This document shows positions 1-64,000 of a stretch of DNA of 64,000 nucleotides, one piece after another. The stretch comes from a virus. The notes under the pieces are model-generated. The model was not told where the DNA came from, did no database searches, and saw only the letters and a program-made list of their open reading frames with translations. A program made the position numbers and the translations under genes. The number at the start of each line of letters is the position of its first letter. The first letter of the stretch is position 1. The stretch is taken from positions 1-64,000 of IMG/VR virus record IMGVR_UViG_3300042898_006838, one strand, 5' to 3'.

Positions 1-571
1 GGCGTCCGACGACGACGCCGCAGGACGTGGTGATGGAGATGTGAACGGAATACAGCCTGTCGGCGACGAGTCCCGGCGAGGTCCTCGTCATTCGAAACAT
101 GCCCTGGCCGTCTGGAGAAACGTCACTGGCCGTGAACAAGACACTGTCGTCTGCGTCGTAGACGCTGATGACCGCGGAGACCACCGTCGGCGGAGGCACG
201 GGCCGGCCGTTGCGGTTGAGGCTGACGTCGATGCGCAGGACAGAGGCCTGATGGTCGTACGCCACGCCCATGACCGGTGGGTCCCACTCGCCGACGCGGA
301 TCGCGTCAACAGAGCGCTCGTAGTCAGACTCCGTGGTCATGGCCATGTCAGTGAACAGCCGGTAGACGGCAAAGTAGCTGCCGGGACACGGAGGCAGCCA
401 CTCGGCGCTGTAGAATCCCAGGTTCACGTGGCTCAGGCTCAAGACGTCAATTGGGACACTTCCACCTGATTCGTTGAAGATGGAGGCGGTTGGAAACAAT
501 GTCCCGACGCCGTCAGTCAGCTGCAGACCCAGCTGCACCTGGTCCCCGGGCAAGGAGTTGATTACAGACAC
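1..571 (-). CDS. Putative virion structural protein, beta-rich/Ig-like (partial, runs off window start)
   Basis: Not in ORF track. Manual translation from GTG at 571 gives MSVINSLPGDQVQLGLQLTDGVGTLFPTASIFNESGG...RLYSVHISITTSCGVVVGR, open to the window edge; starts 6 nt after the stop of the upstream gene on the same strand. Confidence 0.7.
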   Translation of the reverse strand, partial: MSVINSLPGDQVQLGLQLTDGVGTLFPTASIFNESGGSVPIDVLSLSHVNLGFYSAEWLPPCPGSYFAVYRLFTDMAMTTESDYERSVDAIRVGEWDPPVMGVAYDHQASVLRIDVSLNRNGRPVPPPTVVSAVISVYDADDSVLFTASDVSPDGQGMFRMTRTSPGLVADRLYSVHISITTSCGVVVGR

Positions 572-577
572 GGCCTG

Positions 578-985
578 TCACCATCTTCCCGCAGCCAGGG
601 CCGCTGCTGTCGGGAAGAACAAGATCTTGCTGTTCTCGCCTCGCTCTCGACGCCTGGCCTTGACCGCGGAGATGGCGTTCTTCAGTTCCTGACTGCCGGC
701 TTCCACCTGGTCGATTTTCTCCTGCAGGACATCGAGCTCGGCGTGAATCTCGCGGCCACAGCGCATCTCGCCCTGGATCTTCATGGCCAGCAACAGGTCC
801 TTGTCGCTGATGTAGTCGAGATGGCGAAGGATCGAGCCCAGCAGCGCCTCGTTGAACTGAGACTGTTGCCCTATGGCCCTGTGAAGCTGTTCCCTGGTCA
901 GCCGACCAAGGCGCATGAGCACGTTGCCGATGCTGCTTGGGTCATCAATCGGATCCTGGCTCGGCTTTTGTTTATTCTTTATCAT
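578..985 (-). CDS. MshEN-like domain protein with C-terminal coiled coil (135 aa)
   Basis: ATG at 985 overlaps the upstream stop (TGATG). Two 24-aa motifs SIGNVLMRLGRLTREQLHRAIGQQ and LLGSILRHLDYISDKDLLLAMKIQ, 6 aa apart, match the MshEN pattern RLGxxLxxxGxxxxxxLxxxLxxQ except for the leading Arg. Confidence 0.7.
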   Translation of the reverse strand: MIKNKQKPSQDPIDDPSSIGNVLMRLGRLTREQLHRAIGQQSQFNEALLGSILRHLDYISDKDLLLAMKIQGEMRCGREIHAELDVLQEKIDQVEAGSQELKNAISAVKARRRERGENSKILFFPTAAALAAGRW

Positions 986-1233
986 CAGCTCTCCAGTAAC
1001 TTCACGGCTGCCACCAGCTGTTTCTGGTTCTCGTTGACGACTGTAAGAACTTCGACCTGCTTGGCGGTCATGGCGATCAGGCGGTCGTTGAGGTCCTGCT
1101 TCTCTTTGGAGAAGTCGCGGTGCAGGCTCTGAACCTGTCGGTACAGATGCACGGACACGCCCATGCAGATGGCAACCATTGTCCATGGTCCACCCTTCTG
1201 CAGCACATCAACCAGGCGTTCGACAAATTCCAT
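985..1233 (-). CDS. Holin-like small membrane protein (single TM helix plus coiled coil)
   Basis: 82 aa; hydrophobic segment GPWTMVAICMGVSVHLY followed by a charged helical tail, an architecture like BhlA/UviB-type holins; lies near the end of the late operon. Confidence 0.5.
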   Translation of the reverse strand: MEFVERLVDVLQKGGPWTMVAICMGVSVHLYRQVQSLHRDFSKEKQDLNDRLIAMTAKQVEVLTVVNENQKQLVAAVKLLES

Positions 1234-1327
1234 GTCCGACCTCAGACCGTCGGCGAGCCTGGTGAAATGTTCTCACCGGCCCAGACCTGGTCAATCATAG
1301 ACCCGTGCGAAGTCAATGCGCCAGTTC

Positions 1328-1645
1328 TCACTCTGAAGAGCTGGCCTTGGCGACCATGCTCTCAGCGGCCTGTGACGCGGCGTCGACCACGAAGCAGAAG
1401 GCTGCAGACGCGAACGCCCAGGCCAGGGCCGGGGCCAGGCTCGCGGCGGAGATCTCGACCCCGTAGTAGGATCGTGAGATCGCCCACGACAGCCAGCCGG
1501 CGTGAAAGCCTGTGCAGTACGAGCACGACAGCATGCGGTCGAAGAAAGCGCCGAGGCGCCACTTCGGAGAGCGCAGGAACTCGACTTTGTTCTGGAGGCC
1601 GAAACAGAGCCCGTAGGCGAAGAGCAGGTCCATAACGGTTGGCAT
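1328..1645 (-). CDS. DUF1360-like membrane protein
   Basis: Motif MLSCSYCTGFH resembles the LLxCPxCxGxW signature of DUF1360; hydrophobic segments; TGATG overlap with the upstream gene. Confidence 0.6.
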   Translation of the reverse strand: MPTVMDLLFAYGLCFGLQNKVEFLRSPKWRLGAFFDRMLSCSYCTGFHAGWLSWAISRSYYGVEISAASLAPALAWAFASAAFCFVVDAASQAAESMVAKASSSE

Positions 1646-1962
1646 CACGTTTTCCTTCGTGGCGAGACGTACTGCTTGCGGACGCGGGATGAGTCAGTCG
1701 GCACGATGCGGCAGCACGACGTCTCAGCGGACTGCTTGAAAATGTCGACGGTGTCGGTGACGCCATCGGCGTTGCAGTCGAAGCCCAGGTCGAGTTGCTG
1801 CGTGTTGAGCGCGTCCACGATCATGTCCCGCTCGGCGGCGAGCTGCTCTGGGACCTTGGAGTAGCCGTTCTGGCGCATCAGCTCGACGCGCATGAGTCTC
1901 TGGATGGCTTCGCCGAAACCCATCTTCAGCGTCTTCTGTACGGTCTTGATGTCTTCGGACAT
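1645..1962 (-). CDS. Hypothetical protein (105 aa) with DxNxDG loop
   Basis: Clean ORF coupled to the downstream gene; contains DCNADGVTD. Confidence 0.65.
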   Translation of the reverse strand: MSEDIKTVQKTLKMGFGEAIQRLMRVELMRQNGYSKVPEQLAAERDMIVDALNTQQLDLGFDCNADGVTDTVDIFKQSAETSCCRIVPTDSSRVRKQYVSPRRKT

Positions 1963-1989
1963 GGGCCTGGGTATGTCATCCCACGAACC

Positions 1990-2024
1990 AAAAGGAAACG
2001 CCCCCGGTTTCCCGAGGGCGTTTC
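1990..2024 (-). terminator. Rho-independent terminator
   Basis: Minus strand GAAACGCCCTCGG-GAAA-CCGGGGGCGTTTC followed by CTTTT, just downstream of the 2041 stop. Confidence 0.75.
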
Positions 2025-2040
2025 TCCTGTCTCGCCGAGA

Positions 2041-3621
2041 TCAGACCTCAGCGAAGGTCAAGGCGTCCGTGCCGACGATGACCGGGCCGCTGTCGGAGCA
2101 GATCCACCTGGTTCCCGCGTAGACGGTGCCCTGGGTGACGCTGAAGAGGTCACCCGCGGCGTCGTGGCCCGCGGCCATGTCCGAACTGCGATACCAGGCG
2201 CCCGCGTTCGCCGAGTAGATGCCGCTCTCGACGGGGTCGCTGCTTACGACAAACACGCGGTAGCCGTCGACGATGAGAACGTCGTCGACCATGATCAGGC
2301 CCGCCAGCGCAGCCGCCGGGACGGGTGCGATCGGCGACGACACGGTGAAGTTGGTCGTGACAGCGCCGAGCAAGTTGTCAACCGTCGACCCTTCCGCGTA
2401 GGTGGTCGACGGCAAGACGCTGCCAAACGTGTTGGTGCCGCTGACGTAGAGGCCAGTCACTGGGGCGCCGATGCTGCGGCCTGTGCCGACGGAGCCGGCC
2501 ACCGCGAAGAAGCCCTTGGCGTCGCCCGTCGTGCGCGCTGCGCCGACGACGTTCTTGAAGTAGAGCGTGTCGAAGAACGACAACGGCGCGATCTGGCCCG
2601 TAGCCTCAATAACGCTGCACGGGTTGCCCGCGTAGGGATTGGAGAAGCTGGTGTTGTCGAACCACAAGCTGAACGAGCCGGGTGTCGCTGGGTTCGTGTA
2701 CGCGCCGCCTGAGACGTTCGCCAAGCCGGGTTCGTGCATGACGTCTTGCAGGTAGTAGGCGCTGTAGTTGCCCGCTCCGACTGTCGTGATGTTCTGCATG
2801 ACGAGGTTGCCCGCCTGACCGGGGCGGTACGGCTGCGCGTTGCCCGCGTAGTTGGTCGTCATGTAGAGGAACTGCGACCGGGGCGTGGCGTCCGTCGTCG
2901 GCGTGATCGCGCAGTTGGTGATGAAGCAGTCGCCCGTCTGTCCGTAGTGCCCGACGTGCCGGATGGTCGTGCTCGACGACGCGAGGCGGCAGGAGAACGC
3001 GCAGTCGTTGATGACCCAGCCCGAGCCCGAGATCGAGATACCGAACTTCCAGTGAACGAGGTTCAGTCGCTCAAAGCGCAGGCCCGTCGAGCCGTTGGGG
3101 AACAGGTTTGTCATCGTACCCGCGCCGATGTTCGACGAAATACCGCCGCCGTCCTGCGCCGCCGTGACGAGGTTCGTGATCGTGAGGTCGTGAATCCAGA
3201 CGTTGTTCACGCCAGCGGGGATGGTGAAGACGGACTGCCCGCCTGCCGTGCCAGCGGTGCCTGTGACTTGCGAAGTCGCACGGTTCTGCCCGCGAATCTC
3301 CAACGACTTGTTGACGTTGATCGTGGCGAGCGCCGTTTCCGTCGCGTTGTAGCCTGCGCGCACGGTGATGATGTCGCCGGGGTACGAGGCGTCAACGGCG
3401 AGTGACACTTTGGAAAAATCGCCGCCGTTGGGTCCGACGAACCTCTCTGTGCCAGTAAACGTCGGTGCAGCCGGGGCGGTTGGCACCGACGGCGCACCGC
3501 CGCCGCCGGGTGTGTAGTCGTACTTGACGTCGACTGGGAAGCAGAAGTTTTCTGGCGTGGCGGGCTCAGCGCCGTCGAAATTGGCTGACGGCGTGGTGAT
3601 TGAGAGGGCTTGGAAGCGCAT
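2041..3621 (-). CDS. Tailspike/fibre protein with parallel beta-helix (pectin lyase-like) domain
   Basis: 526 aa; KVSLAVDASYPGDIITVRAGY..INVNKSLEIRG is a typical beta-helix cap; NNVWIHDLTITN-type rungs; C-terminal GLIMVDDV..RVFV..SGIYSANAGAWYRSSD module is common in phage fibres; GGAG RBS. Confidence 0.75.
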   Translation of the reverse strand: MRFQALSITTPSANFDGAEPATPENFCFPVDVKYDYTPGGGGAPSVPTAPAAPTFTGTERFVGPNGGDFSKVSLAVDASYPGDIITVRAGYNATETALATINVNKSLEIRGQNRATSQVTGTAGTAGGQSVFTIPAGVNNVWIHDLTITNLVTAAQDGGGISSNIGAGTMTNLFPNGSTGLRFERLNLVHWKFGISISGSGWVINDCAFSCRLASSSTTIRHVGHYGQTGDCFITNCAITPTTDATPRSQFLYMTTNYAGNAQPYRPGQAGNLVMQNITTVGAGNYSAYYLQDVMHEPGLANVSGGAYTNPATPGSFSLWFDNTSFSNPYAGNPCSVIEATGQIAPLSFFDTLYFKNVVGAARTTGDAKGFFAVAGSVGTGRSIGAPVTGLYVSGTNTFGSVLPSTTYAEGSTVDNLLGAVTTNFTVSSPIAPVPAAALAGLIMVDDVLIVDGYRVFVVSSDPVESGIYSANAGAWYRSSDMAAGHDAAGDLFSVTQGTVYAGTRWICSDSGPVIVGTDALTFAEV

Positions 3622-3660
3622 GGATACTCCGAGTCAGACGAGATGAGACGAGCGGGGGGG

Positions 3661-3703
3661 AGAAGAAAAGGGCAGGGTTCCTCGCGAAGAGAAACCCTGC
3701 CCC
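3661..3703 (-). terminator. Rho-independent terminator
   Basis: Minus strand GGGCAGGGTTTCTC-TTCGC-GAGGAACCCTGCCC followed by TTTTCTTCT, downstream of the 3732 stop. Confidence 0.8.
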
Positions 3704-3731
3704 CGGCGCGCGGCAGGACGCGCAGTCGCGA

Positions 3732-6700
3732 TCAGAGGACGACGATGGCCTTTGGCTGCCAGAGCACCGAGACCAAGCCGCTGCCGTCAGCTGCCGTGGC
3801 GATGCCCAGCTCAGCGACGACCTCGCCCGACCCCGACGGAGCCAAGTCCGTCACCTTGCCGGGCTCCGAGGCCGACAGGTAGACAGGCTCGCCCTGCGTG
3901 ATCAGGCCCGCGCGACCGGACTCGACGATGCAGGTCTGAGTGCCGAGCACCTTCACCGAGTCGGTCGCCTTGACGATGCCGGCAACGCGAGCCGTCCCGG
4001 CCGACGCCGTCGTCGCAATCGCCGCCGCGCCAGCCACGGTGACGGCGGTGTTTGCCGCCTCCGCCGTGACGATGGTGACGACGGAGTAGTCGATCGCAGC
4101 CGGAACGGCCTGTGACACCCACGCGCCGGCGACGACGGTGAGGACGTCGCCGTCGCTGCCGGGGGCGATCTCGTTGACGGCGTTGGCGTCGTCGCCGACG
4201 ACAAGTGATCCGGCCGTGATGGTCGCGACGCCCGTACCGCCGTTGGCGACGTCGATGACGCCGGTCAGGCTGATATCAGGGGTCGCGCCGCCCGAAGAGG
4301 CCAGAGGAGCCGCGGCGGTGACAGACGTGACGGCGTTGCTGCCGTCATACGACCACGACGCGACAATGTCCGACTGCGCGCTGCCGAAGCAGGCGATCGA
4401 CAGAATCACGGTCTTGCCGCCCTCGACGACTGCCGGAGCCGAGCCGCCGAGCCACTTCCAGCTCCCCGGAGACGACGTGATGTTACGGCTGACGGTGTCA
4501 CCAATGATCTTGATGGTGATGCCGCGTGCCGGTCCAAGGTCTGTCGCGTTGGAGAACGAAATATCGTCCGTCAGAGCACCGACCTGCTTGTAGGGGGTCA
4601 GTGACGGATCAAGGCTGAACGCGAGAGCTCCAGACGTGGCAAAGCCGGTCTGGACACTGCTTGGCGTGAGCAGGTAGGTTGCACCGCCCGTGATCGTGGC
4701 GGTGACGCTCGACGCGGCTTCAATGTCGAGGGTCGCGGCGTCCGTCGAGGCCGAGTCCTTCGACAGCGAAAGCGTCTCAGACCCGTCGGTGACGGCCACG
4801 GTGGACTGCACCGTGAGGGTCGATGCTGCGAAGGACAGGCTCGCGCTGCCCGCGAAGCCGCCCGCGCCGTCGTTGAGCTGGACGTTGTCGACCGCTCCAC
4901 CTGGAGGCGTGAGGACCGGAGCCGCCGCAGCCCACGCCCCGGCATTGAACGTGAGGACGTCGCCGCTCGACGCGCCAGCCGTGTCGATGCTGATGTCGGG
5001 AGTCGCGCCGCCAGACGAAAGCAGCGGAGCCGTCGCCGTGACGTCGGAAACGCCTGCCACGATCGCGTCAAGCTGGCTCTTGTTGACCGCGTCGTTCGGA
5101 TCGACGCCGTTGGCGAGGTTCACGATCTTGGTGCTGTTGGCGTCGATCTGACGACCGTCGAGGCTGATGACGCCACGAGTACCAGTACCCGAGACGGCTC
5201 CAGTCGTCAGCGTGACGCTGCCGCTGTTGCCGTTGACCGCCGTACCAGTCTCTGCCTCGATACCGCCGCTGTTTCCCGTGCCCGTAGCGTTGCTGCTGAA
5301 CAGCCCAACGCCGCCGCCGTTGATGTTCGCCGCCAGCCCTGCGGCGTCGGCGATGGCGTAGACGTTCTTACCGGCATCAGCCTCTGCCCCGAAGGCAGAC
5401 GGGTACGAAACGAGGTAGCAGTCCGTACCCGTCGAAGCGTGGAGATAGCCGAAGTTCCAGTACCATTGCTTGCCCCAATCACCGAAGTTGAGGGCATTGG
5501 TGGTCGCGGGCATGATCGGGTTGTTGACGGCAGTCGGGAACGCAAGATTCGACAGCGTCTTGTTCGCGCCGAAGTCGGCGCTGACGAGGTTGCCTCCGTT
5601 CAGAACGGTCGCACCAGCGGCAGGCAAGCTGCCCACGGTGTAGTCGAGATACGACGATGGACCGTCTACCGTGACCGTGCCGTCAAACTTCAAGCTGTGT
5701 GTGAACACGCTGCAACGTCTGGTGAAGTCGTTGACAGTTGTGGTGACCGTGAGGTCACCCGCAGCACCACCAGCGGCACTGAGGAGCGTCGGGCAGCCGC
5801 CGAAGTCGCCTTGATTCAGGACAATGTTGGAGAACAGGATGTTGTCGTTGAATACGCCGACGTTGATGCCCTTGAGCGTGAACACCGCGAACATTTGGCA
5901 GCCCGAAAGCTGTGCCTGCACGGTGGCGTTGTTGTAGCCCGTCAACGTAAGGGCGCTGTTGAACGACGTGTCACGGAAATACAGCTTGCCCGCCGTGCTC
6001 GTCACGGTCGTGAAGTTGAACGACGCCGTGCCGGTCACGATCGCGTTGCTGATTCCCGAGCGATTGTCCGCGCCGCCTGTGAACGATGCGTCAAGGCCGA
6101 AGGACGGAGCCGTGATTCGCACGGCGTCACGGCTGACACCGATGATGAACACGTTGGGCTTGAGATTCAGGGCCGAGGCTTCGGTGTACGCACCGGCAGC
6201 CACCGAGATTGCGTACCGCTTCGTGGGCAACGCATCGGTGATCGCAGCCATAGCGGCGCTGATGCTGGCGAACGGACGCAACGGAGCGCCCGTGGCGACG
6301 AGCGGGTCCGCGCCAGCAGCCACGAAAATCTGCTGGTCGTACTCAATCGCCGCGATGGCGTTGACCTGATCGACGTTGGCAGCGTCGGTCCCTGCGACAC
6401 CGGGCGTGAGGCCGGTGATGAGGTTTGACCCCATCGCAATCGGGCCGGACATGGTGCCGCCCGTGAGGGCCAGCTTGAGGTCGGCGTATGCCTTGGTCGC
6501 GCCGTCCTGGGCGGATGACGGGTCGAGCATGTTCGTGACGCGGTAGCCAGCGCCGTTGAACGCGATGTCGTTGATGACCGTCGTGGTCGACGCCATCGTC
6601 ATCGTGTCAGATGGGCCGTTGCCGATCGTGGTGTTGCCTTGGAACGTGACGTCATCGGTGAACGTCGTGCCACCGACGGTGTTGACGTTGCCCACAATGT

Positions 6701-6890
6701 CGACGTCGCCAGGGAACGTCGTCGTGACACCGATCTTACCGATCGTGATCTCGTCCGCCGTCGACGCGCCGATGGACAGCGGGCCGGCTGCCGAGGCGTC
6801 GATGCCCGAGCCGACGAGGAGGGAATCGGCAGAGGGGATCTGCTGATTCGTACCAGACTTGATGACAAGAGCGCGGACGTTGTCGGCCAT
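3732..6890 (-). CDS. Long fibre protein with YadA-stalk-like motifs, beta-helix segment and C-terminal capsid-fibre-like domain
   Basis: 1052 aa, G/A/S/T-rich; three YadA stalk-like motifs (VTNMLDPSSAQDGATKAY, ITGLTPGVAGTDAANVDQV, IVNLANGVDPNDAVNKSQL); PFASISAAMAA..YAISVAAGAYTE beta-helix cap; AGGAG RBS. Confidence 0.8.
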   Translation of the reverse strand: MADNVRALVIKSGTNQQIPSADSLLVGSGIDASAAGPLSIGASTADEITIGKIGVTTTFPGDVDIVGNVNTVGGTTFTDDVTFQGNTTIGNGPSDTMTMASTTTVINDIAFNGAGYRVTNMLDPSSAQDGATKAYADLKLALTGGTMSGPIAMGSNLITGLTPGVAGTDAANVDQVNAIAAIEYDQQIFVAAGADPLVATGAPLRPFASISAAMAAITDALPTKRYAISVAAGAYTEASALNLKPNVFIIGVSRDAVRITAPSFGLDASFTGGADNRSGISNAIVTGTASFNFTTVTSTAGKLYFRDTSFNSALTLTGYNNATVQAQLSGCQMFAVFTLKGINVGVFNDNILFSNIVLNQGDFGGCPTLLSAAGGAAGDLTVTTTVNDFTRRCSVFTHSLKFDGTVTVDGPSSYLDYTVGSLPAAGATVLNGGNLVSADFGANKTLSNLAFPTAVNNPIMPATTNALNFGDWGKQWYWNFGYLHASTGTDCYLVSYPSAFGAEADAGKNVYAIADAAGLAANINGGGVGLFSSNATGTGNSGGIEAETGTAVNGNSGSVTLTTGAVSGTGTRGVISLDGRQIDANSTKIVNLANGVDPNDAVNKSQLDAIVAGVSDVTATAPLLSSGGATPDISIDTAGASSGDVLTFNAGAWAAAAPVLTPPGGAVDNVQLNDGAGGFAGSASLSFAASTLTVQSTVAVTDGSETLSLSKDSASTDAATLDIEAASSVTATITGGATYLLTPSSVQTGFATSGALAFSLDPSLTPYKQVGALTDDISFSNATDLGPARGITIKIIGDTVSRNITSSPGSWKWLGGSAPAVVEGGKTVILSIACFGSAQSDIVASWSYDGSNAVTSVTAAAPLASSGGATPDISLTGVIDVANGGTGVATITAGSLVVGDDANAVNEIAPGSDGDVLTVVAGAWVSQAVPAAIDYSVVTIVTAEAANTAVTVAGAAAIATTASAGTARVAGIVKATDSVKVLGTQTCIVESGRAGLITQGEPVYLSASEPGKVTDLAPSGSGEVVAELGIATAADGSGLVSVLWQPKAIVVL

Positions 6891-6966
6891 TGGAAACTCC
6901 TGAAACGCTCACTTCGTCAGCAAGCGTGAATGACGCCAAAGAAGGGGTAGGGGCAAGGAATGGTTC

Positions 6967-7053
6967 TCAAGGGGTCGGCGGCGGCGGCGGCGGCGTGGGC
7001 GCCGGGGGTTGCGAGGAGGGAGGGGGAGGAGGCGTGGGGAGCGTGGGGCGCAT
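6967..7053 (-). CDS. Putative 28-aa polyproline small ORF/leader peptide
   Basis: ATG at 7053 preceded by AGAAGGA; translates to MRPTLPTPPPPPSSQPPAPTPPPPPPTP*. Confidence 0.4.
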   Translation of the reverse strand: MRPTLPTPPPPPSSQPPAPTPPPPPPTP

Positions 7054-7080
7054 TGTACGTATTCCTTCTGTTGTGACTGT

Positions 7081-7296
7081 TCAGACGACTTCTTGAAAAC
7101 GCGGGTCGGAGCGGAGGAACATGAGGCTGATCTGGTCGGTGAAGTCGTGAGGCAAGACGTCGCCGATCGGGAAGCCTGCCTGGTTCTCCAGGACGGTCTT
7201 GCTGCCGTCCTTCTTCGGGATGGCGATGTGCTTGGTTGGTCCGTAGGACGCCACGAAGCTGCGAGGCAATTCTCCGAGGTACTTAAACTGCGCCAT
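7081..7296 (-). CDS. Hypothetical phage protein (71 aa)
   Basis: ATG with GGAG upstream; co-oriented with the operon. Confidence 0.65.
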   Translation of the reverse strand: MAQFKYLGELPRSFVASYGPTKHIAIPKKDGSKTVLENQAGFPIGDVLPHDFTDQISLMFLRSDPRFQEVV

Positions 7297-7341
7297 TTTT
7301 TCTTCTCCGGAACCAGGCTCTGTCTTTGAAAATTTACCATG

Positions 7342-7533
7342 TCACGACATCGCCGGCCAGAGACCGGCATCGACGTTCGCCTGCGCCGTCTCTTCAGCCC
7401 AAGCCATGGCTTCGTCCTTCGACGACCAAAGCGCGCCGCTGTTTGGGTTGTACGGTTGCCACACGACAACGGTGCCGTTGACATAGATGTGGACGGAGAA
7501 TGGAGAGGCGTCTTCCACTTGGATGACTGTCAT
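7342..7533 (-). CDS. Small tail-fibre-associated protein (63 aa)
   Basis: QPYNPNSGALWSSKDEAMAWAE resembles small proteins that follow fibre genes; starts 3 nt after the upstream stop. Confidence 0.6.
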   Translation of the reverse strand: MTVIQVEDASPFSVHIYVNGTVVVWQPYNPNSGALWSSKDEAMAWAEETAQANVDAGLWPAMS

Positions 7534-7536
7534 TGT

Positions 7537-7878
7537 TCAACCCCAGAAAAATGAAAGCTGGTTGGCGGTACCGGGCGGCGTGACCGTGTCGGACTGCTGG
7601 ACCACGGCAAAGGCTTTGACTGGCAGGATGTTTCGGCCGACAAAGCATCCCCCCGAAACTGTCGAGTACGCTACGGCAGACTCAGGTGTCAAAACAAGGG
7701 GGACCGGCGTGTTGGAGAACGCGACTGCCACGGCAACAAGTCCCCACGACACCAACGCCGCCGCCGAAGCCGACCCCACGACGGGCGTCACTGGGTCGAC
7801 GACGTCGACGTAGGCGGTCGCAGTGACCGCCGACGTCTGCGTCAGGGCGGCGACGTAGGTGGTCACCGCCGCAGTCAC
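7537..7878 (-). CDS. Hypothetical virion protein (113 aa)
   Basis: GTGA overlap with the upstream stop; V/A/T-rich. Confidence 0.6.
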   Translation of the reverse strand: MTAAVTTYVAALTQTSAVTATAYVDVVDPVTPVVGSASAAALVSWGLVAVAVAFSNTPVPLVLTPESAVAYSTVSGGCFVGRNILPVKAFAVVQQSDTVTPPGTANQLSFFWG

Positions 7879-9830
7879 GTGGGCACCGCGAGGACGGACA
7901 GGAGGCCGGTGCCGAAGACGCTGATCGGAACGATCGTGTCAGCGCTGGTGCTCGTCGTGATCACCGTCGACGGGCTGCCCGCGAAATCGAAGTTCGTCGT
8001 ATCCCGAGTCAACGTGACGCTGAGAGCGACGCGAGCCCCCGCCGTGTCGTAGGCGTTTACGACGATGCTCGATGCGATCGTGGCGCCGGTGTAGGTGTAC
8101 GCCGACTGCGCGAAACTGACGGTGATGTTCACCGCCGCGCCCGACGGCTCATAGACGTAGAGGCTCTGCGACAGGTACCCAGTGGGGGTGCCGGGGGCAT
8201 ACGAGCCGATGTCGGTCGCCCACACGCGGCCCTGAGAGTCGACGCCCACGTCCTGCGTCTGAAGCGACTGGTTGCTCTGGAAGGTCCAGTTTGTCGACGA
8301 GTTCCAAGCGTAGAACTTGATCCCGTCGTCGTAGACCACGGCGAGGCGCTTTTGCGTCGAGTCGATCGGCATGAACGAGCGCACGCGGCCTGCGACGCCG
8401 AGTTCCAGCTTCTGCAAGAAGGTAGCTGTCGTTTTGCTGTCAAGGCGCCAGAGGTACAGGTTGATGGCCGTCGTCGGTACTGTTGACGTCGCTCCCGGCT
8501 CGTACACACCGACGCAGAGGTAGTTCGTGGCACCGTCGACAAACGTCCACGCCCGCACGTTTCGGTTCACGGACGAAGGTGTTGCGACGCCAACGACTGC
8601 GCTGGTGTCGAGGTTCAGCGTCTGGTAGGCGGTCATCGTCTGCGTGCCAGCGCCAGTCGTCAACAGGTCTATGTAGATGCCCGCGACGGCGTTGGCATAT
8701 GACGTGGCGATGCGTGACGTCGAGGCCGTCAGGCGGATCGTCCAGTAGTTCGTGGCCAACGCGAGTGGCGAAGGCAGGGCGCTCGATGTCGTGAAGCGAA
8801 CACGCGAGAAGTTGGGAACGTCGGCTGACGTCGTCACCCAGTCGTTCGCGATGTCCACGCCTGCGGGGGACGTGATCGTGTAGGCGGTGGAGGATGCTCC
8901 GATGGTCGGAGTGCTGGCGAGGTTGCTCACCGAGCCGATCCACACGTTGAGCCCGGTCGTGGACAGCGACGGGTAGTAGAAATAGAAGGACGATCCCGGC
9001 GTCTCCACGATCGCGTTTGACGGGAAACAAAGGGCGTAGTTGAGGTAGCTGCTCTCAATCGCTGGCGGTGTTGATGACAAGATCCAGCTTGCGGACAACG
9101 TCGTCAGCGCTCCTGTGTTTCTGTTGCTTATGTAGGCAGACACGGAACTCGTCGAGTCGTTGGGGACGGCAGTGTCGTAGGGCGTGCCTGCCACCATGAC
9201 CCAGTCAGTGCCGATGTACGGCATCGTGGGGTATCGGAGGATGTTCCCGACTGCCGTCCACACGCCTGCTTCGGTAAGCGTGCCCCAGATGGCTGCCGCT
9301 GACGTCAGGCGCACCTGATATGACGCCGCGTTCATCGTGATCCATCGCGAGTTTTGCGAAGGCAGAAACAGGTAGCCCGGCATGGTGGCACTGGCGTTTA
9401 TCGCCGCCCCCGTGCTGACGGCGCCCGCGTCTATGACGCGAAAGTTGTTGTCAAAGGAAGACAGGAATCCCTGCGCGTTGTAGCCGGAAACACCGTAGTA
9501 GCGGGCCTGCGATGCCGAGTAGACGAAGCTTGTGCTCTCGATGTCTTGGCCGCACGAAATCTTCGTCGAGTCGAACTGGCCTCCTGCTCCGGCAGCAGGA
9601 TAGAGACCCGTGCTGGCCCGCACATAGGTTCGTGGCAGACAAAGCTGACCTACTGCCTGCAACCCGTAAGTACCGGTAGCGCCCGCAGATCCCCAAACCG
9701 TCGGGCCTTGCGAGAACGCAATCGGCGCGAGGTTCGTCGGCGTGAACTCGACGCCCTCGATGAACAGTTTTCCGCCCACCTCGATCACGTTGTTGGCAGA
9801 GCTGGAACGGATGTCGCAAAGGTAAGGCAT
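7875..9830 (-). CDS. Putative receptor-binding/virion protein, beta-propeller-like plus Ig-like C-terminus
   Basis: 651 aa; DVGVDSQGRVWATD propeller-blade motif; S/T/Y-rich; TAATG overlap with the upstream gene. Confidence 0.65.
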   Translation of the reverse strand: MPYLCDIRSSSANNVIEVGGKLFIEGVEFTPTNLAPIAFSQGPTVWGSAGATGTYGLQAVGQLCLPRTYVRASTGLYPAAGAGGQFDSTKISCGQDIESTSFVYSASQARYYGVSGYNAQGFLSSFDNNFRVIDAGAVSTGAAINASATMPGYLFLPSQNSRWITMNAASYQVRLTSAAAIWGTLTEAGVWTAVGNILRYPTMPYIGTDWVMVAGTPYDTAVPNDSTSSVSAYISNRNTGALTTLSASWILSSTPPAIESSYLNYALCFPSNAIVETPGSSFYFYYPSLSTTGLNVWIGSVSNLASTPTIGASSTAYTITSPAGVDIANDWVTTSADVPNFSRVRFTTSSALPSPLALATNYWTIRLTASTSRIATSYANAVAGIYIDLLTTGAGTQTMTAYQTLNLDTSAVVGVATPSSVNRNVRAWTFVDGATNYLCVGVYEPGATSTVPTTAINLYLWRLDSKTTATFLQKLELGVAGRVRSFMPIDSTQKRLAVVYDDGIKFYAWNSSTNWTFQSNQSLQTQDVGVDSQGRVWATDIGSYAPGTPTGYLSQSLYVYEPSGAAVNITVSFAQSAYTYTGATIASSIVVNAYDTAGARVALSVTLTRDTTNFDFAGSPSTVITTSTSADTIVPISVFGTGLLSVLAVPT

Positions 9831-12628
9831 TACTCGTACTCCACGAAGACGACGGCGTTGCTACCGCCGTTTGCGGTGATGAGGGAGATCGTGAGGTAGT
9901 CGGTGGTGAGGACGGTGACCGGAGAGATGGTGACGTCGAGGGAGCGGTAGTCTCCCGCGTCGATCGAGATAGGAGACGGCAGGATACTCACGCCGTTCTT
10001 GAGTACATCGAACTCTGTGACGCCACTGGCATGCTCACCGAGCGACGCCCAGGCCCGAGAGACCGTCGACGTGCTTGGCGGGTACCAGCGTGCGTTCGCG
10101 GCAAACGGGTCGTCCAAAGCTCCCACGAAGTTCCCAACGAGAGTCTTTGCGGCGCCTGCCGCAGCGGCGCCCACGATCGTCGCGCCGACTCGCTTGAGGT
10201 ACTGACCGATGGCGATGCTGCCGATGGTGAGGTCGGTGCTGTCGGTACGCAGGGCGTGGTTGTGATTGCTGCGGGCGAACGTCAGCGCGTCACCCTCGGC
10301 GTTGCCTGCACCGACACCTGCCGTCGGGGCTGCGGTTCCCAGGGCGTCAGGTCCTGTCGGTGCGTGTCGTGCGGCGTGTGCGGCGACGGTGACGCTGTTG
10401 TAGGTGCCGCCCGTGACGTTGCCGACGTTGAGCGTGCCGGTGGTGACGATGTTGCCCGAGCCGTCGACGGTGACGGTCGAGTTCTTGATCACCTTGCCGG
10501 TGACGCCGTTGTAGAGCGCAACGGCATTGGCTGTCGAAGACGCGGGACCGAGGACGTCGCCTCCCGCGGCTGACGGTGACCATGCCGTACCAGACCAGCG
10601 CAGCACGTCGTTGGTCGCTGGCGCGGTGCTGGCGACGCTGCGGTTTTGCAGCTTCGTGACGGTTGCCGACGTGATCGGGCCAGTGAGGTCGCCGCCGACG
10701 GTGACAGAGGCGTTGCCAATCGTGCCCGTGAGCTGACCACCGACGGCGTTAGCGCTGACGTTGATCGACTGGCTGCTGGCCGAGGTGATGCGGCCTTTGT
10801 TGTCGACCGTGATCTGCGGGATGGTCGTCGTCGAGCCGTAGGTGCTCGCCAAGACCCCGCTCGTCGCCAGTCCCAGGGTGACGTTGCCGCCCGCGCCGCC
10901 GTCGGTCTGCGTGAGTTCGCCCACGGCAGGGGTCAGCACGCGCTCCCCGGTGAGGGTCGGGTTCGTCGAGAGGACGACGTAGGCGGAGTCGACCGGGGCC
11001 GCGCTGCCGACAGACGACGGCGCCCAGGCCGTGCCGTTGTACGATAGCACCTGCCCGGTCGTCGGAGCGACCGCCGCGACCGACGTGCCGCGCAGGGCCA
11101 CCACGCTCGCTGCCGTGACGTTTCCGGTGACGTCACCTGAGAGGCCGACGGTGACGTTGCCGATGGTGCCCGACACCTGCCCGCCGACGGCGTTACCGCT
11201 GACGTCGAGTGCCGTCGTCGACACCCCCGTCGCGCGACCGTAATGGTCAAGCGTGATGACGGGGATCAGCGTTGACGAGCCGTAGGCGCCGGTTGGGTCT
11301 GGCACGAGCGGAGTGAGCGTCGCCAGCGTCGCGGGTGACCAGGAAGCACCGTCCCACTGGAGCACCTGCCCGCCGGCTGGGGCGGTGCTGGCGACAGAGT
11401 TTCCCTGCAGGGCCTCGACGGTGGCGCTGCCGACAGTGCCAGACAGGTCTCCACCGACGCTGTTGCCGCTGACGTCGAAGCTCGTCGTCGAGACGGCGGT
11501 GACGTAGCCCTTGTTGTTGACGGTGACGACCGGGATCGCCGTCGAGGAACCGTAGCTGCCTTGCGGGTCGGGAGACAGCGGCGGCGTCGTGACGGCCTGC
11601 GGCTGCCACTCGGACGCGGCTGCGTTCCAGATCAGGGCGAAGCCATCCGACGGCGCGGCGTCGTCGACAGCTCGTCCCTGCAGCGCCTCGACGGTGGCGT
11701 TGCCGACGGTGCCTGAGATGTCACCGCCGACGGCGTTGCTGCTGACGTTGACGGCGGCGGTCGTGACGCCCGTGGTACGCCCGTACAGGTCGACGGTGAC
11801 GACCGGGATCTCGGTTCCGCTGCCGTAGGCGCCCGTGGGGTTGGGCGTGAGCGGCACCAACTCGGCGACCGTGGTCGGCGCCCAGGCCGACCCGCTCCAG
11901 ACCAGGGCCTGGCCAGCCGTCGGGGCGGTGGCGGCTACTGCACGGGTCTGGATCCTGGCGACCGTGGCGCCGGTGATGGGACCGGTGAGGTCGCCGCCGA
12001 CCGTAACCGAGGCGTTGCCGACGGTGCCCGTGAGCTGCCCGCCGACGGCGTTGGCGCTGACGTTGACGGCAGCGGTCGACGCGAGGGTGAGCTGGCCCTT
12101 GGCGTTGACGGTGAACGTCGGGATCGCGGTGCCGCTGCCGTAGATGCCGGCGACGACGCCCGTGGAGTCCAGCTTCGCCGAAGTGACGGCGCCGTCGTCG
12201 ATGGCATTCGTGCCCACTGCGCTCGGCGCGATTGTCGGGTTCGGGTACGTGCCGGTGAGGCTCCCGCCCATCGCCGTCGCGAGACTGATGTTCGGCGTCG
12301 ATCCGCCGCTGGACGACAGCGGCGCAGTGGCCGTCACGTCGATAACGGCGCCGACGCCACCGCCGCCGCCCGCGATCTGCGACGTTACCCATGCCGCCGT
12401 GGCGGCATCCTGCGTGCTGGGACCGGTGGGGTTGAGGAGATTTGTGATCCTGTGACCGGCGCCGTCGAAGGCGATTCCGGCACCGACGACCACGGAAGTG
12501 GCATTGACTCCGCCGACGGTCAGGACGCCGGGCTCGGCTACGTCAATACCGGCGCCCACGATCAGGGTGTCGGTGTCGGGGATCTGTTTTGTTGTACCGT
12601 CATCGACGATAAGGGGACGGCGATCCAT
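9830..12628 (-). CDS. Repetitive tail fibre protein
   Basis: 932 aa; five YGSxTxIPxxTxxxxGxxT fibre repeats, each with an APxxGQxLxWxGxxWxP-type motif; GGGAGG RBS. Confidence 0.85.
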   Translation of the reverse strand: MDRRPLIVDDGTTKQIPDTDTLIVGAGIDVAEPGVLTVGGVNATSVVVGAGIAFDGAGHRITNLLNPTGPSTQDAATAAWVTSQIAGGGGGVGAVIDVTATAPLSSSGGSTPNISLATAMGGSLTGTYPNPTIAPSAVGTNAIDDGAVTSAKLDSTGVVAGIYGSGTAIPTFTVNAKGQLTLASTAAVNVSANAVGGQLTGTVGNASVTVGGDLTGPITGATVARIQTRAVAATAPTAGQALVWSGSAWAPTTVAELVPLTPNPTGAYGSGTEIPVVTVDLYGRTTGVTTAAVNVSSNAVGGDISGTVGNATVEALQGRAVDDAAPSDGFALIWNAAASEWQPQAVTTPPLSPDPQGSYGSSTAIPVVTVNNKGYVTAVSTTSFDVSGNSVGGDLSGTVGSATVEALQGNSVASTAPAGGQVLQWDGASWSPATLATLTPLVPDPTGAYGSSTLIPVITLDHYGRATGVSTTALDVSGNAVGGQVSGTIGNVTVGLSGDVTGNVTAASVVALRGTSVAAVAPTTGQVLSYNGTAWAPSSVGSAAPVDSAYVVLSTNPTLTGERVLTPAVGELTQTDGGAGGNVTLGLATSGVLASTYGSTTTIPQITVDNKGRITSASSQSINVSANAVGGQLTGTIGNASVTVGGDLTGPITSATVTKLQNRSVASTAPATNDVLRWSGTAWSPSAAGGDVLGPASSTANAVALYNGVTGKVIKNSTVTVDGSGNIVTTGTLNVGNVTGGTYNSVTVAAHAARHAPTGPDALGTAAPTAGVGAGNAEGDALTFARSNHNHALRTDSTDLTIGSIAIGQYLKRVGATIVGAAAAGAAKTLVGNFVGALDDPFAANARWYPPSTSTVSRAWASLGEHASGVTEFDVLKNGVSILPSPISIDAGDYRSLDVTISPVTVLTTDYLTISLITANGGSNAVVFVEYE
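10570..12150 (-). repeat. Five imperfect tandem coding repeats within the fibre gene
   Basis: GIYGSGTAIPTFTV, GAYGSGTEIPVVTV, GSYGSSTAIPVVTV, GAYGSSTLIPVITL, STYGSTTTIPQITV, each followed by (N/D)VSxNxVGG; boundaries approximate. Confidence 0.8.
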
Positions 12629-12640
12629 CTAAACCTCCCT

Positions 12641-13072
12641 TCACAGGCGAATGTAGTCGCCGATTTGAATGACGACCTGAGGGCTTCCGCCTGCGCCTCC
12701 GTTCAGCGTGGCCAAGATGCCCAGGCGCTGTACCACGCTGCCTTCCAAGGAGGGAGCAGTCATCGTCACCATACCCGCGGCCGCCGTTGAAAGCCAAACC
12801 CTTTTCCCGATGTCGGCGAGAGTCGGGGCCGGGGTAAAGTTGGCAACGGGAACGTCGGAGACGCCGGTGATGCGTACGGAAAAAGAATCTCCGGCGCCGG
12901 CCCCGGAGACCGAGAAGCCGACAGGATCAAGTCGGCCGCTGCTCCAGACGCCACTGGCCTTCTGTGCCCCGCCCGCTGACAGCCGAATCGGCTCTCCGGC
13001 GAGAATGGCTTCCGCGGCAACAGACTGCATGTCCGTCTGAACTGAGCGGGTTCGTGGTCGTGAGACAGCCAT
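12641..13072 (-). CDS. Capsid fibre/cement-like protein (143 aa)
   Basis: AAEAILAGEPIRL...GKRVWLSTAAAGMVTMTAPS..VVQRLGI, similar to the C-terminal domain of 3732-6890; GGAGG RBS. Confidence 0.6.
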   Translation of the reverse strand: MAVSRPRTRSVQTDMQSVAAEAILAGEPIRLSAGGAQKASGVWSSGRLDPVGFSVSGAGAGDSFSVRITGVSDVPVANFTPAPTLADIGKRVWLSTAAAGMVTMTAPSLEGSVVQRLGILATLNGGAGGSPQVVIQIGDYIRL

Positions 13073-13075
13073 GGA

Positions 13076-13405
13076 TCAACCTCCGGCACGGAGCAGGTCC
13101 AGAGAGTATGTCATCGAGCCGACCGGCGCGACCGTGGTCGTGCTGCGCCCGGTGATTTCGTTGACATCCGTGACCACGACCATGTCCCCGATCAGGCCCA
13201 GGACCTGCCAGCCGCGCGACACCGTGCCGCCCGGGTTGGCGACCGTGTACCGTTGCCAGCCGTAGGACCGGTAGCCGCTGAACGACCAGCGAGGACCGAT
13301 GTCCAGGCGAGCGACTACCAGGCTCGTCGGCAGATCCGGCCACAGGCAGCCAGGGCCCTCGTCGAAGACCCGGCCGTCACTGGTCGTCAGACGCCAGGTG
13401 GTCAC
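13076..13405 (-). CDS. Hypothetical protein (109 aa)
   Basis: Start re-called to GTG 13405 (GTGA overlap with the upstream stop): MTTWRLTTSDGRVFDEG... Confidence 0.6.
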   Translation of the reverse strand: MTTWRLTTSDGRVFDEGPGCLWPDLPTSLVVARLDIGPRWSFSGYRSYGWQRYTVANPGGTVSRGWQVLGLIGDMVVVTDVNEITGRSTTTVAPVGSMTYSLDLLRAGG

Positions 13406-14055
13406 AGGTTCGTGAGGACCCACTGTTCCTCCGCCCACTTCTCGCCGCTGCCTAGTTTGATGACCGGCGCGATAGACGTTGACGGGCTGGCTCCGCTGAC
13501 GCCTGTGGCGTGAATCGTGTTTCTCACGCCCATGGCCATGGACGTGCCCTTGACGCCGCTGGTCATCGCCGTCCACACCGGCACACCCTCGGTGCCGGCG
13601 TTGTAGCTGAACTGCGGCGTCGGCGGGGCGCCGGCGTAGAAGACCTTGACGCCCAGGACCGGCTGGTGACCGCTGGCGCCGGGGACGCTGTCGGACGCGC
13701 AGCCGAAGGCGAGCTGGAACCGGCGCTCCTCGTCCGCCGCCGGTGCCGTGGAGCCCAGGAAGCAGAAGCTGTCGTTGCCTCGGAGCCGGTTGGTCAGCGC
13801 GCCGCCGGGTGCCGCGGTGCCAGGGACCCAGTTCACGCCCGTGGCGCCGGCGCTGGTGCTTGCCGCCGCCACCAGGCTCTTGTTGCCGTTGGCGACTGTG
13901 CCAGCCAGGCTTTCGACCAACGTCGTGGTCATCAGGTGGTCATCCCAGGCCTGCAGCTGCGGCACATCGCTGCACGGCGCGCCGGCGAACCTGACCTTGT
14001 ACACGTTCTGGCCGGCGACGTCGCCGGCGTTGGCTACTCGTTCATAGGTTGGCAT
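13402..14055 (-). CDS. Hypothetical virion protein (217 aa)
   Basis: ATG at 14055 with GGAG; beta-rich; within the structural operon. Confidence 0.65.
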   Translation of the reverse strand: MPTYERVANAGDVAGQNVYKVRFAGAPCSDVPQLQAWDDHLMTTTLVESLAGTVANGNKSLVAAASTSAGATGVNWVPGTAAPGGALTNRLRGNDSFCFLGSTAPAADEERRFQLAFGCASDSVPGASGHQPVLGVKVFYAGAPPTPQFSYNAGTEGVPVWTAMTSGVKGTSMAMGVRNTIHATGVSGASPSTSIAPVIKLGSGEKWAEEQWVLTNL

Positions 14056-14338
14056 CAAGCAGCTCCTGCAGCGTCACCGACACCGCGTTTGGGATCAGGA
14101 GCTGCGCATGCAGTCCCAGGTCCGGGATTCGTAGCACGACACGCGCGCCTTGTTGCAGGGTCAGGGAGAAGACGCCGGCGGCATCGGTCTCCGTCCTCAC
14201 CTCCTCCCGACTCAGCGCTGAGCCGCTGATGAAGGACACGCCGCGCCCGGTCGTGTCGAGGCTCACGGCCACCAACGCCCCGGGCACAGGCGTGCCAGTG
14301 AGAGACTTCAGGACTCCGGTGAGGTTGCAGCTTGGCAT
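14042..14338 (-). CDS. Small beta-sandwich protein (carboxypeptidase-regulatory-like fold)
   Basis: LTGVLKSLTGTPVPGALV...ETDAAGVFSLTL pattern; TGATG overlap. Confidence 0.6.
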   Translation of the reverse strand: MPSCNLTGVLKSLTGTPVPGALVAVSLDTTGRGVSFISGSALSREEVRTETDAAGVFSLTLQQGARVVLRIPDLGLHAQLLIPNAVSVTLQELLDANL

Positions 14339-16641
14339 CAGAATCCAAAGACCACGAATGAGATGTCGATGGCGCTAGAAGATAGATTCCATGTGGAATT
14401 GAAAACACCACCATTTCCCTGAGCCAGGATTCTGAAGTGAGCGTTTGCATCCAGATCTGTGTTGATGTTGGTGACAACGAAATACGCCGTCGTCGCAGCC
14501 GCCGGTGTCGCCATAACGCACAGATGCGTCAGGTCTGCCTTCAGCCAGTCAAGGACAACTTTAACACTGGTTCCAGCCAAAAGAACGCTGTTGACGTTGT
14601 GGCTTGAAAGAATCACCGGAACAGCGCCAGTGCAGTCGATACGGCCCCAGGCCCTGACCATCCCAGGCCTGGTCAGGAGGCCGAGCTCACCTGGGTCTGA
14701 CCCGCTCGCCCCGAGGCGAATGTTGTTGGTGACGTGGAGATCGGTCAGCCTGTGTTCAACCGAGGTATCCGATCCGGCTTGAAGAGTGCCGCGTCCAACA
14801 CCTGCTGGGTTGAAGTACTCGCAGCCGATGCTGAGCATGTACGCGGGGATGGTGGTGACGCCGGCTGTGGACCGAAATCCCACGGCCAGGTGACAGCCCT
14901 CCATGTTGATGTTGCTGCCGGTCTGACAGTCGTAGACGCTGCAACGAGCACCGGCCGCGATGCTTCCGTTGTCCAGAATCTTGAAGCTGACACCCGTCGA
15001 GCCGAAGCGAATGTTCCTGATCGTCTTCGGAGACGTCGCGATCGTGGCCGAGGATTCCGTGTGACGGAAGAACGCGCTTCTGACGCCTCTGACGATACCA
15101 CCGTCGTGAACGATGCCGATCGTGCTGGCCGTGGCGCCAAGGTCCCAGATGTAATCAGGCCTGTCGTCTGGGTCTGCCTCGTCGCCGTGGATCTTACAGT
15201 TATTCAGCCTCGCAGATCCGGACAACACGTCTGACGTCTTGAAGATCGCTGATCCAATACCGGCTCCGGCTTTATGGAACACGCAGCGCTCGAAGAGCAT
15301 GCCGCTGTCGCCGTCCTCGCCGTCATCAGCGCCGACGCTCGTCGGCAGGTCCCAGGTGAAGATGTTCGTCATCTTCACTGTATTGCTGCCATTGTAGCCG
15401 TTACTGAAGTGACAGTTTTCGAAACGCCATCCCTCACGCACGTTTCTGAACAGGGCCTGCGTGTCGTCGGCGACGTTGCGCAGGCACACTCCTGAAAACA
15501 TCAGCCCCGAGAAATCCCAGTACTTCGGAGAGAATCCGGACTTGAAGTTGAATGGAGGGTCGATTTTAGTATCATCTCTTCCCCAGAGAAAATTCGGCCT
15601 TTCATACGCGTCGGTTGACGACTTTCCTCCAAGACCTGTGAACTTCATTCCTATGAGGTCGGTGAGAGTGCTGAACTCCTCTTTATCGGTGTCGATCGAG
15701 TAACCATTTGGCCCGATGTACGTGGCTCTCTCGACGCTGCCGCCGGTTACCGTTGCCGTTGCCCACGGCAGCGACAAAGTCATCGCCGCGTCACTGGCGA
15801 CGCTGGCTACTTCAACGGGCACATTTCCGCCGAGCAGCACGAAGTCACCGGATCTGAACTCACTCTTGAACTTCGTTCCAACTCCGACCACGGCCGTGGC
15901 CGTGTTGGCCACACTCGCCGTGCCGGTCATGGTCAGCGGACTGCTGAGGATAGACGACGTCAAAACCACGCGTCTCGGAGCAGCGCCGGCAGCAGAATTG
16001 GCGAAGGCGGAGCAGAACACGACGGCGGCGTGGAGGTTTGAAAAGTGAGCGTCATCTCCGACGAATACGCTGTCGTCAGACCAGAATCCGCGAGACGTTG
16101 GATGACATGGGACCACTTTCGTGATCACGCCACCGGCAGCGCGTACGAGGAAGAACAGCGGCACGTCACCCTGGTCAGCGCCACCCAGACCACTGGCTGT
16201 GGCTACGGCATCGGCGCTGGTGTCCCAGTAGATGAACCTATTGCCGGCCAGCACCGCGACATCTGAGTAACTCAGTGTCTTCTTCTGACCGTTTCCGTCA
16301 ATAAGATCACCCGACACGTCCAGGTTACTTCCTGATACTGACCATGTGACGCTGATCGATCCAATATTTACAGAGATTGGGCTGTTAAGAGGAATCCACG
16401 GTACAAAAGCTGACCCGTTCCACTGCATCTCGTGAACGAGCCCGCTGCCGCTGGTCTCACGCGCCAACACCACCATGTTCGTGGTGCGGCGAAGCGCTGG
16501 AACCAAGTCGTTCAGGGCTGAAGTGACACTGCCATATACACCGTCGTCCCACTCGATGACGCGGAGTCCGCCCTTGACGTCGGTGTCGGCGACGATGGGG
16601 AACGGGCCGTTGGGAACCCACTGGTCAGCAAAGTTTGCCAT
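14338..16641 (-). CDS. Tailspike / receptor-binding protein with beta-helix domain
   Basis: 767 aa; HFSNLHAAV cap, then rungs WRFENCHFSN, MLFERCVFH, RLNNCKIH; C-terminal VRAWGRI..ILSSHNVNSV fibre-tip-like motif. Confidence 0.7.
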   Translation of the reverse strand: MANFADQWVPNGPFPIVADTDVKGGLRVIEWDDGVYGSVTSALNDLVPALRRTTNMVVLARETSGSGLVHEMQWNGSAFVPWIPLNSPISVNIGSISVTWSVSGSNLDVSGDLIDGNGQKKTLSYSDVAVLAGNRFIYWDTSADAVATASGLGGADQGDVPLFFLVRAAGGVITKVVPCHPTSRGFWSDDSVFVGDDAHFSNLHAAVVFCSAFANSAAGAAPRRVVLTSSILSSPLTMTGTASVANTATAVVGVGTKFKSEFRSGDFVLLGGNVPVEVASVASDAAMTLSLPWATATVTGGSVERATYIGPNGYSIDTDKEEFSTLTDLIGMKFTGLGGKSSTDAYERPNFLWGRDDTKIDPPFNFKSGFSPKYWDFSGLMFSGVCLRNVADDTQALFRNVREGWRFENCHFSNGYNGSNTVKMTNIFTWDLPTSVGADDGEDGDSGMLFERCVFHKAGAGIGSAIFKTSDVLSGSARLNNCKIHGDEADPDDRPDYIWDLGATASTIGIVHDGGIVRGVRSAFFRHTESSATIATSPKTIRNIRFGSTGVSFKILDNGSIAAGARCSVYDCQTGSNINMEGCHLAVGFRSTAGVTTIPAYMLSIGCEYFNPAGVGRGTLQAGSDTSVEHRLTDLHVTNNIRLGASGSDPGELGLLTRPGMVRAWGRIDCTGAVPVILSSHNVNSVLLAGTSVKVVLDWLKADLTHLCVMATPAAATTAYFVVTNINTDLDANAHFRILAQGNGGVFNSTWNLSSSAIDISFVVFGF

Positions 16642-16647
16642 GTCTGA

Positions 16648-18291
16648 TCACCTTGTCGTGAAGTTGATGCTGCCAGTTTGCGGGAACGTGGAGCGGTAGA
16701 CGCGGAACGGGACTGCGGCGCCGGCGCCGTTCTCCGTGGCCACGGACACGACCGTGCCCACGAGCACGAAGCCGATGTCGAAGCCGGCGACGTTGTCCCG
16801 GAGACCGACGAGAGCGCCGTGGCTGTCGGCGTAGGCGAAGTACACGTACTCGTTGACCATCCCGGTCATGGCGAAGGTGTGACCGCGTCCCGAGCGCAGG
16901 ACCTTGCCGCCGGGAGCCGTGTCCAGTCCCGGGTGTGGACCGGCTGCGGCGACGCGGATGAAGCTCTCGTCCAGGGCCGGCGCGGAGGCAGCGTCCTTGC
17001 CGAAGTAGAAGAAGCGTTGCCAGCTGATGTCCGTGTCCTCGGTGTCCGGCGTCGCCCCGGCATCGGCGGTCAGGCGGAAGCGCACGAGCTCATTGGTCGC
17101 CAGCTTCTGGTAGCTGCCGGGTGTGGCGGTGAAGGCCGTCGCTGGCATCGTCAAGGCCTGGACCACGGGCGTGCCCAGAAGGTCTTTGGTCAGCGAGGCA
17201 GCGGCAGCCGGGCCGTTGGCGTAGCTGGCTGTGAAGGCCGGTGTCGCGACGACGGTTCCGACTTCAACGGCGCCTGTCGAGGCTGAGAAGCTGGCAATGG
17301 AGAGGATGGCTTGGACCATGTCGCTGGTGATCACGCCCCAGAAGTGGGCGCCACCTGGCTCCATGCGCAGGAAGCGAGCCGGCGGCTCCGTCGTCGGCGT
17401 CGGCAGGCTGGCGATGCCGCCACGAAGCGTCAGTACCCCGGCGTTGAGCGCGCCCACGAAGATGATCTTGTCGCGGGACTCTGGGTCGAAGAACGCCGCG
17501 GCCTCGGTGGCATCCGGGGCGTCGAGGTTCAGGACGCGCAGGGTCAACGGCACGGGGCTGCCGTGAGCCACGGGAGCCCGTCGATCCATGACCGCGAAGA
17601 GCAGACTGTTGGGGCCGACGACGGTCGCTGGACCGAGGGTGGCGGCGGCGATGGTCGCGTGCACTGTCGCGGCCGTCATGTACCGCTCTCGGTGCGTGAT
17701 GGTCTGCGACACGATCTTGATCGGAGCCGACCAGGTCAGGGCGTCGGTGCCGTTGTAGGTGAAGCCACCGCCGCCGCTGACCAGGACGTTGGCGTTTGCG
17801 TTGATCAGGCGCTCAAGCAGGACCTCGCCGTCGGCGTTGCCGCGGGCCGGCAGCTTCGGCGCGTTGACGATCATGGCCGTGTTCAGGTTTGCCGCGCCGT
17901 TGGGCACGAAGATGTCGGCGATCTTGATGCTGTCGACTGGCAGCACAGGCGAAGCCGGGACGCCGACGGCGCTGGTGCGGATGGCGGTGATGGTCATGGC
18001 CGCGGGCGGGAATGTGTCCTGGTACGTGTAGGTCAGGTACACGAGCCAGTGGTCGTTGTTGGCTCCGGTCGGAGCCGTGATCATGCCGGCGATGGCCAGA
18101 CGAGTCTCGTCGTCGTGGATCGTCGTACCGTCGATCACCACCCTGCCGCTGGCGATGTTGATGTTGTAGGTGCCGGGGACGTGAGTGACCTCGAAGCCGT
18201 TCAGCAGGCCACTGCGCAGGCTCTGCAGCCAGGTCAGGACGCCGGGGCCAGACAGGTCGCTCTTCTTGTTCGGCTCGATGAACTGGGTCAT
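16648..18291 (-). CDS. Baseplate/tail fibre attachment protein
   Basis: 547 aa; N-terminal GLLNGFEVT..INIASGRVVIDG..IKIADIFVPNGA resembles fibre-anchoring domains; C-terminal YVYFAYA..RVYRS Ig-like domain. Confidence 0.6.
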   Translation of the reverse strand: MTQFIEPNKKSDLSGPGVLTWLQSLRSGLLNGFEVTHVPGTYNINIASGRVVIDGTTIHDDETRLAIAGMITAPTGANNDHWLVYLTYTYQDTFPPAAMTITAIRTSAVGVPASPVLPVDSIKIADIFVPNGAANLNTAMIVNAPKLPARGNADGEVLLERLINANANVLVSGGGGFTYNGTDALTWSAPIKIVSQTITHRERYMTAATVHATIAAATLGPATVVGPNSLLFAVMDRRAPVAHGSPVPLTLRVLNLDAPDATEAAAFFDPESRDKIIFVGALNAGVLTLRGGIASLPTPTTEPPARFLRMEPGGAHFWGVITSDMVQAILSIASFSASTGAVEVGTVVATPAFTASYANGPAAAASLTKDLLGTPVVQALTMPATAFTATPGSYQKLATNELVRFRLTADAGATPDTEDTDISWQRFFYFGKDAASAPALDESFIRVAAAGPHPGLDTAPGGKVLRSGRGHTFAMTGMVNEYVYFAYADSHGALVGLRDNVAGFDIGFVLVGTVVSVATENGAGAAVPFRVYRSTFPQTGSINFTTR

Positions 18292-18301
18292 GCGCTGGGC
18301 C

Positions 18302-19186
18302 TCAGAAAGTGATCAGCCAGTCGAACTGCACGTCAATGCGCGTGCCGTCGATGTCTGTGGGTTGGAAGATGATGCCCAGGCTGTTGTCTTGCTGCTGGAA
18401 CGTGGTGCGGTTGAAGAGAGCGCCGTCGCTGAACAACAGACCAGCCTCGTGGACGATGGTAACGGGCCCGAACTCGCCGACCGGGAAGTTGTCGCCGTTG
18501 ACGAGCTTGCTGAACAGGACCTGGGTGCCAGGGGTCTGGACCGTGTAGGCCACGGCCGCGGCCAGCTGCGCCGGGTTGTCGAGCTCCAACTGCGTGCCGT
18601 TGACGACGTTCCTCACGCCCAGCGTGTAGCTCTCTCCGCTGATGACCACGGTCACGGTGTCGCTATCGCTGACGCCAGCGGCCACGAAGTCCTGACCCAC
18701 GTCGGTCAACAGGCTCACGGCCCCGGCCACGAGCGTGCCCGTGATGCCGAGGCTGTTGACCTTGACGATCTCGTCCGGGTAGGTCGTGGAGTCGAGGTCG
18801 AAGGTGGCCCCGGGGTTGCCGCTGAGGTTGCGGATCTCGTGGACCAGGGACACGTCGCTGAGGTCAGCCGGGTACAGGTCCTTGCGGACGAGGCCGGAGA
18901 CCAGCACGTCGCCGAGCTGGATGCGGTTGATACTCGACTGGCTGGCGCCGCCAAGCAGGCGAGCAAGGCGTCCGCGACCCACGTTCACGATCAGGTTCTT
19001 GAAGACCTTGTCGAGGTCGACGCCGGCGGAGCGCAGAGCCGCAGCTGCGGACGTGTCGCGTGCCGAGATCGGTTGACCGTGGCGACTGGCCACGTGTGTG
19101 ACCCTCAGCCGGCCGCTGGGAACGATGTTGTCGTGGATGGTCTTTTTCACCGATGACATGATGACCTCGAAATGACCAAGGATCAA
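18302..19186 (-). CDS. Baseplate/tail-collar fibre anchor-like protein
   Basis: KNLIVNVGRGRLARLLGG...HEAGLLFSDGALFNRTTF..VQFDWLITF pattern typical of myovirus proteins following baseplate wedge genes. Confidence 0.6.
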   Translation of the reverse strand: MILGHFEVIMSSVKKTIHDNIVPSGRLRVTHVASRHGQPISARDTSAAAALRSAGVDLDKVFKNLIVNVGRGRLARLLGGASQSSINRIQLGDVLVSGLVRKDLYPADLSDVSLVHEIRNLSGNPGATFDLDSTTYPDEIVKVNSLGITGTLVAGAVSLLTDVGQDFVAAGVSDSDTVTVVISGESYTLGVRNVVNGTQLELDNPAQLAAAVAYTVQTPGTQVLFSKLVNGDNFPVGEFGPVTIVHEAGLLFSDGALFNRTTFQQQDNSLGIIFQPTDIDGTRIDVQFDWLITF

Positions 19187-19893
19187 CGGCCCACGCGCCA
19201 GCGCACGACCAGGGGGGAGTTGAGGGCCTGCTGCCTGTGGCTGTCAATGACCTTGGAGCCAGATAGCAGACGCCGGTCCGCTGTCTCAGTGAAAACTGGG
19301 ACCGTGAAGCGTCTGCCCGTGGCCGCCGGCAGCACCGGGCCGTCGACGGTGACCTGGGTGGCGCTGATGAACGTGGCGATGGCGCGGGTGCCGATGCCGT
19401 CGATCGTCGTCCGCCGCCCCACGTGCTGGGCCGTGAACGGGCCGCTGGCGCTGGTGAGCGTGTTCGTACCCGTGGTCACGCCGTCAAGGAAGGCGTTGAT
19501 GCCCACGGGCCTCGTGAACTTGAGCCCCGCGGCCGCGGCGATGACCGGGCCGCTGAACGTGATCTGACTGGCGCTGACGACGTTCTCGATGACGCGCTGG
19601 CCCCGACCGTAGATCGTGAACGGCAAGCCGACCATGGCCGCAAGCCAAGGGGCGCTGGCGCTGGTGAGCGTGTTCGTGCCATTGGCCACGCCGTCGGCGT
19701 AGACGTTGATGCCTACGTCGATCTCGACCAGGCTCATTCCAACGCGCCGCGTCAATACCACACCCACGTCCGGTTGCCAGGTCTCGGCTCGACCCTCTTG
19801 TCGCTGCAGCGCCAGTAGCCGGTCGGCGGGATTGTTTACCCCCGCGTCCCAGCACCATGTCAGCCCTTGGTTTCCGCCAATCACTACCGCCAT
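19183..19893 (-). CDS. Virion protein with a 70-aa tandem duplication
   Basis: GINVYADGVANGTNTLTSAS..KFTRPV / GINAFLDGVTTGTNTLTSAS..RFTVPV. Confidence 0.65.
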   Translation of the reverse strand: MAVVIGGNQGLTWCWDAGVNNPADRLLALQRQEGRAETWQPDVGVVLTRRVGMSLVEIDVGINVYADGVANGTNTLTSASAPWLAAMVGLPFTIYGRGQRVIENVVSASQITFSGPVIAAAAGLKFTRPVGINAFLDGVTTGTNTLTSASGPFTAQHVGRRTTIDGIGTRAIATFISATQVTVDGPVLPAATGRRFTVPVFTETADRRLLSGSKVIDSHRQQALNSPLVVRWRVGR

Positions 19894-19906
19894 GGCCAGC
19901 ACGTTA

Positions 19907-22855
19907 TCACGGCGGCATGGTCATGGTGACGATCTGTTCCAGTCCCAAGAACTCGGTCGGCACGTTGCCACCCGCTGGCAGGCACTGGAAAGACCGCGCC
20001 AGGCCCAGGGTCCATCCCTCTCCCAGGCTCAGGCGGTCGATCAGCTGCCAGCTCACGGACAGGGAGGCGCTGGTGAACAGGTGTTCGACCAAGACCTCGG
20101 TGGCGCTGATGACGGACAAGATCTTCCACTCCCCGGCATCGGCTCCGGAGCTGATTCGGATCAGACGGCCGACGTCCGCGGACGTGAAGACGTGACTGCC
20201 GGCGCTGGTGAACTTGCCATTGGAGACGAGGACAACAGGGGCTCCAGGATCGATATCCACGGTCACCGGCGCAGTCGTCCAGCTTCCGTCTCCTGGGTGC
20301 GAGCTCACCACCACGTACTCGCCCAGGCCCAGGAACTGCCAGTTGCCCTGGGGTCCGAGATGCTTTCCCTGCCCAAGCTTGTGCCCGTCTCCCAGACGCA
20401 GGGTCTCAGACGGGTCTTCTGGCGGCTCCCCCTCGTCGAAGCTGATATCGTCGCAGAGGTGTGGCCTGTGGATGGCGAAGACATCGTCATCTATCTCGTC
20501 GCTGATATCCTCGTAGCCACTGGTAGTCAGGACGAAGCGCATGACCAGCTTCGTGTACGTGGGTTTGATTCGCAGGGCAAAACGAACAGCCTCGCCGACG
20601 CTGCTCTCGGCCGTCAGCGCCTCAAGAGCCACGAAGACGCCGAAGGTGTTGAAGCGCTCTACCTCGTTCACTCCCGAGAAACGCTCGTGCCACAACGGGT
20701 CCGTTTGATAGTCTAGGACCTCGACACCCGTGGTCAGTGGCTGGAACCGGTTGACACGGGCGCCGGCCGCCACCGTCCAGTCGATGAACGGGATCTGTGG
20801 GCTGAGCTCGTGCTCAAACGACCCGTTCTCGTTGACGATCGTCAACACCCTCCTGATCACACGTCCCAGGTCGTCGCGGAACTCGCTTATCGAGTCGACA
20901 GTGCCGTCGACGCGGGCCACGGGCAGGCCCATGGCCATCTGCAGCCCGCTGTAGACGTTGCCGCGGCTGGGGCCGGACATCAGCGCGAACCAGGTGCCGC
21001 GGGCCTGCGTCAGGTACTGCAGCGTGGACTTGGTGTTGTCCAGGTCCAGGAGCACGCCGAAGTGAGATTGGACGTGGCGGTAGTCGACCTCGGCCGTCTC
21101 CGCCCACTGGCTCAGGCGCGTCGGCAGCTCACGGAAGCTGACGTGGCCCAGGCCGTCGAAGGCGTAGTCGCGGTCCTGAATCAGCTTCCTCGTCTCGCTG
21201 GTCAGCGCCGTGCCCGCGGTCAGCGGCAGGAAGTCTGGATCGATCTTGGTCCGGAGCTGGAATTCGAAGACGCCGGACCCGCGGCTCGTGACTCGGTCGT
21301 ATGCCGTCACCAGGTCGCCGATGCGCAGGGTTCCGGCTGCCACCGGCGTGATGACACCGCGGGCGCGGAGTGACGTCTGTTCGCTGTCGACGACATCGTC
21401 GACGAGCTCCAGGTCGTCAACGCGAAGCCTGGGCCTGTCTCCCAGGCCCGGGGCGCTGGAGATGACCTGGTCGCAGTCGTAGGTGAACGGCCTGGCCGTC
21501 GTGGCCGTGAAGAACTCCTCAAGCCTGACGTTGCCGACAACTGAGCCCTGACGCCTGATGACCTCGTCGAAGTTCATGCGCGTAGCCACGGACAAGCCCG
21601 TGTTCTCAGCCGACAGGGACAGATTTGCTGACTCACCGGTCACGGGCAGCGATGACAGCAGTCGCCAGTCGCTGTCGTCCTGGTCTCGGTAAAGGATCTC
21701 CAGCGTCGAGCCGATGCGCGAGAATCTGATCTCGGCAGCTTCCGGGACCACGGTCAAGGGCGTGAGTGTCGGCGCGCTTTCGAGTCCGGATACCAGGGCC
21801 TGGCTGTCGACGGACAGGAACCTCGTCGTCCGCAGGCCCGCGACGTAGCCGACGCCGCCGACGCCAAGCCTGGCCAGTGCCTGACGATGACCGTCGACAC
21901 CGGCTCCCGGAGTCCCCCAGGTCAACGGGCTTACGGAGACTCCGACGTCGAAGTCCGTGTTCGATGACAGCGGGAAGGCGTTGGCCATCGAGATTTCGCT
22001 GGCAAACCCCGACTCCAAGATCAACGTCGCAGCCCCACGGCTGGCGACGCGGCCGTTTCCGTTCTGAGACCAGCGAGTTGAGTCGTAGCGATGAATGGCT
22101 ACGAACTCGTCTTGTCCGTGACTGCTGCCGAGTGACTGACCGGGGGCGAGGGTAAAGACGTAGCGATCGGCGATGACGACGTAGCTCTGATACTCGACGA
22201 TATCCAAGTTCACGCCCGAGACGCCGAGCACCAGCACGCCTGTCTTGTTCGGTGACACTGGTTGCAGTGAGCTGACCAATACCGCGTCAACGACCGTGTC
22301 CCCTGGCACGTGGATGATCCTGGTCACCACGTTCTGCGGCTGTGGGTTGAAGTCGTCGCTGAACTCCGGATCGTCGGCATAGTCATGCGGCGGCTCGGAG
22401 CTGAGCGTGAAAACAGCCTCCTGAACAAATCCGTCGAAGACTCCACCTGACACAGCTGACAGGTTGACGCTGGTGTAGTCCAGGATGTCGACGCCGATAC
22501 GCAGCGTACCCTGGGCGGCAATGTCTTTGACCTTGAAGTCACGAAGGTCACGGGGCACGAATCCGCGCATGATCCAGGTGCCGTTCAGGTTCTTGACCAT
22601 GGACAGACGGAACCTGGCGTCTCGGGCCATGTTGAGGTTCGAGAGCTCGATACGCACGTCACGCCTGGCGATGGTCTCGCGTGTCGCGTACAGGCTCTTG
22701 GCCCTGTCGACTTGCACCGCCGCACCCCACAGGTCTCCGACGATGTCGCTGTACGCCTCCCAGAACGTCTGCCAGTAGACACGTTCCTCGACGGGGAACA
22801 GGTCGAAGAACGTGCCGAGGCTGCCCCAGATCAGGTCGCTGTCGATTTGGCTCAC
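19907..22855 (-). CDS. Putative baseplate wedge protein (gp7/GpI-like position) with inserted domains
   Basis: 982 aa; directly after the baseplate J-like gene (GTGA overlap); FGVLLDL..YLTQARG..GP and FALRIKPTYT motifs resemble wedge subunits. Confidence 0.55.
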   Translation of the reverse strand: MSQIDSDLIWGSLGTFFDLFPVEERVYWQTFWEAYSDIVGDLWGAAVQVDRAKSLYATRETIARRDVRIELSNLNMARDARFRLSMVKNLNGTWIMRGFVPRDLRDFKVKDIAAQGTLRIGVDILDYTSVNLSAVSGGVFDGFVQEAVFTLSSEPPHDYADDPEFSDDFNPQPQNVVTRIIHVPGDTVVDAVLVSSLQPVSPNKTGVLVLGVSGVNLDIVEYQSYVVIADRYVFTLAPGQSLGSSHGQDEFVAIHRYDSTRWSQNGNGRVASRGAATLILESGFASEISMANAFPLSSNTDFDVGVSVSPLTWGTPGAGVDGHRQALARLGVGGVGYVAGLRTTRFLSVDSQALVSGLESAPTLTPLTVVPEAAEIRFSRIGSTLEILYRDQDDSDWRLLSSLPVTGESANLSLSAENTGLSVATRMNFDEVIRRQGSVVGNVRLEEFFTATTARPFTYDCDQVISSAPGLGDRPRLRVDDLELVDDVVDSEQTSLRARGVITPVAAGTLRIGDLVTAYDRVTSRGSGVFEFQLRTKIDPDFLPLTAGTALTSETRKLIQDRDYAFDGLGHVSFRELPTRLSQWAETAEVDYRHVQSHFGVLLDLDNTKSTLQYLTQARGTWFALMSGPSRGNVYSGLQMAMGLPVARVDGTVDSISEFRDDLGRVIRRVLTIVNENGSFEHELSPQIPFIDWTVAAGARVNRFQPLTTGVEVLDYQTDPLWHERFSGVNEVERFNTFGVFVALEALTAESSVGEAVRFALRIKPTYTKLVMRFVLTTSGYEDISDEIDDDVFAIHRPHLCDDISFDEGEPPEDPSETLRLGDGHKLGQGKHLGPQGNWQFLGLGEYVVVSSHPGDGSWTTAPVTVDIDPGAPVVLVSNGKFTSAGSHVFTSADVGRLIRISSGADAGEWKILSVISATEVLVEHLFTSASLSVSWQLIDRLSLGEGWTLGLARSFQCLPAGGNVPTEFLGLEQIVTMTMPP

Positions 22856-25410
22856 GACAATTTCTCCACGACCACGCTACCGAAGTACGGACGGTAGACG
22901 CGTTCGTCCGTGATCACGCCATCGGTGATGACCAGCGACGGGTCAAAGTCCAGTGTCGACACCTTCAACGGCTCGTTGACGTCGTGGGTGAAGCGCATGC
23001 CCTGCGACAACACGAACGTGTAGTTGAGGCCGGAGACGATGACGCTGTCGTAGGTTACCGACTCCTGGCCGCTGGTGAAGCCACCCAGGTACAGCCTTCC
23101 CTTTGTCGGCACGTTGAAAGCCGGGACTTGCGGCGGCCTCTTGGCCTCCAGGAAGAAGGACGTGAATGACCAGTCTCTGCCGGTGCCGGAGGCCGCGAAC
23201 ACGCGGTCGATGGTCACCGTCGAGCTATTGACGAAGGCGGTGATGACCGCCGGAGCACCGTCTACGAAGACTCGGCGACCGACGTCTGTGGGGTTGACGA
23301 AGACATGTCCTCCGGCGCTGACGATGTTCGAGCTGCCAAGCGTCCAGCTCAGATCCGCGGCGAAGAACTCGACGCCGGGCGCAAGACGCACTGCCAAGTC
23401 TCCGTAGACATCTGGTGTCGGGAACATGTACCTGGTCGTTGTCGTGCCGTCGAAGTTGAGGCGTCGCACACGAATCTGGAAAGGGGTCTGCACGTAGTTG
23501 GCTACGCCGTCGACATAGGCCGCTGACACCAGGTCACTGAAGTCGAACTTGGCACTCGACGACTCACCAAGAGCCTCGCCGGCACTCGACTTCAGCACCT
23601 CGTTCAGCGCATTTCTCACTTGCGTGATGTCTCCGTCTCCACGGTATCGGAAGACGAAGTCCAGGAACACGGGCATGAACGAGCGGGAGAGGATGTCGCC
23701 GCTGATGACGCGTTTACCATCCTGGTCGAAGGCATCCTGCGCCTCGGCGAGCTCGGTGTTCGTGTAGTAGCTGATGCGGACGGGGAACGAGATGAAGTCG
23801 CCACGGTAGTCGGCGATGGAGAAGTTCACTCCCAAGGCCACGGTGCCGAGAGCGACGCCGCTGACGATGACCTGTGTGGCGCTGACCACGTCCAGGATCG
23901 AGCGCGTGGTGGCGGCGACGGCGCCGCTCAAAGATATCTCGCGCCCCTGGTAGCCGGTGAAGTCCGCGCCGGTGCAGGTGTACTGGCTATAGCTGACACC
24001 GTCGATTACGACGTCGACAAGAGAGCCATTGACTCCGGACTTTGGAGCGTTGCCGTCCGTATCGCGCTTCTCATCCATCACCAGCGTCTTGTGCTCTAGG
24101 GCGCTGATGATGTCGAAGGAGTTGCTGTCGGCGATATACCACCCTGGCTCGCGGCTGTCGGCGCTGGACTCCGGGATCGGGCCGCCGACGACCTGAAAGG
24201 TGACGGGGTCGAGAAGACGGATCTCTTGGACCTTGAAGACTGGCAGCACCGTGATGTCGCCGTCAGGAGCGATGGTAAGGCGCCCATTGTTTACGGCCTT
24301 GACGACGGCATTTACGGCGTGTGTGTTTACGGCCGCGGAGTCGAGGGTGAAGGTGAATGTGACTCCGTCGCCAGTAGTCCTGGAGATGTAGCTCACGGTC
24401 TCTTCACTGGCCGTTCCCAGGTCGAGGATCAACTTGCCCTGGGCGGCTACGACACCGGTTGTGCCCACGGCCATCGAGGCCACAAGCGTCGTCGGCGGAC
24501 CGATGCTGACCAGGCGCATGTCGGCGAAGATGTCGACGTGCTGCTGGATGAAGTTGATGGTCTCGAATAGGCTGTAGACGTCGGTTCTCCCACCGACGTG
24601 CACGTTCATAGCCGTGCCACCCAGTGACTCGCGTCCGATCTGGAAGCGTGGGCTGGCAGACGGACCCATGTCGTAGAGCTCGTCACGCAACATCTCGTCG
24701 TCGCCGGCGCCGATGACCAGCAGGTTCCTGAGCTTGCTGCGGAACAGCTGTTGCATGAAGTAGACGGCGCCATCGCGACTCACGGGCACGCGCGTGCTGA
24801 CGCTGCGACTGGCTGTCGCCACGGCTTCGGTGTTGCTCTGCTTAGCCTTGCCGTTGGCGAAGACGCTGACGTTCGTCACCCGCAGCGCGCCGCTGGCGTC
24901 GTTGGTCAGCTTGGAGATCTCGCCGATGTCGACGTTGTACTCTTCACCAGCCTCTTCGCTGGTGAACGGCACGTTGAGAAAGAAATCTCCGCTGTCCTCG
25001 TCGACGAAATAGTCCTCGGTGCGGAAGGCGAGGTCGGCGATGGTCACGAAGTTGAGAGCGTTGTCCTCGGTCGTGGCCGTCAGGCCGCGTGAAAACGACC
25101 TGTCGATCCTGTCGTTGTAGAACAGGCGCACGAATCCAAATGACAGGTCTCCGCTATCACGCTCGACCAACAGGTTCGCGAGCAACAGGTTCAGGTCTCC
25201 GTCGGTCATCGACTCCGGGTCACTGAGGTCGCGGCTGGTCAGGAGGTGTTCAATCTCCTGGTGCAGGACGCTGCTGATGGCCGCGGCACCGCGCGCGAAT
25301 ACGGTGTTGATGGCACTGCCACCGTCGACGTTGGCGCCGGGGATCACCTGTTTCATCGTCTCGACGATGAATGTGCGAGCCTGCTCCTGGAATCGTGGGT
25401 CGATGGGCAT
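22852..25410 (-). CDS. Baseplate J / gp6-like wedge protein
   Basis: 852 aa; SFGFVRLF..TATT..LNFVT..VPFTSEEAGEEYNVDIGEI..VTNVSVFANGKAKQSNTE matches the baseplate J N-terminal pattern; follows the gp25-like gene. Confidence 0.8.
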   Translation of the reverse strand: MPIDPRFQEQARTFIVETMKQVIPGANVDGGSAINTVFARGAAAISSVLHQEIEHLLTSRDLSDPESMTDGDLNLLLANLLVERDSGDLSFGFVRLFYNDRIDRSFSRGLTATTEDNALNFVTIADLAFRTEDYFVDEDSGDFFLNVPFTSEEAGEEYNVDIGEISKLTNDASGALRVTNVSVFANGKAKQSNTEAVATASRSVSTRVPVSRDGAVYFMQQLFRSKLRNLLVIGAGDDEMLRDELYDMGPSASPRFQIGRESLGGTAMNVHVGGRTDVYSLFETINFIQQHVDIFADMRLVSIGPPTTLVASMAVGTTGVVAAQGKLILDLGTASEETVSYISRTTGDGVTFTFTLDSAAVNTHAVNAVVKAVNNGRLTIAPDGDITVLPVFKVQEIRLLDPVTFQVVGGPIPESSADSREPGWYIADSNSFDIISALEHKTLVMDEKRDTDGNAPKSGVNGSLVDVVIDGVSYSQYTCTGADFTGYQGREISLSGAVAATTRSILDVVSATQVIVSGVALGTVALGVNFSIADYRGDFISFPVRISYYTNTELAEAQDAFDQDGKRVISGDILSRSFMPVFLDFVFRYRGDGDITQVRNALNEVLKSSAGEALGESSSAKFDFSDLVSAAYVDGVANYVQTPFQIRVRRLNFDGTTTTRYMFPTPDVYGDLAVRLAPGVEFFAADLSWTLGSSNIVSAGGHVFVNPTDVGRRVFVDGAPAVITAFVNSSTVTIDRVFAASGTGRDWSFTSFFLEAKRPPQVPAFNVPTKGRLYLGGFTSGQESVTYDSVIVSGLNYTFVLSQGMRFTHDVNEPLKVSTLDFDPSLVITDGVITDERVYRPYFGSVVVEKLS

Positions 25411-25413
25411 GGT

Positions 25414-25821
25414 TTAGACCTCGAAGATGACGCTGAAACTATTGCCATCGAGAAGAGAGATGAGAACGCTGATTTCTACTTGGTCCAGGTTCTGAGACAC
25501 AGACAGTAGCCTCAAACCGGTGACCGTGGCGTCAGCGGCCTTGTCCCGACCCTGGCTCCTGCGGATACTGGCCATGGTACGGGCCACTCGGACCGCGGCG
25601 TCGGCCTTCAGGCTCTGCTCTCCCGTCAACGGCCCGCCGGCGATCTCGTTGATCCCACCGCCCTCGTCACGGTCGAAGGCGTTGGACCCCTGGCTGGTGA
25701 ACATGTGGTAGGCGACGACCTGCAGCGCCTCCTCGGGCCCGGAGACAAGCCGCTCACAGGCCTTGAAGCTGAACTTCACGACGCCTTTGGCGTCCAGGTT
25801 GTAGAGAGCGACATCTGTCAT
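25414..25821 (-). CDS. gp25/GpW-like baseplate protein (sheath initiator)
   Basis: 135 aa; LVSGPEEALQVV..MFTSQGSNAFDRDEGGGI resembles the gp25 family; adjacent to the baseplate J-like gene. Confidence 0.7.
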   Translation of the reverse strand: MTDVALYNLDAKGVVKFSFKACERLVSGPEEALQVVAYHMFTSQGSNAFDRDEGGGINEIAGGPLTGEQSLKADAAVRVARTMASIRRSQGRDKAADATVTGLRLLSVSQNLDQVEISVLISLLDGNSFSVIFEV

Positions 25822-28800
25822 CTCGTGACTTCCTTGGCTTCCTGTTTCTGTCTCCTGGCCGCATCTCGACGCCTCTTTATGTCACTGGCAGCGGCCTTGT
25901 TGAAGCCCGCTCTCGTCTCCCCGAGCACGCGTGTGCTCGTCTCGTTGCCTCGCAGCTGGTCCGCAAGCCTCTCCGCCTTCAACGCCGGACCAAAGGTCGT
26001 GAGCTTCGAGCGGTAAGCGACGATGCGCTGCAACATCTGGCCGTTGGCTGTCGAGGCGCTGGCTTTCATTTGCGCCACCTCCTGGACGTCACCGCTTTTC
26101 AGCGCCAAAACCAACTTGTCCATACCTGCGCTCTTGGCGTTGTCTATGAGCTTATCCAGGGCCTCAAGCCCGCCCAGCCCCGTCAACAGCGCGTTGAGCG
26201 TGATCTGCAGGGCTCCAATAGCCAAAGCCACGGCCCCCGCGCTGGCCGACATAAGCGCCGCCACCTGCCCGATGTCTTCCGGACGGCCTTGAAGCACGCG
26301 GCAGAGACGGGCGTTGAAGAGCTTGAGGTGACGCTCCAGGTCCATGATCCATGTCTCGAAAGGCAGATCCCACGTCGTCTCCGGCACCAGGGACAGGATC
26401 AGGTCGGTGACAGCATCTGACGTCAGGACGCATACGTCCACGCCCGCGCTATAGGCCCTCGGCGTTCCCGGGGCCGCGATGGTGAAGGTGATGCCGGTAC
26501 CGCTGCTCACAGCCGAGGTGTAGAGCATTTCGTCTTTGCCGATGTACAGCTTGGCGCCGGGAGGAACGGGAGATAGTGGAATCAGAGGCACGAGCAGGGG
26601 AGGCTTGCTCGGGTCATCGAACTCAGCTCGTAGGATCGTGGATCCAGGTGGCACGACGTCAGGGTCCACCCGCGTCTTGACGCTGGTTGTCGGCGTCGGG
26701 AATGACGTAAGGGTTCCGGGAATGATCTGCAGTGTCGGAGACACGTCAAGCCTCTGCAGGCCATGGTTCTTGGTCGTCGCCGCCGACAAGTTGAACTGCC
26801 AGGTCTCGGCGTCGGCGAGCAGCTGAACGCTGACCACGTCCAAGATCTCCTGCGGCGCACGAGACAGCGAGAAGCGGCGCATCGTCGATGTCACGGGCTC
26901 GCTGACGGCCAGGCTGACGATGACGTGAACGGTGACGCCGTTGTCCACGGCCATGCCGGGCGTGAAGGACACGGACGAGGCTGAAACAGCCGTCACCGTC
27001 GCACGCTGACTGCCGATGGCGATGACGTCGCCGACGCCAATCTCGCTCGTGAACCTGGTCTTCGCCCCTACCCCGTCCCAGACGATGTCGGAGCCGGTGC
27101 AGTTGATGGCCCCGGCCATCGTGGTCGAGCTGTCGAAGTCGATGGTCCGCGCGTCGACGACGGCTGAGACCTGGCCGTAGACCTGGGTCCGCGGATATCG
27201 CCCCTGGACCTGGATCTGGAGCCCAACGTCGCCGGGCTCGAACATGGCCGCCGCCGTCTTCAGCCGCTGCCTGTTGCCTGGCGTCGTAACCTGGCCCCAG
27301 ACATTTCCGTCCAGGCGCGAGAGCCGGCGCGTGGACTCGCCGGTGTCGACCATGGCCCTGCAGACCAGAGGCAGGCTCGCTCCGCCGGGCGTCAGAGCCG
27401 AGATCCTCAGCTCCTCAACCTGCCTAGCCGCCAGCCTGGCGGTGAAGAACATCGAGGCTGGAGCCGTGGTCGCCGGAACCTTGACGAGAGTGACGTTGTC
27501 GACGGCGCCGTTGTGGTAGTCGGCGCTGAGCACGATATTCGTCGGTGATCCGATGTTGTCTACGGACACGACGGTTACGGGCGTGTCGTTCTCGTCGTCG
27601 CTGATGACCAGAAGGTCGCCTGGCCCTACCGAGGCCCCGAAGTTGAAGGCGGTGTTCGTCGCATGTCTGATCTCGGACAGGGACCCGGCGACGATCTTGA
27701 ATCGTTCCGCCGGAAGCCTGATGTCAGGCCGGTAGAGAGCGGTCTTGCGCTTGTCGGCGATGGTGCCTGTGACCTGAGGCTTGTGGTCCATGCCCGAGTA
27801 CGGCGACGACAGGCTGAAGACGTAGTCGCCGGTGACGGCGTCGAAGGTGCTGGAGCTGTAGTTCAGGCGGTGACGATGCTCGCCTTCGCCGCCGACATTC
27901 AGCGACCCGCTGCCGCCGCTGATCTCAGACCGCTGCTGGTACACGTCCGTGAACGTGTCGCGATGCTGACCGGTGACGGTGGCCGTCAGGCCGCTGCCAT
28001 GTGGAACCGCCGACGGCAGGTCGATGAGCGTGAAGACGTGTTCGGCTCCGTCGACGACGAACGAGGAGTAGCGCAGTGTCTCAGCCCACGGCGCCAGCGG
28101 CTCCAGGGTCAGGGAGCCGACGGGAGCGATAGGGTTTGACAGCGACACGGTGAGCCGGACTTCGCTGTCTCCCGGAGCCACGGACTGCGAGATCAGGGCC
28201 TGAACGGTTGGAGCCGGGGCCGTGATCACGCGCGTCACGTTCTGGCGCGGGAATCTCGCGGACACCTGGCTCTGCCCAGATGACAGCGGTGCGCTGAGGA
28301 TCAGCTGCGCCTCTCTATCAGGCCTCTGGATCTCTGGGGTCAACTCGGCGGCAGGATCAATGGCTGGCGGGAGAAGACTCAGGCAGACGCGACCGAATTT
28401 CTCGACCCGTGGCTTGATGGCTCCGAGGTTGGAATCCACGGCCAGAGACAACTCCAGCATCCCCTGTCCACCGCAGAAGTTGTCCATGCGCAGGCCGCAA
28501 GACGACAGCAGGCTGTTGGCCAGCACCAGGTCGTCGGGAACCTCGCCGATGATTCTCACCGTCGACTTCAGAGTCGGCAGCGGCGTCGTCACCTGCTTGA
28601 GGAACTTGTCCATGAGATTGAGACGACTCTGCACCTCTCGACCCAGGGCCTGCAGGGGACCGACAGCCAGGTCCTGGATGGCGCTCTGGATGTCGAGGAC
28701 GAAGCTCTCGCTCGTCGCCGCCGTCAGCACGGTGACGACGGCACTCAGACGCTCCAGGGCCCGAGCCGCTTTTTCCCTGGTCTTCTGGCTGACGTCCAGT

Positions 28801-29636
28801 GACGACATGGTCGTGCACAGAGCGATGTTGCCGATGCTGGCTAGGACGTCATCCTTCACCTTCTGGCTGCCGTCAGCCAGTCCAGACTGAGCTCGTCCCG
28901 AGCGCTGCCTGTCACTACCCGTGTTCAGGGACACGCGCGGGGCGGTCAGGGACAGGCCGACCTGGTCGTCTGGCGGCGGACCGCCTGCCCCCGACTCAAG
29001 GACACGGCCTGGGACCGGTCCGACCTGAGGCCTGACGGCTGACAGCCCGTCGGGGCTGTTGTCTTCCTCGCCGGCCTGACGGCGGGCGGCTCGTCGCCTG
29101 GCCTCTGATGACCGGAGCTCGGCAACGGCGGCGTCAATCTCGTCCTTGAAGGCTGAACTGCTGTCCCTGATGGCCTCAAGGTCTTCACGTTTCGGCGGAG
29201 TCAGCAGCCCGGCGGCGGCGGCGATTGAAATTTTAGCCGTCTCGCTGAGAATGGTCTGAGACAGGGCCTGAAGCTCGTCGAGGATCTCGATGGCCTCGCG
29301 AAGCGTAGCAGCCAAGGCAATATTGACGTCGCCGCTGATCATGGTCATGAACGCTGACTGGATGTCGGCGAAGATGTCGTCGAAGAGTGTTGACGACCCT
29401 GGGCTCGTGCTGGGGATGTTGACGGAGACAGCGTAGTCACCGGCGTCGATAGCCCCTGGCTCCACGGCATCTACGGCCTGATGACCTTGGGTGGCAAGCT
29501 GCTCCCCTGCCAGGCTCGTTTCCTGATCCACTCTCAACGCCAGAGCATCGGCCTCCGTGTCGGCAAGTATCCTGTCGGCGCTTTCATTGACCAGGACCCC
29601 GAGCTCGTCTCGGCTCATGTTGTCGACCGGCTTCAA
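25818..29636 (-). CDS. Large baseplate-region structural protein (helical ends, beta-rich repeated modules in the centre)
   Basis: 1272 aa; overlaps both neighbours by 4 nt; shares repeated modules with the wedge proteins. Confidence 0.65.
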   Translation of the reverse strand: MKPVDNMSRDELGVLVNESADRILADTEADALALRVDQETSLAGEQLATQGHQAVDAVEPGAIDAGDYAVSVNIPSTSPGSSTLFDDIFADIQSAFMTMISGDVNIALAATLREAIEILDELQALSQTILSETAKISIAAAAGLLTPPKREDLEAIRDSSSAFKDEIDAAVAELRSSEARRRAARRQAGEEDNSPDGLSAVRPQVGPVPGRVLESGAGGPPPDDQVGLSLTAPRVSLNTGSDRQRSGRAQSGLADGSQKVKDDVLASIGNIALCTTMSSLDVSQKTREKAARALERLSAVVTVLTAATSESFVLDIQSAIQDLAVGPLQALGREVQSRLNLMDKFLKQVTTPLPTLKSTVRIIGEVPDDLVLANSLLSSCGLRMDNFCGGQGMLELSLAVDSNLGAIKPRVEKFGRVCLSLLPPAIDPAAELTPEIQRPDREAQLILSAPLSSGQSQVSARFPRQNVTRVITAPAPTVQALISQSVAPGDSEVRLTVSLSNPIAPVGSLTLEPLAPWAETLRYSSFVVDGAEHVFTLIDLPSAVPHGSGLTATVTGQHRDTFTDVYQQRSEISGGSGSLNVGGEGEHRHRLNYSSSTFDAVTGDYVFSLSSPYSGMDHKPQVTGTIADKRKTALYRPDIRLPAERFKIVAGSLSEIRHATNTAFNFGASVGPGDLLVISDDENDTPVTVVSVDNIGSPTNIVLSADYHNGAVDNVTLVKVPATTAPASMFFTARLAARQVEELRISALTPGGASLPLVCRAMVDTGESTRRLSRLDGNVWGQVTTPGNRQRLKTAAAMFEPGDVGLQIQVQGRYPRTQVYGQVSAVVDARTIDFDSSTTMAGAINCTGSDIVWDGVGAKTRFTSEIGVGDVIAIGSQRATVTAVSASSVSFTPGMAVDNGVTVHVIVSLAVSEPVTSTMRRFSLSRAPQEILDVVSVQLLADAETWQFNLSAATTKNHGLQRLDVSPTLQIIPGTLTSFPTPTTSVKTRVDPDVVPPGSTILRAEFDDPSKPPLLVPLIPLSPVPPGAKLYIGKDEMLYTSAVSSGTGITFTIAAPGTPRAYSAGVDVCVLTSDAVTDLILSLVPETTWDLPFETWIMDLERHLKLFNARLCRVLQGRPEDIGQVAALMSASAGAVALAIGALQITLNALLTGLGGLEALDKLIDNAKSAGMDKLVLALKSGDVQEVAQMKASASTANGQMLQRIVAYRSKLTTFGPALKAERLADQLRGNETSTRVLGETRAGFNKAAASDIKRRRDAARRQKQEAKEVTR

Positions 29637-30322
29637 AGGAAACGCTCCATCTTCGAGGCCACGGCGCTACGCAGCTGGCTGATCTTGCTCTGGCTGAAGC
29701 CTGTGAGCCTGGCCATGTCCTTGCCGCTGGAAACCTTCTTGCGTCCGTGGGTGCCGGTGGTGAACTCGTAGACGATCTTCTCCTCCGGCGTCAGCTCGTA
29801 CCATATGTCATCGAGGACGGCCTGCTGCCGGCCGCCGACCATGTCCTTGTCCTGCGGGTCCACGAAGCCGCTGCCCATGACGTCCATGCGCAGGCTGCGC
29901 TGCATCGTCAGCACGGCCTTTGGGTTCCAGGACAGGGCGTCGGCGAGCTCACTGGTCGTCGCCGGCCGGCCCTTGGCGCTGGACAGGTCGCCGCTCACGC
30001 GCGTGAACACGCCGATGGACTGGGCCCTGGCTTCCGGGATCGTGGCGATGTTGCTCCTGGCAATGGAGAAGCGGTTAAGGCGCCTGAGGTTGGTGAAGAC
30101 ATAGGTTCGGAAACTGGCACCGGCCGTTGACTTGAAGCCATCAGCGCTGGTCACCAGGATCTTGTCCGCCTCGCTCTCGATCAGGGCCGTGCTGACGCTG
30201 TTGCTGCGGTACTTGTTGACCTGGCTCTGGGTCAGAGGACGGAGCCTTCGACGCAGCTCGTTGAGAGCCGCTAGGTCCTTTTTCATCTTCCATCTGGCGA
30301 CCAGGGCCTCGTCACTGTCCAC
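29633..30322 (-). CDS. RNA polymerase sigma-70 family factor (FliA/WhiG/SigF-like size)
   Basis: 229 aa; region 2-like GASFRTYVFTNLR, region 3-like GRPATTSELADALSW, region 4 HTH ELTPEEKIVY..SGKDMARLTGFSQSKISQLR. Confidence 0.85.
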   Translation of the reverse strand: MDSDEALVARWKMKKDLAALNELRRRLRPLTQSQVNKYRSNSVSTALIESEADKILVTSADGFKSTAGASFRTYVFTNLRRLNRFSIARSNIATIPEARAQSIGVFTRVSGDLSSAKGRPATTSELADALSWNPKAVLTMQRSLRMDVMGSGFVDPQDKDMVGGRQQAVLDDIWYELTPEEKIVYEFTTGTHGRKKVSSGKDMARLTGFSQSKISQLRSAVASKMERFL

Positions 30323-30325
30323 TGG

Positions 30326-33199
30326 CTACCCCCGAAAAGGTGTGTTGCCGTTCATGAGTTTTGTCATGGCCTCTACCAGGCTCTGAATTTCCGGCCTAAA
30401 AGCGTTGCCAGTGTAGCTGGTTTTCGTAACGTCGCGGACCGTAGATTTGAGGACCTGCGTCATCAGCTGTCGCTCGGTGACCATACTTCGGTCCGTGAAC
30501 TGCTTCACAAACAGGTCAGCGGCATCCGGGCTTCGGTCCAGGAGACCTTGGTAGTGGCCGACGACAGTGCGCGGCAGAACGTCCTCGCTCCCGACCGGCG
30601 TGCCGATGGCCTTGTTGTAGTGCACGGTACTCCCGGTGGCCAGCGATGTGCGACTGCCGTACTCGTAGGGCATGGCGCCACAGCCAAGGATCAGGCGGTA
30701 GAGCTTGTCCACGGGCCTGTCGACGTCTCCATCCAGGCCCTTGCCGTTCTTGAACCTCTCGGGAACGTCGTAGTGCTCGGACTCGTGACTGTTCGTGGGA
30801 ACGAGAGAGGACATGTAGTAGGCAGGGAATGAACTCTTCTCCGGGTCCGGGACCTTGTGCGGCCTGCTCTCGCTTCCGTCTTCAGTACCACCGTCCTTGA
30901 ACGCCTCTTTGCCGCCGATCCAGGCATAAGGATCTCCCTCGTCCCAGAACCGTGGAGCGGTGACGGACACGGACGTCGAGGCGTTGCCGCCGCCTCCGCC
31001 GACGGAGATGGAGTGGGTGACGGAGGTGATGAGTCCGATGATGCTGCGGTTGCTGTCTACGACCAGGGTCGGAAATCCAGCTACGGGTCTGGGGTTGAAT
31101 GGCAACTCAAACCTTGGAAGTGACCTCGTCTGGTACCGGCGCCAGAGGAATTCTGTCTCCACGATCTTGGTCATGTACCGGCGGACAGCCGCTTCGTCAT
31201 CATTCCTGGCGATGATGCTGTGAGCCCTGGCCGTGTCGTCGTCGAAGTCGACGACGATTCCTGAAAGCTGTTCTTCCGGCGTCAGGTACGCCCAGTCCGT
31301 GAACGCGCCTGTACCACCTTTTTCTTCGACGATGCTCTGCTCTTCGCTTTCAGCCACCAAGCTCTGCCCAGAGTCGTCGCTGTTCGGCTCCACGGCCTCT
31401 GGAAGAAGGCCGACGAAGACGTGCTTGCCTTTGACCAACTTGCTCGTGCCCGTGGCGTTGAGGATCGCCAGCGGATTACTGGGTACGCCGTTCTTGATGT
31501 ACTCGAAGTGCAGGTGCTTGCCAGTGACGCGTCCGCTTTGACCCATGACACCGATGATCTGTCCGCTCTCTACGGTAGCACCGGTGACGACGTTGGCCGG
31601 GATGGATCCCGGTTTCAAGTGGAAGTAGTTCGTACGCACGCCGTTGGCGTGGTCGATGTTCACCTGGTAGCCGGCAAACGACGTCGGGCTGGCGATGCCG
31701 GCGAAGGATACGATGCCTTTGTCGATGGCTCTGATCTTCACATTCCCGGACGCCGAGAGATCAATGCCTTGGTGATTGGCAACCTTGCCAGTCGTTGGGT
31801 GTATTCGGCTTCCGAAGCCACTGGTCTCCTGGTACGCACCGATGATCGGAGAGCTCATGCCGGCACGTGCTACGGATGGCACGGCTCCGGCCGGGATCAC
31901 GGCGCTGGATCCGAAGTTGCCGGGCCCGAAGTACATGTCATAGACGCCCTCTTCCATGGCGATGGTGGTGATGAAGCGTGTGGGCTCCGCCATCAGGTCT
32001 CGCTGCATACCGAAGCTGGTGGTGTCGCGAGGGAAGATGACGTTACATCGAGGGATGGCTGCGAACCTGGTGTCTGGAAGGCACAGGTACTGGGCCAGCA
32101 GCGGCTTGGTCTCCAGACCCTCGTCGACGGTAGCAGCCTTGACTCCGCCGCTGACCGCGTCCAGGCGCACCAACTCGTCACGCAGCGACTGCAGCGTCTT
32201 GACCAGTGAGTCAAGATTCTGATCTTCGATGTCGACGGTGGCGTCGGCAAAGGCCTGTTTTACGTCAGCGTCTATCTCACCGTTGCTGGTCTCGGACGTG
32301 ATCGTGATCGACACCTGGTCCTCAACGCCGAGACCACCAGCCGACAGCACCTGCTTGATCTGGCTCTGGACCTCATCTGTAAACTTTCCTACCAGCTGAG
32401 GAGCCGTAGGAGTCCCGTCCTCGACGAGGCGTGGCTGTGGATTGCAGATTATCTGGTACCGAAACACGGCCAGTGTGTTCTCGATGATCTGCATCAGCGA
32501 CGTCTGACCGCTGACGCTGAGGACATCGTTTTTCATCACCGACAGCAGGTTTTCTCGACTCAGTAGCAGGTCAATGTTCTCATCTTTCGGCGACATCCAA
32601 CGCGCGTCGAGGAGCAGGTTGGCATTGGCTTTGTTGAAGAAGACGTTTCCGTTCGGCTCCTTCATCGACTCGTTCATGACGTTGACGGCCACGGACTGAT
32701 GGCTCTTGTCGCTGTTGGCGGCAAAGACTTGTTCGAGACGCGATGACAGGCTTGCACCTGACACGGGTGCGTCGATGCCCACGGACCCACTGTTGCCGAA
32801 GAAGGCGTTGATGCGGGTGGCGGCAATAGGGGCCGGGAATCCGCCGCGGCTGGTGTCGTAGTAGTAGAGCTTCATCTGCTCCCAGTACGTGGAGTAGCCA
32901 GCGCAATGGAATGACAGGTTCCTGCTCGACGGCGTCTTGGAGAAGCTGTCACCCACGATCTCGCCCTCGAAGAGCAGCGGCCAGTCGTCTTCGTCGTGGT
33001 TCTCGCGGATATCTAGGTCACTGTAGAAGACATGGACGCGCGCGCGCTTGAACCCCTCGTACTCGATTCCGGGCACAGGTGGGACGGTGAGGCTGGCCTC
33101 GGAGTTCTTGCTGTTGGATCCGCTGACGCTGACGGAGCTGACCTTGCTGACCAAGATACCTTCGATGAAGACGCGGAGCTGGATGTGGTCTGTTCTCAC
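30326..33199 (-). CDS. Baseplate hub-like protein with inserted M23 metallopeptidase domain
   Basis: 957 aa; intact M23 motifs HQGID and HLH at about 31460-31850; hub-like LRVFIEG..LLFEGEI N-terminus and GLITSVTHSI C-terminal motif. Confidence 0.8.
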   Translation of the reverse strand: MRTDHIQLRVFIEGILVSKVSSVSVSGSNSKNSEASLTVPPVPGIEYEGFKRARVHVFYSDLDIRENHDEDDWPLLFEGEIVGDSFSKTPSSRNLSFHCAGYSTYWEQMKLYYYDTSRGGFPAPIAATRINAFFGNSGSVGIDAPVSGASLSSRLEQVFAANSDKSHQSVAVNVMNESMKEPNGNVFFNKANANLLLDARWMSPKDENIDLLLSRENLLSVMKNDVLSVSGQTSLMQIIENTLAVFRYQIICNPQPRLVEDGTPTAPQLVGKFTDEVQSQIKQVLSAGGLGVEDQVSITITSETSNGEIDADVKQAFADATVDIEDQNLDSLVKTLQSLRDELVRLDAVSGGVKAATVDEGLETKPLLAQYLCLPDTRFAAIPRCNVIFPRDTTSFGMQRDLMAEPTRFITTIAMEEGVYDMYFGPGNFGSSAVIPAGAVPSVARAGMSSPIIGAYQETSGFGSRIHPTTGKVANHQGIDLSASGNVKIRAIDKGIVSFAGIASPTSFAGYQVNIDHANGVRTNYFHLKPGSIPANVVTGATVESGQIIGVMGQSGRVTGKHLHFEYIKNGVPSNPLAILNATGTSKLVKGKHVFVGLLPEAVEPNSDDSGQSLVAESEEQSIVEEKGGTGAFTDWAYLTPEEQLSGIVVDFDDDTARAHSIIARNDDEAAVRRYMTKIVETEFLWRRYQTRSLPRFELPFNPRPVAGFPTLVVDSNRSIIGLITSVTHSISVGGGGGNASTSVSVTAPRFWDEGDPYAWIGGKEAFKDGGTEDGSESRPHKVPDPEKSSFPAYYMSSLVPTNSHESEHYDVPERFKNGKGLDGDVDRPVDKLYRLILGCGAMPYEYGSRTSLATGSTVHYNKAIGTPVGSEDVLPRTVVGHYQGLLDRSPDAADLFVKQFTDRSMVTERQLMTQVLKSTVRDVTKTSYTGNAFRPEIQSLVEAMTKLMNGNTPFRG

Positions 33200-34656
33200 G
33201 AGCGTCGCTCCACGGTCAGGTAGAAGTATGATGGTCGAACAGTACGACGGCCGAACCCGGATGACGGCATCTTGGTGACGGAGAATGACACGTCTTCACC
33301 CGTCGAACGGCCAATCAACTGACCGGGTTCTATGACCAGACCCGAGACCAGCTCGTCTATCACGGACACGGGCTCCAGGCGCATGGCCATGCCCGTGTCC
33401 GTGGACACGACCACGAAACGGCCACGCGGCGTCCGGCCGGCCTCGGTCACGCGACCGCGAACGGGCGACAAGATCTCGCGTCCGGGCAGGCACGACATCA
33501 GGTCCGACCTGGATCCGTTTTGCCCCCAAACCGAGATGAGTCTGCCGTGTGGCACGGGCTGAACCGTCCGCGGACCAAAGTCACCTGGCACCGGGATGTA
33601 TTCAGGCTCCACCTCCGCAGACGCGATGACGGCCGCTGGCACCGCGCTGGCACTGGCTAGCGGGTCGTACGGCACGTACTGGGGAACAAGAGATATGACT
33701 TCCCTGACCACGAACAGGGTGTAGAAGTATTTCGTGCCGTTTTCGACTTCGACGTCGTTGTGCGACCTCGACAACCCCTGGTACACGAGTTCGCCATCCC
33801 CGGGAGTCAGCGGATATCCGGCTGTTGAACGTCTGAGTTCAAAGCGTTCGACCCTTAGCGACGGGTTCGTGGTCCAGTAGAGGCTGACCATGGTGTCGAG
33901 ACCGCTGATAGCGAAGAGTCTAGGCGTCTCTACAATTCCTTCGTCGGTGTTGAACTGCCAGCTGGAGCTGGCTGTGTTGCCACCGTTGTCCGCCACGGCT
34001 ACGGCCACGGTGTAGACCTCGAAGTAGAGCAGAGGCTGAAGGCCGAAGACATCTACATGCACGCCGTCGACGATGGACGTGATCGATCCCGTGTACCCGG
34101 TCTGAAAGACGCCGTTGACCACGGCCGCGCTGACGAAGTCATCGCCGTTGATGAAGACGTTGACGGTGGCCGGATTGATCCCGGAGCCGTTGACGTCCAT
34201 GGCGTCGAAAGAGACGTGCGAGGACACGGGGACGGAGAAGGAGCCGGGGACAGGGAGCTTGTTGACGATCGTCGGCGGCTTTAAGTCGCCGGTGGCAAAG
34301 TTCCACGATGAGCTGGCGCTGTTGGCGATGGCCGCGCTGTCCTGCACGAAGACTGAGACCGAGATCGAAGACAGACTCTGGAAGTCGGCGCTGGGGTTGA
34401 TCTCGACGTGAAAACCATCAACCACCGGCGTGATGGCCGCGAGGAAGCCGAGCTGCGTGACTCCGTTGACCAGGGCCGGGGTGCCGTCGACGTCGACTTC
34501 CAGGGTCGCGATGTTGATCCCAGATCCCTCGTCCATGACATCGAACGAGACGTTGACGGACTCGGGTACGTTGAGAGACGCGGGGGCCGGCGACCTGTTC
34601 ACGATCGTCGGCGCCACGATGTCGCTGTCGAACTCGCCGATGAAGACTTCTGGCAT
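33196..34656 (-). CDS. Ig-like/FN3 domain virion protein with degenerate M23-like C-terminus
   Basis: Two APTIVN..P..NVP..VSFD..GIN Ig-like repeats, FN3-like VSLYW..YFYTLF, then ILSPVRGRV..GQLIGRS without Zn ligands. Confidence 0.65.
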   Translation of the reverse strand: MPEVFIGEFDSDIVAPTIVNRSPAPASLNVPESVNVSFDVMDEGSGINIATLEVDVDGTPALVNGVTQLGFLAAITPVVDGFHVEINPSADFQSLSSISVSVFVQDSAAIANSASSSWNFATGDLKPPTIVNKLPVPGSFSVPVSSHVSFDAMDVNGSGINPATVNVFINGDDFVSAAVVNGVFQTGYTGSITSIVDGVHVDVFGLQPLLYFEVYTVAVAVADNGGNTASSSWQFNTDEGIVETPRLFAISGLDTMVSLYWTTNPSLRVERFELRRSTAGYPLTPGDGELVYQGLSRSHNDVEVENGTKYFYTLFVVREVISLVPQYVPYDPLASASAVPAAVIASAEVEPEYIPVPGDFGPRTVQPVPHGRLISVWGQNGSRSDLMSCLPGREILSPVRGRVTEAGRTPRGRFVVVSTDTGMAMRLEPVSVIDELVSGLVIEPGQLIGRSTGEDVSFSVTKMPSSGFGRRTVRPSYFYLTVERRS

Positions 34657-34671
34657 CAGCGTCTCACTTTG

Positions 34672-36615
34672 TCACAGTCGACCGCGCAGGTATTCACGGA
34701 TCTGGGTGAGAGTCTTAGCGACATTGCTGACGCGCACAACGGCAAGCTGATCGCTCGTACCCAGGGACAGGGACGGGGCGCCAGCTGACAGCGAAGGCAC
34801 TTCGTTACCGCTGCCGCCGATCCAGCGCCCGGTGACGACACTTCCGTTGACGACCAGCAGCGTATCGCCGGCCGATCCGAAGGTGTGACTCACGGCCACG
34901 TGGTTGACGGAGTTGTAACGCAGACGCTCGCCGCTCTCCTGTCGGAATTCGACGGTCGCCGAGGCGGTGTCAAACCGGAACCTGAGGCTTCCGTCTGAAG
35001 CATACGCGAGCTCAACTCCGCCCTGATTCCGCACTCCACCGCTGGAATGGATGAGTTCGGCTCGGCTGCTGTAGACCAGGGCCTCAACGGATGTGAGCCG
35101 TGGGTACACGATTACTTCGACGGTAAAAGCCGAGGACTGGACTGGCAGCGTTCCCGCTGCCACGAGGATGCTGTCGCCATTGCCAACAGCCGTTCGACCC
35201 AGTGTCGAAGACAGGCTCTGAGCTGTGATGACGGCGTGACGCGCGTCTGGACTGGCGTCAAGGATTCTGGCGGCACTGCCTCCGCCGCTGACGTTGGCTT
35301 TGATGCCGCCAAAGCCCTTGGCGTAGAGCGCGGCCACGGACTGAGGGCTCCAGGCCTGGTTGGCGACTATGACCTCGTCCAGGCGACCGGAGAAGCGTGA
35401 GTTAGTCCAGGACGTGGCCTGACCCAGCTGCACACTCCCGGTGCTCACGGCCGCGGCTGAGCCCTGTGTGGGCTTCTGCAGCACCAGCTTGCCATCGATG
35501 TAGCATCGCACGATCTTGTTCACGAAGTCGCGCGTCCAGGCGACATGCGTCCAGACACTGACTTTGAATGTGCCGGCGGACAGGAGGTAGCCGAAGTACG
35601 GCGCGCCATGACCGTTGCCGCCAAACGTGCCGTAGTAGAAGTAGCCGCTGCCGTCGCTGTTGATGACCGTGGCGTACTCGCCGCCGTACCCCTTGCTGAT
35701 CGGGTGCTGGTTGCCCTGCAGCGTCGTCAGACGCATCCACCAGCTCAAGCTCAGCTGACCGGTGATGCGCAGGTTGGCGACGTTTCCGGCGTCGTAATAC
35801 CCGGTACCGGCGCCGCTCAGGAACTCACGGGCCTGACCGACTTGACCTGCGATGCTGACCGGCGCCGCGCCCACCAGTGAGGCGTTGTTTCCTCCGACGA
35901 TATCCACGGCGCTGCTGCCGATGAAGTCTCCGGTATCAAACGTCCAGTAGCTGACTACGCCGGGAGGAAGAGCCTCGGTCACGGACACGGTGTCAACTGC
36001 TCCGTCGTAGAGCAGGATGGTATTGGCGTCTGCTTTCATGGGCAGAGCCAGGTCACGATTGATTGACTGAGTACCGGCGTAGCGAGCGAAGAAGGTGTCG
36101 GCCTTTCTCACCACATCCTGATCTCCGGCCTCCGTTGCCGTTGGGTCGATGATGGTTATTTCAGAGCCGCCTCCGACCTTCACCTTCACGTCTCGATCTC
36201 TGACGTAGAACTGCCTGGGAACACTGTTGACCGTGAACTGGCTTGGAATATCTCCTATGGCCAGGAAAGTCACAGGTGCCACGATCAGGTTTGTGACTAC
36301 GTTCCATGTGAATGTAAACAGCGACGCTCCGTCGCTGAACATGAAGACGACCTCGTTATCAGCTACTTCCAGGCAGTGAAAATTCAAGACCCTGACGCGG
36401 TCGACAGGTACCACACGCTCGCTGAAGTCAGTGCCGTCCGTGCGCAGCCCGCCGATGACGGAGATCGAGCCCGTGCGCTCACGCACGACAAAGACATCAC
36501 CGCGTCCGTCGTCGTTCATCGTCCACACGGCCCATGACTTGTTGGCCGCACGCAGGTGCCTGACCTGCTGCGCGTCTCCGACCACGGACATGGCGACGGG
36601 CGATGTCAGCGTCAC
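34672..36615 (-). CDS. LamG/concanavalin A-like lectin-domain virion protein
   Basis: Start re-called to GTG 36615; VVSYWTFD..LSLSWWM..WTHVAWT..CYIDG..FSGRLDEVIV LamG signature, plus a second degenerate LamG at the C-terminus. Confidence 0.8.
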   Translation of the reverse strand: MTLTSPVAMSVVGDAQQVRHLRAANKSWAVWTMNDDGRGDVFVVRERTGSISVIGGLRTDGTDFSERVVPVDRVRVLNFHCLEVADNEVVFMFSDGASLFTFTWNVVTNLIVAPVTFLAIGDIPSQFTVNSVPRQFYVRDRDVKVKVGGGSEITIIDPTATEAGDQDVVRKADTFFARYAGTQSINRDLALPMKADANTILLYDGAVDTVSVTEALPPGVVSYWTFDTGDFIGSSAVDIVGGNNASLVGAAPVSIAGQVGQAREFLSGAGTGYYDAGNVANLRITGQLSLSWWMRLTTLQGNQHPISKGYGGEYATVINSDGSGYFYYGTFGGNGHGAPYFGYLLSAGTFKVSVWTHVAWTRDFVNKIVRCYIDGKLVLQKPTQGSAAAVSTGSVQLGQATSWTNSRFSGRLDEVIVANQAWSPQSVAALYAKGFGGIKANVSGGGSAARILDASPDARHAVITAQSLSSTLGRTAVGNGDSILVAAGTLPVQSSAFTVEVIVYPRLTSVEALVYSSRAELIHSSGGVRNQGGVELAYASDGSLRFRFDTASATVEFRQESGERLRYNSVNHVAVSHTFGSAGDTLLVVNGSVVTGRWIGGSGNEVPSLSAGAPSLSLGTSDQLAVVRVSNVAKTLTQIREYLRGRL

Positions 36616-36616
36616 G

Positions 36617-36907
36617 TCACAGCCCCAGCGGATTGGCGGAGTCGACTGTCGCACCAGGTGCCGGCGCCGGTGAGTGCGTCGACAGCGGAGCCGGTTCGAT
36701 GGCCACCACGATCTCGATGCCCGCGGCCTGGGCCCAGGCGACGACGGCGTTCTGGGCTTCGAAGCTCGACGTCGGCGGACTGAAGACGCAGTCGGCCCAG
36801 GCTTCTGGTTGCGCCTGCTCGTTGACCTGCTGGGCACCGGGCACGAGCGACGACAGAGGCACGTTGACCGTGACTGAGGACTTGTTTTGGACCCTGATCA
36901 CAAACAT
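36617..36907 (-). CDS. Hypothetical protein (96 aa)
   Basis: ATG with GAGGAG RBS; fills the gap in the operon. Confidence 0.65.
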   Translation of the reverse strand: MFVIRVQNKSSVTVNVPLSSLVPGAQQVNEQAQPEAWADCVFSPPTSSFEAQNAVVAWAQAAGIEIVVAIEPAPLSTHSPAPAPGATVDSANPLGL

Positions 36908-36917
36908 CTCTGACTCC

Positions 36918-39900
36918 TCACGTCACAGGCGCGCCACTGCCGACGATGGTCACGCGCCGGACCTGTTGCTGCAAGTTTCGGCGCCGGCGGATGACCCACG
37001 TCAATCCGCTGGCAATGCCGGGAAGAATCTCGTCGTACTTGACCTTGATGACCTTGTTTGGGTCGCTGCCTGTGATCGACACGATTTCAAAAATGCGTCG
37101 ACCGTAGGTGACGTTCGAGATCTCTATGAAGTCGCCAGCCACCGGGCCGTCGACAGCCGTCAGCGCCTCGCCCAGGACCACGATGTCCGTGCAGCCGTCT
37201 CCGTCGTCATCAGCCGGCGTCGTGGCGCTGACCGTCGAGCTCTGCACGGTCACGAACTCCAGGTCGTAGCCGAAGTGTATCGTGCCTTCGATGTGTCCGA
37301 TGGTCACGCGGTTGTTGGTGTCCCAGTCCGTGTAAAACGAGTCGTGAGGGGCCACTGGCGGAGAAGAAGAAGGAGGTGACGACGACTGCGCCCGATTGAT
37401 CTCACGTCCCACATCCCAGGCCGCGGCGGTTATCGGGTGCGGAATTTCGGCCTGCAGAACCAGGATCTGCGTTGTCGACGGCACGTCGATGATCGTCCAG
37501 TAGCTGTCATCCAGCGGCTGGTCGCGCGTCGACACCTCGTCGGCGCTGTCGATGCGCAACTCGTCATTTGGTCCGAAGGAGCACGTGGCCCAGGTGAACG
37601 TGTTGGTCTCGTTGACAAAGGCCTTGCTCGTCTGCACCTCCGTCGCAGACACGAAGCCGGTGATCAGCGCCCAGCCGTTGTTGGCGCTGTTCGCGGCACC
37701 GCCGATGCGGATGTAGTTTCCGATGATCAGTCTCGTGAACAAGGCGCCTGGGTCAATGAAGCGACCGGCGCTGGTGACCTGGGCGTCGTTGACGCCCGTG
37801 TCCGTGTACAGCGGCCCGGTGACGTTGACGATGTTCGTCAAGCCATCGGCATTGCCATCGTCGACTGGCGTGGCACCCGTGCCGCTGGCGCGGATGACCT
37901 GGATCTTGTCGGTCTGTTGGCCATTGAACAAATCGTCGTCGGCGTCATCGAGCCGGTTCTCGATGGGCCTGCCGAGCGGCTTGAAGTTTTCGTCGTAGAG
38001 ATGAATGCCGGCGAAGTACGACGTCGCGTTGTAGATGTTGTCGGGCTCATACGTGCGCCAGCGCCAGTACTGTCGTCGCCGCACACTCTCTGGCAGGTCT
38101 CTGAGGTCGAAGATCACAGAGGCGCCGACAGCTGGTGAGGTGTTGCTGTTAAAGCTGATGCCTGGATTACCCTTGTAGCCGTTGTAGCCCGTGTACCAGG
38201 TCCCCGGGCTTGCGCTGTCCGGGCCGTTGGCGGGAACGGCGTTGGTTCCCTTTGGCGAAGACTTGACCAGCGACCAGTTGACGCCATGGTCATTGGACGA
38301 CCACATGTCGTGTTGCCAAAAGATCTTCATGCGATCTTGGTCCGTGAGATACGTGCCGATCTCGATGAATGAGACAACGGGGACGTTTCTCAACTTCCAA
38401 CGGCGGCCAGCGGCCGCGACGCGCGTTGTCGTGAACACCTTGTCGACTTGGACCTGGGTGGCGCTGAGTCGAGCCAAGATCACGGCCTGACCGTTGTCGT
38501 TGTCAGCCGACGATCCGTTGGCGCCTTCGATGAAGATGCTCTTGCCCACGTCTCCGGCGGAGAACACATATCCGCCGCCGGTGTTGAACAGGTCCGTTCC
38601 CGCGGTCCAGAAGCCGTCGGCATCGAGCTCCAGTTCATCGGCGATGCGAAGAACGGCCGTCGGTTGCATGGCCACGGTTGACGTAAGGTATAGGGCGTTG
38701 GTGCCCAGGTACCCTGGCGCCGAGCCGTATCCGAGTGGGTACTTGAAATAGTCGGCGACGCCACGCGAGAACGGCGGGCGGAAGGTCGGAGATCCGCTGG
38801 CTGAGCTGCTGAATCCTCCCTCCAGTCCGCCGTCGACGGTGTTCATGTTCTTGATTGTCTTCACGGCCTCGTCACATGTGCGCTGCACCGTGGGCTGAAC
38901 GAAGAACTGGTAGAACAGATTCGCGGTCTGCGTGTTGTCCTTGCCTGCGCCGATGTAGGTGATGAACGTGCTGTTCTCATCGGCCAGGAACTCGTCGGTC
39001 TGTGCCACGGCACCGCCGGCCTGCAGGAAGCTGATGTACATGCCGTCGTCGAGCGGCTGGCTCCACTCGTGGACGCGCCGCAGTCCGGCGCCGAGTACGG
39101 CGTTGGCTGTGCGCGAGTTGCTGCCGCCGCGGAAGTTGATGTCGCTCCAGCCATTGCCGGCCAACATGCCCTTGACCCAGGCGCTGCCGTTCCAGCGCCT
39201 GTCGATCCAGACCGCGGAGTGCATGGTCAGCGGCGGTTCAGTTTCAGGTCTGAAGGTGTTCGAGTTCTGGCCACTGACGACACAGCCCATGCCCATGCCC
39301 AGTTCATCGTAGGCCATGCGACGCCACGGCTCCACGGCGGCGGCAGCGCGCGCCCCGTGGCTGTAGATCATGGTCTGTTCGGCGCGCCAGTACTCGGTGC
39401 CGCTCTCGCTGCCTGTCATCCGCAGCCAGTGCAGACTCGGGGTGCCCTCTCCGTAGCTGGCGAACAGACCAATCGCGCCCGTCGTCGGCTCGACGACGAT
39501 GCTGGTGCTGCGTGGCAGATACTGGTAGGTGCCGTCCTTGGGCACCAGGACGATGCTGGGGAAGTTGGTGACGATGCTCGGATTCTGGTGGTAGCGCGTG
39601 AAGTTCGCGGCCGTGGGTGTCGCGGTCCACGCCACGTCCCCGCGTACACGCACCCATCCGTCACCTGTGTCGCTGCCGTTGTACGTGAAGCCGAGCCAGA
39701 CCTCGTTGTGAAAAGGATGCACGCCGCTGCCGGCGACGGCGGGCACGCGCACGACCTTGAGGAAGTTCACCGGCGCACCGGTGCCTACGACGGTCAGCGG
39801 GCTCACGGCCGGGATCGAGGCCTGCGCGAAGCTCACGCACGCGCCGTCACCGGGATTCCAGCGGCAGATGCGCGCTCCCTGGCTGATCCAGTAGACGTTG

Positions 39901-41834
39901 CCGTTCGTGTCCCAGTCGATGTTGTGCTGGCCGCTGTTGAAGCCCGTGGTGCTGTTGTCCACGGTGTAGCCCGTGAGCAGTACGGCCTCATTTGCCGCCA
40001 ATGCGCCCTTCTGGATCGCGACAGGCGCTCCGCCGGCGCCCAGGTAGCTGATGGCCAACACCAGGTTCAAGTTGTCGGTGATGGACGCGATCTCGTAGCT
40101 GCGAGTGTCGCTTCCAAACCTGATCCAGTCGCCGACGGCGAACTGCGTCGTGAACAGTGTTCCGACACCCAGCACGGCCGTGCCGCCGTTGGTGGCCGTG
40201 ACCGTCCCCGTGAGGGCGCTGAGCTGGTGCACGCGCTTCCACGTCACACCGTCGTCGTCGCTGTAGTTCAAGCCGCCGGTCGCCGGCTCGTTGTTCCCGC
40301 CGATGGCCCAGATACGCTGCGTCCCTGGCCCGCCGCTGTACACGCCGCTGAGGTCGTCGCAGAGCGCGACGATGGCTCGTGACGTCAGACCGCTGGCGTC
40401 AGCCGCGTTCTGCTGCTTGCGCCACTGCGCCTCGACGGCAGGGGCTGAGGCGTCTCCGCCCGGAGCCGGGTGCATGCGTGCCAGCACGTACCGGTCATCC
40501 TGGCCGCTGCTGGCACTGAACCAGAGCTTGCGGTTCTGGTCGACGATGATGTCGTCCCAGTTTCCTGCCGGCGCTGCGGCCGTGGCTCCCCAGGTCGCCT
40601 GACTGAGACCAGTGATGCTGCCGTCGTTGAGCACATCCTGGAACGGCTGTGGGCTCATGTGCAGGTGGCGCATGATACCGTAGGGCTTGTTGACGCGGTT
40701 TGGCGTCGTCCACCACCAGTGGCCGTAGCCGTCGTAGACCGTGCGCTGCGGGATCTGGTTCCACTCGGTTTTGTCGTAACAAAGGCGCTCGTCGACGGCG
40801 ACGAAGGACAGGAGGTTATTCTCGCCGTGGATGTAGTTCGTCCAGCTGTCGCCCTTGAAGTACGGCCGTCGGCGCCAGAAGTACTCGGCAACGGGACCCG
40901 TGCGCAGCGACCACGTCAACCCTTCGCCATCCGTGAAACCTTCGCCAATGGTTACAGCGTCGGTGTCGACGTTGCTCGCGTCGACGAAGGCCGTGATCAA
41001 ATAGATACCGCGCCCGTGGACGGCGATGTACTTGCCGACGTCGCCGGGTACGAAGCCGGCGAAAGTAGAGTCGTTGAACCGTGCCGGGGTTCCCGGGTCA
41101 GTGAAGCCTGTGTTCTTCACGGCGCCCTGAATGACGCCGGTGCCGCCGTTCTTGGCGTAGTAGACCTGAAAGCCGCTGTGGTGCAGCCGCTCTTCTGGCG
41201 GGTTGTAGGCGCCTGTGATCTGAATCTGTCCCTGGCTCAGGGGGATGATCAAGGTCTCATTGAACCAGGCCGTGCGCGCATACGGGTGCTTGAAGATGTT
41301 GCCGATGGTGTTGCGCGGGATGTCGACTTCACTCAGCGCCTGGTCGCCCCAGCTCCCGGTCTGTGAGTTTGGAGCGACTCCGAGCATATAGGCGTTCTCT
41401 CCATTGTAACTGACGACCATGCTGCCAATGGCGCACGACGAGTTACCAATGGTGTACGTGCGCCCGTAGGTGCGCGAGAAGTTTCCGTAGCCATCGGCTC
41501 GGTCCGTGAGGACAGCGCCTGCCGTGCCGTCTGGTCCCGAGCCCAGGCCGCCTTCGTAGTTGACTGCCAACTCCCAGCTGCGGGAAAAGGTCTCGGCGTA
41601 GTCCAGGAAGGCGCCGCGATGGCGCAGGTTCGGCACGTAGGGCCTGAGCGGGCTGTGTCGGCGAAAGGCGATGCGAGCCCCGAACCGCGCGTAGTTGGCC
41701 CAACGGCCAGTGCGCACGTAGGCCTCAAAGGGCTGTGTGTTGATGAGCGACGGATGCGTGCGATTGCTCGCGCCTACGACTTCGCCGTCGCCGATCTGGA
41801 GCTGAGAATAGCCGTGGTGAACGCTGCTGCCCAT
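36918..41834 (-). CDS. Very large virion protein with Asp-box (BNR) beta-propeller motifs
   Basis: 1638 aa; Asp boxes YSDDDGVTW and SSNDHGVNW; DIIVDQNRKLWF and IDWDTNGNVYW blades; DxDxDG-type loops. Confidence 0.7.
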   Translation of the reverse strand: MGSSVHHGYSQLQIGDGEVVGASNRTHPSLINTQPFEAYVRTGRWANYARFGARIAFRRHSPLRPYVPNLRHRGAFLDYAETFSRSWELAVNYEGGLGSGPDGTAGAVLTDRADGYGNFSRTYGRTYTIGNSSCAIGSMVVSYNGENAYMLGVAPNSQTGSWGDQALSEVDIPRNTIGNIFKHPYARTAWFNETLIIPLSQGQIQITGAYNPPEERLHHSGFQVYYAKNGGTGVIQGAVKNTGFTDPGTPARFNDSTFAGFVPGDVGKYIAVHGRGIYLITAFVDASNVDTDAVTIGEGFTDGEGLTWSLRTGPVAEYFWRRRPYFKGDSWTNYIHGENNLLSFVAVDERLCYDKTEWNQIPQRTVYDGYGHWWWTTPNRVNKPYGIMRHLHMSPQPFQDVLNDGSITGLSQATWGATAAAPAGNWDDIIVDQNRKLWFSASSGQDDRYVLARMHPAPGGDASAPAVEAQWRKQQNAADASGLTSRAIVALCDDLSGVYSGGPGTQRIWAIGGNNEPATGGLNYSDDDGVTWKRVHQLSALTGTVTATNGGTAVLGVGTLFTTQFAVGDWIRFGSDTRSYEIASITDNLNLVLAISYLGAGGAPVAIQKGALAANEAVLLTGYTVDNSTTGFNSGQHNIDWDTNGNVYWISQGARICRWNPGDGACVSFAQASIPAVSPLTVVGTGAPVNFLKVVRVPAVAGSGVHPFHNEVWLGFTYNGSDTGDGWVRVRGDVAWTATPTAANFTRYHQNPSIVTNFPSIVLVPKDGTYQYLPRSTSIVVEPTTGAIGLFASYGEGTPSLHWLRMTGSESGTEYWRAEQTMIYSHGARAAAAVEPWRRMAYDELGMGMGCVVSGQNSNTFRPETEPPLTMHSAVWIDRRWNGSAWVKGMLAGNGWSDINFRGGSNSRTANAVLGAGLRRVHEWSQPLDDGMYISFLQAGGAVAQTDEFLADENSTFITYIGAGKDNTQTANLFYQFFVQPTVQRTCDEAVKTIKNMNTVDGGLEGGFSSSASGSPTFRPPFSRGVADYFKYPLGYGSAPGYLGTNALYLTSTVAMQPTAVLRIADELELDADGFWTAGTDLFNTGGGYVFSAGDVGKSIFIEGANGSSADNDNGQAVILARLSATQVQVDKVFTTTRVAAAGRRWKLRNVPVVSFIEIGTYLTDQDRMKIFWQHDMWSSNDHGVNWSLVKSSPKGTNAVPANGPDSASPGTWYTGYNGYKGNPGISFNSNTSPAVGASVIFDLRDLPESVRRRQYWRWRTYEPDNIYNATSYFAGIHLYDENFKPLGRPIENRLDDADDDLFNGQQTDKIQVIRASGTGATPVDDGNADGLTNIVNVTGPLYTDTGVNDAQVTSAGRFIDPGALFTRLIIGNYIRIGGAANSANNGWALITGFVSATEVQTSKAFVNETNTFTWATCSFGPNDELRIDSADEVSTRDQPLDDSYWTIIDVPSTTQILVLQAEIPHPITAAAWDVGREINRAQSSSPPSSSPPVAPHDSFYTDWDTNNRVTIGHIEGTIHFGYDLEFVTVQSSTVSATTPADDDGDGCTDIVVLGEALTAVDGPVAGDFIEISNVTYGRRIFEIVSITGSDPNKVIKVKYDEILPGIASGLTWVIRRRRNLQQQVRRVTIVGSGAPVT

Positions 41835-41837
41835 GGA

Positions 41838-42353
41838 TCACGTCCTCTGAATGGCGAGACGGTAAGAGACTTCGAGTGTGGCCGACACGACCTGGACGAT
41901 GGGCGTGCTCAACAGCGTCGCCGCGCAGATGCCGCTGGGTCCGGACTTGAGGTTCGTGAAACCGTCCTGCGACGCGTTCCGGGTCAATCCGATCATACGT
42001 ATCGTCCGCTGAACCGGCGGTACGGCAAAGACGACCTGGTACGTCCAGATGCGATTGGGGCCGTCGATAGACGGGACGACGCCTATGAGCGAGACGCCAG
42101 GCATCGTCGTGCGCATGGAGCTGCGCTTGGGGTGCATGGCCTCCGTGGTCTCGTGGAGAAACACGCACATGTTCGCATGTGCAAGGTCGTTGGCCGCAAA
42201 GAGCAACCGATAGTACTCGGTGATCATGTTGTGCTGATGGACGTGCTGCAGGATGTTGCCATCGGCATCGCGCAGCACGGCATCGATCGTGCCTTCGACA
42301 TTTGGCAGCCCCGGCTGGCCAGTGAGCAGTTCCGCCAACGGCTTGCGTGTCAT
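41838..42353 (-). CDS. Baseplate/fibre anchor-like protein (171 aa)
   Basis: EGTIDAVLRDADG..QHNMIT..LEVSYRL pattern, loosely like 18302-19186; ATGA overlap. Confidence 0.55.
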   Translation of the reverse strand: MTRKPLAELLTGQPGLPNVEGTIDAVLRDADGNILQHVHQHNMITEYYRLLFAANDLAHANMCVFLHETTEAMHPKRSSMRTTMPGVSLIGVVPSIDGPNRIWTYQVVFAVPPVQRTIRMIGLTRNASQDGFTNLKSGPSGICAATLLSTPIVQVVSATLEVSYRLAIQRT

Positions 42354-43822
42354 GACCCGGCTCCGATGTTGACAGTGTTGCGTGCGACGAAACTGGCCGG
42401 GGCGACGCTGTCTGCGCCCGTCACACTCCAGACGAGAGCGCCGTTGTTAGCGTCGGCGCCGGGGGCCGTCAACGCGACGACGCGCACGCTCGTGGCACTG
42501 ATTATCTCCACGATCGTCCACGAGCCGTTGTTGGCGGCTGTCGCCGCGCCACTGACCGTGATCTGCCGATCCAGGTGCTGACGGCTCATCTGCACGAGGC
42601 CCGTGAACACAACATGCCCGCCGACGGCCGAGGCCATGGCCGCCGCCGTGCCCACGGCCGGGAACCAGGTGCGTGTGAAACCGGCTTCACCGCTGTGGCC
42701 CGTGTAGCCGCTGACCACCGGGCCGTCGGTGGGCACAGCCAGTTTCAGCGGCGCGAAGGTCACGGTGCTGTGCGTGTGCTGCGGGCTCTCGCCGGTGAAC
42801 CCGGCGCGCAAGAAGTCGCCGTTCGTAGCCCCGGCGTCGGCGCTGCGTGCCGTCAGCCTGCGCATGGCCGACGCGCCCTGATCGCCGTAGACGCTCTGGG
42901 TGTAGTAGCGGTCACCTTCGGCGTATGCCGGGTCCAGGAACACCTGAATCTCTGTCGAGTACGGGAGCTCGGCGACCTGGACGGCGGCGCCGGTGTTGAT
43001 CTTGAACAGACGCACGGAGGTGATGAGCGTGCTCGATACTGGCGGCACGATCGCGGCAGCCGGCGTGCCCAGGAACGCGACGGGCGCCGGCGAGTTCGGT
43101 GGCGAGCTGAACGTGATGAAGGGACTCTCTCCGGTGAACCCAGAGACCAGTGGTCCGTCTGTGGGCACAGCGAGCTTGATGGGTGTGAAGGTGACGACGT
43201 CGTGCCTGTGGTTCGGGCTTTCCCCCGTGACGCCGGACTTGATGTTCGACTTCAGGATGCTGGGCTGTGCCAGTGTGCTGGGTACCTCGTCGTCGGCGCC
43301 GCTGACGAGGAAGACCTTGCCGTTCTGAATGTAGACGATCTCGACCTCGTTGGTGAGCTCGTTGAATCCGACGTCGACCTTGTCCCCGGGCACGACTAAA
43401 ACTTCAGCGGTCAGGGGATCGTCTTTTCGAGCGTAGATGTTACCGGGCACGCGGGAGTACACGACCCAGGGCGCGGAGCTGGTCTCGGCGATACGCGGGA
43501 CGCTGGCGTCGTCAGTGAACGTGATCTGGCGCAGGCCGACTTGGAACATATAACTGAAAACTGGGGACAGAGAACCGGTGACGCTGACGTTTACGACCGA
43601 GCCACTGACCATCGTCGACGGCTGGTCGAGCACCAGGCGCAGGCCGCCTGTGACTGGGATAGACAACGCCATCCATCCGGCTAGGGCGCTGACTCCATTC
43701 CAGACCTGAACGGAGTCGACGGCCACGGACGTGATCGTCTCGCCGAGTGCGTCAAAGATCAGTGCCGTGTTAACGGGCACAAGTCTCTCGCCAGATCTTG
43801 GTGTCACGAGTGTGATCGTCAC
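42350..43822 (-). CDS. Virion structural protein with internal duplication
   Basis: 490 aa; TGESPxHxHxxVTFxPxKLAVPTDGPxVSGxTG occurs twice; Ig-like N-terminus. Confidence 0.65.
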   Translation of the reverse strand: MTITLVTPRSGERLVPVNTALIFDALGETITSVAVDSVQVWNGVSALAGWMALSIPVTGGLRLVLDQPSTMVSGSVVNVSVTGSLSPVFSYMFQVGLRQITFTDDASVPRIAETSSAPWVVYSRVPGNIYARKDDPLTAEVLVVPGDKVDVGFNELTNEVEIVYIQNGKVFLVSGADDEVPSTLAQPSILKSNIKSGVTGESPNHRHDVVTFTPIKLAVPTDGPLVSGFTGESPFITFSSPPNSPAPVAFLGTPAAAIVPPVSSTLITSVRLFKINTGAAVQVAELPYSTEIQVFLDPAYAEGDRYYTQSVYGDQGASAMRRLTARSADAGATNGDFLRAGFTGESPQHTHSTVTFAPLKLAVPTDGPVVSGYTGHSGEAGFTRTWFPAVGTAAAMASAVGGHVVFTGLVQMSRQHLDRQITVSGAATAANNGSWTIVEIISATSVRVVALTAPGADANNGALVWSVTGADSVAPASFVARNTVNIGAGS

Positions 43823-46293
43823 GGTGCGACGTCCATCTGCGTGCGCACATGCCGCTCGACAAGTCCCCAGACGGTCATGGCCGTGCGCACGTAGGCGCTG
43901 GAGTCAGATTCGGTGACACCGGCTGACGACAGACGTCTGACTCGTCTGGCGTCTGAGAGCACGGCAGCCGCCGCCGGCGCATGCACCTGGTACGCGACTA
44001 CCCGGCCCGGGGTGTCGGCTCCGGCGTAGAGACGGCCGCGGCTCAGTGTCGTACCAGACTCCAGGGCCACGGCGTTGACTGAACCGGCTCCTGTCAGCCC
44101 GAGTTGAGCCTGGGTGAACTCGACCTTGTCCGCTGTCGAGACGTTCAACAGCGCCACGTGGCCGGCTGTTGCCACTGCCAGAACATCGCCATCCAGAACC
44201 AGGTCCCTGACATCTGAGGCCTGAAGAGCCGGAACCGTGCCGTCGTCGGCGAAGAATTCTGAGGCCTGCAGGGCCAGGAAGCGACGCCAGTCCCAGACCT
44301 CGACGCTGCCGATGCCGGTGTCGTTGTAGGCCACAGCCAGGCGCCGGTCACTGAGTTCGACCCGGAACCCGGCGACGGGGATCGTTCGACTGACAACGGG
44401 GCCGGGAAGCCCGACCTCGTCAACGTCATGAGCCATGGTCACGACGCTCGTGCCCGTCAGCGCCAGGAGCCACTGCCTACTCCAGGCCCTGAAGGACATG
44501 GACGAGTAGGGGCCTGGCGCCAGGGCGTAATCGGCGTCGGGGATGTCACCTGCCTGGTTCATGTCTCGTGAGGTGATGTCTCCAGACCCGTCTTCCAGTC
44601 CCACTGTCGACAGACGACGAGATGTGTCGCTCACGAAGTCGATGGTGATGACCTCGCTGTCGCTGGCGACAGAGAACACGGCGTCGGGACCACCATCTCC
44701 GTCCAGCAGCGGCCTGGCGCTGTTGCCGGCCATGGACCAACCGCTTACGGCCTGCGTACAGCTCATCCACGGCGTGGTCGCCAGTGGCTGCAAGATCAGC
44801 CAGCCCCCTGGATAGGTCACGAACGTGCCGCTGACCGGAAAAGATCCGAGCTCCGTGAACCAGCTGGCGACGTCCGACGTCCGCGACCCGTTGTCGTAGC
44901 GCCAGCCGTCGGCGGCGAAGCCCGTGTGCCCGAGGGCCACGGGGTCGGCAAAGCTCTGGCCCTGGAAGTCGAAGGACAGGGCGTTGACGACGTCATCTGA
45001 CAGCAACTGTCCGCCGGCGACGTCGGCCGCCGCCGCCTCGACGCCGGAGCCAAACTGCACGCTCCAGACCCGGCGCTCACCGGCTCGTGCCGAGAGATCG
45101 GAGGCCCGGACGTCGACATGCACCAGCCGCCTGTCGGCGTAGGCGACGCTGTTCTTCAACACCACGTCAAAGCCGCCGGTGACGGGCGTGAGCGTGGACG
45201 CGGCATACGTTCCGACTCCGACGCCGGCGGTCACGGCTGGAGCGCCGTCGACGAGGACGGTGACGGATGCCAGGGTCACGTCGTGGACGCTGGTGACCGT
45301 GAAGGCCAGGTCGCTGGTCGGCGATGACAGGCGCGGGACGCCGCGGGACCCAGGGGCGGGTGAGATCAGGGACACGATCGGGCCCTCGGCCTGACCGACG
45401 TCGAAGTGGTAACGGGTGACGCCAGGGTTGCCTCGGGCGTCGGCGGCGCGGACCACGACCTCGACACGGGTTCCGACGGCGTAGGCGCTGGGCACGGTCA
45501 TGACCGTCGTGGCTCTGCCGCTGACCACGGACGTCACCGGCAGCCAGCCGCTGACGCCGGCGTCTCGACCGTTGACCACGATCTGCTGACCCTGGACCCA
45601 GATGTCCAGGCCCCAGTCCCTGAAGACGTTGACCGTCGCCGACGGGTTGAGGATCTGGGAGCCGTCGTAGGTCGCCAGGTTCGGACCCTGGACGCTGACG
45701 ATGGTCCTGAAGACTCCGGGGACGACCTCCAGGACCCGGCCCTCACAGCCCCTGAAGCTCAGGCCCGGGTTCAGGGACGGGTTGAACCAGACCTGGTTGG
45801 CGGGTGACCCGGGACCCAGCGGCAGGTTCGGGGCGTACTGCAGGTTCGCGGACACGATCGTGAAATCGACTGTCTCCGTGACCTCGTCGCTGACCACGAC
45901 CGTCAACGACGCCGGGCTGGCCGCGGCTCGCGAAAACGGCGCTGGCACAGTCAGTGTCGGCACGACGACCGGGCACTGACGATCTGCGATCTCGAATGTC
46001 CAGGACTCGTCGAGGGCGCCGGTGACGACCCGCAGGTGGCAGGTATCTCCGGCCGCCAGCGGCTCCACAGGACGTATTACGACGTCAAAACCGCTGCCAC
46101 CGTCAGCAGATATTTCCGTATCCATGGCCTGGCTCTCTGAACCAGAGACCACCAGGCGGCCGTTGAAGTAGACGCTGAGACCGTAGACTGGCGTCGTCGG
46201 GTCGTCGCTGGTCACCGACAGCGTCACGATCTGCCTGGGGCTGACGCCAGAGGCCAGGGGCTGCGGATCTCTCTTGCTCACGGCCAGTGTCAC
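43819..46293 (-). CDS. Multi Ig-like domain virion protein with propeller-like C-terminus
   Basis: 824 aa; repeated P..GV..VLVDG..GFDVV..V Ig-like units; GTGA overlaps. Confidence 0.65.
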   Translation of the reverse strand: MTLAVSKRDPQPLASGVSPRQIVTLSVTSDDPTTPVYGLSVYFNGRLVVSGSESQAMDTEISADGGSGFDVVIRPVEPLAAGDTCHLRVVTGALDESWTFEIADRQCPVVVPTLTVPAPFSRAAASPASLTVVVSDEVTETVDFTIVSANLQYAPNLPLGPGSPANQVWFNPSLNPGLSFRGCEGRVLEVVPGVFRTIVSVQGPNLATYDGSQILNPSATVNVFRDWGLDIWVQGQQIVVNGRDAGVSGWLPVTSVVSGRATTVMTVPSAYAVGTRVEVVVRAADARGNPGVTRYHFDVGQAEGPIVSLISPAPGSRGVPRLSSPTSDLAFTVTSVHDVTLASVTVLVDGAPAVTAGVGVGTYAASTLTPVTGGFDVVLKNSVAYADRRLVHVDVRASDLSARAGERRVWSVQFGSGVEAAAADVAGGQLLSDDVVNALSFDFQGQSFADPVALGHTGFAADGWRYDNGSRTSDVASWFTELGSFPVSGTFVTYPGGWLILQPLATTPWMSCTQAVSGWSMAGNSARPLLDGDGGPDAVFSVASDSEVITIDFVSDTSRRLSTVGLEDGSGDITSRDMNQAGDIPDADYALAPGPYSSMSFRAWSRQWLLALTGTSVVTMAHDVDEVGLPGPVVSRTIPVAGFRVELSDRRLAVAYNDTGIGSVEVWDWRRFLALQASEFFADDGTVPALQASDVRDLVLDGDVLAVATAGHVALLNVSTADKVEFTQAQLGLTGAGSVNAVALESGTTLSRGRLYAGADTPGRVVAYQVHAPAAAAVLSDARRVRRLSSAGVTESDSSAYVRTAMTVWGLVERHVRTQMDVAP

Positions 46294-47897
46294 AACGGAT
46301 ACCCTTCGGTTACGACCGCAAAGTTCACGCGCGAAGCGCGCGATATATCGGCGTCGCTGATGGCGACGTTGTACCCTTCCTTCAATAGCTTTATGAACGT
46401 GAGTTTTAAGTCAACGTCGGACACTCCAATGTCAAAACTTTCGTCGACGACGATGTCTTTACTCTCTCCTGAACCAATGCCTCGCGCCCTGCTTGTTCTC
46501 AACTGTCCTGAGTTGGGACTGGCTGACGTCGAGATCCAGACTGATATGCTTGCAATGTATCCGCTGTCAGTGGTGTCAATGTATCCCTCAACGAGCACCT
46601 GGATGAGAGATACCTTATTAAGTTTATCGGGAGATGAGAACTTGGCTTTGCCTACGACAGTCGCTTCCTGCGTCTTGACCTTGGCGTCGGCCTGGTCCTG
46701 TGTCTTGGCGACAGCGGGCACCTCACCCGCAGCGCTGGCGGCGGCGGCGTCTGCGTCCTGGCTCTTGGCTTCCGCGGCCGCGATCTTGTCGTCGGCGGCT
46801 TTGACGGCAGCGGCGGCGGCATCGGCTGCAGCCTGATCTCCGGCAGCCAGAGCGGCGGCCTGAGCTCGTGACGCAACTGCTTTTTCTTCCTCGCCTGCAG
46901 CTTTGTCGAAGCTGGCTTCCAGGCTGGCGTCGATGGCGTCGACAGCCTGCTTCTCCAGGCTTGCGGCCTTCTTCTGTGCCGGGAGCTGCTCGTCGGTCTT
47001 GGTCTTCTCGGCCTCGTTGGCCACCTGCCTGGCACCCGGGCTCGGCGCCAGGATGTCCTCGACTTTGACCTTCTCCTGGTTCAGGCGCTTGCTGTTGGCG
47101 ACGAGGTCGCTGACGCTGCGTGGCGTCGACGTCGTGCCGTCAGGGTTTTTACGGTCAACTCCGCCGATGAACGCTCGCTCGGCCACGACCATGGTCAACG
47201 TCACGTTCACGGCCCCGGGGACCTGAGAGTTTCTGGCCGCGGTCATGGACAGCAGCGTCCCCTGCACGATCACGTCCTCGTAGAGGATGAAGGTCTTGGC
47301 CCGGAGTTCGATGCTCTTCGTGCCGCGGTAGTAGTCCTCGTAGTCCTGGAGTAGCTGCGTCGTGAAGTTCATGCCGTCGACGTCACGGCCGTTGAGGACG
47401 ATGCCCTGGAATGTCCAGATACGGGGGCGACGACCGAAGACGAATAGGACCTCGCTGGCGAAGGTCTCGTGCAGCTGGTAGCGCTCCTCGTCGGCCTCGG
47501 CGATGGCTTGCAGGCTGAACTTGTCGAAGGTCAGGTTCGGCACGTACTCGCTGCGGACGCTGCTCTTCCGACTCGGCTCGACCTTGATGATCATCTTCGC
47601 GCCGACCTTGAAGGCTCCGCTGGTGACCAGGTCCGCGGTCGGGATCTCCTGCCTCGTCCGGCTCTTGTTCTTCTCCTCGTTAGCGGTCGTGGCCGCCTCC
47701 TGCAGGCCGGTGACAACGCGTTGACTGTCGTCGCTGAACAGGTCCAGGAAGGAAGGAAGATAGCTGATGGCCACGGTCTGCGTCGGCACCTTCTCGATGA
47801 CCTCGGTAAAGCGCAGTTGGTTCATGACCGACGACAGAGCCAGGCTCACGATCGTGGGCTGGTCAGCTTTTGCCGAGACTTCACTATTCTTCGCCAT
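46290..47897 (-). CDS. Putative tail tube initiator-like protein
   Basis: 535 aa directly after the tape measure gene; ERYQLHETF..FVFGRRPRIWTFQG..QGTLLSM tube-fold-like domain plus Ala/Lys-rich linker. Confidence 0.5.
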   Translation of the reverse strand: MAKNSEVSAKADQPTIVSLALSSVMNQLRFTEVIEKVPTQTVAISYLPSFLDLFSDDSQRVVTGLQEAATTANEEKNKSRTRQEIPTADLVTSGAFKVGAKMIIKVEPSRKSSVRSEYVPNLTFDKFSLQAIAEADEERYQLHETFASEVLFVFGRRPRIWTFQGIVLNGRDVDGMNFTTQLLQDYEDYYRGTKSIELRAKTFILYEDVIVQGTLLSMTAARNSQVPGAVNVTLTMVVAERAFIGGVDRKNPDGTTSTPRSVSDLVANSKRLNQEKVKVEDILAPSPGARQVANEAEKTKTDEQLPAQKKAASLEKQAVDAIDASLEASFDKAAGEEEKAVASRAQAAALAAGDQAAADAAAAAVKAADDKIAAAEAKSQDADAAAASAAGEVPAVAKTQDQADAKVKTQEATVVGKAKFSSPDKLNKVSLIQVLVEGYIDTTDSGYIASISVWISTSASPNSGQLRTSRARGIGSGESKDIVVDESFDIGVSDVDLKLTFIKLLKEGYNVAISDADISRASRVNFAVVTEGYPL

Positions 47898-50800
47898 CAG
47901 CTGAACCAGCCTCTCTGCTTCTCTTGCAGCTTCTGGACGACGTCGGCCAGTGCCAATGAGGACTTGGCGATACTTTCCATTTGCGTGGCCAGTTCGGATG
48001 CCGATTTGGACTCAGACGTCGTCAGCATGCCGCCGTTCTTGCTCATCGTCACACGGCCGCCAATGCCCTCGCCCATGAGTCCAGAGAGCCGAGCCGAGCC
48101 GAGCTCTTCAGCCGTCAGCCCGCCTTCCATCAGCTTCTTGGCCTCGTCCTTGCCGACGAGAGCCTCAAGGCCCTTGCCACTGGAGTCGGCATCGAGAGCC
48201 TTCATGATCGTTTCGCTGACACCCTTGGCCTTCAGAGCCGCGCGCTGCTCCTTGCTCAAGCTGATGTTGCCGAGACCGGCGAGGGTATCGGCTCCGACAT
48301 CGCCTTTGGCCAGGGCTCCGAGGGCCAACATCCCCTTGCCGTCGACGCCGCTGCCGGCGAGGACGCGCTCCAGGTCACTGCCGGCGACCATCGCCCGAGA
48401 AGATATGGCTTTGTCGCCTTCGAACCGGCCAACGGTATCAAGGCTCCCCTTGATCCCCTTCAGGCCAGAAACTCCAAGCTCCTTCCACAGATCCGCGGCT
48501 CCGCCCGTCAACTTCTCGGCCTGAGCGTTGATCTCGCTGGTAGTACCGCTGTCGAGCATGCCCAGGAGCTTCTTCATGTCTTCGCTGCCAGCCGCTGCCG
48601 CTATGTCATCTTTAGTAAGCGTCTTACCGGCGAAGAATAAGTTGTCTTTACCTGTGACACCTTGAGCAGCTAGTACATCGTTTATGTCAGAGACAGCCTT
48701 GTCGTTGGACGCACTGTCTTCAGCTGTTGGTTTAAATTTTCGTCCGGGACTGCCAAGAAGGATGCTGGGGATATTGATCCCGTAGTCCTTGCCGATTTTC
48801 TCCTCCAAAGCCTTGGCTACAGTTGGGCTCTTGGACAGGATACCGTCGTACTGGCCTCTGGTGGCCAGGTTCATGTACTCGCGCATGAGCTGACGCTTAC
48901 GCTCTGGGTCGGTAGCAGCCTTCAACTCCTCCATCTTGGCACTGGCCACGGCGCCAGATCCTCCGGAGCTTCCGATCTCACTATCCTTGAGGATTTTATC
49001 AGCGGCCAGGCGATGCTTCTGCTCGACCTTCTTGCCGTCGTTGTTCTTTATAAATGATCGGTACCTATTACGTTCACGTCGACTTTCGTTCTCATCGGTC
49101 ACGTCTGATTGGTTGCTCATCTTACCGACTTGACCGAGACGGTCGCCTAGCATTGTCTCGTCTTCCGTTTGCCCGAGTCCCTTGCCGCCACCTGAGACAC
49201 GCAAGATATCTGTGGCGTTGACTTTTCCTCCCATGTTCATGTCTTCGAGACCGTAGTAGCTGTTTCTGAGTCCACGCATGACGTTGCTGGCGCTGTTGGA
49301 CCATGAAGCCCCTGTGTAAGCCATGCCCTCAGCTGCTCCGGAGAATGCGCTTTGAACGTCGCGGCCAATCTTCGGCATGATCGCTGCCTGCTCCAGCGTC
49401 CGGCTCGTGATCTGGTTGCCGAGCTCACGCGCCTGGCTCCGCTGCTGGCCGCGGAGCGCCGTTGGCGACTCCTCGATCTGGCGCATGAGGCCTTCGAGCT
49501 GGGCGCCGCTGGCCCCGGTCTGCTGGCCTAGGAGGTTCATGAACAGCGTGCGCTTGTTGACGCCGGACCCTCGGCCCAGGCTCTCGGTCTGGCTCATGAT
49601 CTGCTGGGCCATGGCTGACAGCATAGCCGGCTGGTCCTTGAGCATCTTCGCCTGCAGCTCCTGCGGCCGCGTCGTCATCTCCAACAACATCTCAGGCGTG
49701 GCGTTGGCGCTCGCCCGACCCAGGGCCCCGGTAGTGCTGCGGCCGACGCCGGACATGCTGAAGCCGCCTCCACGCTGGTAGCCGGCGCCCATCATCGCCA
49801 TGGCCGTGCCGCTCTGCATGAAGTTGCCCATGGCGTTGCCCAGCGCGTCCTGGGCGCCTTCTCGTCCGCCGAGAGCCGCGACGTCACGAGCTCGCAAGCG
49901 TCCGCTGCCAATGGCACCCTGGGCGATGTTGGCGCTCATGGCCCCGAGGCCAAAGCCTTCTGCTCCCAGTCCCATGCTCGCCATCTTGTTGGCCTGACGC
50001 ATGCTTGCCGCCGCGCCCTCTCCGCTGGTCAAGCCCCTGATCGACGAGCCGATGACGGCCATGCGCGCGGCCTGGGATGGGTCGATGCCCACGGCCTGCA
50101 TGTCGCTCATGTTCGCCAGCGTCTCGCGGACGGTGGTGCCCATGGTCCGACCCATTTCCTTCACCGTCTTCGTGAGCTCACGCATGCGTCTGGCGACGTC
50201 GGTAGCGTTTCCCGCCCCACGCATCAGGTCCTGCTGCACGGCTCCGCCAAAGATCTCCTGGATGTCGCGCTCACTGAACGTGGCGTCGTTGATGGCCAGC
50301 TTGTTCATCTCCGAGCCAAAACCCACGCGCTGACCACGTGTTGACTGGCCGCCGCCCTGGAAGCGGAACGCGTTCTTGCGGTACTGGTCGCCGAACTGGT
50401 TGATGACACCCGACTGCCTGACGGTCTCGCCGATGGACATGGTCACCGGAGCCAACAGCGCCTGACCGGCGATGCCGCCAACCAGTCCCGCGGCCATGCC
50501 GCCGCGCGCGAGTCCCATCGCTGGGCCCAACACTGAGCTGCCAAAGGCGTCGCCGGCGATTGCCGTCAGTACCGAGGCACCGCCTGCCCCGGCTGCGGTC
50601 ATGGTGTTGCCGAAGCCTGTGGCTGCACGCTCCACACCCGCTTCCATGACCCGGCCGCCGTGCATCTGCCGCATCATCCCCGGAGTGACGCCCATGCCCA
50701 TGCCCACAGCCGCCGAGCGGAACATGCCGGCGTTGGGGTCGAGCTCGGCGCCGTAGCTCGTGCGCCTGACGCCCGTGCCCATGAACGGGCTGACGGCCCC

Positions 50801-51259
50801 AGCCCCGGCCCGGCCGAAGAAGGATCCGAAGCTGTTGGCCGCGCCCAGGCCGGCCATGCCGCCGCCGAAGGCCGCTCCGGCCATGGCCCCAATGGGAACC
50901 TGCGGCATGGCAAAGCCGCCGTACCCGCCGCCGTAGGACGGGGGTGGCTGGAGGTTCATGGGCATGACCGGCGACGCCGCCATCTGCATGCCGCCACCGA
51001 GCCTGGAGATCGAGGAGTTGAGGCTGTTGAGCTGCGTGGCCAGCATGTTCATCTGCACAGACAGGCCGCCGACGGCCTGCTGAGTCTGGCTGGCCAGCAT
51101 GTTCACGGCCATGGTCTGACCGGCGACGTTGCCCTGAACAGACTCCAGGCTCCGAGCGGCACGAGACAGGTCAGCCGAGCCCAGATTCACTGAGCTCGGC
51201 GCCTGTCGATCCTGATTCAGAAGGCCTGAAAGTCCGATTGCTGGGTCAGCGGCTGGCAC
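47897..51259 (-). CDS. Tail tape measure protein
   Basis: 1120 aa, G/A/M-rich and helical; immediately downstream of the frameshifting chaperone pair. Confidence 0.8.
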   Translation of the reverse strand: MPAADPAIGLSGLLNQDRQAPSSVNLGSADLSRAARSLESVQGNVAGQTMAVNMLASQTQQAVGGLSVQMNMLATQLNSLNSSISRLGGGMQMAASPVMPMNLQPPPSYGGGYGGFAMPQVPIGAMAGAAFGGGMAGLGAANSFGSFFGRAGAGAVSPFMGTGVRRTSYGAELDPNAGMFRSAAVGMGMGVTPGMMRQMHGGRVMEAGVERAATGFGNTMTAAGAGGASVLTAIAGDAFGSSVLGPAMGLARGGMAAGLVGGIAGQALLAPVTMSIGETVRQSGVINQFGDQYRKNAFRFQGGGQSTRGQRVGFGSEMNKLAINDATFSERDIQEIFGGAVQQDLMRGAGNATDVARRMRELTKTVKEMGRTMGTTVRETLANMSDMQAVGIDPSQAARMAVIGSSIRGLTSGEGAAASMRQANKMASMGLGAEGFGLGAMSANIAQGAIGSGRLRARDVAALGGREGAQDALGNAMGNFMQSGTAMAMMGAGYQRGGGFSMSGVGRSTTGALGRASANATPEMLLEMTTRPQELQAKMLKDQPAMLSAMAQQIMSQTESLGRGSGVNKRTLFMNLLGQQTGASGAQLEGLMRQIEESPTALRGQQRSQARELGNQITSRTLEQAAIMPKIGRDVQSAFSGAAEGMAYTGASWSNSASNVMRGLRNSYYGLEDMNMGGKVNATDILRVSGGGKGLGQTEDETMLGDRLGQVGKMSNQSDVTDENESRRERNRYRSFIKNNDGKKVEQKHRLAADKILKDSEIGSSGGSGAVASAKMEELKAATDPERKRQLMREYMNLATRGQYDGILSKSPTVAKALEEKIGKDYGINIPSILLGSPGRKFKPTAEDSASNDKAVSDINDVLAAQGVTGKDNLFFAGKTLTKDDIAAAAGSEDMKKLLGMLDSGTTSEINAQAEKLTGGAADLWKELGVSGLKGIKGSLDTVGRFEGDKAISSRAMVAGSDLERVLAGSGVDGKGMLALGALAKGDVGADTLAGLGNISLSKEQRAALKAKGVSETIMKALDADSSGKGLEALVGKDEAKKLMEGGLTAEELGSARLSGLMGEGIGGRVTMSKNGGMLTTSESKSASELATQMESIAKSSLALADVVQKLQEKQRGWFS

Positions 51260-51590
51260 GTTTATCTCCCAGGTAGACTCTCCGGACTCTATACGACTTC
51301 GCGCCCTCTGACTTCAGGATCTGCTTCATCTCCTCTTTGGTCTTCTCCTCGGCCTTCCCATCGCCGGGAAACATCAGTTCCCGCAGCTTTTGCAGCTGCT
51401 TGACAACTGTCTCCGAGTTCTCGTGCCTCATGCACGCCACGGCCATGACGGCTACTTTCTGAAACTCGACCGCCATCCGCCGGTAGAAGACGCGGGACAT
51501 GCGCGCCTCGTGCAGAGGGCCCTGAACCCGTACGCCGTCGTAGTACAGGTTCGCCTCCGCCCAGCCGGAAGGAGTCGTATTCAGTTTCCC
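51246..51590 (-). CDS. Tail assembly chaperone, -1 frameshift extension (gpT-like)
   Basis: The -1 frame from GGGAAAC is open (LNTTPSGWAEANLYYDGVRVQGPLHEAR) and joins the ORF MSRVFYRR... ending at 51246. Confidence 0.8.
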   Translation of the reverse strand, partial: GKLNTTPSGWAEANLYYDGVRVQGPLHEARMSRVFYRRMAVEFQKVAVMAVACMRHENSETVVKQLQKLRELMFPGDGKAEEKTKEEMKQILKSEGAKSYRVRRVYLGDKRASR

Positions 51591-52189
51591 AGGACGTCGC
51601 CCGCCTTCTCGTCGTTGGCGACGGCGTCGACGGTGGTCTGCAACACCTGGTAGAACTCGATCAGACGCTGGACGATGGCTACAGGCAGGGCGCCCAGTGC
51701 CGCGTAGCGACGGCTCCTGACCTCGGACATCGACTCGGCCGCCAACTTCGGGTCAGTGCGCACGAGCTCGTGGTAGTCCTCGGGCATGGTTACGCCGCCG
51801 AAGTCCATGCCATTCATCGTCGTCAGAGAGTGCGTGAGCAGCAGCAGGTTCAGTTCGTTGCTGACACGCAGGTTGTTGGGGTCCTCGTCGCGCATGAACT
51901 TGTCCAGCTGCTTCTGGCTGTCCAGTGCCTGCGCCTCGTTGAGGCTGCGCATGCGGATACTCATGCCTGCCGAGATCCTGATCTCGTCGGTGACGTAGAA
52001 GAACGGAGCCGTGGTCAGCGCGGTCATGATCTCCAGTTCCTTGCCCGTGAGCAGCTTGGACATGACCTCACGCGCCTTGCGAGTCGATCTCTTCAGCCAG
52101 ATCTGCTGCGCCTGTCGAAGCTGTCCGTCGCTGAGCTTCTCCAGATCCTCTGTCGTCACGGCCCTTGGTGTCGTCGCTTCTTCCGCCAT
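51581..52189 (-). CDS. Tail assembly chaperone (gpG-like)
   Basis: 202 aa, AGGAGG RBS, ends in the slippery site, upstream of the tape measure gene. Confidence 0.8.
   Translation of the reverse strand: MAEEATTPRAVTTEDLEKLSDGQLRQAQQIWLKRSTRKAREVMSKLLTGKELEIMTALTTAPFFYVTDEIRISAGMSIRMRSLNEAQALDSQKQLDKFMRDEDPNNLRVSNELNLLLLTHSLTTMNGMDFGGVTMPEDYHELVRTDPKLAAESMSEVRSRRYAALGALPVAIVQRLIEFYQVLQTTVDAVANDEKAGDVLGN
51584..51590 (-). other. Programmed -1 ribosomal frameshift slippery site G GGA AAC
   Basis: X XXY YYZ heptamer in the correct phase, directly before the TGA of the chaperone gene. Confidence 0.85.
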
Positions 52190-52203
52190 CTTGCACCTCC
52201 TGT

Positions 52204-52231
52204 AAAAAAAACCGAGGCACGAGCCCTCGGT
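52204..52231 (-). terminator. Rho-independent terminator
   Basis: Minus strand ACCGAGG-GCTCGTG-CCTCGGT followed by 7 T. Confidence 0.75.
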
Positions 52232-52255
52232 CCACCGTCTCCGGTGGCCACGTCT

Positions 52256-52561
52256 TCAGAACCCGTTGGGAATGGTCATGAGCCGGAAGCGCGTGCGCTC
52301 GTAGGCGACGCTTTCGTCAGCTTTGACCACGAGACGGTGCTCGGGCTTCGACGTCGCCTGCTCGTAGCGGTACCGGCGGACGCAGCTCCCGGCTCGGTAC
52401 TCGAAGACGTCGACGAAGCTGACTTCATTGACCACAAGCTTTTCATCGGATCGGCAGGTGGCCTGGGCGATGTAGCCGTCGACGGCACTGTTGTTGGTGA
52501 CGACGTCAAAGACGTCAGGGGACACAAGTACGCCGTTGACGTAGATGAGGTAGTTGTTCAC
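52256..52561 (-). CDS. Hypothetical protein (101 aa)
   Basis: Start re-called to GTG 52561 (GTGA overlap, GGAG RBS): MNNYLIYVNGVLV... Confidence 0.6.
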   Translation of the reverse strand: MNNYLIYVNGVLVSPDVFDVVTNNSAVDGYIAQATCRSDEKLVVNEVSFVDVFEYRAGSCVRRYRYEQATSKPEHRLVVKADESVAYERTRFRLMTIPNGF

Positions 52562-52953
52562 GAAAAACTCCGCTGTTCGATGTACATGTTTCCGTCGCTT
52601 CCGAACGTGATCTTGGCCTTGGGATTGACCTCCGTGGCCGGCCAGAACTTCTCCCAATCCAGAGCCAGCTTGTAGACCACAACATCTCGACCATGGCTGC
52701 TCTTGCGCCTGGTCTTCTCGTAGCCGTGCTTCTCCAACACACCCCAGGTCTCCAGGCTCCTGAGTACGCCGCCAAACCACCGCTGGTCGCCAGCCACGTC
52801 CAGGCAGTCGCGGAGGTCGTCGACGCTGACATGCTGGTAGCGCATGGCGATGACGACGGCGGCAGCTCGCACCCCGTGCTTGCTGTCAGGCCTGGACCTG
52901 ACAACTGAGTCGATGATCTCTAGGAACTGTTCCGGGAATTTTTTATCTTGCAT
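52558..52953 (-). CDS. Putative winged-helix DNA-binding protein
   Basis: 131 aa; VSVDDLRDCL..WFGGVLRSLETWGVLEKHGY..VVVYKL helix-helix-wing pattern. Confidence 0.5.
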   Translation of the reverse strand: MQDKKFPEQFLEIIDSVVRSRPDSKHGVRAAAVVIAMRYQHVSVDDLRDCLDVAGDQRWFGGVLRSLETWGVLEKHGYEKTRRKSSHGRDVVVYKLALDWEKFWPATEVNPKAKITFGSDGNMYIEQRSFS

Positions 52954-53144
52954 AACTTATCGTTCTCCTTCTCCTGCGCCTTGGAGCGCTCGAAGGCCAC
53001 GATCACGTGGCCTGTGCATGAACCGCAGGCCTCCGTGTGCTGCCCGTGCAGCTGAAGGCAGGCAGTGTGGGTTATGTGACTCAAGGCCTTGCGTGGGCAC
53101 ACGACCATGCCCTGCCAGTACCTGATCTCGTCCGCGTCACTCAC
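52920..53144 (-). CDS. Small Cys/His-rich protein (possible Zn binding)
   Basis: 74 aa; CP..C..H..CGSC. Confidence 0.5.
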   Translation of the reverse strand: MSDADEIRYWQGMVVCPRKALSHITHTACLQLHGQHTEACGSCTGHVIVAFERSKAQEKENDKLCKIKNSRNSS

Positions 53145-53431
53145 GGACTTTTTACTGGAGCCGGGCCGGCGGCGGCGACGATGGCGGCCGTCGACAGTGA
53201 CGACGGGATGTTGGGCATCCGCGCTACGCGGTCAATCTGTTCGTCAGCCAGGCCCATAGCCTTGAGACGGTCTCGCTCTTCCTTTGCCTCCAGGAGCGCG
53301 TACACGGCCATTCCCGCCGACTCCTGGAGCTGATGCTGAACCTTCTGCAGTTCCGTCAGCGCCTGCTCGTATGTCTTGATCCAGTTCACGAGCCGGTGAA
53401 GGCTCAGGGCTTTTTTCTCTTCCTCGTTCAC
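53141..53431 (-). CDS. Coiled-coil hypothetical protein (96 aa)
   Basis: Start re-called to GTG 53431 after GGTGGAG; GTGA overlap with the downstream gene. Confidence 0.55.
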   Translation of the reverse strand: MNEEEKKALSLHRLVNWIKTYEQALTELQKVQHQLQESAGMAVYALLEAKEERDRLKAMGLADEQIDRVARMPNIPSSLSTAAIVAAAGPAPVKSP

Positions 53432-53819
53432 ATTCACTCCACCACGCCTCAAGGGCGACTTTTGCTTGGTTGACGATTTCTTTCGCCTGATTTTTGACCC
53501 TGAGCTCATCAACACTCCGACATCCGCCAAGAGACAGTGACGCCGTCACCAACTGCTGCCTTCGGTCTCCACCGGACGTCGTTGCCAGCGCCAGGGCCCT
53601 GGCCACGGCCTCGGTGTCGATGACGCGAATGACTCTGTCCATGACCGTCAGCATCTGTTCTAGACTCGTGACCACGGGATCACCGGCCAGATGCTCGCTG
53701 ACGTAGTCCAGTACGGCTTTGACGTCTCGACAGTAGACCGTCGATACGCCGTCGACCTTGATCTCGAACCCTGGGATCAAGGGCGTGAGCAAGAATCGTC
53801 CCGCCGCATCGAGCTTCAC
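53244..53819 (-). CDS. Hypothetical protein
   Basis: GTGA overlap with the upstream gene; first ~128 aa look globular, and the tail overlaps the next gene. Confidence 0.55.
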   Translation of the reverse strand: MKLDAAGRFLLTPLIPGFEIKVDGVSTVYCRDVKAVLDYVSEHLAGDPVVTSLEQMLTVMDRVIRVIDTEAVARALALATTSGGDRRQQLVTASLSLGGCRSVDELRVKNQAKEIVNQAKVALEAWWSECERGREKSPEPSPARELDQDIRAGADGTAEGSASAPGVGGNGRVRAPGGKGRARPSQGYGPG

Positions 53820-54214
53820 GACGGCAGGACCTTGATGCCCGTCTTCGAGAACTTTACCCTGGCCTTGTCGCCGGGCTTCTTGCCCATGATGCCAAGTGGC
53901 AGCCCCACTCGTCCGTTGACGCCGACGATGTAGACGCGGGTCTCGCCTTCATCTGGTGGCGTCACCGGGCCACCGACGTGCCCTTGCCGCTTCTGGGCTG
54001 CGAGATCCAGCAGTGACTTGTCGATGTCTCGGTAGCCGTGCTCTTTCAACACAGCCACGATGCGGCTGGCGCGGATCGCGTCCAGTCGTTCACCGATCTC
54101 GGCCTTGACGGCATCAAAGCCCTCGCCCTGAATCCTCAGCGCCAACTGTCGGTTGTCCAGGTAGACTGCTCTGGATTTCTTGCGAGACCTTGACTCTGTC
54201 ATCAGTGACCCCAT
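53816..54214 (-). CDS. AbrB/SpoVT-like DNA-binding domain protein
   Basis: C-terminal VGVNGRVGLPLGIMGKKPGDKARVKFSKTGIKVLP matches the swapped-hairpin pattern GRVxLP..GD.V....I.L.P. Confidence 0.6.
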   Translation of the reverse strand: MGSLMTESRSRKKSRAVYLDNRQLALRIQGEGFDAVKAEIGERLDAIRASRIVAVLKEHGYRDIDKSLLDLAAQKRQGHVGGPVTPPDEGETRVYIVGVNGRVGLPLGIMGKKPGDKARVKFSKTGIKVLPS

Positions 54215-54244
54215 TTGACTTAATCACTTGTGTCATAGCACAGT

Positions 54245-54664
54245 TCAGACATCAACATCAGAGTTGACGTCAAGGGTCCCGGCCTGAGAGAAGACACGGC
54301 GAGAGCTGTCGCTGGCTCGAAACGCGAGCTTTACCTTCTCCGGCGCTTCGTAGTTGGTTTGTGTCTGAGGGTTCCACCGCTGGCCGCTGGGAGTGACGTG
54401 AGGTTTGAAGGTTCCGATCTTGCCCATACGCACGCGTCCGCCAGCGAGTACGATGTACGAAATCTGATCGGCGATACCGAAGACGATGTCCTTCACGGCC
54501 TGGCGACTGAGCTCGGCACCCAGCACGGGCACGAACACGGTCTTGTTGAGATGGTCGTAGAACTCGTCCTGACGAACGACTCGATCGCGAATGCTGTCCC
54601 TGATCTTCTTGGCCAGGGTCGACTTGGAGATGGCTCGCTTGTCTACCGTCATCTCGTCTGTCAT
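54245..54664 (-). CDS. HU/IHF family histone-like DNA-binding protein
   Basis: LSRQAVKDIV..GGRVRMGKIGTF..RWNPQT..KLAFRAS matches HU/IHF signatures; has an N-terminal extension. Confidence 0.85.
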   Translation of the reverse strand: MTDEMTVDKRAISKSTLAKKIRDSIRDRVVRQDEFYDHLNKTVFVPVLGAELSRQAVKDIVFGIADQISYIVLAGGRVRMGKIGTFKPHVTPSGQRWNPQTQTNYEAPEKVKLAFRASDSSRRVFSQAGTLDVNSDVDV

Positions 54665-54667
54665 TCC

Positions 54668-54697
54668 GTTATACCTCGCAAGACTCTGGTTTTCACG
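54668..54697 (-). promoter_or_regulatory. Candidate phage promoter, copy 1 (CGTGAAAA-N17-ATAAC)
   Basis: In a divergent intergenic gap upstream of the HU gene; same bipartite motif as at 61739-61769. Confidence 0.5.
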
Positions 54698-54738
54698 GCC
54701 TCAGAGCGCGTAGAATCACTACGACCAAGGAGCAGACT

Positions 54739-55446
54739 ATGAACCCGTTGCTGAAGACACTGCGAACCAAGACGGCGGGGGTCTGGGCTCTTCCGGCCGA
54801 GCGCCGATTCCCCATCGACACAGTTGACCTCGTCAAGACCGCGGCTGTCGCCTTCGAGGGCCAGCTGGAGAACATGGATCCGGCCCAGCGCCTGGTCTGT
54901 GCGCGTCGCGTCTGTGATCGTGCCGCTGAGCTGGGTGTACACGTCGAATCGTCCCTCGCCTACAAGTACGCCAGCGCCAATCTCAGCCCCTTCTTCGCTC
55001 AGTTCCTGGCTCTACGCAAGGAGGCCAGCTGCCACCTTGCTGACCGTGAGTTGGACATGCTGGCCGCCACGGCGGAGAAGCTGTCCTCGATCAAGGACGT
55101 TAACGCTCGCGTCGTCGGCCTCGACAAGGTGGCTGTGGCCCTTGAGAACTTTGACCGCGGTCACGGCCTTGAGGGGCACTGGGACAACTTCTTCCCAGAC
55201 CCGGCGTACAGCGTCTACGGACAGACCTTGGACCGCGGCGAGCGGATGGTCTTGGCCGTGAAGGTTGCCGGCCACGAGATCGACGGACAGATGCTGGAGT
55301 CGGCGGACTGGGAGGGGCTGAGAGGTCGCCTCGATGACTCAGTCATCGACGGCCTGCGTGATGCCGGCGCTGACCAACTCGCGGTCTTCGACAGCCTCCC
55401 GGCTCCGCACAAGGACATCATCGTCCAGGCCCTGGTGTCGGCATGA
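54739..55446 (+). CDS. Putative head-associated protein (235 aa), K-x-A rich
   Basis: AAGGAG RBS and TAGAAT upstream; first gene of the operon containing the portal. Confidence 0.7.
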   Translation: MNPLLKTLRTKTAGVWALPAERRFPIDTVDLVKTAAVAFEGQLENMDPAQRLVCARRVCDRAAELGVHVESSLAYKYASANLSPFFAQFLALRKEASCHLADRELDMLAATAEKLSSIKDVNARVVGLDKVAVALENFDRGHGLEGHWDNFFPDPAYSVYGQTLDRGERMVLAVKVAGHEIDGQMLESADWEGLRGRLDDSVIDGLRDAGADQLAVFDSLPAPHKDIIVQALVSA

Positions 55447-56735
55447 GCGTGGTCAACGACGGTCACAAGGACAGCGGCGGCGGGTCAATGGCTGACGCCG
55501 TCTTCGAGGGAATGTGGAAGGGGGCCAGCCGGCCGTCACGAGCCGTCGTTGGCCCGCTTGCGGAGTGGGATGGCCAGGACCCGATCGTGACCAAAACTGC
55601 TCGTGTGCTCAGCGAGAACAGGAGCTTTGAGTCCACAGCCGGCCCCGGTGCCGCCCGCAATGCCAACAGCGGACCAGATCCGTCTGAGAGCTACAGCGCC
55701 ACGGTCGGAGCCACGGCTTCGGAGGCCAAGACTCCGCCGCCAGCGGACCAGAAGAAGCCTGTCGACAGCGGTCCGGCGAAGGGGGTCAAAGGCCCGGCTG
55801 CCTCTGGTCAGATTCAAGACGGCGGCCAGGGGCAGCGAAGCGATGTCTCGTCCAACGTCAAGTCGCGGCTGCAGTCGATGCTTCGCGTCAAGGAGACGGC
55901 ACCAATCCCCCGTGATCTCGTGCCCGCCGGGGCCATGGACAGCGACTACGAAAAGGTCGGATCAGCCCTGCCCGTGGAATGGCTTGAGCAGGCCGGAGAC
56001 GACGTCAGTGAACTGGCTGTCAACGAGCGATTGGCATATGCCGCTGTCCCAGGCGACGGTGGATGGCTGCGTGACGTCGCCGCCGATATCCTGGTCAAGG
56101 AGGCAAGCTCCGACGGCGAGTACCTGGTTCGCGATGACGTCCACCCGCTGAAGATCGTGGCCGTCCTCGACGACCTACTGGGCAGTGAGTGGCGGGAGTG
56201 GGAGCCGGAAACGATCAAGGCCTCACTGGCCAAGGAGGCGGGGACGGAGCCAGGCGACGGGGTTATGGACAAGATCATGGCCGTGAAGCTGGCGCTCTTC
56301 CGCCCCGAACTCTTCTACGGCCGGTGGCAAGCCTTCGAGAAGATGGCTGTGGCTTTCAACGACCGGCGCCCGGAGATGACGGACACCGAGCGGCTGAGTG
56401 CCGATGAGATGGCCAACGCCGTCGCCATCGCCCAGAAGCTGGCTGGCGAGGGGGACTTCACACCCGAGGTCGCCGCCTACGTCGCCACGCACCTCTTCGA
56501 CGAGGGCCTGGTCGTGGCGCCTCCGCAGCTGCTGTTTGCCGACGCCAAACTTGCAACCCTGGTCCGCGACCAGGGCCTGCGCCGCAAGGTCGTCCTGGCC
56601 TACGAGTCGGCGTTGAAGAACATGCCGTCGGACGAGAGCGAGGATCCAATTGAGATTCAGGCTCGCCGCATGGTGCGCACACACCTCTACGTCATGGACC
56701 GATTCGATCAGGGTCGAGAGCAGCTTGGATCATGA
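55443..56735 (+). CDS. Putative head-associated protein (430 aa)
   Basis: ATGA overlaps at both ends; disordered N-terminal half, helical C-terminal half. Confidence 0.7.
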   Translation: MSVVNDGHKDSGGGSMADAVFEGMWKGASRPSRAVVGPLAEWDGQDPIVTKTARVLSENRSFESTAGPGAARNANSGPDPSESYSATVGATASEAKTPPPADQKKPVDSGPAKGVKGPAASGQIQDGGQGQRSDVSSNVKSRLQSMLRVKETAPIPRDLVPAGAMDSDYEKVGSALPVEWLEQAGDDVSELAVNERLAYAAVPGDGGWLRDVAADILVKEASSDGEYLVRDDVHPLKIVAVLDDLLGSEWREWEPETIKASLAKEAGTEPGDGVMDKIMAVKLALFRPELFYGRWQAFEKMAVAFNDRRPEMTDTERLSADEMANAVAIAQKLAGEGDFTPEVAAYVATHLFDEGLVVAPPQLLFADAKLATLVRDQGLRRKVVLAYESALKNMPSDESEDPIEIQARRMVRTHLYVMDRFDQGREQLGS

Positions 56736-56995
56736 ACAGGTACCCGGCGCGGCAAGAACAGTGTGACCGAGAAGGCTGCCGTCCCGCGAGGCTGAGACCG
56801 GGAGCGACGGTGCGCGTGCAAGGAGTTGTCAACGGAGTCATCGGCCCGTTGGTCGAGGGACGCGTGTTGATCTCCAAGGCCAGCGATCTGGCCCCGGAAG
56901 TTGATGCGGTACTTGTGGCAACAAGAGAGTACGGTCGGCGTTGGTTTCACACCCGAGGCCACCCATTCCGAGTCGTTGAGGAGATCTGCGCATGA
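56732..56995 (+). CDS. Hypothetical protein (87 aa)
   Basis: ATGA overlaps at both ends. Confidence 0.55.
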   Translation: MNRYPARQEQCDREGCRPARLRPGATVRVQGVVNGVIGPLVEGRVLISKASDLAPEVDAVLVATREYGRRWFHTRGHPFRVVEEICA

Positions 56996-59178
56996 CCAGC
57001 GAGAACGTGGCGCTTGAACGCCATACTTACGACGACCCGTTCCTGGACATGGCCTCGACGAAGCTGCCGAAGAGCTTCAAGAAGCTCATGGAGCTCTGCC
57101 AGATCTTCGCGCTCACGCACCCGCAGATCAGCCCCATCATCCAGCGCCTGGCCGAGTATCCGATCACCAGCCTCGTCTACAAAGGCGACCGTGAGAGTGA
57201 GCGTGTCCACAAGGACATCTTCGAGGTCAAGCTCCGGATCATGGAGAAGATGATCGAGTGGGGCCTGGACTACCACGCCTACGGAAACTGCTTCATCAGC
57301 ATCAGCTTCCCGTTCCTGCGCATGTACCGATGCCAGACCTGCAAGACCATCTACCAGAGCCGTGAGGTCAACTACCAGTACATCGGCGGCCGATTCCAGG
57401 GTCGATGCCGAAGCTGCGGCGGAGACCGAGAGTTCGATGCCATGGACCAGTACGTCAAGGACGCCAGCGGCATCAACCTCTTCCGCTTCGAGCCGCAGCT
57501 GATGACGCCGAAGTTCAACCGTGTCACCGGCCGCTACTTCTACTACTACGACATGCCTCCGGACCTGGTACGCAGCGTCGAGATCGGTGACAAGGACATC
57601 ATCGACAGCACGCCCGTCGAGTACCTGCGGTGCGTGAAGCTCAAGCGCAAGATGAAGCTCAAGCGCGTCTTCCACTTCAAGCGCCCGACACTCAGCGGCC
57701 GCGACATGCAGTGGGGTTTTCCGCTGGTGCTGCCAGCGCTGAAGGATGCCTACCTCAACCAGATCTACAAGAAGGCCGACGAGGCTATTGCCCTCGAACA
57801 CAGCGTGCCCCTGCGCGTGATCTTCCCGCAGCCGCAGACCAAAGACCCAATGCAGATGCTGGCGCTGGGCAACTTCAAGAACTTCATGGCCAAGAACATC
57901 AGGTACTGGCGCCAGGACAAGAACGCGATCATCACCGCGCCCATGCCCATCGGCAGCATGAACATCGGCGGCGACGCCCAGGCCTACAGCACCATCCAGG
58001 CGCGGGTGAAGGTCGTCGACGAGATCATCGGCGCGTGCATGGTCACCCGTGGCTTCGTGCTCGGCGGTGAGAACTGGTCAAGCGCCAGCATCAGCCAGCG
58101 GGTCATGGAGAACAGCTTCATGAACTACCTGCGTCGCATGGACGCCTGTCTGCAGTGGGTTCGTGACGAGGTTGGCGCGTACATGGGCCTGCCGCCGTGC
58201 GCCGTGTCGATGAAGCCATTCAAGAAGGTCGACGACGTGCAGATGCTGCAGCTGATAGTCGGCCTGGCCCAGCAGAAGCGTGTCAGCTGGCAGGAGACGC
58301 TTGGGCGACTGGACCTGGATAGCCGGGACGAGCTCGACGTCATCGAGAAGGAGGCCGTGCGCTACACCGAGCTCATGGTCCAGGAACTCATCGGCCAGAA
58401 CGAGGCCAGCTCCAAGGCTCTCGTGGCCCAGACCGTGGCCCAGGACCAGGCGGCTGGCGTTCAGGAGGTCCTGCAGGCCCAGGCCATGCGAGGTCAGGCC
58501 GTTGGTGCCGATGCCGCTGGGCAGATGAGCAAGGCCCAGTTCGAGGCTCAGCAGGCGGAGGTGGCAGCCAACACGCCGCCAGACCCGGCGTCGGCGGCAG
58601 CATCGGCTGAGGCCGAGAAGGACCAGGCCGTGGCCGAGAACTTCCGCGTCCGCAGTCAGCAGATGAGCGGGCAGCAGCCGGAGCAGCCGCAGGAGCAGAT
58701 GGTGGACGTGAACATGCAGCGTCAGATCCAGATGTGGGCCGGCGAGCTGCTGTCGATGTCCGGCGACGAGAAGCGTAAGCAGCTGCAGTACATGCACGAG
58801 CAGAACCCGGAGATCGCCCAGGCCGTGGTGGAGGTGGCCAGGGAGATGGAGCAGAGCGGTGGCGGTCAGCAGACCGCCGGTCCCGGTCCAGCTATCAGCA
58901 GGAGCCAGGACGCCAAGTCCATGACCGACGCCATCATGTCCCAGGTCAAGAGCCCAGATGAACTCGCTCAGCGCCTGTCCATGATCGATGCCCGGCAACA
59001 GTCAGCCGTGCTCCAGGAGATCCAACGCCGAAACCCTCAGCTCTTCATCAAGGTCATGCAGTTGATGAACGCCGAACGAGCCAAGGGGATGGAGTCCGGA
59101 GCCGGCCGTGGTAACGTGCCAGACAGCAAACCGCTTCCAGAACAGAAACCGCCGCAGCGCGAGGAGTCACCGGTATGA
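56992..59178 (+). CDS. Portal protein with Zn-ribbon insertion and Gln-rich C-terminal extension
   Basis: 728 aa; portal-like THPQISPIIQRLAEYPI, GLDYHAYGNCF, VFHFKRP..WGFPLVLPALK; insertion CQTC..CRSC. Confidence 0.75.
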   Translation: MTSENVALERHTYDDPFLDMASTKLPKSFKKLMELCQIFALTHPQISPIIQRLAEYPITSLVYKGDRESERVHKDIFEVKLRIMEKMIEWGLDYHAYGNCFISISFPFLRMYRCQTCKTIYQSREVNYQYIGGRFQGRCRSCGGDREFDAMDQYVKDASGINLFRFEPQLMTPKFNRVTGRYFYYYDMPPDLVRSVEIGDKDIIDSTPVEYLRCVKLKRKMKLKRVFHFKRPTLSGRDMQWGFPLVLPALKDAYLNQIYKKADEAIALEHSVPLRVIFPQPQTKDPMQMLALGNFKNFMAKNIRYWRQDKNAIITAPMPIGSMNIGGDAQAYSTIQARVKVVDEIIGACMVTRGFVLGGENWSSASISQRVMENSFMNYLRRMDACLQWVRDEVGAYMGLPPCAVSMKPFKKVDDVQMLQLIVGLAQQKRVSWQETLGRLDLDSRDELDVIEKEAVRYTELMVQELIGQNEASSKALVAQTVAQDQAAGVQEVLQAQAMRGQAVGADAAGQMSKAQFEAQQAEVAANTPPDPASAAASAEAEKDQAVAENFRVRSQQMSGQQPEQPQEQMVDVNMQRQIQMWAGELLSMSGDEKRKQLQYMHEQNPEIAQAVVEVAREMEQSGGGQQTAGPGPAISRSQDAKSMTDAIMSQVKSPDELAQRLSMIDARQQSAVLQEIQRRNPQLFIKVMQLMNAERAKGMESGAGRGNVPDSKPLPEQKPPQREESPV

Positions 59179-60506
59179 GCCAGGAAATTGACGACATGTT
59201 TTCGTCGGATCTCAAGGATCTGGCCAACCCGAGCCGCGTGAAGCTTGCTGAGGCCGAGAAGACAGCGCTCGTCGGCCCGCTGCTGGAACTCGGAAACCTC
59301 GGCATTCCCAGCGGCATCGGCTACGCCGTCGGCGCCAACAAGACGCCGGTAAGCAAGGACGAGGCCCGTCGTCAGCTCGACAGCGGATACAGCGTTGGCA
59401 AAGGTCTCCTCGTACCCGGCTACACCGGCTACCGCGCCGGCAAGAACAGCGCGGCCCGCGAGATGCTGCGCGCGGCCGAGAGCAAGAAGAAGAAGGGCAA
59501 GAAGGAAGCGGCTCTGAGCCCGGAGATGGCCTTCAACGCCGGCCGCGTGAAGGGCGCTCAGGACCCGAGCCGACCAGGCGCCGAGATGCCCGAGAACCTC
59601 AAAGCCGTCGAGCGCATGCGCCCGAACAAGCAGTCGCCGCTGACGGACAAGATCGAAGCCGCGAAGAAGCAGGCGAGCTGGCAGCAGCCTGCTGGACGTC
59701 GTGACACCTTGGGACGAGGAAGCCGAACCGGCGACCTCGGCAAAACCATCGGCAAGCTGATGAAGACGACGAGGAGCAAGGAGGCTTCGGCCGACGATCT
59801 CTTTGCCGCCGAGCTCTGCCAGGCCGTGGGCCTGGACGTGCCTGAGGCCTACGTCGACTTCCAGCGCCCGCAGGTCAAGATCGCGGGCAGTGCCAGCGAT
59901 GCCATCGACAACCACTTCCGCGGCTGGATGGAGAAGAAGGCCGGCGAGGATGTGGTCAAGGTCGCCAGCGATGACGAGGACAAGGACGAAGAGTCCGAGT
60001 GCTCCATGGACCACAGCAAGCTCAAGACCGGCACCAAGTGCAAGAAGTGCGGCGAGATGTGCAAGGAATCCTCGGTCAAGGAGGCCTTGAGCAGAGGGTT
60101 TATTGAAGCCATGCTCAAAGGCAAGAAAATCGTCGGCAAGGGAGGACGAACAGCTTCCCAGCGCCTGATGCGTGCCTCCGACAGAGGTCAAAGCGCCTTC
60201 AGCCGCAGAGTCGGCGCCGACGCCCCCAAGCGAATGACGAATTCAGCCCTTGAGCTGCAAAGTCAGGCTGACGGACAGCTCAACAACATCGGACGCGACA
60301 TCGCCGCCGGCACGTCGAAGACCTCCAGCGTCAAGACGGCGATGTGTGGCGCCGAACACAAGAAGCTCAAGCCCGGCGCCAAGTGCGAGAAGTGCGGCGA
60401 GATGGCGAAAACCGCCGGCATCATCGAGCACGACGAGAACCTGGACCTGCTGGCCAAGATCAGGGCCCGGGCCGCGCAGGGCCTGGGGCTGAACGGCGAT
60501 GGCTGA
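59175..60506 (+). CDS. Putative internal head/scaffold-like polyprotein with two Zn knuckles
   Basis: 443 aa, charged and low complexity; two CxxxH-x8-CxxC repeats; follows the portal gene. Confidence 0.6.
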   Translation: MSQEIDDMFSSDLKDLANPSRVKLAEAEKTALVGPLLELGNLGIPSGIGYAVGANKTPVSKDEARRQLDSGYSVGKGLLVPGYTGYRAGKNSAAREMLRAAESKKKKGKKEAALSPEMAFNAGRVKGAQDPSRPGAEMPENLKAVERMRPNKQSPLTDKIEAAKKQASWQQPAGRRDTLGRGSRTGDLGKTIGKLMKTTRSKEASADDLFAAELCQAVGLDVPEAYVDFQRPQVKIAGSASDAIDNHFRGWMEKKAGEDVVKVASDDEDKDEESECSMDHSKLKTGTKCKKCGEMCKESSVKEALSRGFIEAMLKGKKIVGKGGRTASQRLMRASDRGQSAFSRRVGADAPKRMTNSALELQSQADGQLNNIGRDIAAGTSKTSSVKTAMCGAEHKKLKPGAKCEKCGEMAKTAGIIEHDENLDLLAKIRARAAQGLGLNGDG

Positions 60507-60711
60507 CACCTTCCACGTCCGCGTCTTCTGCCTCACGCACCCCAGCGACAGGCAGGACTTCGAGGAGATCAGGCAGGACGTGGAGGTCGACGGCGGTCGC
60601 CGGTTTCGTGTGCTCAAGGAGACCAGCTCCTGGACCCGCGACGGCGACCTGATGATGGCCCTGGAGTACGTGGAGCTCGACGACAAGGCCGTAGCCGAAG
60701 AACGCTACTGA
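60499..60711 (+). CDS. Hypothetical protein (70 aa)
   Basis: Overlaps the upstream stop; ends just before a hairpin. Confidence 0.65.
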   Translation: MADTFHVRVFCLTHPSDRQDFEEIRQDVEVDGGRRFRVLKETSSWTRDGDLMMALEYVELDDKAVAEERY

Positions 60712-60719
60712 CCTCGGCT

Positions 60720-60754
60720 AAAAAAAACGGGGACCCGGTGGTCGGGTCCCCGTT
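60720..60754 (-). terminator. Rho-independent terminator between convergent units
   Basis: Perfect 12-bp stem AACGGGGACCCG/CGGGTCCCCGTT with an A8 run on the left (T run on the minus strand). Confidence 0.8.
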
Positions 60755-60888
60755 GTCGTCAGCGCCCGCGGATGCCGGCGATGGCTTCGTCTTGTTGGCT
60801 GTTCACGGTCACTCTCCTTCCCCTGTAAATCAAATGCCTCCGGCCTCCCCCACCCAGTGGCCCGGGTGGGGGAGGAGAGTCGTCGTCT

Positions 60889-61653
60889 TCAGCTCAGAGG
60901 CGGCGTCGCGCGCTTGGCCTGCTCGGACATGGCCTTGGCAATGGCCTCTGACATCATGCTGATCTGCTCCTCGCGGCTGTACTGGCCCTTGAGATCCTCA
61001 AGGGTTCCGACCACGCGGTCGACCATGAGGAGCTTGCTGCTGCCGCTGTCGTAGCCGCGCTTGCGCAGGTCGGCGAGGTCGCCGCGGGCGTGGAGCTCAC
61101 GCGACAGGTTCGCCTTCGCCTCCTTGCGCATGTCCTTCTCTGCTCGTCCGGCCAGGAACACGACCACAGCCTCGTAAGCCGCCAGGTACGCGCCAGCCGC
61201 CGTGGCCAACGCGTCCTTCTTGCCGCTGCCGACGATGTCCTCGGCGTCAGCGGTGGCCATGGCCGCGGTGATGAGCCCGGCCTCGCGCTGGGCCACGACC
61301 GACATCATCGCCGACCAGACGTCGTCAGGCAGCCCCTCGGGACCGGCGCGGCGCTTGCCGTCGACGATCTTGGCCTTGAAGTCGGCCGTCGCCCGGGCCA
61401 GCATCTCAGCGCCGTTCAGGTGGCGGTCGGCAAAGCTCAGGACCTCCTGCCGCATCTCCATCAGCTCCCCGGCGCGAGGGTGGCGGCCGACGAAGGTTTC
61501 GGGCTTGCTGGCCCGGACCTTGTCGACGGCGTCGACGCGGTACGACGGCATGGCGCCGTCGACGGCGCGGTCGAAACGGCGCTTGGCCTTGGACTTGGAA
61601 TCGGTACCGATGATTTTGGCGCCGACGTGCTTGATCTTCTTGAACATACCCAT
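60889..61653 (-). CDS. Hypothetical helical protein (254 aa)
   Basis: Start re-called to ATG 61653 with AAGGAG RBS; isolated transcription unit. Confidence 0.7.
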   Translation of the reverse strand: MGMFKKIKHVGAKIIGTDSKSKAKRRFDRAVDGAMPSYRVDAVDKVRASKPETFVGRHPRAGELMEMRQEVLSFADRHLNGAEMLARATADFKAKIVDGKRRAGPEGLPDDVWSAMMSVVAQREAGLITAAMATADAEDIVGSGKKDALATAAGAYLAAYEAVVVFLAGRAEKDMRKEAKANLSRELHARGDLADLRKRGYDSGSSKLLMVDRVVGTLEDLKGQYSREEQISMMSEAIAKAMSEQAKRATPPLS

Positions 61654-61738
61654 GACTGACTCCTTGACAGGCCCTGGGGTGTTAACCCTGGGCGGTGGAT
61701 GAGAGTGAGAACAGACCACCTGTTTCTCTCTCACCTCT

Positions 61739-61769
61739 GTTATGCCCGTGTCCTGACGCGATTTTCACG
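61739..61769 (-). promoter_or_regulatory. Candidate phage promoter, copy 2 (CGTGAAAA-N18-ATAAC)
   Basis: In a divergent intergenic gap upstream of the 61653 gene; matches 54668-54697. Confidence 0.5.
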
Positions 61770-61785
61770 ATAGGATGAGGTCGAC

Positions 61786-64000
61786 ATGTACCAGCACGCC
61801 GAACGCACCTTCTCCGACGTCAAGCGAAACCTGGAGACCTACGTCCGGGGTCTGTTCCCCATCGAGGGCAAGAAGCGGACGCTGGTGCTCCGTGACCTGG
61901 AGATCAGGGACAACGCCGACCCAGGTGACTACGCCAGTCAGCGTCAGGCGCGCATGGCCGGCGAGAGCTGGAGCATCCCAGTCATCGCCGTCATGGAGCT
62001 GTTGGAAGGTGGCAAGGTCATCGACCGGGCGAAGATGAAGATCATCGACCTGCCGCGGCTGACCAACCGCGGTAGCTACATCGTCAACGGCACGGAGTTC
62101 ATGTTCCCGACGCAGAAGCGCCTGCGATCAGGACCCTACGTGCGCCTGGGCGAGAACGAGGAGCTGCGCACGTTCTTCAACGTCGCCAAGGGCCGCAGCT
62201 TCCACCTGGGTCTTCACCCGACCAAGGGCCACTTCCAGTTCCAGATCGAGAGTAGCAAAAACATCCCCCTGTACCCGCTGCTGCAGGTCCTGGGCGTCAG
62301 CGACGACGATATGGTCAGGGCCTGGGGCCGAGAGGTCTGGAAGGCCAACGTCGTCACCGACCCTGGTCAGCGAACCAAGGCGCTGCAGACCATCTACGAG
62401 AAGATGTCGTACGCACGAGATGATGTACCGGCTCCCACCGTCGAGCAGCTGCCTGATGCCATCAAGGCCATATTCTCAGCCACGGTTATCGACGGCGAGA
62501 ACACCGAGCTGACCATCGGTGAGCGTCACGACACAGTCAGTGGCCGGGCGGTGATGTTGGCGGCGGCGAAGATGTTGGGCGTGGCCCGAGGCGAGCGCGA
62601 GGAAGATAACCGCGACAGCCTCATCCACAACGACATCGTGGATCTTGGCGACTTCATCGTCGAACGCTTCCGAGACCCGCAGTTCCGAGGCCGCATCGTC
62701 AGGGCCGTGAAGTTCAACGTCGACCGTCGCGACAAGGTCAGCCAGATCATCAGCCGCGACAGCTTTCAGCGCCCGGTCGACAGCATGCTCACTGAGAGCC
62801 AACTGGCTCAGACCCCGAACCAGAACAATCCGCTGGGTATGATCAGCGACTACACACAGCTCACGGTCCGGGGCGAGGGTGGCATCCAGAACGACAACGC
62901 CCTGACACGCAGTGTCCGGGCCCTGGATCCCAGCCACCTGGGATTCATCGACCCCAGCCACACGCCCGAGGGCCAGGGCGTGGGCACGACCCTGCACCTG
63001 ACGACGAACACGGAGAAGCGTGGTCGCGACCTCGTGGCCCGTGTCATCGACGTCAAGACCGGCAAGGCCGTGGACCTCACTCCGGTACAGATCTTCAAGG
63101 CCACAGTCGCCTTCCCCGAGTCCTGGGACGGGAAGAAGCTCACGGGCCCGAAGGTCAAGGTCAGCCGACGCGGCGAGATCTCGAACGTGCCGGTGTCCGA
63201 GGCCCAGTACGTGTTCTCGAAGCCAGAGCACCTGATCGACGTCAACAGCGCCAGCATCCCCTTCCTCAGCCACAACAACGGCACGCGCGTGATGACGGCC
63301 AGCAAAATGGGCGCCCAGGCCAAGCCGCTGGAGACGCCGGAAGCGCCGTTGGTGCAGGTGGACAGCGGCGAGGGCACGACCGTCGAGGCCGTGGTCGGAG
63401 CCGCATTCTCACCGAAGTCTCCGGTCACCGGTATCGTGGAGAAGGTAGAGGAAGACGCGGTCATCATCTCCGGTCAGCGCGTGTCCATTCCCCGCCACTT
63501 CCCGTTGAACAGCAACAACTTCCTGCACGCACAGCCGACGGTGAAGGTCGGTGACAAGGTCTCCAAGGGCCAGGTCATCGCCGACACCAACTACACGGAC
63601 AAGGGCGTCATGGCCCTGGGGAAGAATCTGCTCGTGGCTTACACGCCCTACAAGGGCATGAACGTCGAAGACGGTGTGGTCATCAGCGAGACCGGCGCCA
63701 AGAAGATGACCAGCGAGCACATGTACCAGCAGCCGTACATGTTTGACGTCGACACGGTCATGGACCTGAAGAAGTTCCAGGCCTACTTCCCGGCCAAGAT
63801 CAAGAGTGCAGATGCCGAGAAACTCGACAGTCAGGGCGTGATCAAGAAGGGCCAGGTCGTCGGCCCCGGGTCCATCCTCGTCGCGGCCATGCGCAGGCAC
63901 GCGCCGACCACTGAGAGCCAGCGCCTGGCCGCTGTCAGCCGCATCCTGGCCAAAGAGTTCCGTGACGACAGCCTACGCTGGGAGAAGGACGTCACGGGCG
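61786..64000 (+). CDS. rpoB: DNA-directed RNA polymerase beta subunit, divergent phage-encoded homologue (partial, runs off window end)
   Basis: Not in ORF track. Manual translation shows RpoB motifs in order: DLPRLTNRGSYIVNGTE, SQLAQTPNQNNPLG, DPSHLGFIDPSHTPEGQGVG, SASIPFLSHNNGTRVMTASKM, MALGKNLLVAYTPYKGMNVEDGVVISE, RDDSLR. Confidence 0.92.
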   Translation, partial: MYQHAERTFSDVKRNLETYVRGLFPIEGKKRTLVLRDLEIRDNADPGDYASQRQARMAGESWSIPVIAVMELLEGGKVIDRAKMKIIDLPRLTNRGSYIVNGTEFMFPTQKRLRSGPYVRLGENEELRTFFNVAKGRSFHLGLHPTKGHFQFQIESSKNIPLYPLLQVLGVSDDDMVRAWGREVWKANVVTDPGQRTKALQTIYEKMSYARDDVPAPTVEQLPDAIKAIFSATVIDGENTELTIGERHDTVSGRAVMLAAAKMLGVARGEREEDNRDSLIHNDIVDLGDFIVERFRDPQFRGRIVRAVKFNVDRRDKVSQIISRDSFQRPVDSMLTESQLAQTPNQNNPLGMISDYTQLTVRGEGGIQNDNALTRSVRALDPSHLGFIDPSHTPEGQGVGTTLHLTTNTEKRGRDLVARVIDVKTGKAVDLTPVQIFKATVAFPESWDGKKLTGPKVKVSRRGEISNVPVSEAQYVFSKPEHLIDVNSASIPFLSHNNGTRVMTASKMGAQAKPLETPEAPLVQVDSGEGTTVEAVVGAAFSPKSPVTGIVEKVEEDAVIISGQRVSIPRHFPLNSNNFLHAQPTVKVGDKVSKGQVIADTNYTDKGVMALGKNLLVAYTPYKGMNVEDGVVISETGAKKMTSEHMYQQPYMFDVDTVMDLKKFQAYFPAKIKSADAEKLDSQGVIKKGQVVGPGSILVAAMRRHAPTTESQRLAAVSRILAKEFRDDSLRWEKDVTG

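What the first reader, a model, noticed from the sequence alone, without database searches (positions are those of the whole stretch)
61786..64000. Phage-encoded, cellular-type multisubunit RNA polymerase beta subunit
Seen: at least 738 codons with colinear RpoB motifs, strongly diverged and compact, near the portal operon and without the ribosomal protein genes that precede chromosomal rpoB. Known: some large tailed phages encode multisubunit RNAPs; phiKZ-type subunits are split and barely alignable, while this one is continuous and bacterial-like, as in deep-branching RNAP-encoding phages reported from metagenomes. Inference: with the sigma factor, HU and promoter motif, this forms an autonomous transcription system that is probably uncharacterised experimentally.
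Basis: partly seen in the sequence, partly recalled or inferred. Interest (0 to 1): 0.8.

Follow-up and report, generated by a model that had tools for sequence, protein, structure and literature searches.

The report
Single-chain phage beta-beta' RNA polymerase
The gene at the end of this window encodes both large subunits of a bacterial-type RNA polymerase joined into one 2019-residue protein in a 156-kb phage; it belongs to a very large, almost unstudied phage family that also carries its own sigma factor and may bring the enzyme into the cell inside the virus particle.

Summary
The ORF starting at 61786 runs to base 67845 of the 155,932-bp virus record. It encodes 2019 aa: a compact RpoB homologue joined by about 14 residues to a compact RpoC homologue with NADFDGD.

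All catalytic residues checked are kept. The beta' N-terminal zinc ribbon, the lineage-specific inserts SI1, SI2 and SI3, and the beta' C-tail are missing.

At least 120 clusters (90% identity) of full-length fused relatives exist in metagenomes. Of the 150 best 50%-identity clusters, 123 are fused-size. The family shares only 23-29% identity with bacterial rpoBC, whereas different bacterial phyla share 48% or more. It forms its own clan in a tree, inside none of the five or so phyla sampled.

The order portal, RNAP, large terminase is conserved. The closest cultured relatives are Salmonella phage Arash and Vibrio phages D69/D148/D181. In Arash, beta plus the N-terminal half of beta' is one protein and was the most-detected protein in virions, along with a sigma factor. 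The window encodes a homologue of that sigma (29633-30322, minus strand).

No alpha, omega or second RNAP was found.

Best reading: a sigma-dependent single-chain RNAP core, possibly packaged in the virion. This scan has reported the same family on other genomes.

The parts
61786..64000 (+). First 738 codons of the 2019-aa fused beta-beta' RNA polymerase gene. The gene continues to base 67845 of the full record, outside the window. The beta moiety is about aa 1-980, the linker about aa 981-995, and the beta' moiety about aa 996-2019.
   Evidence: ORF and translation. Pfam Rpb2_3/6/7 followed by Rpb1_1/2/4/5. PDB beta' chains match at E 4e-110. Profile mapping to Salmonella RpoB/RpoC.
62815..63012 (+). 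RNA_pol_Rpb2_3 (fork) domain, aa 344-409. It includes the equivalent of the rifampicin pocket. Relative to E. coli beta it carries D516N, H526D and S531T at aa 345, 355 and 360.
   Evidence: Pfam E 3.2e-12. Residue mapping and the sequence itself.
63520..64000 (+). Start of RNA_pol_Rpb2_6, the beta catalytic double-psi barrel region, from aa 579. It contains E628/D629, which correspond to E. coli beta E813/D814, at 63667-63672. The domain continues beyond the window to aa 893.
   Evidence: Pfam E 1.1e-53. Mapping. Both residues are invariant in 12 family members.
61739..61769 (-). It points away from the RNAP gene.
   Evidence: Sequence. GGCATAAC occurs 11 times in the genome against 3.6 expected; at least 8 of the 11 lie within 70 nt upstream of a gene start on the same strand. 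The motif sits at the same position in relative L008.
56992..59178 (+). Portal protein gene, 728 aa, two genes upstream on the same strand.
   Evidence: BLASTP E 8e-71 to the annotated portal Gp204 of Arash. E 2e-150 to the 722-aa protein beside the RNAP in L010, which has a weak PF05133 SPP1_portal hit on record.
29633..30322 (-). Diverged sigma-70-family factor, 229 aa. It is the likely specificity subunit of this polymerase and lies inside the tail/baseplate gene block.
   Evidence: BLASTP E 2e-16 to Arash sigma Gp10. A profile of 22 homologues hits only sigma factors in the PDB, best E 9e-7 over the full length. The AF2 model (pLDDT 81) matches sigma chains by Foldseek at E about 1e-8. Neighbours are a baseplate wedge protein and a peptidase-bearing 957-aa protein.
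54245..54664 (-). HU-like DNA-binding protein gene, preceded by a variant of the same motif (GTGAAAA-N14-GGTATAAC at 54668-54697, minus strand).
   Evidence: PF00216 E 4.2e-9, above the cut-off. Sequence. An HU gene lies near the RNAP in L008 and L010 as well.

Best explanation
The gene encodes the complete catalytic core of a bacterial-type, two-barrel RNA polymerase as one 2019-residue chain.

Shown by sequence: a trimmed beta homologue is joined through about 14 residues to a trimmed beta' homologue that starts at the equivalent of E. coli beta' residue 30. All active-site elements checked are present.

Inferred (about 70%): the covalent link replaces the job of the alpha dimer and omega in holding beta and beta' together. 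Promoter recognition then comes from the phage's own small sigma-70-family protein (29633-30322), giving a two-protein holoenzyme that reads the GTGAAAA-N14-GGG(C/T)ATAAC motifs in front of non-structural genes.

Inferred, weaker (about 50%): the enzyme and its sigma are made late with the particle proteins, packed into the virion and delivered with the DNA. Early genes could then be transcribed without host RNA polymerase and probably in the presence of rifampicin.
For: Architecture:
- Pfam Rpb2_3/6/7 are followed by Rpb1_1/2/4/5 in one ORF.
- Bacterial beta' chains in the PDB match at E 4e-110.

Residues kept, invariant in 12 members spanning 37-66% identity:
- beta R678, E813, D814, K1065, K1073, R1106, H1237
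- beta' R425, N458, D460, D462, D464
- the second zinc site, C814/888/895/898
- trigger-loop M932 and H936

Selection for function: inteins in relatives sit exactly after NADFDGD and in the trigger loop.

Family:
- At least 120 full-length fused clusters at 35-75% identity, on contigs up to 199 kb.
- 123 of the 150 best 50%-identity clusters are fused-size.

Phage lineage, not a host gene:
- 23-29% identity to bacteria, against 48-90% among bacteria.
- A separate clan with SH-aLRT 100 and a 2.3 substitutions/site stem.
- Scores far below the NCBIfam rpoB/rpoC cut-offs.

Sigma:
- It is homologous to Arash Gp10 and has a sigma profile and fold.

No alpha, omega or second RNAP was found.

Packaging:
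- The order portal-RNAP-TerL is conserved in L008, L010, Arash and Vibrio D69.
- In Arash virion mass spectrometry, Gp206 had the most spectra (3516), Gp216 1210 and sigma Gp10 467 (PMC10585845).

Motif: enriched, oriented towards genes, and conserved in position in a 66%-identity relative.
Against: - No activity, assembly or virion data exist for this phage.
- The Arash particle preparation also contained ribonucleotide reductases, ligases and a helicase. Its authors themselves allow carry-over of abundant proteins. Spectral counts also favour long proteins.
- The absence of alpha and omega rests on Pfam models scanned over six frames. A diverged or non-homologous partner, or host alpha, is not excluded.
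- Sigma-polymerase binding could not be tested.
- The beta' clamp-helix residues that contact sigma-70 in E. coli (R275, R278, E295) are replaced by L, Q and L. This fits a co-evolved sigma but proves nothing.
- With one RNAP and one sigma, the enzyme that transcribes the late genes is unexplained.
- The record is linear and 96% complete, so a small part of the genome is unseen.
Confidence: 0.8

Rival explanations
1. The protein is a functional single-chain RNAP that is not packaged. It is made after infection and serves middle or late transcription, while host RNA polymerase starts the infection.
For: The gene lies in a late-looking structural block, so the new enzyme appears late. The Arash 'virion' proteome contains many clearly non-structural enzymes. 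The only RNAP in the genome must otherwise cover every phase or share the work with the host enzyme.
Against: Arash Gp206 gave the highest spectral count of all proteins, above the major capsid protein. The position between portal and terminase is conserved across relatives down to about 30% identity. The sigma gene sits among tail and baseplate genes in both this phage and Arash. The promoter-like motif precedes non-structural genes, not late ones.
Confidence: 0.3
2. The fused chain still needs host alpha, and perhaps omega, to fold or work. The active enzyme would then be a phage-host hybrid rather than an autonomous one.
For: Natural bacterial beta-beta' fusions (Helicobacter and Wolbachia types, NCBIfam PRK09603 and PRK14844; a 2253-aa Saccharibacteria ORF in L047) occur in genomes that keep alpha; this is my own knowledge, not tested here. 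No phage alpha was found, which is what a hybrid would also predict.
Against: The beta' C-terminal tail that omega latches onto (my own knowledge) is missing; the alignment ends at beta' 1347. A packaged enzyme would have to carry host alpha along. Other phage two-barrel RNAPs (phiKZ nvRNAP, crAss-like gp66) work without alpha (PMC7598289 and my own knowledge).
Confidence: 0.2
3. It is a host rpoBC captured recently, or a chimeric contig or prophage edge, as in the first reader's refutation case.
For: The motifs are bacterial-like, and bacterial beta' chains are the best PDB matches.
Against: Identity to every bacterial phylum sampled is a flat 27-29%. The clan is separate on a long stem. Scores are below half of the NCBIfam equivalog cut-offs. 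The flanking genes are portal, terminase and an SNF2 helicase. There are over 120 fused relatives on phage-sized contigs. Of the 80 best loci from a scan of one genome per bacterial and archaeal species, only one was a fused relative, and it lies on a 204-kb phage-like contig binned in a MAG.
Confidence: 0.01
4. It is an inactive polymerase relic that serves as a structural or DNA-binding particle protein.
For: It has lost the zinc ribbon and several inserts, and it sits among structural genes.
Against: Every catalytic residue checked is invariant across members that share only 37% identity. The inserts it lacks are lineage-specific ones that many bacteria also lack. Inteins in relatives sit at the active-site loop and trigger loop.
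Confidence: 0.03

Closest known systems
RNA polymerase of Salmonella phage Arash (Gp206 + Gp216, with sigma Gp10; OQ632216, PMC10585845)
   Same: Gp206 aligns with residues 24-1449 here at 31% identity. The gene follows the portal gene in the same order. The portal, large terminase and sigma are homologous. The sigma gene lies among particle genes in both phages.
   Different: In Arash the chain is cut after the active-site domain: Gp206 is beta plus the N-terminal half of beta' (1525 aa), and Gp216, ten genes away, is the C-terminal half. Here everything is one chain. Arash is a cultured enterobacterial phage with virion proteomics. This one is an uncultured 63% G+C phage of unknown host.
Vibrio phages D69, D148 and D181 (OZ195729 and others)
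   Same: These are the best matches among deposited phage genomes: 30% identity over 89% of the protein. They share the portal-small gene-RNAP order and fall in the same clan in the tree.
   Different: They have the same split as Arash (1527 + 609 aa), and all the genes are annotated as hypothetical. In D148 and D181 a homing endonuclease gene lies under the match. I found no experimental data.
mReC, the 'multisubunit RNAP-encoding Caudovirales' of Weinheimer and Aylward 2020 (PMC7481178)
   Same: These are uncultured tailed phages of about 100-300 kb with bacterial-like, alignable beta and beta' that branch outside all cellular groups. The subunits are compact, for example 1009 + 915 aa, which adds up to about the size found here.
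   Different: Every mReC row I read lists beta and beta' as two separate proteins, and some contigs carry two sets. The paper mentions fusion only for crAssphage. I could not place mReC sequences in my tree, so whether this fused family lies inside, beside or outside mReC is untested.
Bacterial fused beta-beta' (Helicobacter type NF007172/PRK09603, Wolbachia type NF011417/PRK14844; a Saccharibacteria example in L047)
   Same: Beta and beta' are in one reading frame, in the order beta then beta'.
   Different: The bacterial proteins are about 2250-2890 aa with a full complement of domains. This protein scores 557 and 522 bits against cut-offs of 5372 and 4632. The Saccharibacteria fusion groups with its own phylum in the tree, so the fusions arose independently.
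Other phage two-barrel RNAPs: phiKZ/AR9 virion and non-virion enzymes, crAss-like gp66, Thermus phage P23-45 gp96 (PMC7598289, PMC10770324)
   Same: They share the likely role: a phage-owned polymerase of the cellular type, in several cases packaged and injected, that needs no host RNAP. crAss-like gp66 and P23-45 gp96 are also single chains.
   Different: Those enzymes are split into four or five pieces (phiKZ, AR9) or are so diverged that sequence searches barely find them, and none is known to use a sigma factor. This one aligns end to end with bacterial rpoB and rpoC and comes with a sigma-70-family partner. The PHROG families for the phiKZ/AR9-type subunits match only weakly (E 1e-24 or worse), against 3e-116 and 5e-74 for two unnamed families.

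Membership tests
Cellular-type (two double-psi-barrel) RNA polymerase catalytic core | beta' barrel carrying the Mg-binding NADFDGD loop | tested here: met
   NADFDGD lies at aa 1351-1357. It maps to E. coli beta' 458-464. D1353, D1355 and D1357 are invariant in the family. Pfam Rpb1_2 E 3e-31.
Cellular-type (two double-psi-barrel) RNA polymerase catalytic core | beta barrel with the two active-site lysines and the ED pair | tested here: met
   K765/K773 correspond to beta K1065/K1073, and E628/D629 to E813/D814. R501, R806 and H880 are also kept, and all are invariant. Pfam Rpb2_6 E 1e-53.
Cellular-type (two double-psi-barrel) RNA polymerase catalytic core | Bridge helix and trigger loop | tested here: met
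   The bridge-helix region aligns; beta' 789 maps to aa 1645, with a GNRKG core. Trigger-loop M1771 and H1775 correspond to beta' M932 and H936. Pfam Rpb1_5 E 3e-21.
Canonical bacterial RpoB / RpoC (NCBIfam equivalogs TIGR02013, TIGR02386) | Score above the curated equivalog cut-off | tested here: not met
   rpoB scores 308 bits against a cut-off of 801. rpoC scores 532 bits against 963.
Canonical bacterial RpoB / RpoC (NCBIfam equivalogs TIGR02013, TIGR02386) | beta' N-terminal four-cysteine zinc-binding domain (E. coli C70, C72, C85, C88) | tested here: not met
   The segment between GLFD and WTHIKL is 21 aa with no cysteine, against 53 aa in Salmonella. The same holds in all 136 family members where the flanks could be matched.
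Canonical bacterial RpoB / RpoC (NCBIfam equivalogs TIGR02013, TIGR02386) | Works with alpha dimer and omega encoded in the same genome | tested here: not met
   Six-frame scans found no PF01000 or PF01193 match. PF01192 gave only a 13-bit match, antisense to a real gene, while controls were found in 14 of 14 genomes. Use of host alpha is not testable here.
Canonical bacterial RpoB / RpoC (NCBIfam equivalogs TIGR02013, TIGR02386) | Placement inside the bacterial radiation with ordinary branch length | tested here: not met
   Identity to bacteria is 23-29%, against at least 48% between phyla. The phage clan is separated by 2.3 substitutions per site and joins between the CPR group and the other bacteria. 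The tree is unrooted, has 21 bacteria and used a quick search.
Fused phage beta-beta' family (Arash / Vibrio D69 relatives and their uncultured full fusions) | End-to-end homology to the family, with beta then beta' in one frame | tested here: met
   At least 120 clusters cover 95-100% of the query at 35-75% identity and 2000-2110 aa. 123 of the top 150 50%-identity clusters are at least 1950 aa.
Fused phage beta-beta' family (Arash / Vibrio D69 relatives and their uncultured full fusions) | Gene placed after the portal gene and before the large terminase gene | tested here: met
   In this genome the portal is at 56992-59178, the RNAP at 61786-67845 and TerL at 69194-70852. The order is the same in L008 and L010. 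Arash and D69 keep the portal-RNAP part.
Fused phage beta-beta' family (Arash / Vibrio D69 relatives and their uncultured full fusions) | Own small sigma-70-family factor elsewhere in the genome | tested here: met
   See part 29633-30322.
Fused phage beta-beta' family (Arash / Vibrio D69 relatives and their uncultured full fusions) | Presence of polymerase and sigma in virions | not testable with these tools
   This is known only from Arash mass spectrometry. No particle data exist for this uncultured phage.
mReC lineage (PMC7481178) | Separate beta and beta' proteins that group in the deep-branching phage clade of the RNAP tree | tested here: inconclusive
   A deep, separate placement was reproduced against bacteria only. 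The mReC rows show two proteins, not one. No mReC sequence was available to co-align.
phiKZ/AR9-type jumbo-phage multisubunit RNAPs | beta and beta' each split into two or more polypeptides, two enzyme sets, no sigma | tested here: not met
   There is one continuous ORF, no paralogue in the genome and a sigma is present. The PHROG families of that type match only locally.
Sigma-70 family (for the partner at 29633-30322) | Regions 2, 3 and 4 recognisable by curated models | tested here: inconclusive
   Pfam gives only Sigma70_r3, at 18.8 bits against a cut-off of 25.3. Regions r2, r4 and r4_2 were not found. NCBIfam SigBFG scores 19 bits against 234. However, a family profile aligns over the full length with SigB and SigF structures (E 9e-7 and 1e-5), and the top 59 PDB hits (E up to 0.09) are all sigma factors. 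The predicted fold also matches sigma chains.

The most novel reading that the evidence does not exclude
This family is the smallest natural holoenzyme of the cellular RNA polymerase type: one 220-kDa beta-beta' chain plus one 25-kDa sigma. It would need no alpha, no omega and no N-terminal zinc ribbon. It would be packed into the capsid and ejected with the DNA to read its own GTGAAAA-N14-GGGCATAAC promoters, insensitive to rifampicin. That would make it a sigma-dependent virion RNA polymerase, a combination not described for any phage I could find.
Probability: 0.35. Interest if true: 0.75.

Novelty: new variant of a known kind. Interest (0 to 1): 0.55.

Why it matters
Phage-encoded bacterial-like RNA polymerases were reported from metagenomes in 2020 as two-subunit enzymes, and were used mainly as a phylogenetic marker. 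How they work was left open.

This gene shows a fully fused form of such a bacterial-like enzyme, and the database searches show that among this protein's relatives the fused form is the common one. It comes with a matching sigma and a candidate promoter.

If the protein is active on its own with that sigma, three things follow:
- It would be a two-gene, bacterial-type transcription system small enough for structural work and for use as an orthogonal expression tool.
- It would be a natural experiment on what alpha, omega and the beta' zinc ribbon are needed for.
- It would be a new way for large phages to start infection independently of the host polymerase.

Cultured relatives (Arash, Vibrio D69) make this directly testable.

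Tried and rejected
Tools that gave nothing:
- Complex prediction (sigma with the beta' clamp region) was not available.
- The first MAFFT --auto run on 89 sequences timed out. I repeated it with a faster mode on 45 sequences.

Searches with no match or no useful result:
- Pfam Sigma70_r2, r4 and r4_2 six-frame scans of the genome found nothing.
- An omega-like match at 90581-90646 (13 bits) lies antisense to a 1054-aa gene and was discarded.
- No Gp23-type capsid match was found, so that mReC trait could not be used.
- A tblastn search for a second RNAP found nothing. A search for a second sigma with the family profile found nothing.
- Literature searches for a description of a fused phage rpoBC or for follow-ups of mReC found none. 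Subscription journals are not covered.

Idea rejected: the divergent neighbour at 60889-61734 (281 aa) might be an alpha-like partner.
- It has no family hit.
- The Atlas model is poor (pLDDT 0.41).
- It has no similarity to the gene at the same place in L008.

Host assignment was not attempted beyond noting 63% G+C.
Full report
**Observation.** The frame that opens with ATG at 61786 is still open at the window's last codon, 738 codons in all. The window is the first 64 kb of a 155,932-bp linear virus record that CheckV rates 96% complete. In the full record the same frame runs to base 67845 and gives a 2019-residue protein. Its third-position G+C of 0.85 matches the other genes of this 63% G+C genome, and GAGG lies 5 nt before the start codon.

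**What the protein is.** Pfam places RNA_pol_Rpb2 domains 3, 6 and 7 at residues 344-939. Rpb1 domains 1, 2, 4 and 5 follow at residues 1113-1799. So this is not a beta subunit awaiting a separate beta' gene. Beta and beta' are one polypeptide, and NADFDGD sits at 1351-1357. Bacterial beta' chains in the PDB match at E 4e-110.

A profile of 45 family members was aligned to Salmonella RpoB and RpoC, which share E. coli numbering. It gives this map:

| E. coli segment | Residues here |
|---|---|
| beta 49-228 | 17-186 |
| beta 421-933 | 253-756 |
| beta 1048-1340 | 759-994 |
| beta' 30-948 | 1008-1806 |
| beta' 1131-1347 | 1802-2013 |

The beta C-terminus is therefore tied by about 14 residues to a beta' that lacks its first 29 residues.

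Segments missing relative to E. coli (unless noted):
- the SI1 region of beta
- SI2 (beta 934-1047)
- beta 1135-1187
- the beta' zinc ribbon: residues 64-88 are absent, leaving 21 residues with no cysteine where Salmonella has 53
- SI3 (beta' 949-1130)
- the beta' C-terminal tail

Residues kept:
- beta R678, E813, D814, K1065, K1073, R1106, H1237
- beta' R425 and the three aspartates
- the second zinc site
- trigger-loop M932 and H936

These are invariant in twelve members that share as little as 37% identity.

The rifampicin-pocket positions read D516N, H526D and S531T, with R529Q as well. From my own knowledge, changes at these positions give resistance in E. coli. I therefore infer, without a test, that the enzyme is insensitive to rifampicin.

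**How common it is.**
- A word-indexed search returned at least 120 clusters (90% identity) of 2000-2110-aa proteins that cover 95-100% of the query at 35-75% identity. They lie on contigs up to 199 kb.
- About thirty more are 2400-2950 aa because they carry inteins.
- An exhaustive HMMER search with the beta' half alone listed 150 clusters at 50% identity, all with E of 1e-153 or better. Of these, 123 are at least 1950 aa, with the match starting near residue 1000. Only 9 are under 1150 aa.
- Stand-alone beta or beta' relatives on long contigs exist but are few, for example P0184 (1051 aa, 39% identity).
- The zinc ribbon is missing in all 136 members where the flanking motifs could be matched.
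- Inteins in relatives sit at two hot spots: immediately after NADFDGD (22 proteins) and in the trigger loop (12 proteins). That is where inteins are expected in an enzyme under strong selection for function.

**Relation to bacteria.** A scan of one genome per bacterial and archaeal species kept 80 loci.
- Only one was a fused relative: a 204-kb contig binned in a Bacteroidales MAG, which looks like a phage.
- The other 79 were ordinary rpoB-rpoC loci at 27-32% identity (best segment).

On 1944 trimmed columns:
- The query is 27-29% identical to every phylum sampled: Actinomycetota, Bacillota, Bacteroidota, Pseudomonadota and relatives, and the CPR group.
- Bacteria from different phyla share 48-90% (median 56%).
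- The phage proteins share 28-67% with each other.

An IQ-TREE analysis (LG+C20 PMSF, quick search) puts all 16 phage rows, including Vibrio phage D69, on one side of a branch with SH-aLRT 100. The stem is 2.3 substitutions per site and joins the bacterial subtree between the CPR group and the rest.

The tree is unrooted and long branches are present. It shows that the family lies inside none of the sampled phyla. It does not show how old the family is.

NCBIfam agrees. The protein scores 308 and 532 bits against rpoB and rpoC cut-offs of 801 and 963. It scores about a tenth of the cut-offs of the Helicobacter- and Wolbachia-type fused models. A fused 2253-aa rpoBC found by chance in a Saccharibacteria MAG groups with its own phylum, so that fusion is independent.

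**Surroundings.**
- Upstream on the same strand lies a 728-aa protein homologous to the annotated portal of phage Arash (E 8e-71) and to the protein next to the RNAP in a 45%-identity relative (E 2e-150).
- Downstream, outside the window, lie two small genes, the large terminase (phrog_675, E 4e-44) and an SNF2 helicase.
- The order portal-RNAP-terminase recurs in L008 and L010. The portal-RNAP part recurs in Arash and Vibrio D69.
- No ribosomal-protein gene precedes the RNAP gene.
- An HU-like gene lies at 54245-54664 (PF00216, E 4e-9).

**Partners.**
- Six-frame scans found no alpha N-terminal domain and no omega, while all 14 control genomes scored.
- There is no second RNAP.
That 229-aa protein is 28% identical to Arash sigma Gp10 (E 2e-16).
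- It has 48 clusters of homologues.
- Curated models barely see it.
- A profile of 22 homologues aligns over its whole length with SigB and SigF structures, and the top 59 PDB hits (E up to 0.09) are all sigma factors.
- An AlphaFold model (pLDDT 81) finds sigma chains as its top Foldseek matches.
- Its neighbours are a baseplate wedge protein and a 957-aa protein with an M23/endolysin-type peptidase. In Arash the sigma gene likewise follows a particle-borne cell-wall hydrolase.

**Promoter-like motif.**
- GGCATAAC occurs 11 times in the genome against 3.6 expected from composition.
- At least eight of the 11 copies lie within 70 nt upstream of a gene start on the same strand. They mostly have GGAA or GTGAAAA some 14-19 nt upstream, and all precede non-structural genes.
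- One copy lies in the 51-nt gap beside the RNAP gene and points the other way. A GGTATAAC variant precedes the HU gene.
- In a 66%-identity relative the motif sits at the same two positions.
- I read this as a candidate promoter for the phage holoenzyme. It has not been tested.

**Closest experimental knowledge.**
- In Salmonella phage Arash, Gp206 is beta plus the N-terminal half of beta' (1525 aa) and directly follows the portal region. Gp216 is the C-terminal half.
- Mass spectrometry of Arash particles gave Gp206 the highest spectral count of any protein (3516). Gp216 had 1210 and sigma Gp10 had 467.
- The same preparation also contained reductases, ligases and a helicase. The authors allow carry-over of abundant proteins (PMC10585845).
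- Weinheimer and Aylward described 97 uncultured phage contigs (mReC) with deep-branching beta and beta' (PMC7481178). The rows I read in their table list two separate proteins per set, for example 1009 + 915 aa, and sometimes two sets per contig. The text mentions fusion only for crAssphage.
- I found no paper that describes the fully fused form.

**Mechanism proposed.**
- Shown: a complete, conserved, single-chain catalytic core, a co-occurring sigma-family protein, no detectable alpha or omega, and a conserved place among particle genes.
- Inferred (about 70%): the tether replaces the alpha/omega assembly role, and the small sigma supplies promoter recognition.
- Inferred (about 50%): both proteins are made late, packaged and injected to transcribe the motif-bearing early genes.
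- Unexplained: who transcribes the late genes, given one RNAP and one sigma.

**Earlier work in this scan.** Other readers of this genome noted the fusion and the lost zinc ribbon (e1-5837627, e1-5837646, e1-5837636). Follow-up agents reported the same family on other genomes with the same closest relatives (e1-5644360, e1-5727817, e1-5362264, e1-5344837). My results agree with them and were obtained independently on this sequence.

Noticed in passing
relatives P0005-P0122 (no intein in the window's own gene); sites correspond to aa 1357-1380 and about 1776 of the protein, beyond the window's end: About 30 relatives are 2400-2950 aa because they carry inteins or homing endonucleases (PF14528, PF14890, PF05204). 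These sit at two hot spots: just after NADFDGD and inside the trigger loop (FHTGG). A few lie elsewhere, near aa 400, 610 and 950.
   Followed up: partly
L047:7659-14417 (+): A Candidatus Saccharibacteria MAG has rpoB and rpoC fused into one 2253-aa ORF. In the tree it groups with other CPR bacteria, so this is a bacterial fusion independent of the phage one.
   Followed up: partly
L011:7884-16490 (+): A 204-kb contig filed under a Bacteroidales MAG carries a 2869-aa fused phage-type RNAP with inserts. The contig is probably a phage genome binned with a bacterium, and might hint at a host.
   Followed up: no
whole record, e.g. 61739, 71306, 91959, 107999, 117088, 121580, 128090, 131189, 135083, 138103, 144059 (record coordinates; only the first is in the window): The motif GG(G)CATAAC recurs with GGAA or GTGAAAA some 14-19 nt upstream, in front of small non-structural genes. 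None lies in front of the structural operons or the RNAP gene.
   Followed up: partly
window 30326-33199 (-): A 957-aa protein next to the sigma gene carries an M23/endolysin-type peptidase domain at aa 455-581 (phrog_6700, E 2e-23). It is probably a particle-borne cell-wall hydrolase, like Arash Gp8.
   Followed up: no
PMC7481178, Supplementary Data 2: Several mReC contigs list two beta/beta' sets of different sizes, about 1360+1005 and 1007+904 aa. This might mean virion and non-virion enzymes in those phages. The phage studied here has only one set.
   Followed up: no
record 68155-68715 (+), just beyond the window: The 186-aa protein after the RNAP gene has a weak acyl-carrier-protein match (phrog_5934, E 4e-4). 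Another reader of this genome noted it as an ACP mimic.
   Followed up: no
L004 and hits H1, H2 (Vibrio phages D148, D181): In two of the three Vibrio phages a homing endonuclease gene lies within the RNAP region. Only the third, D69, was examined; there the two RNAP pieces are 1527 and 609 aa.
   Followed up: no
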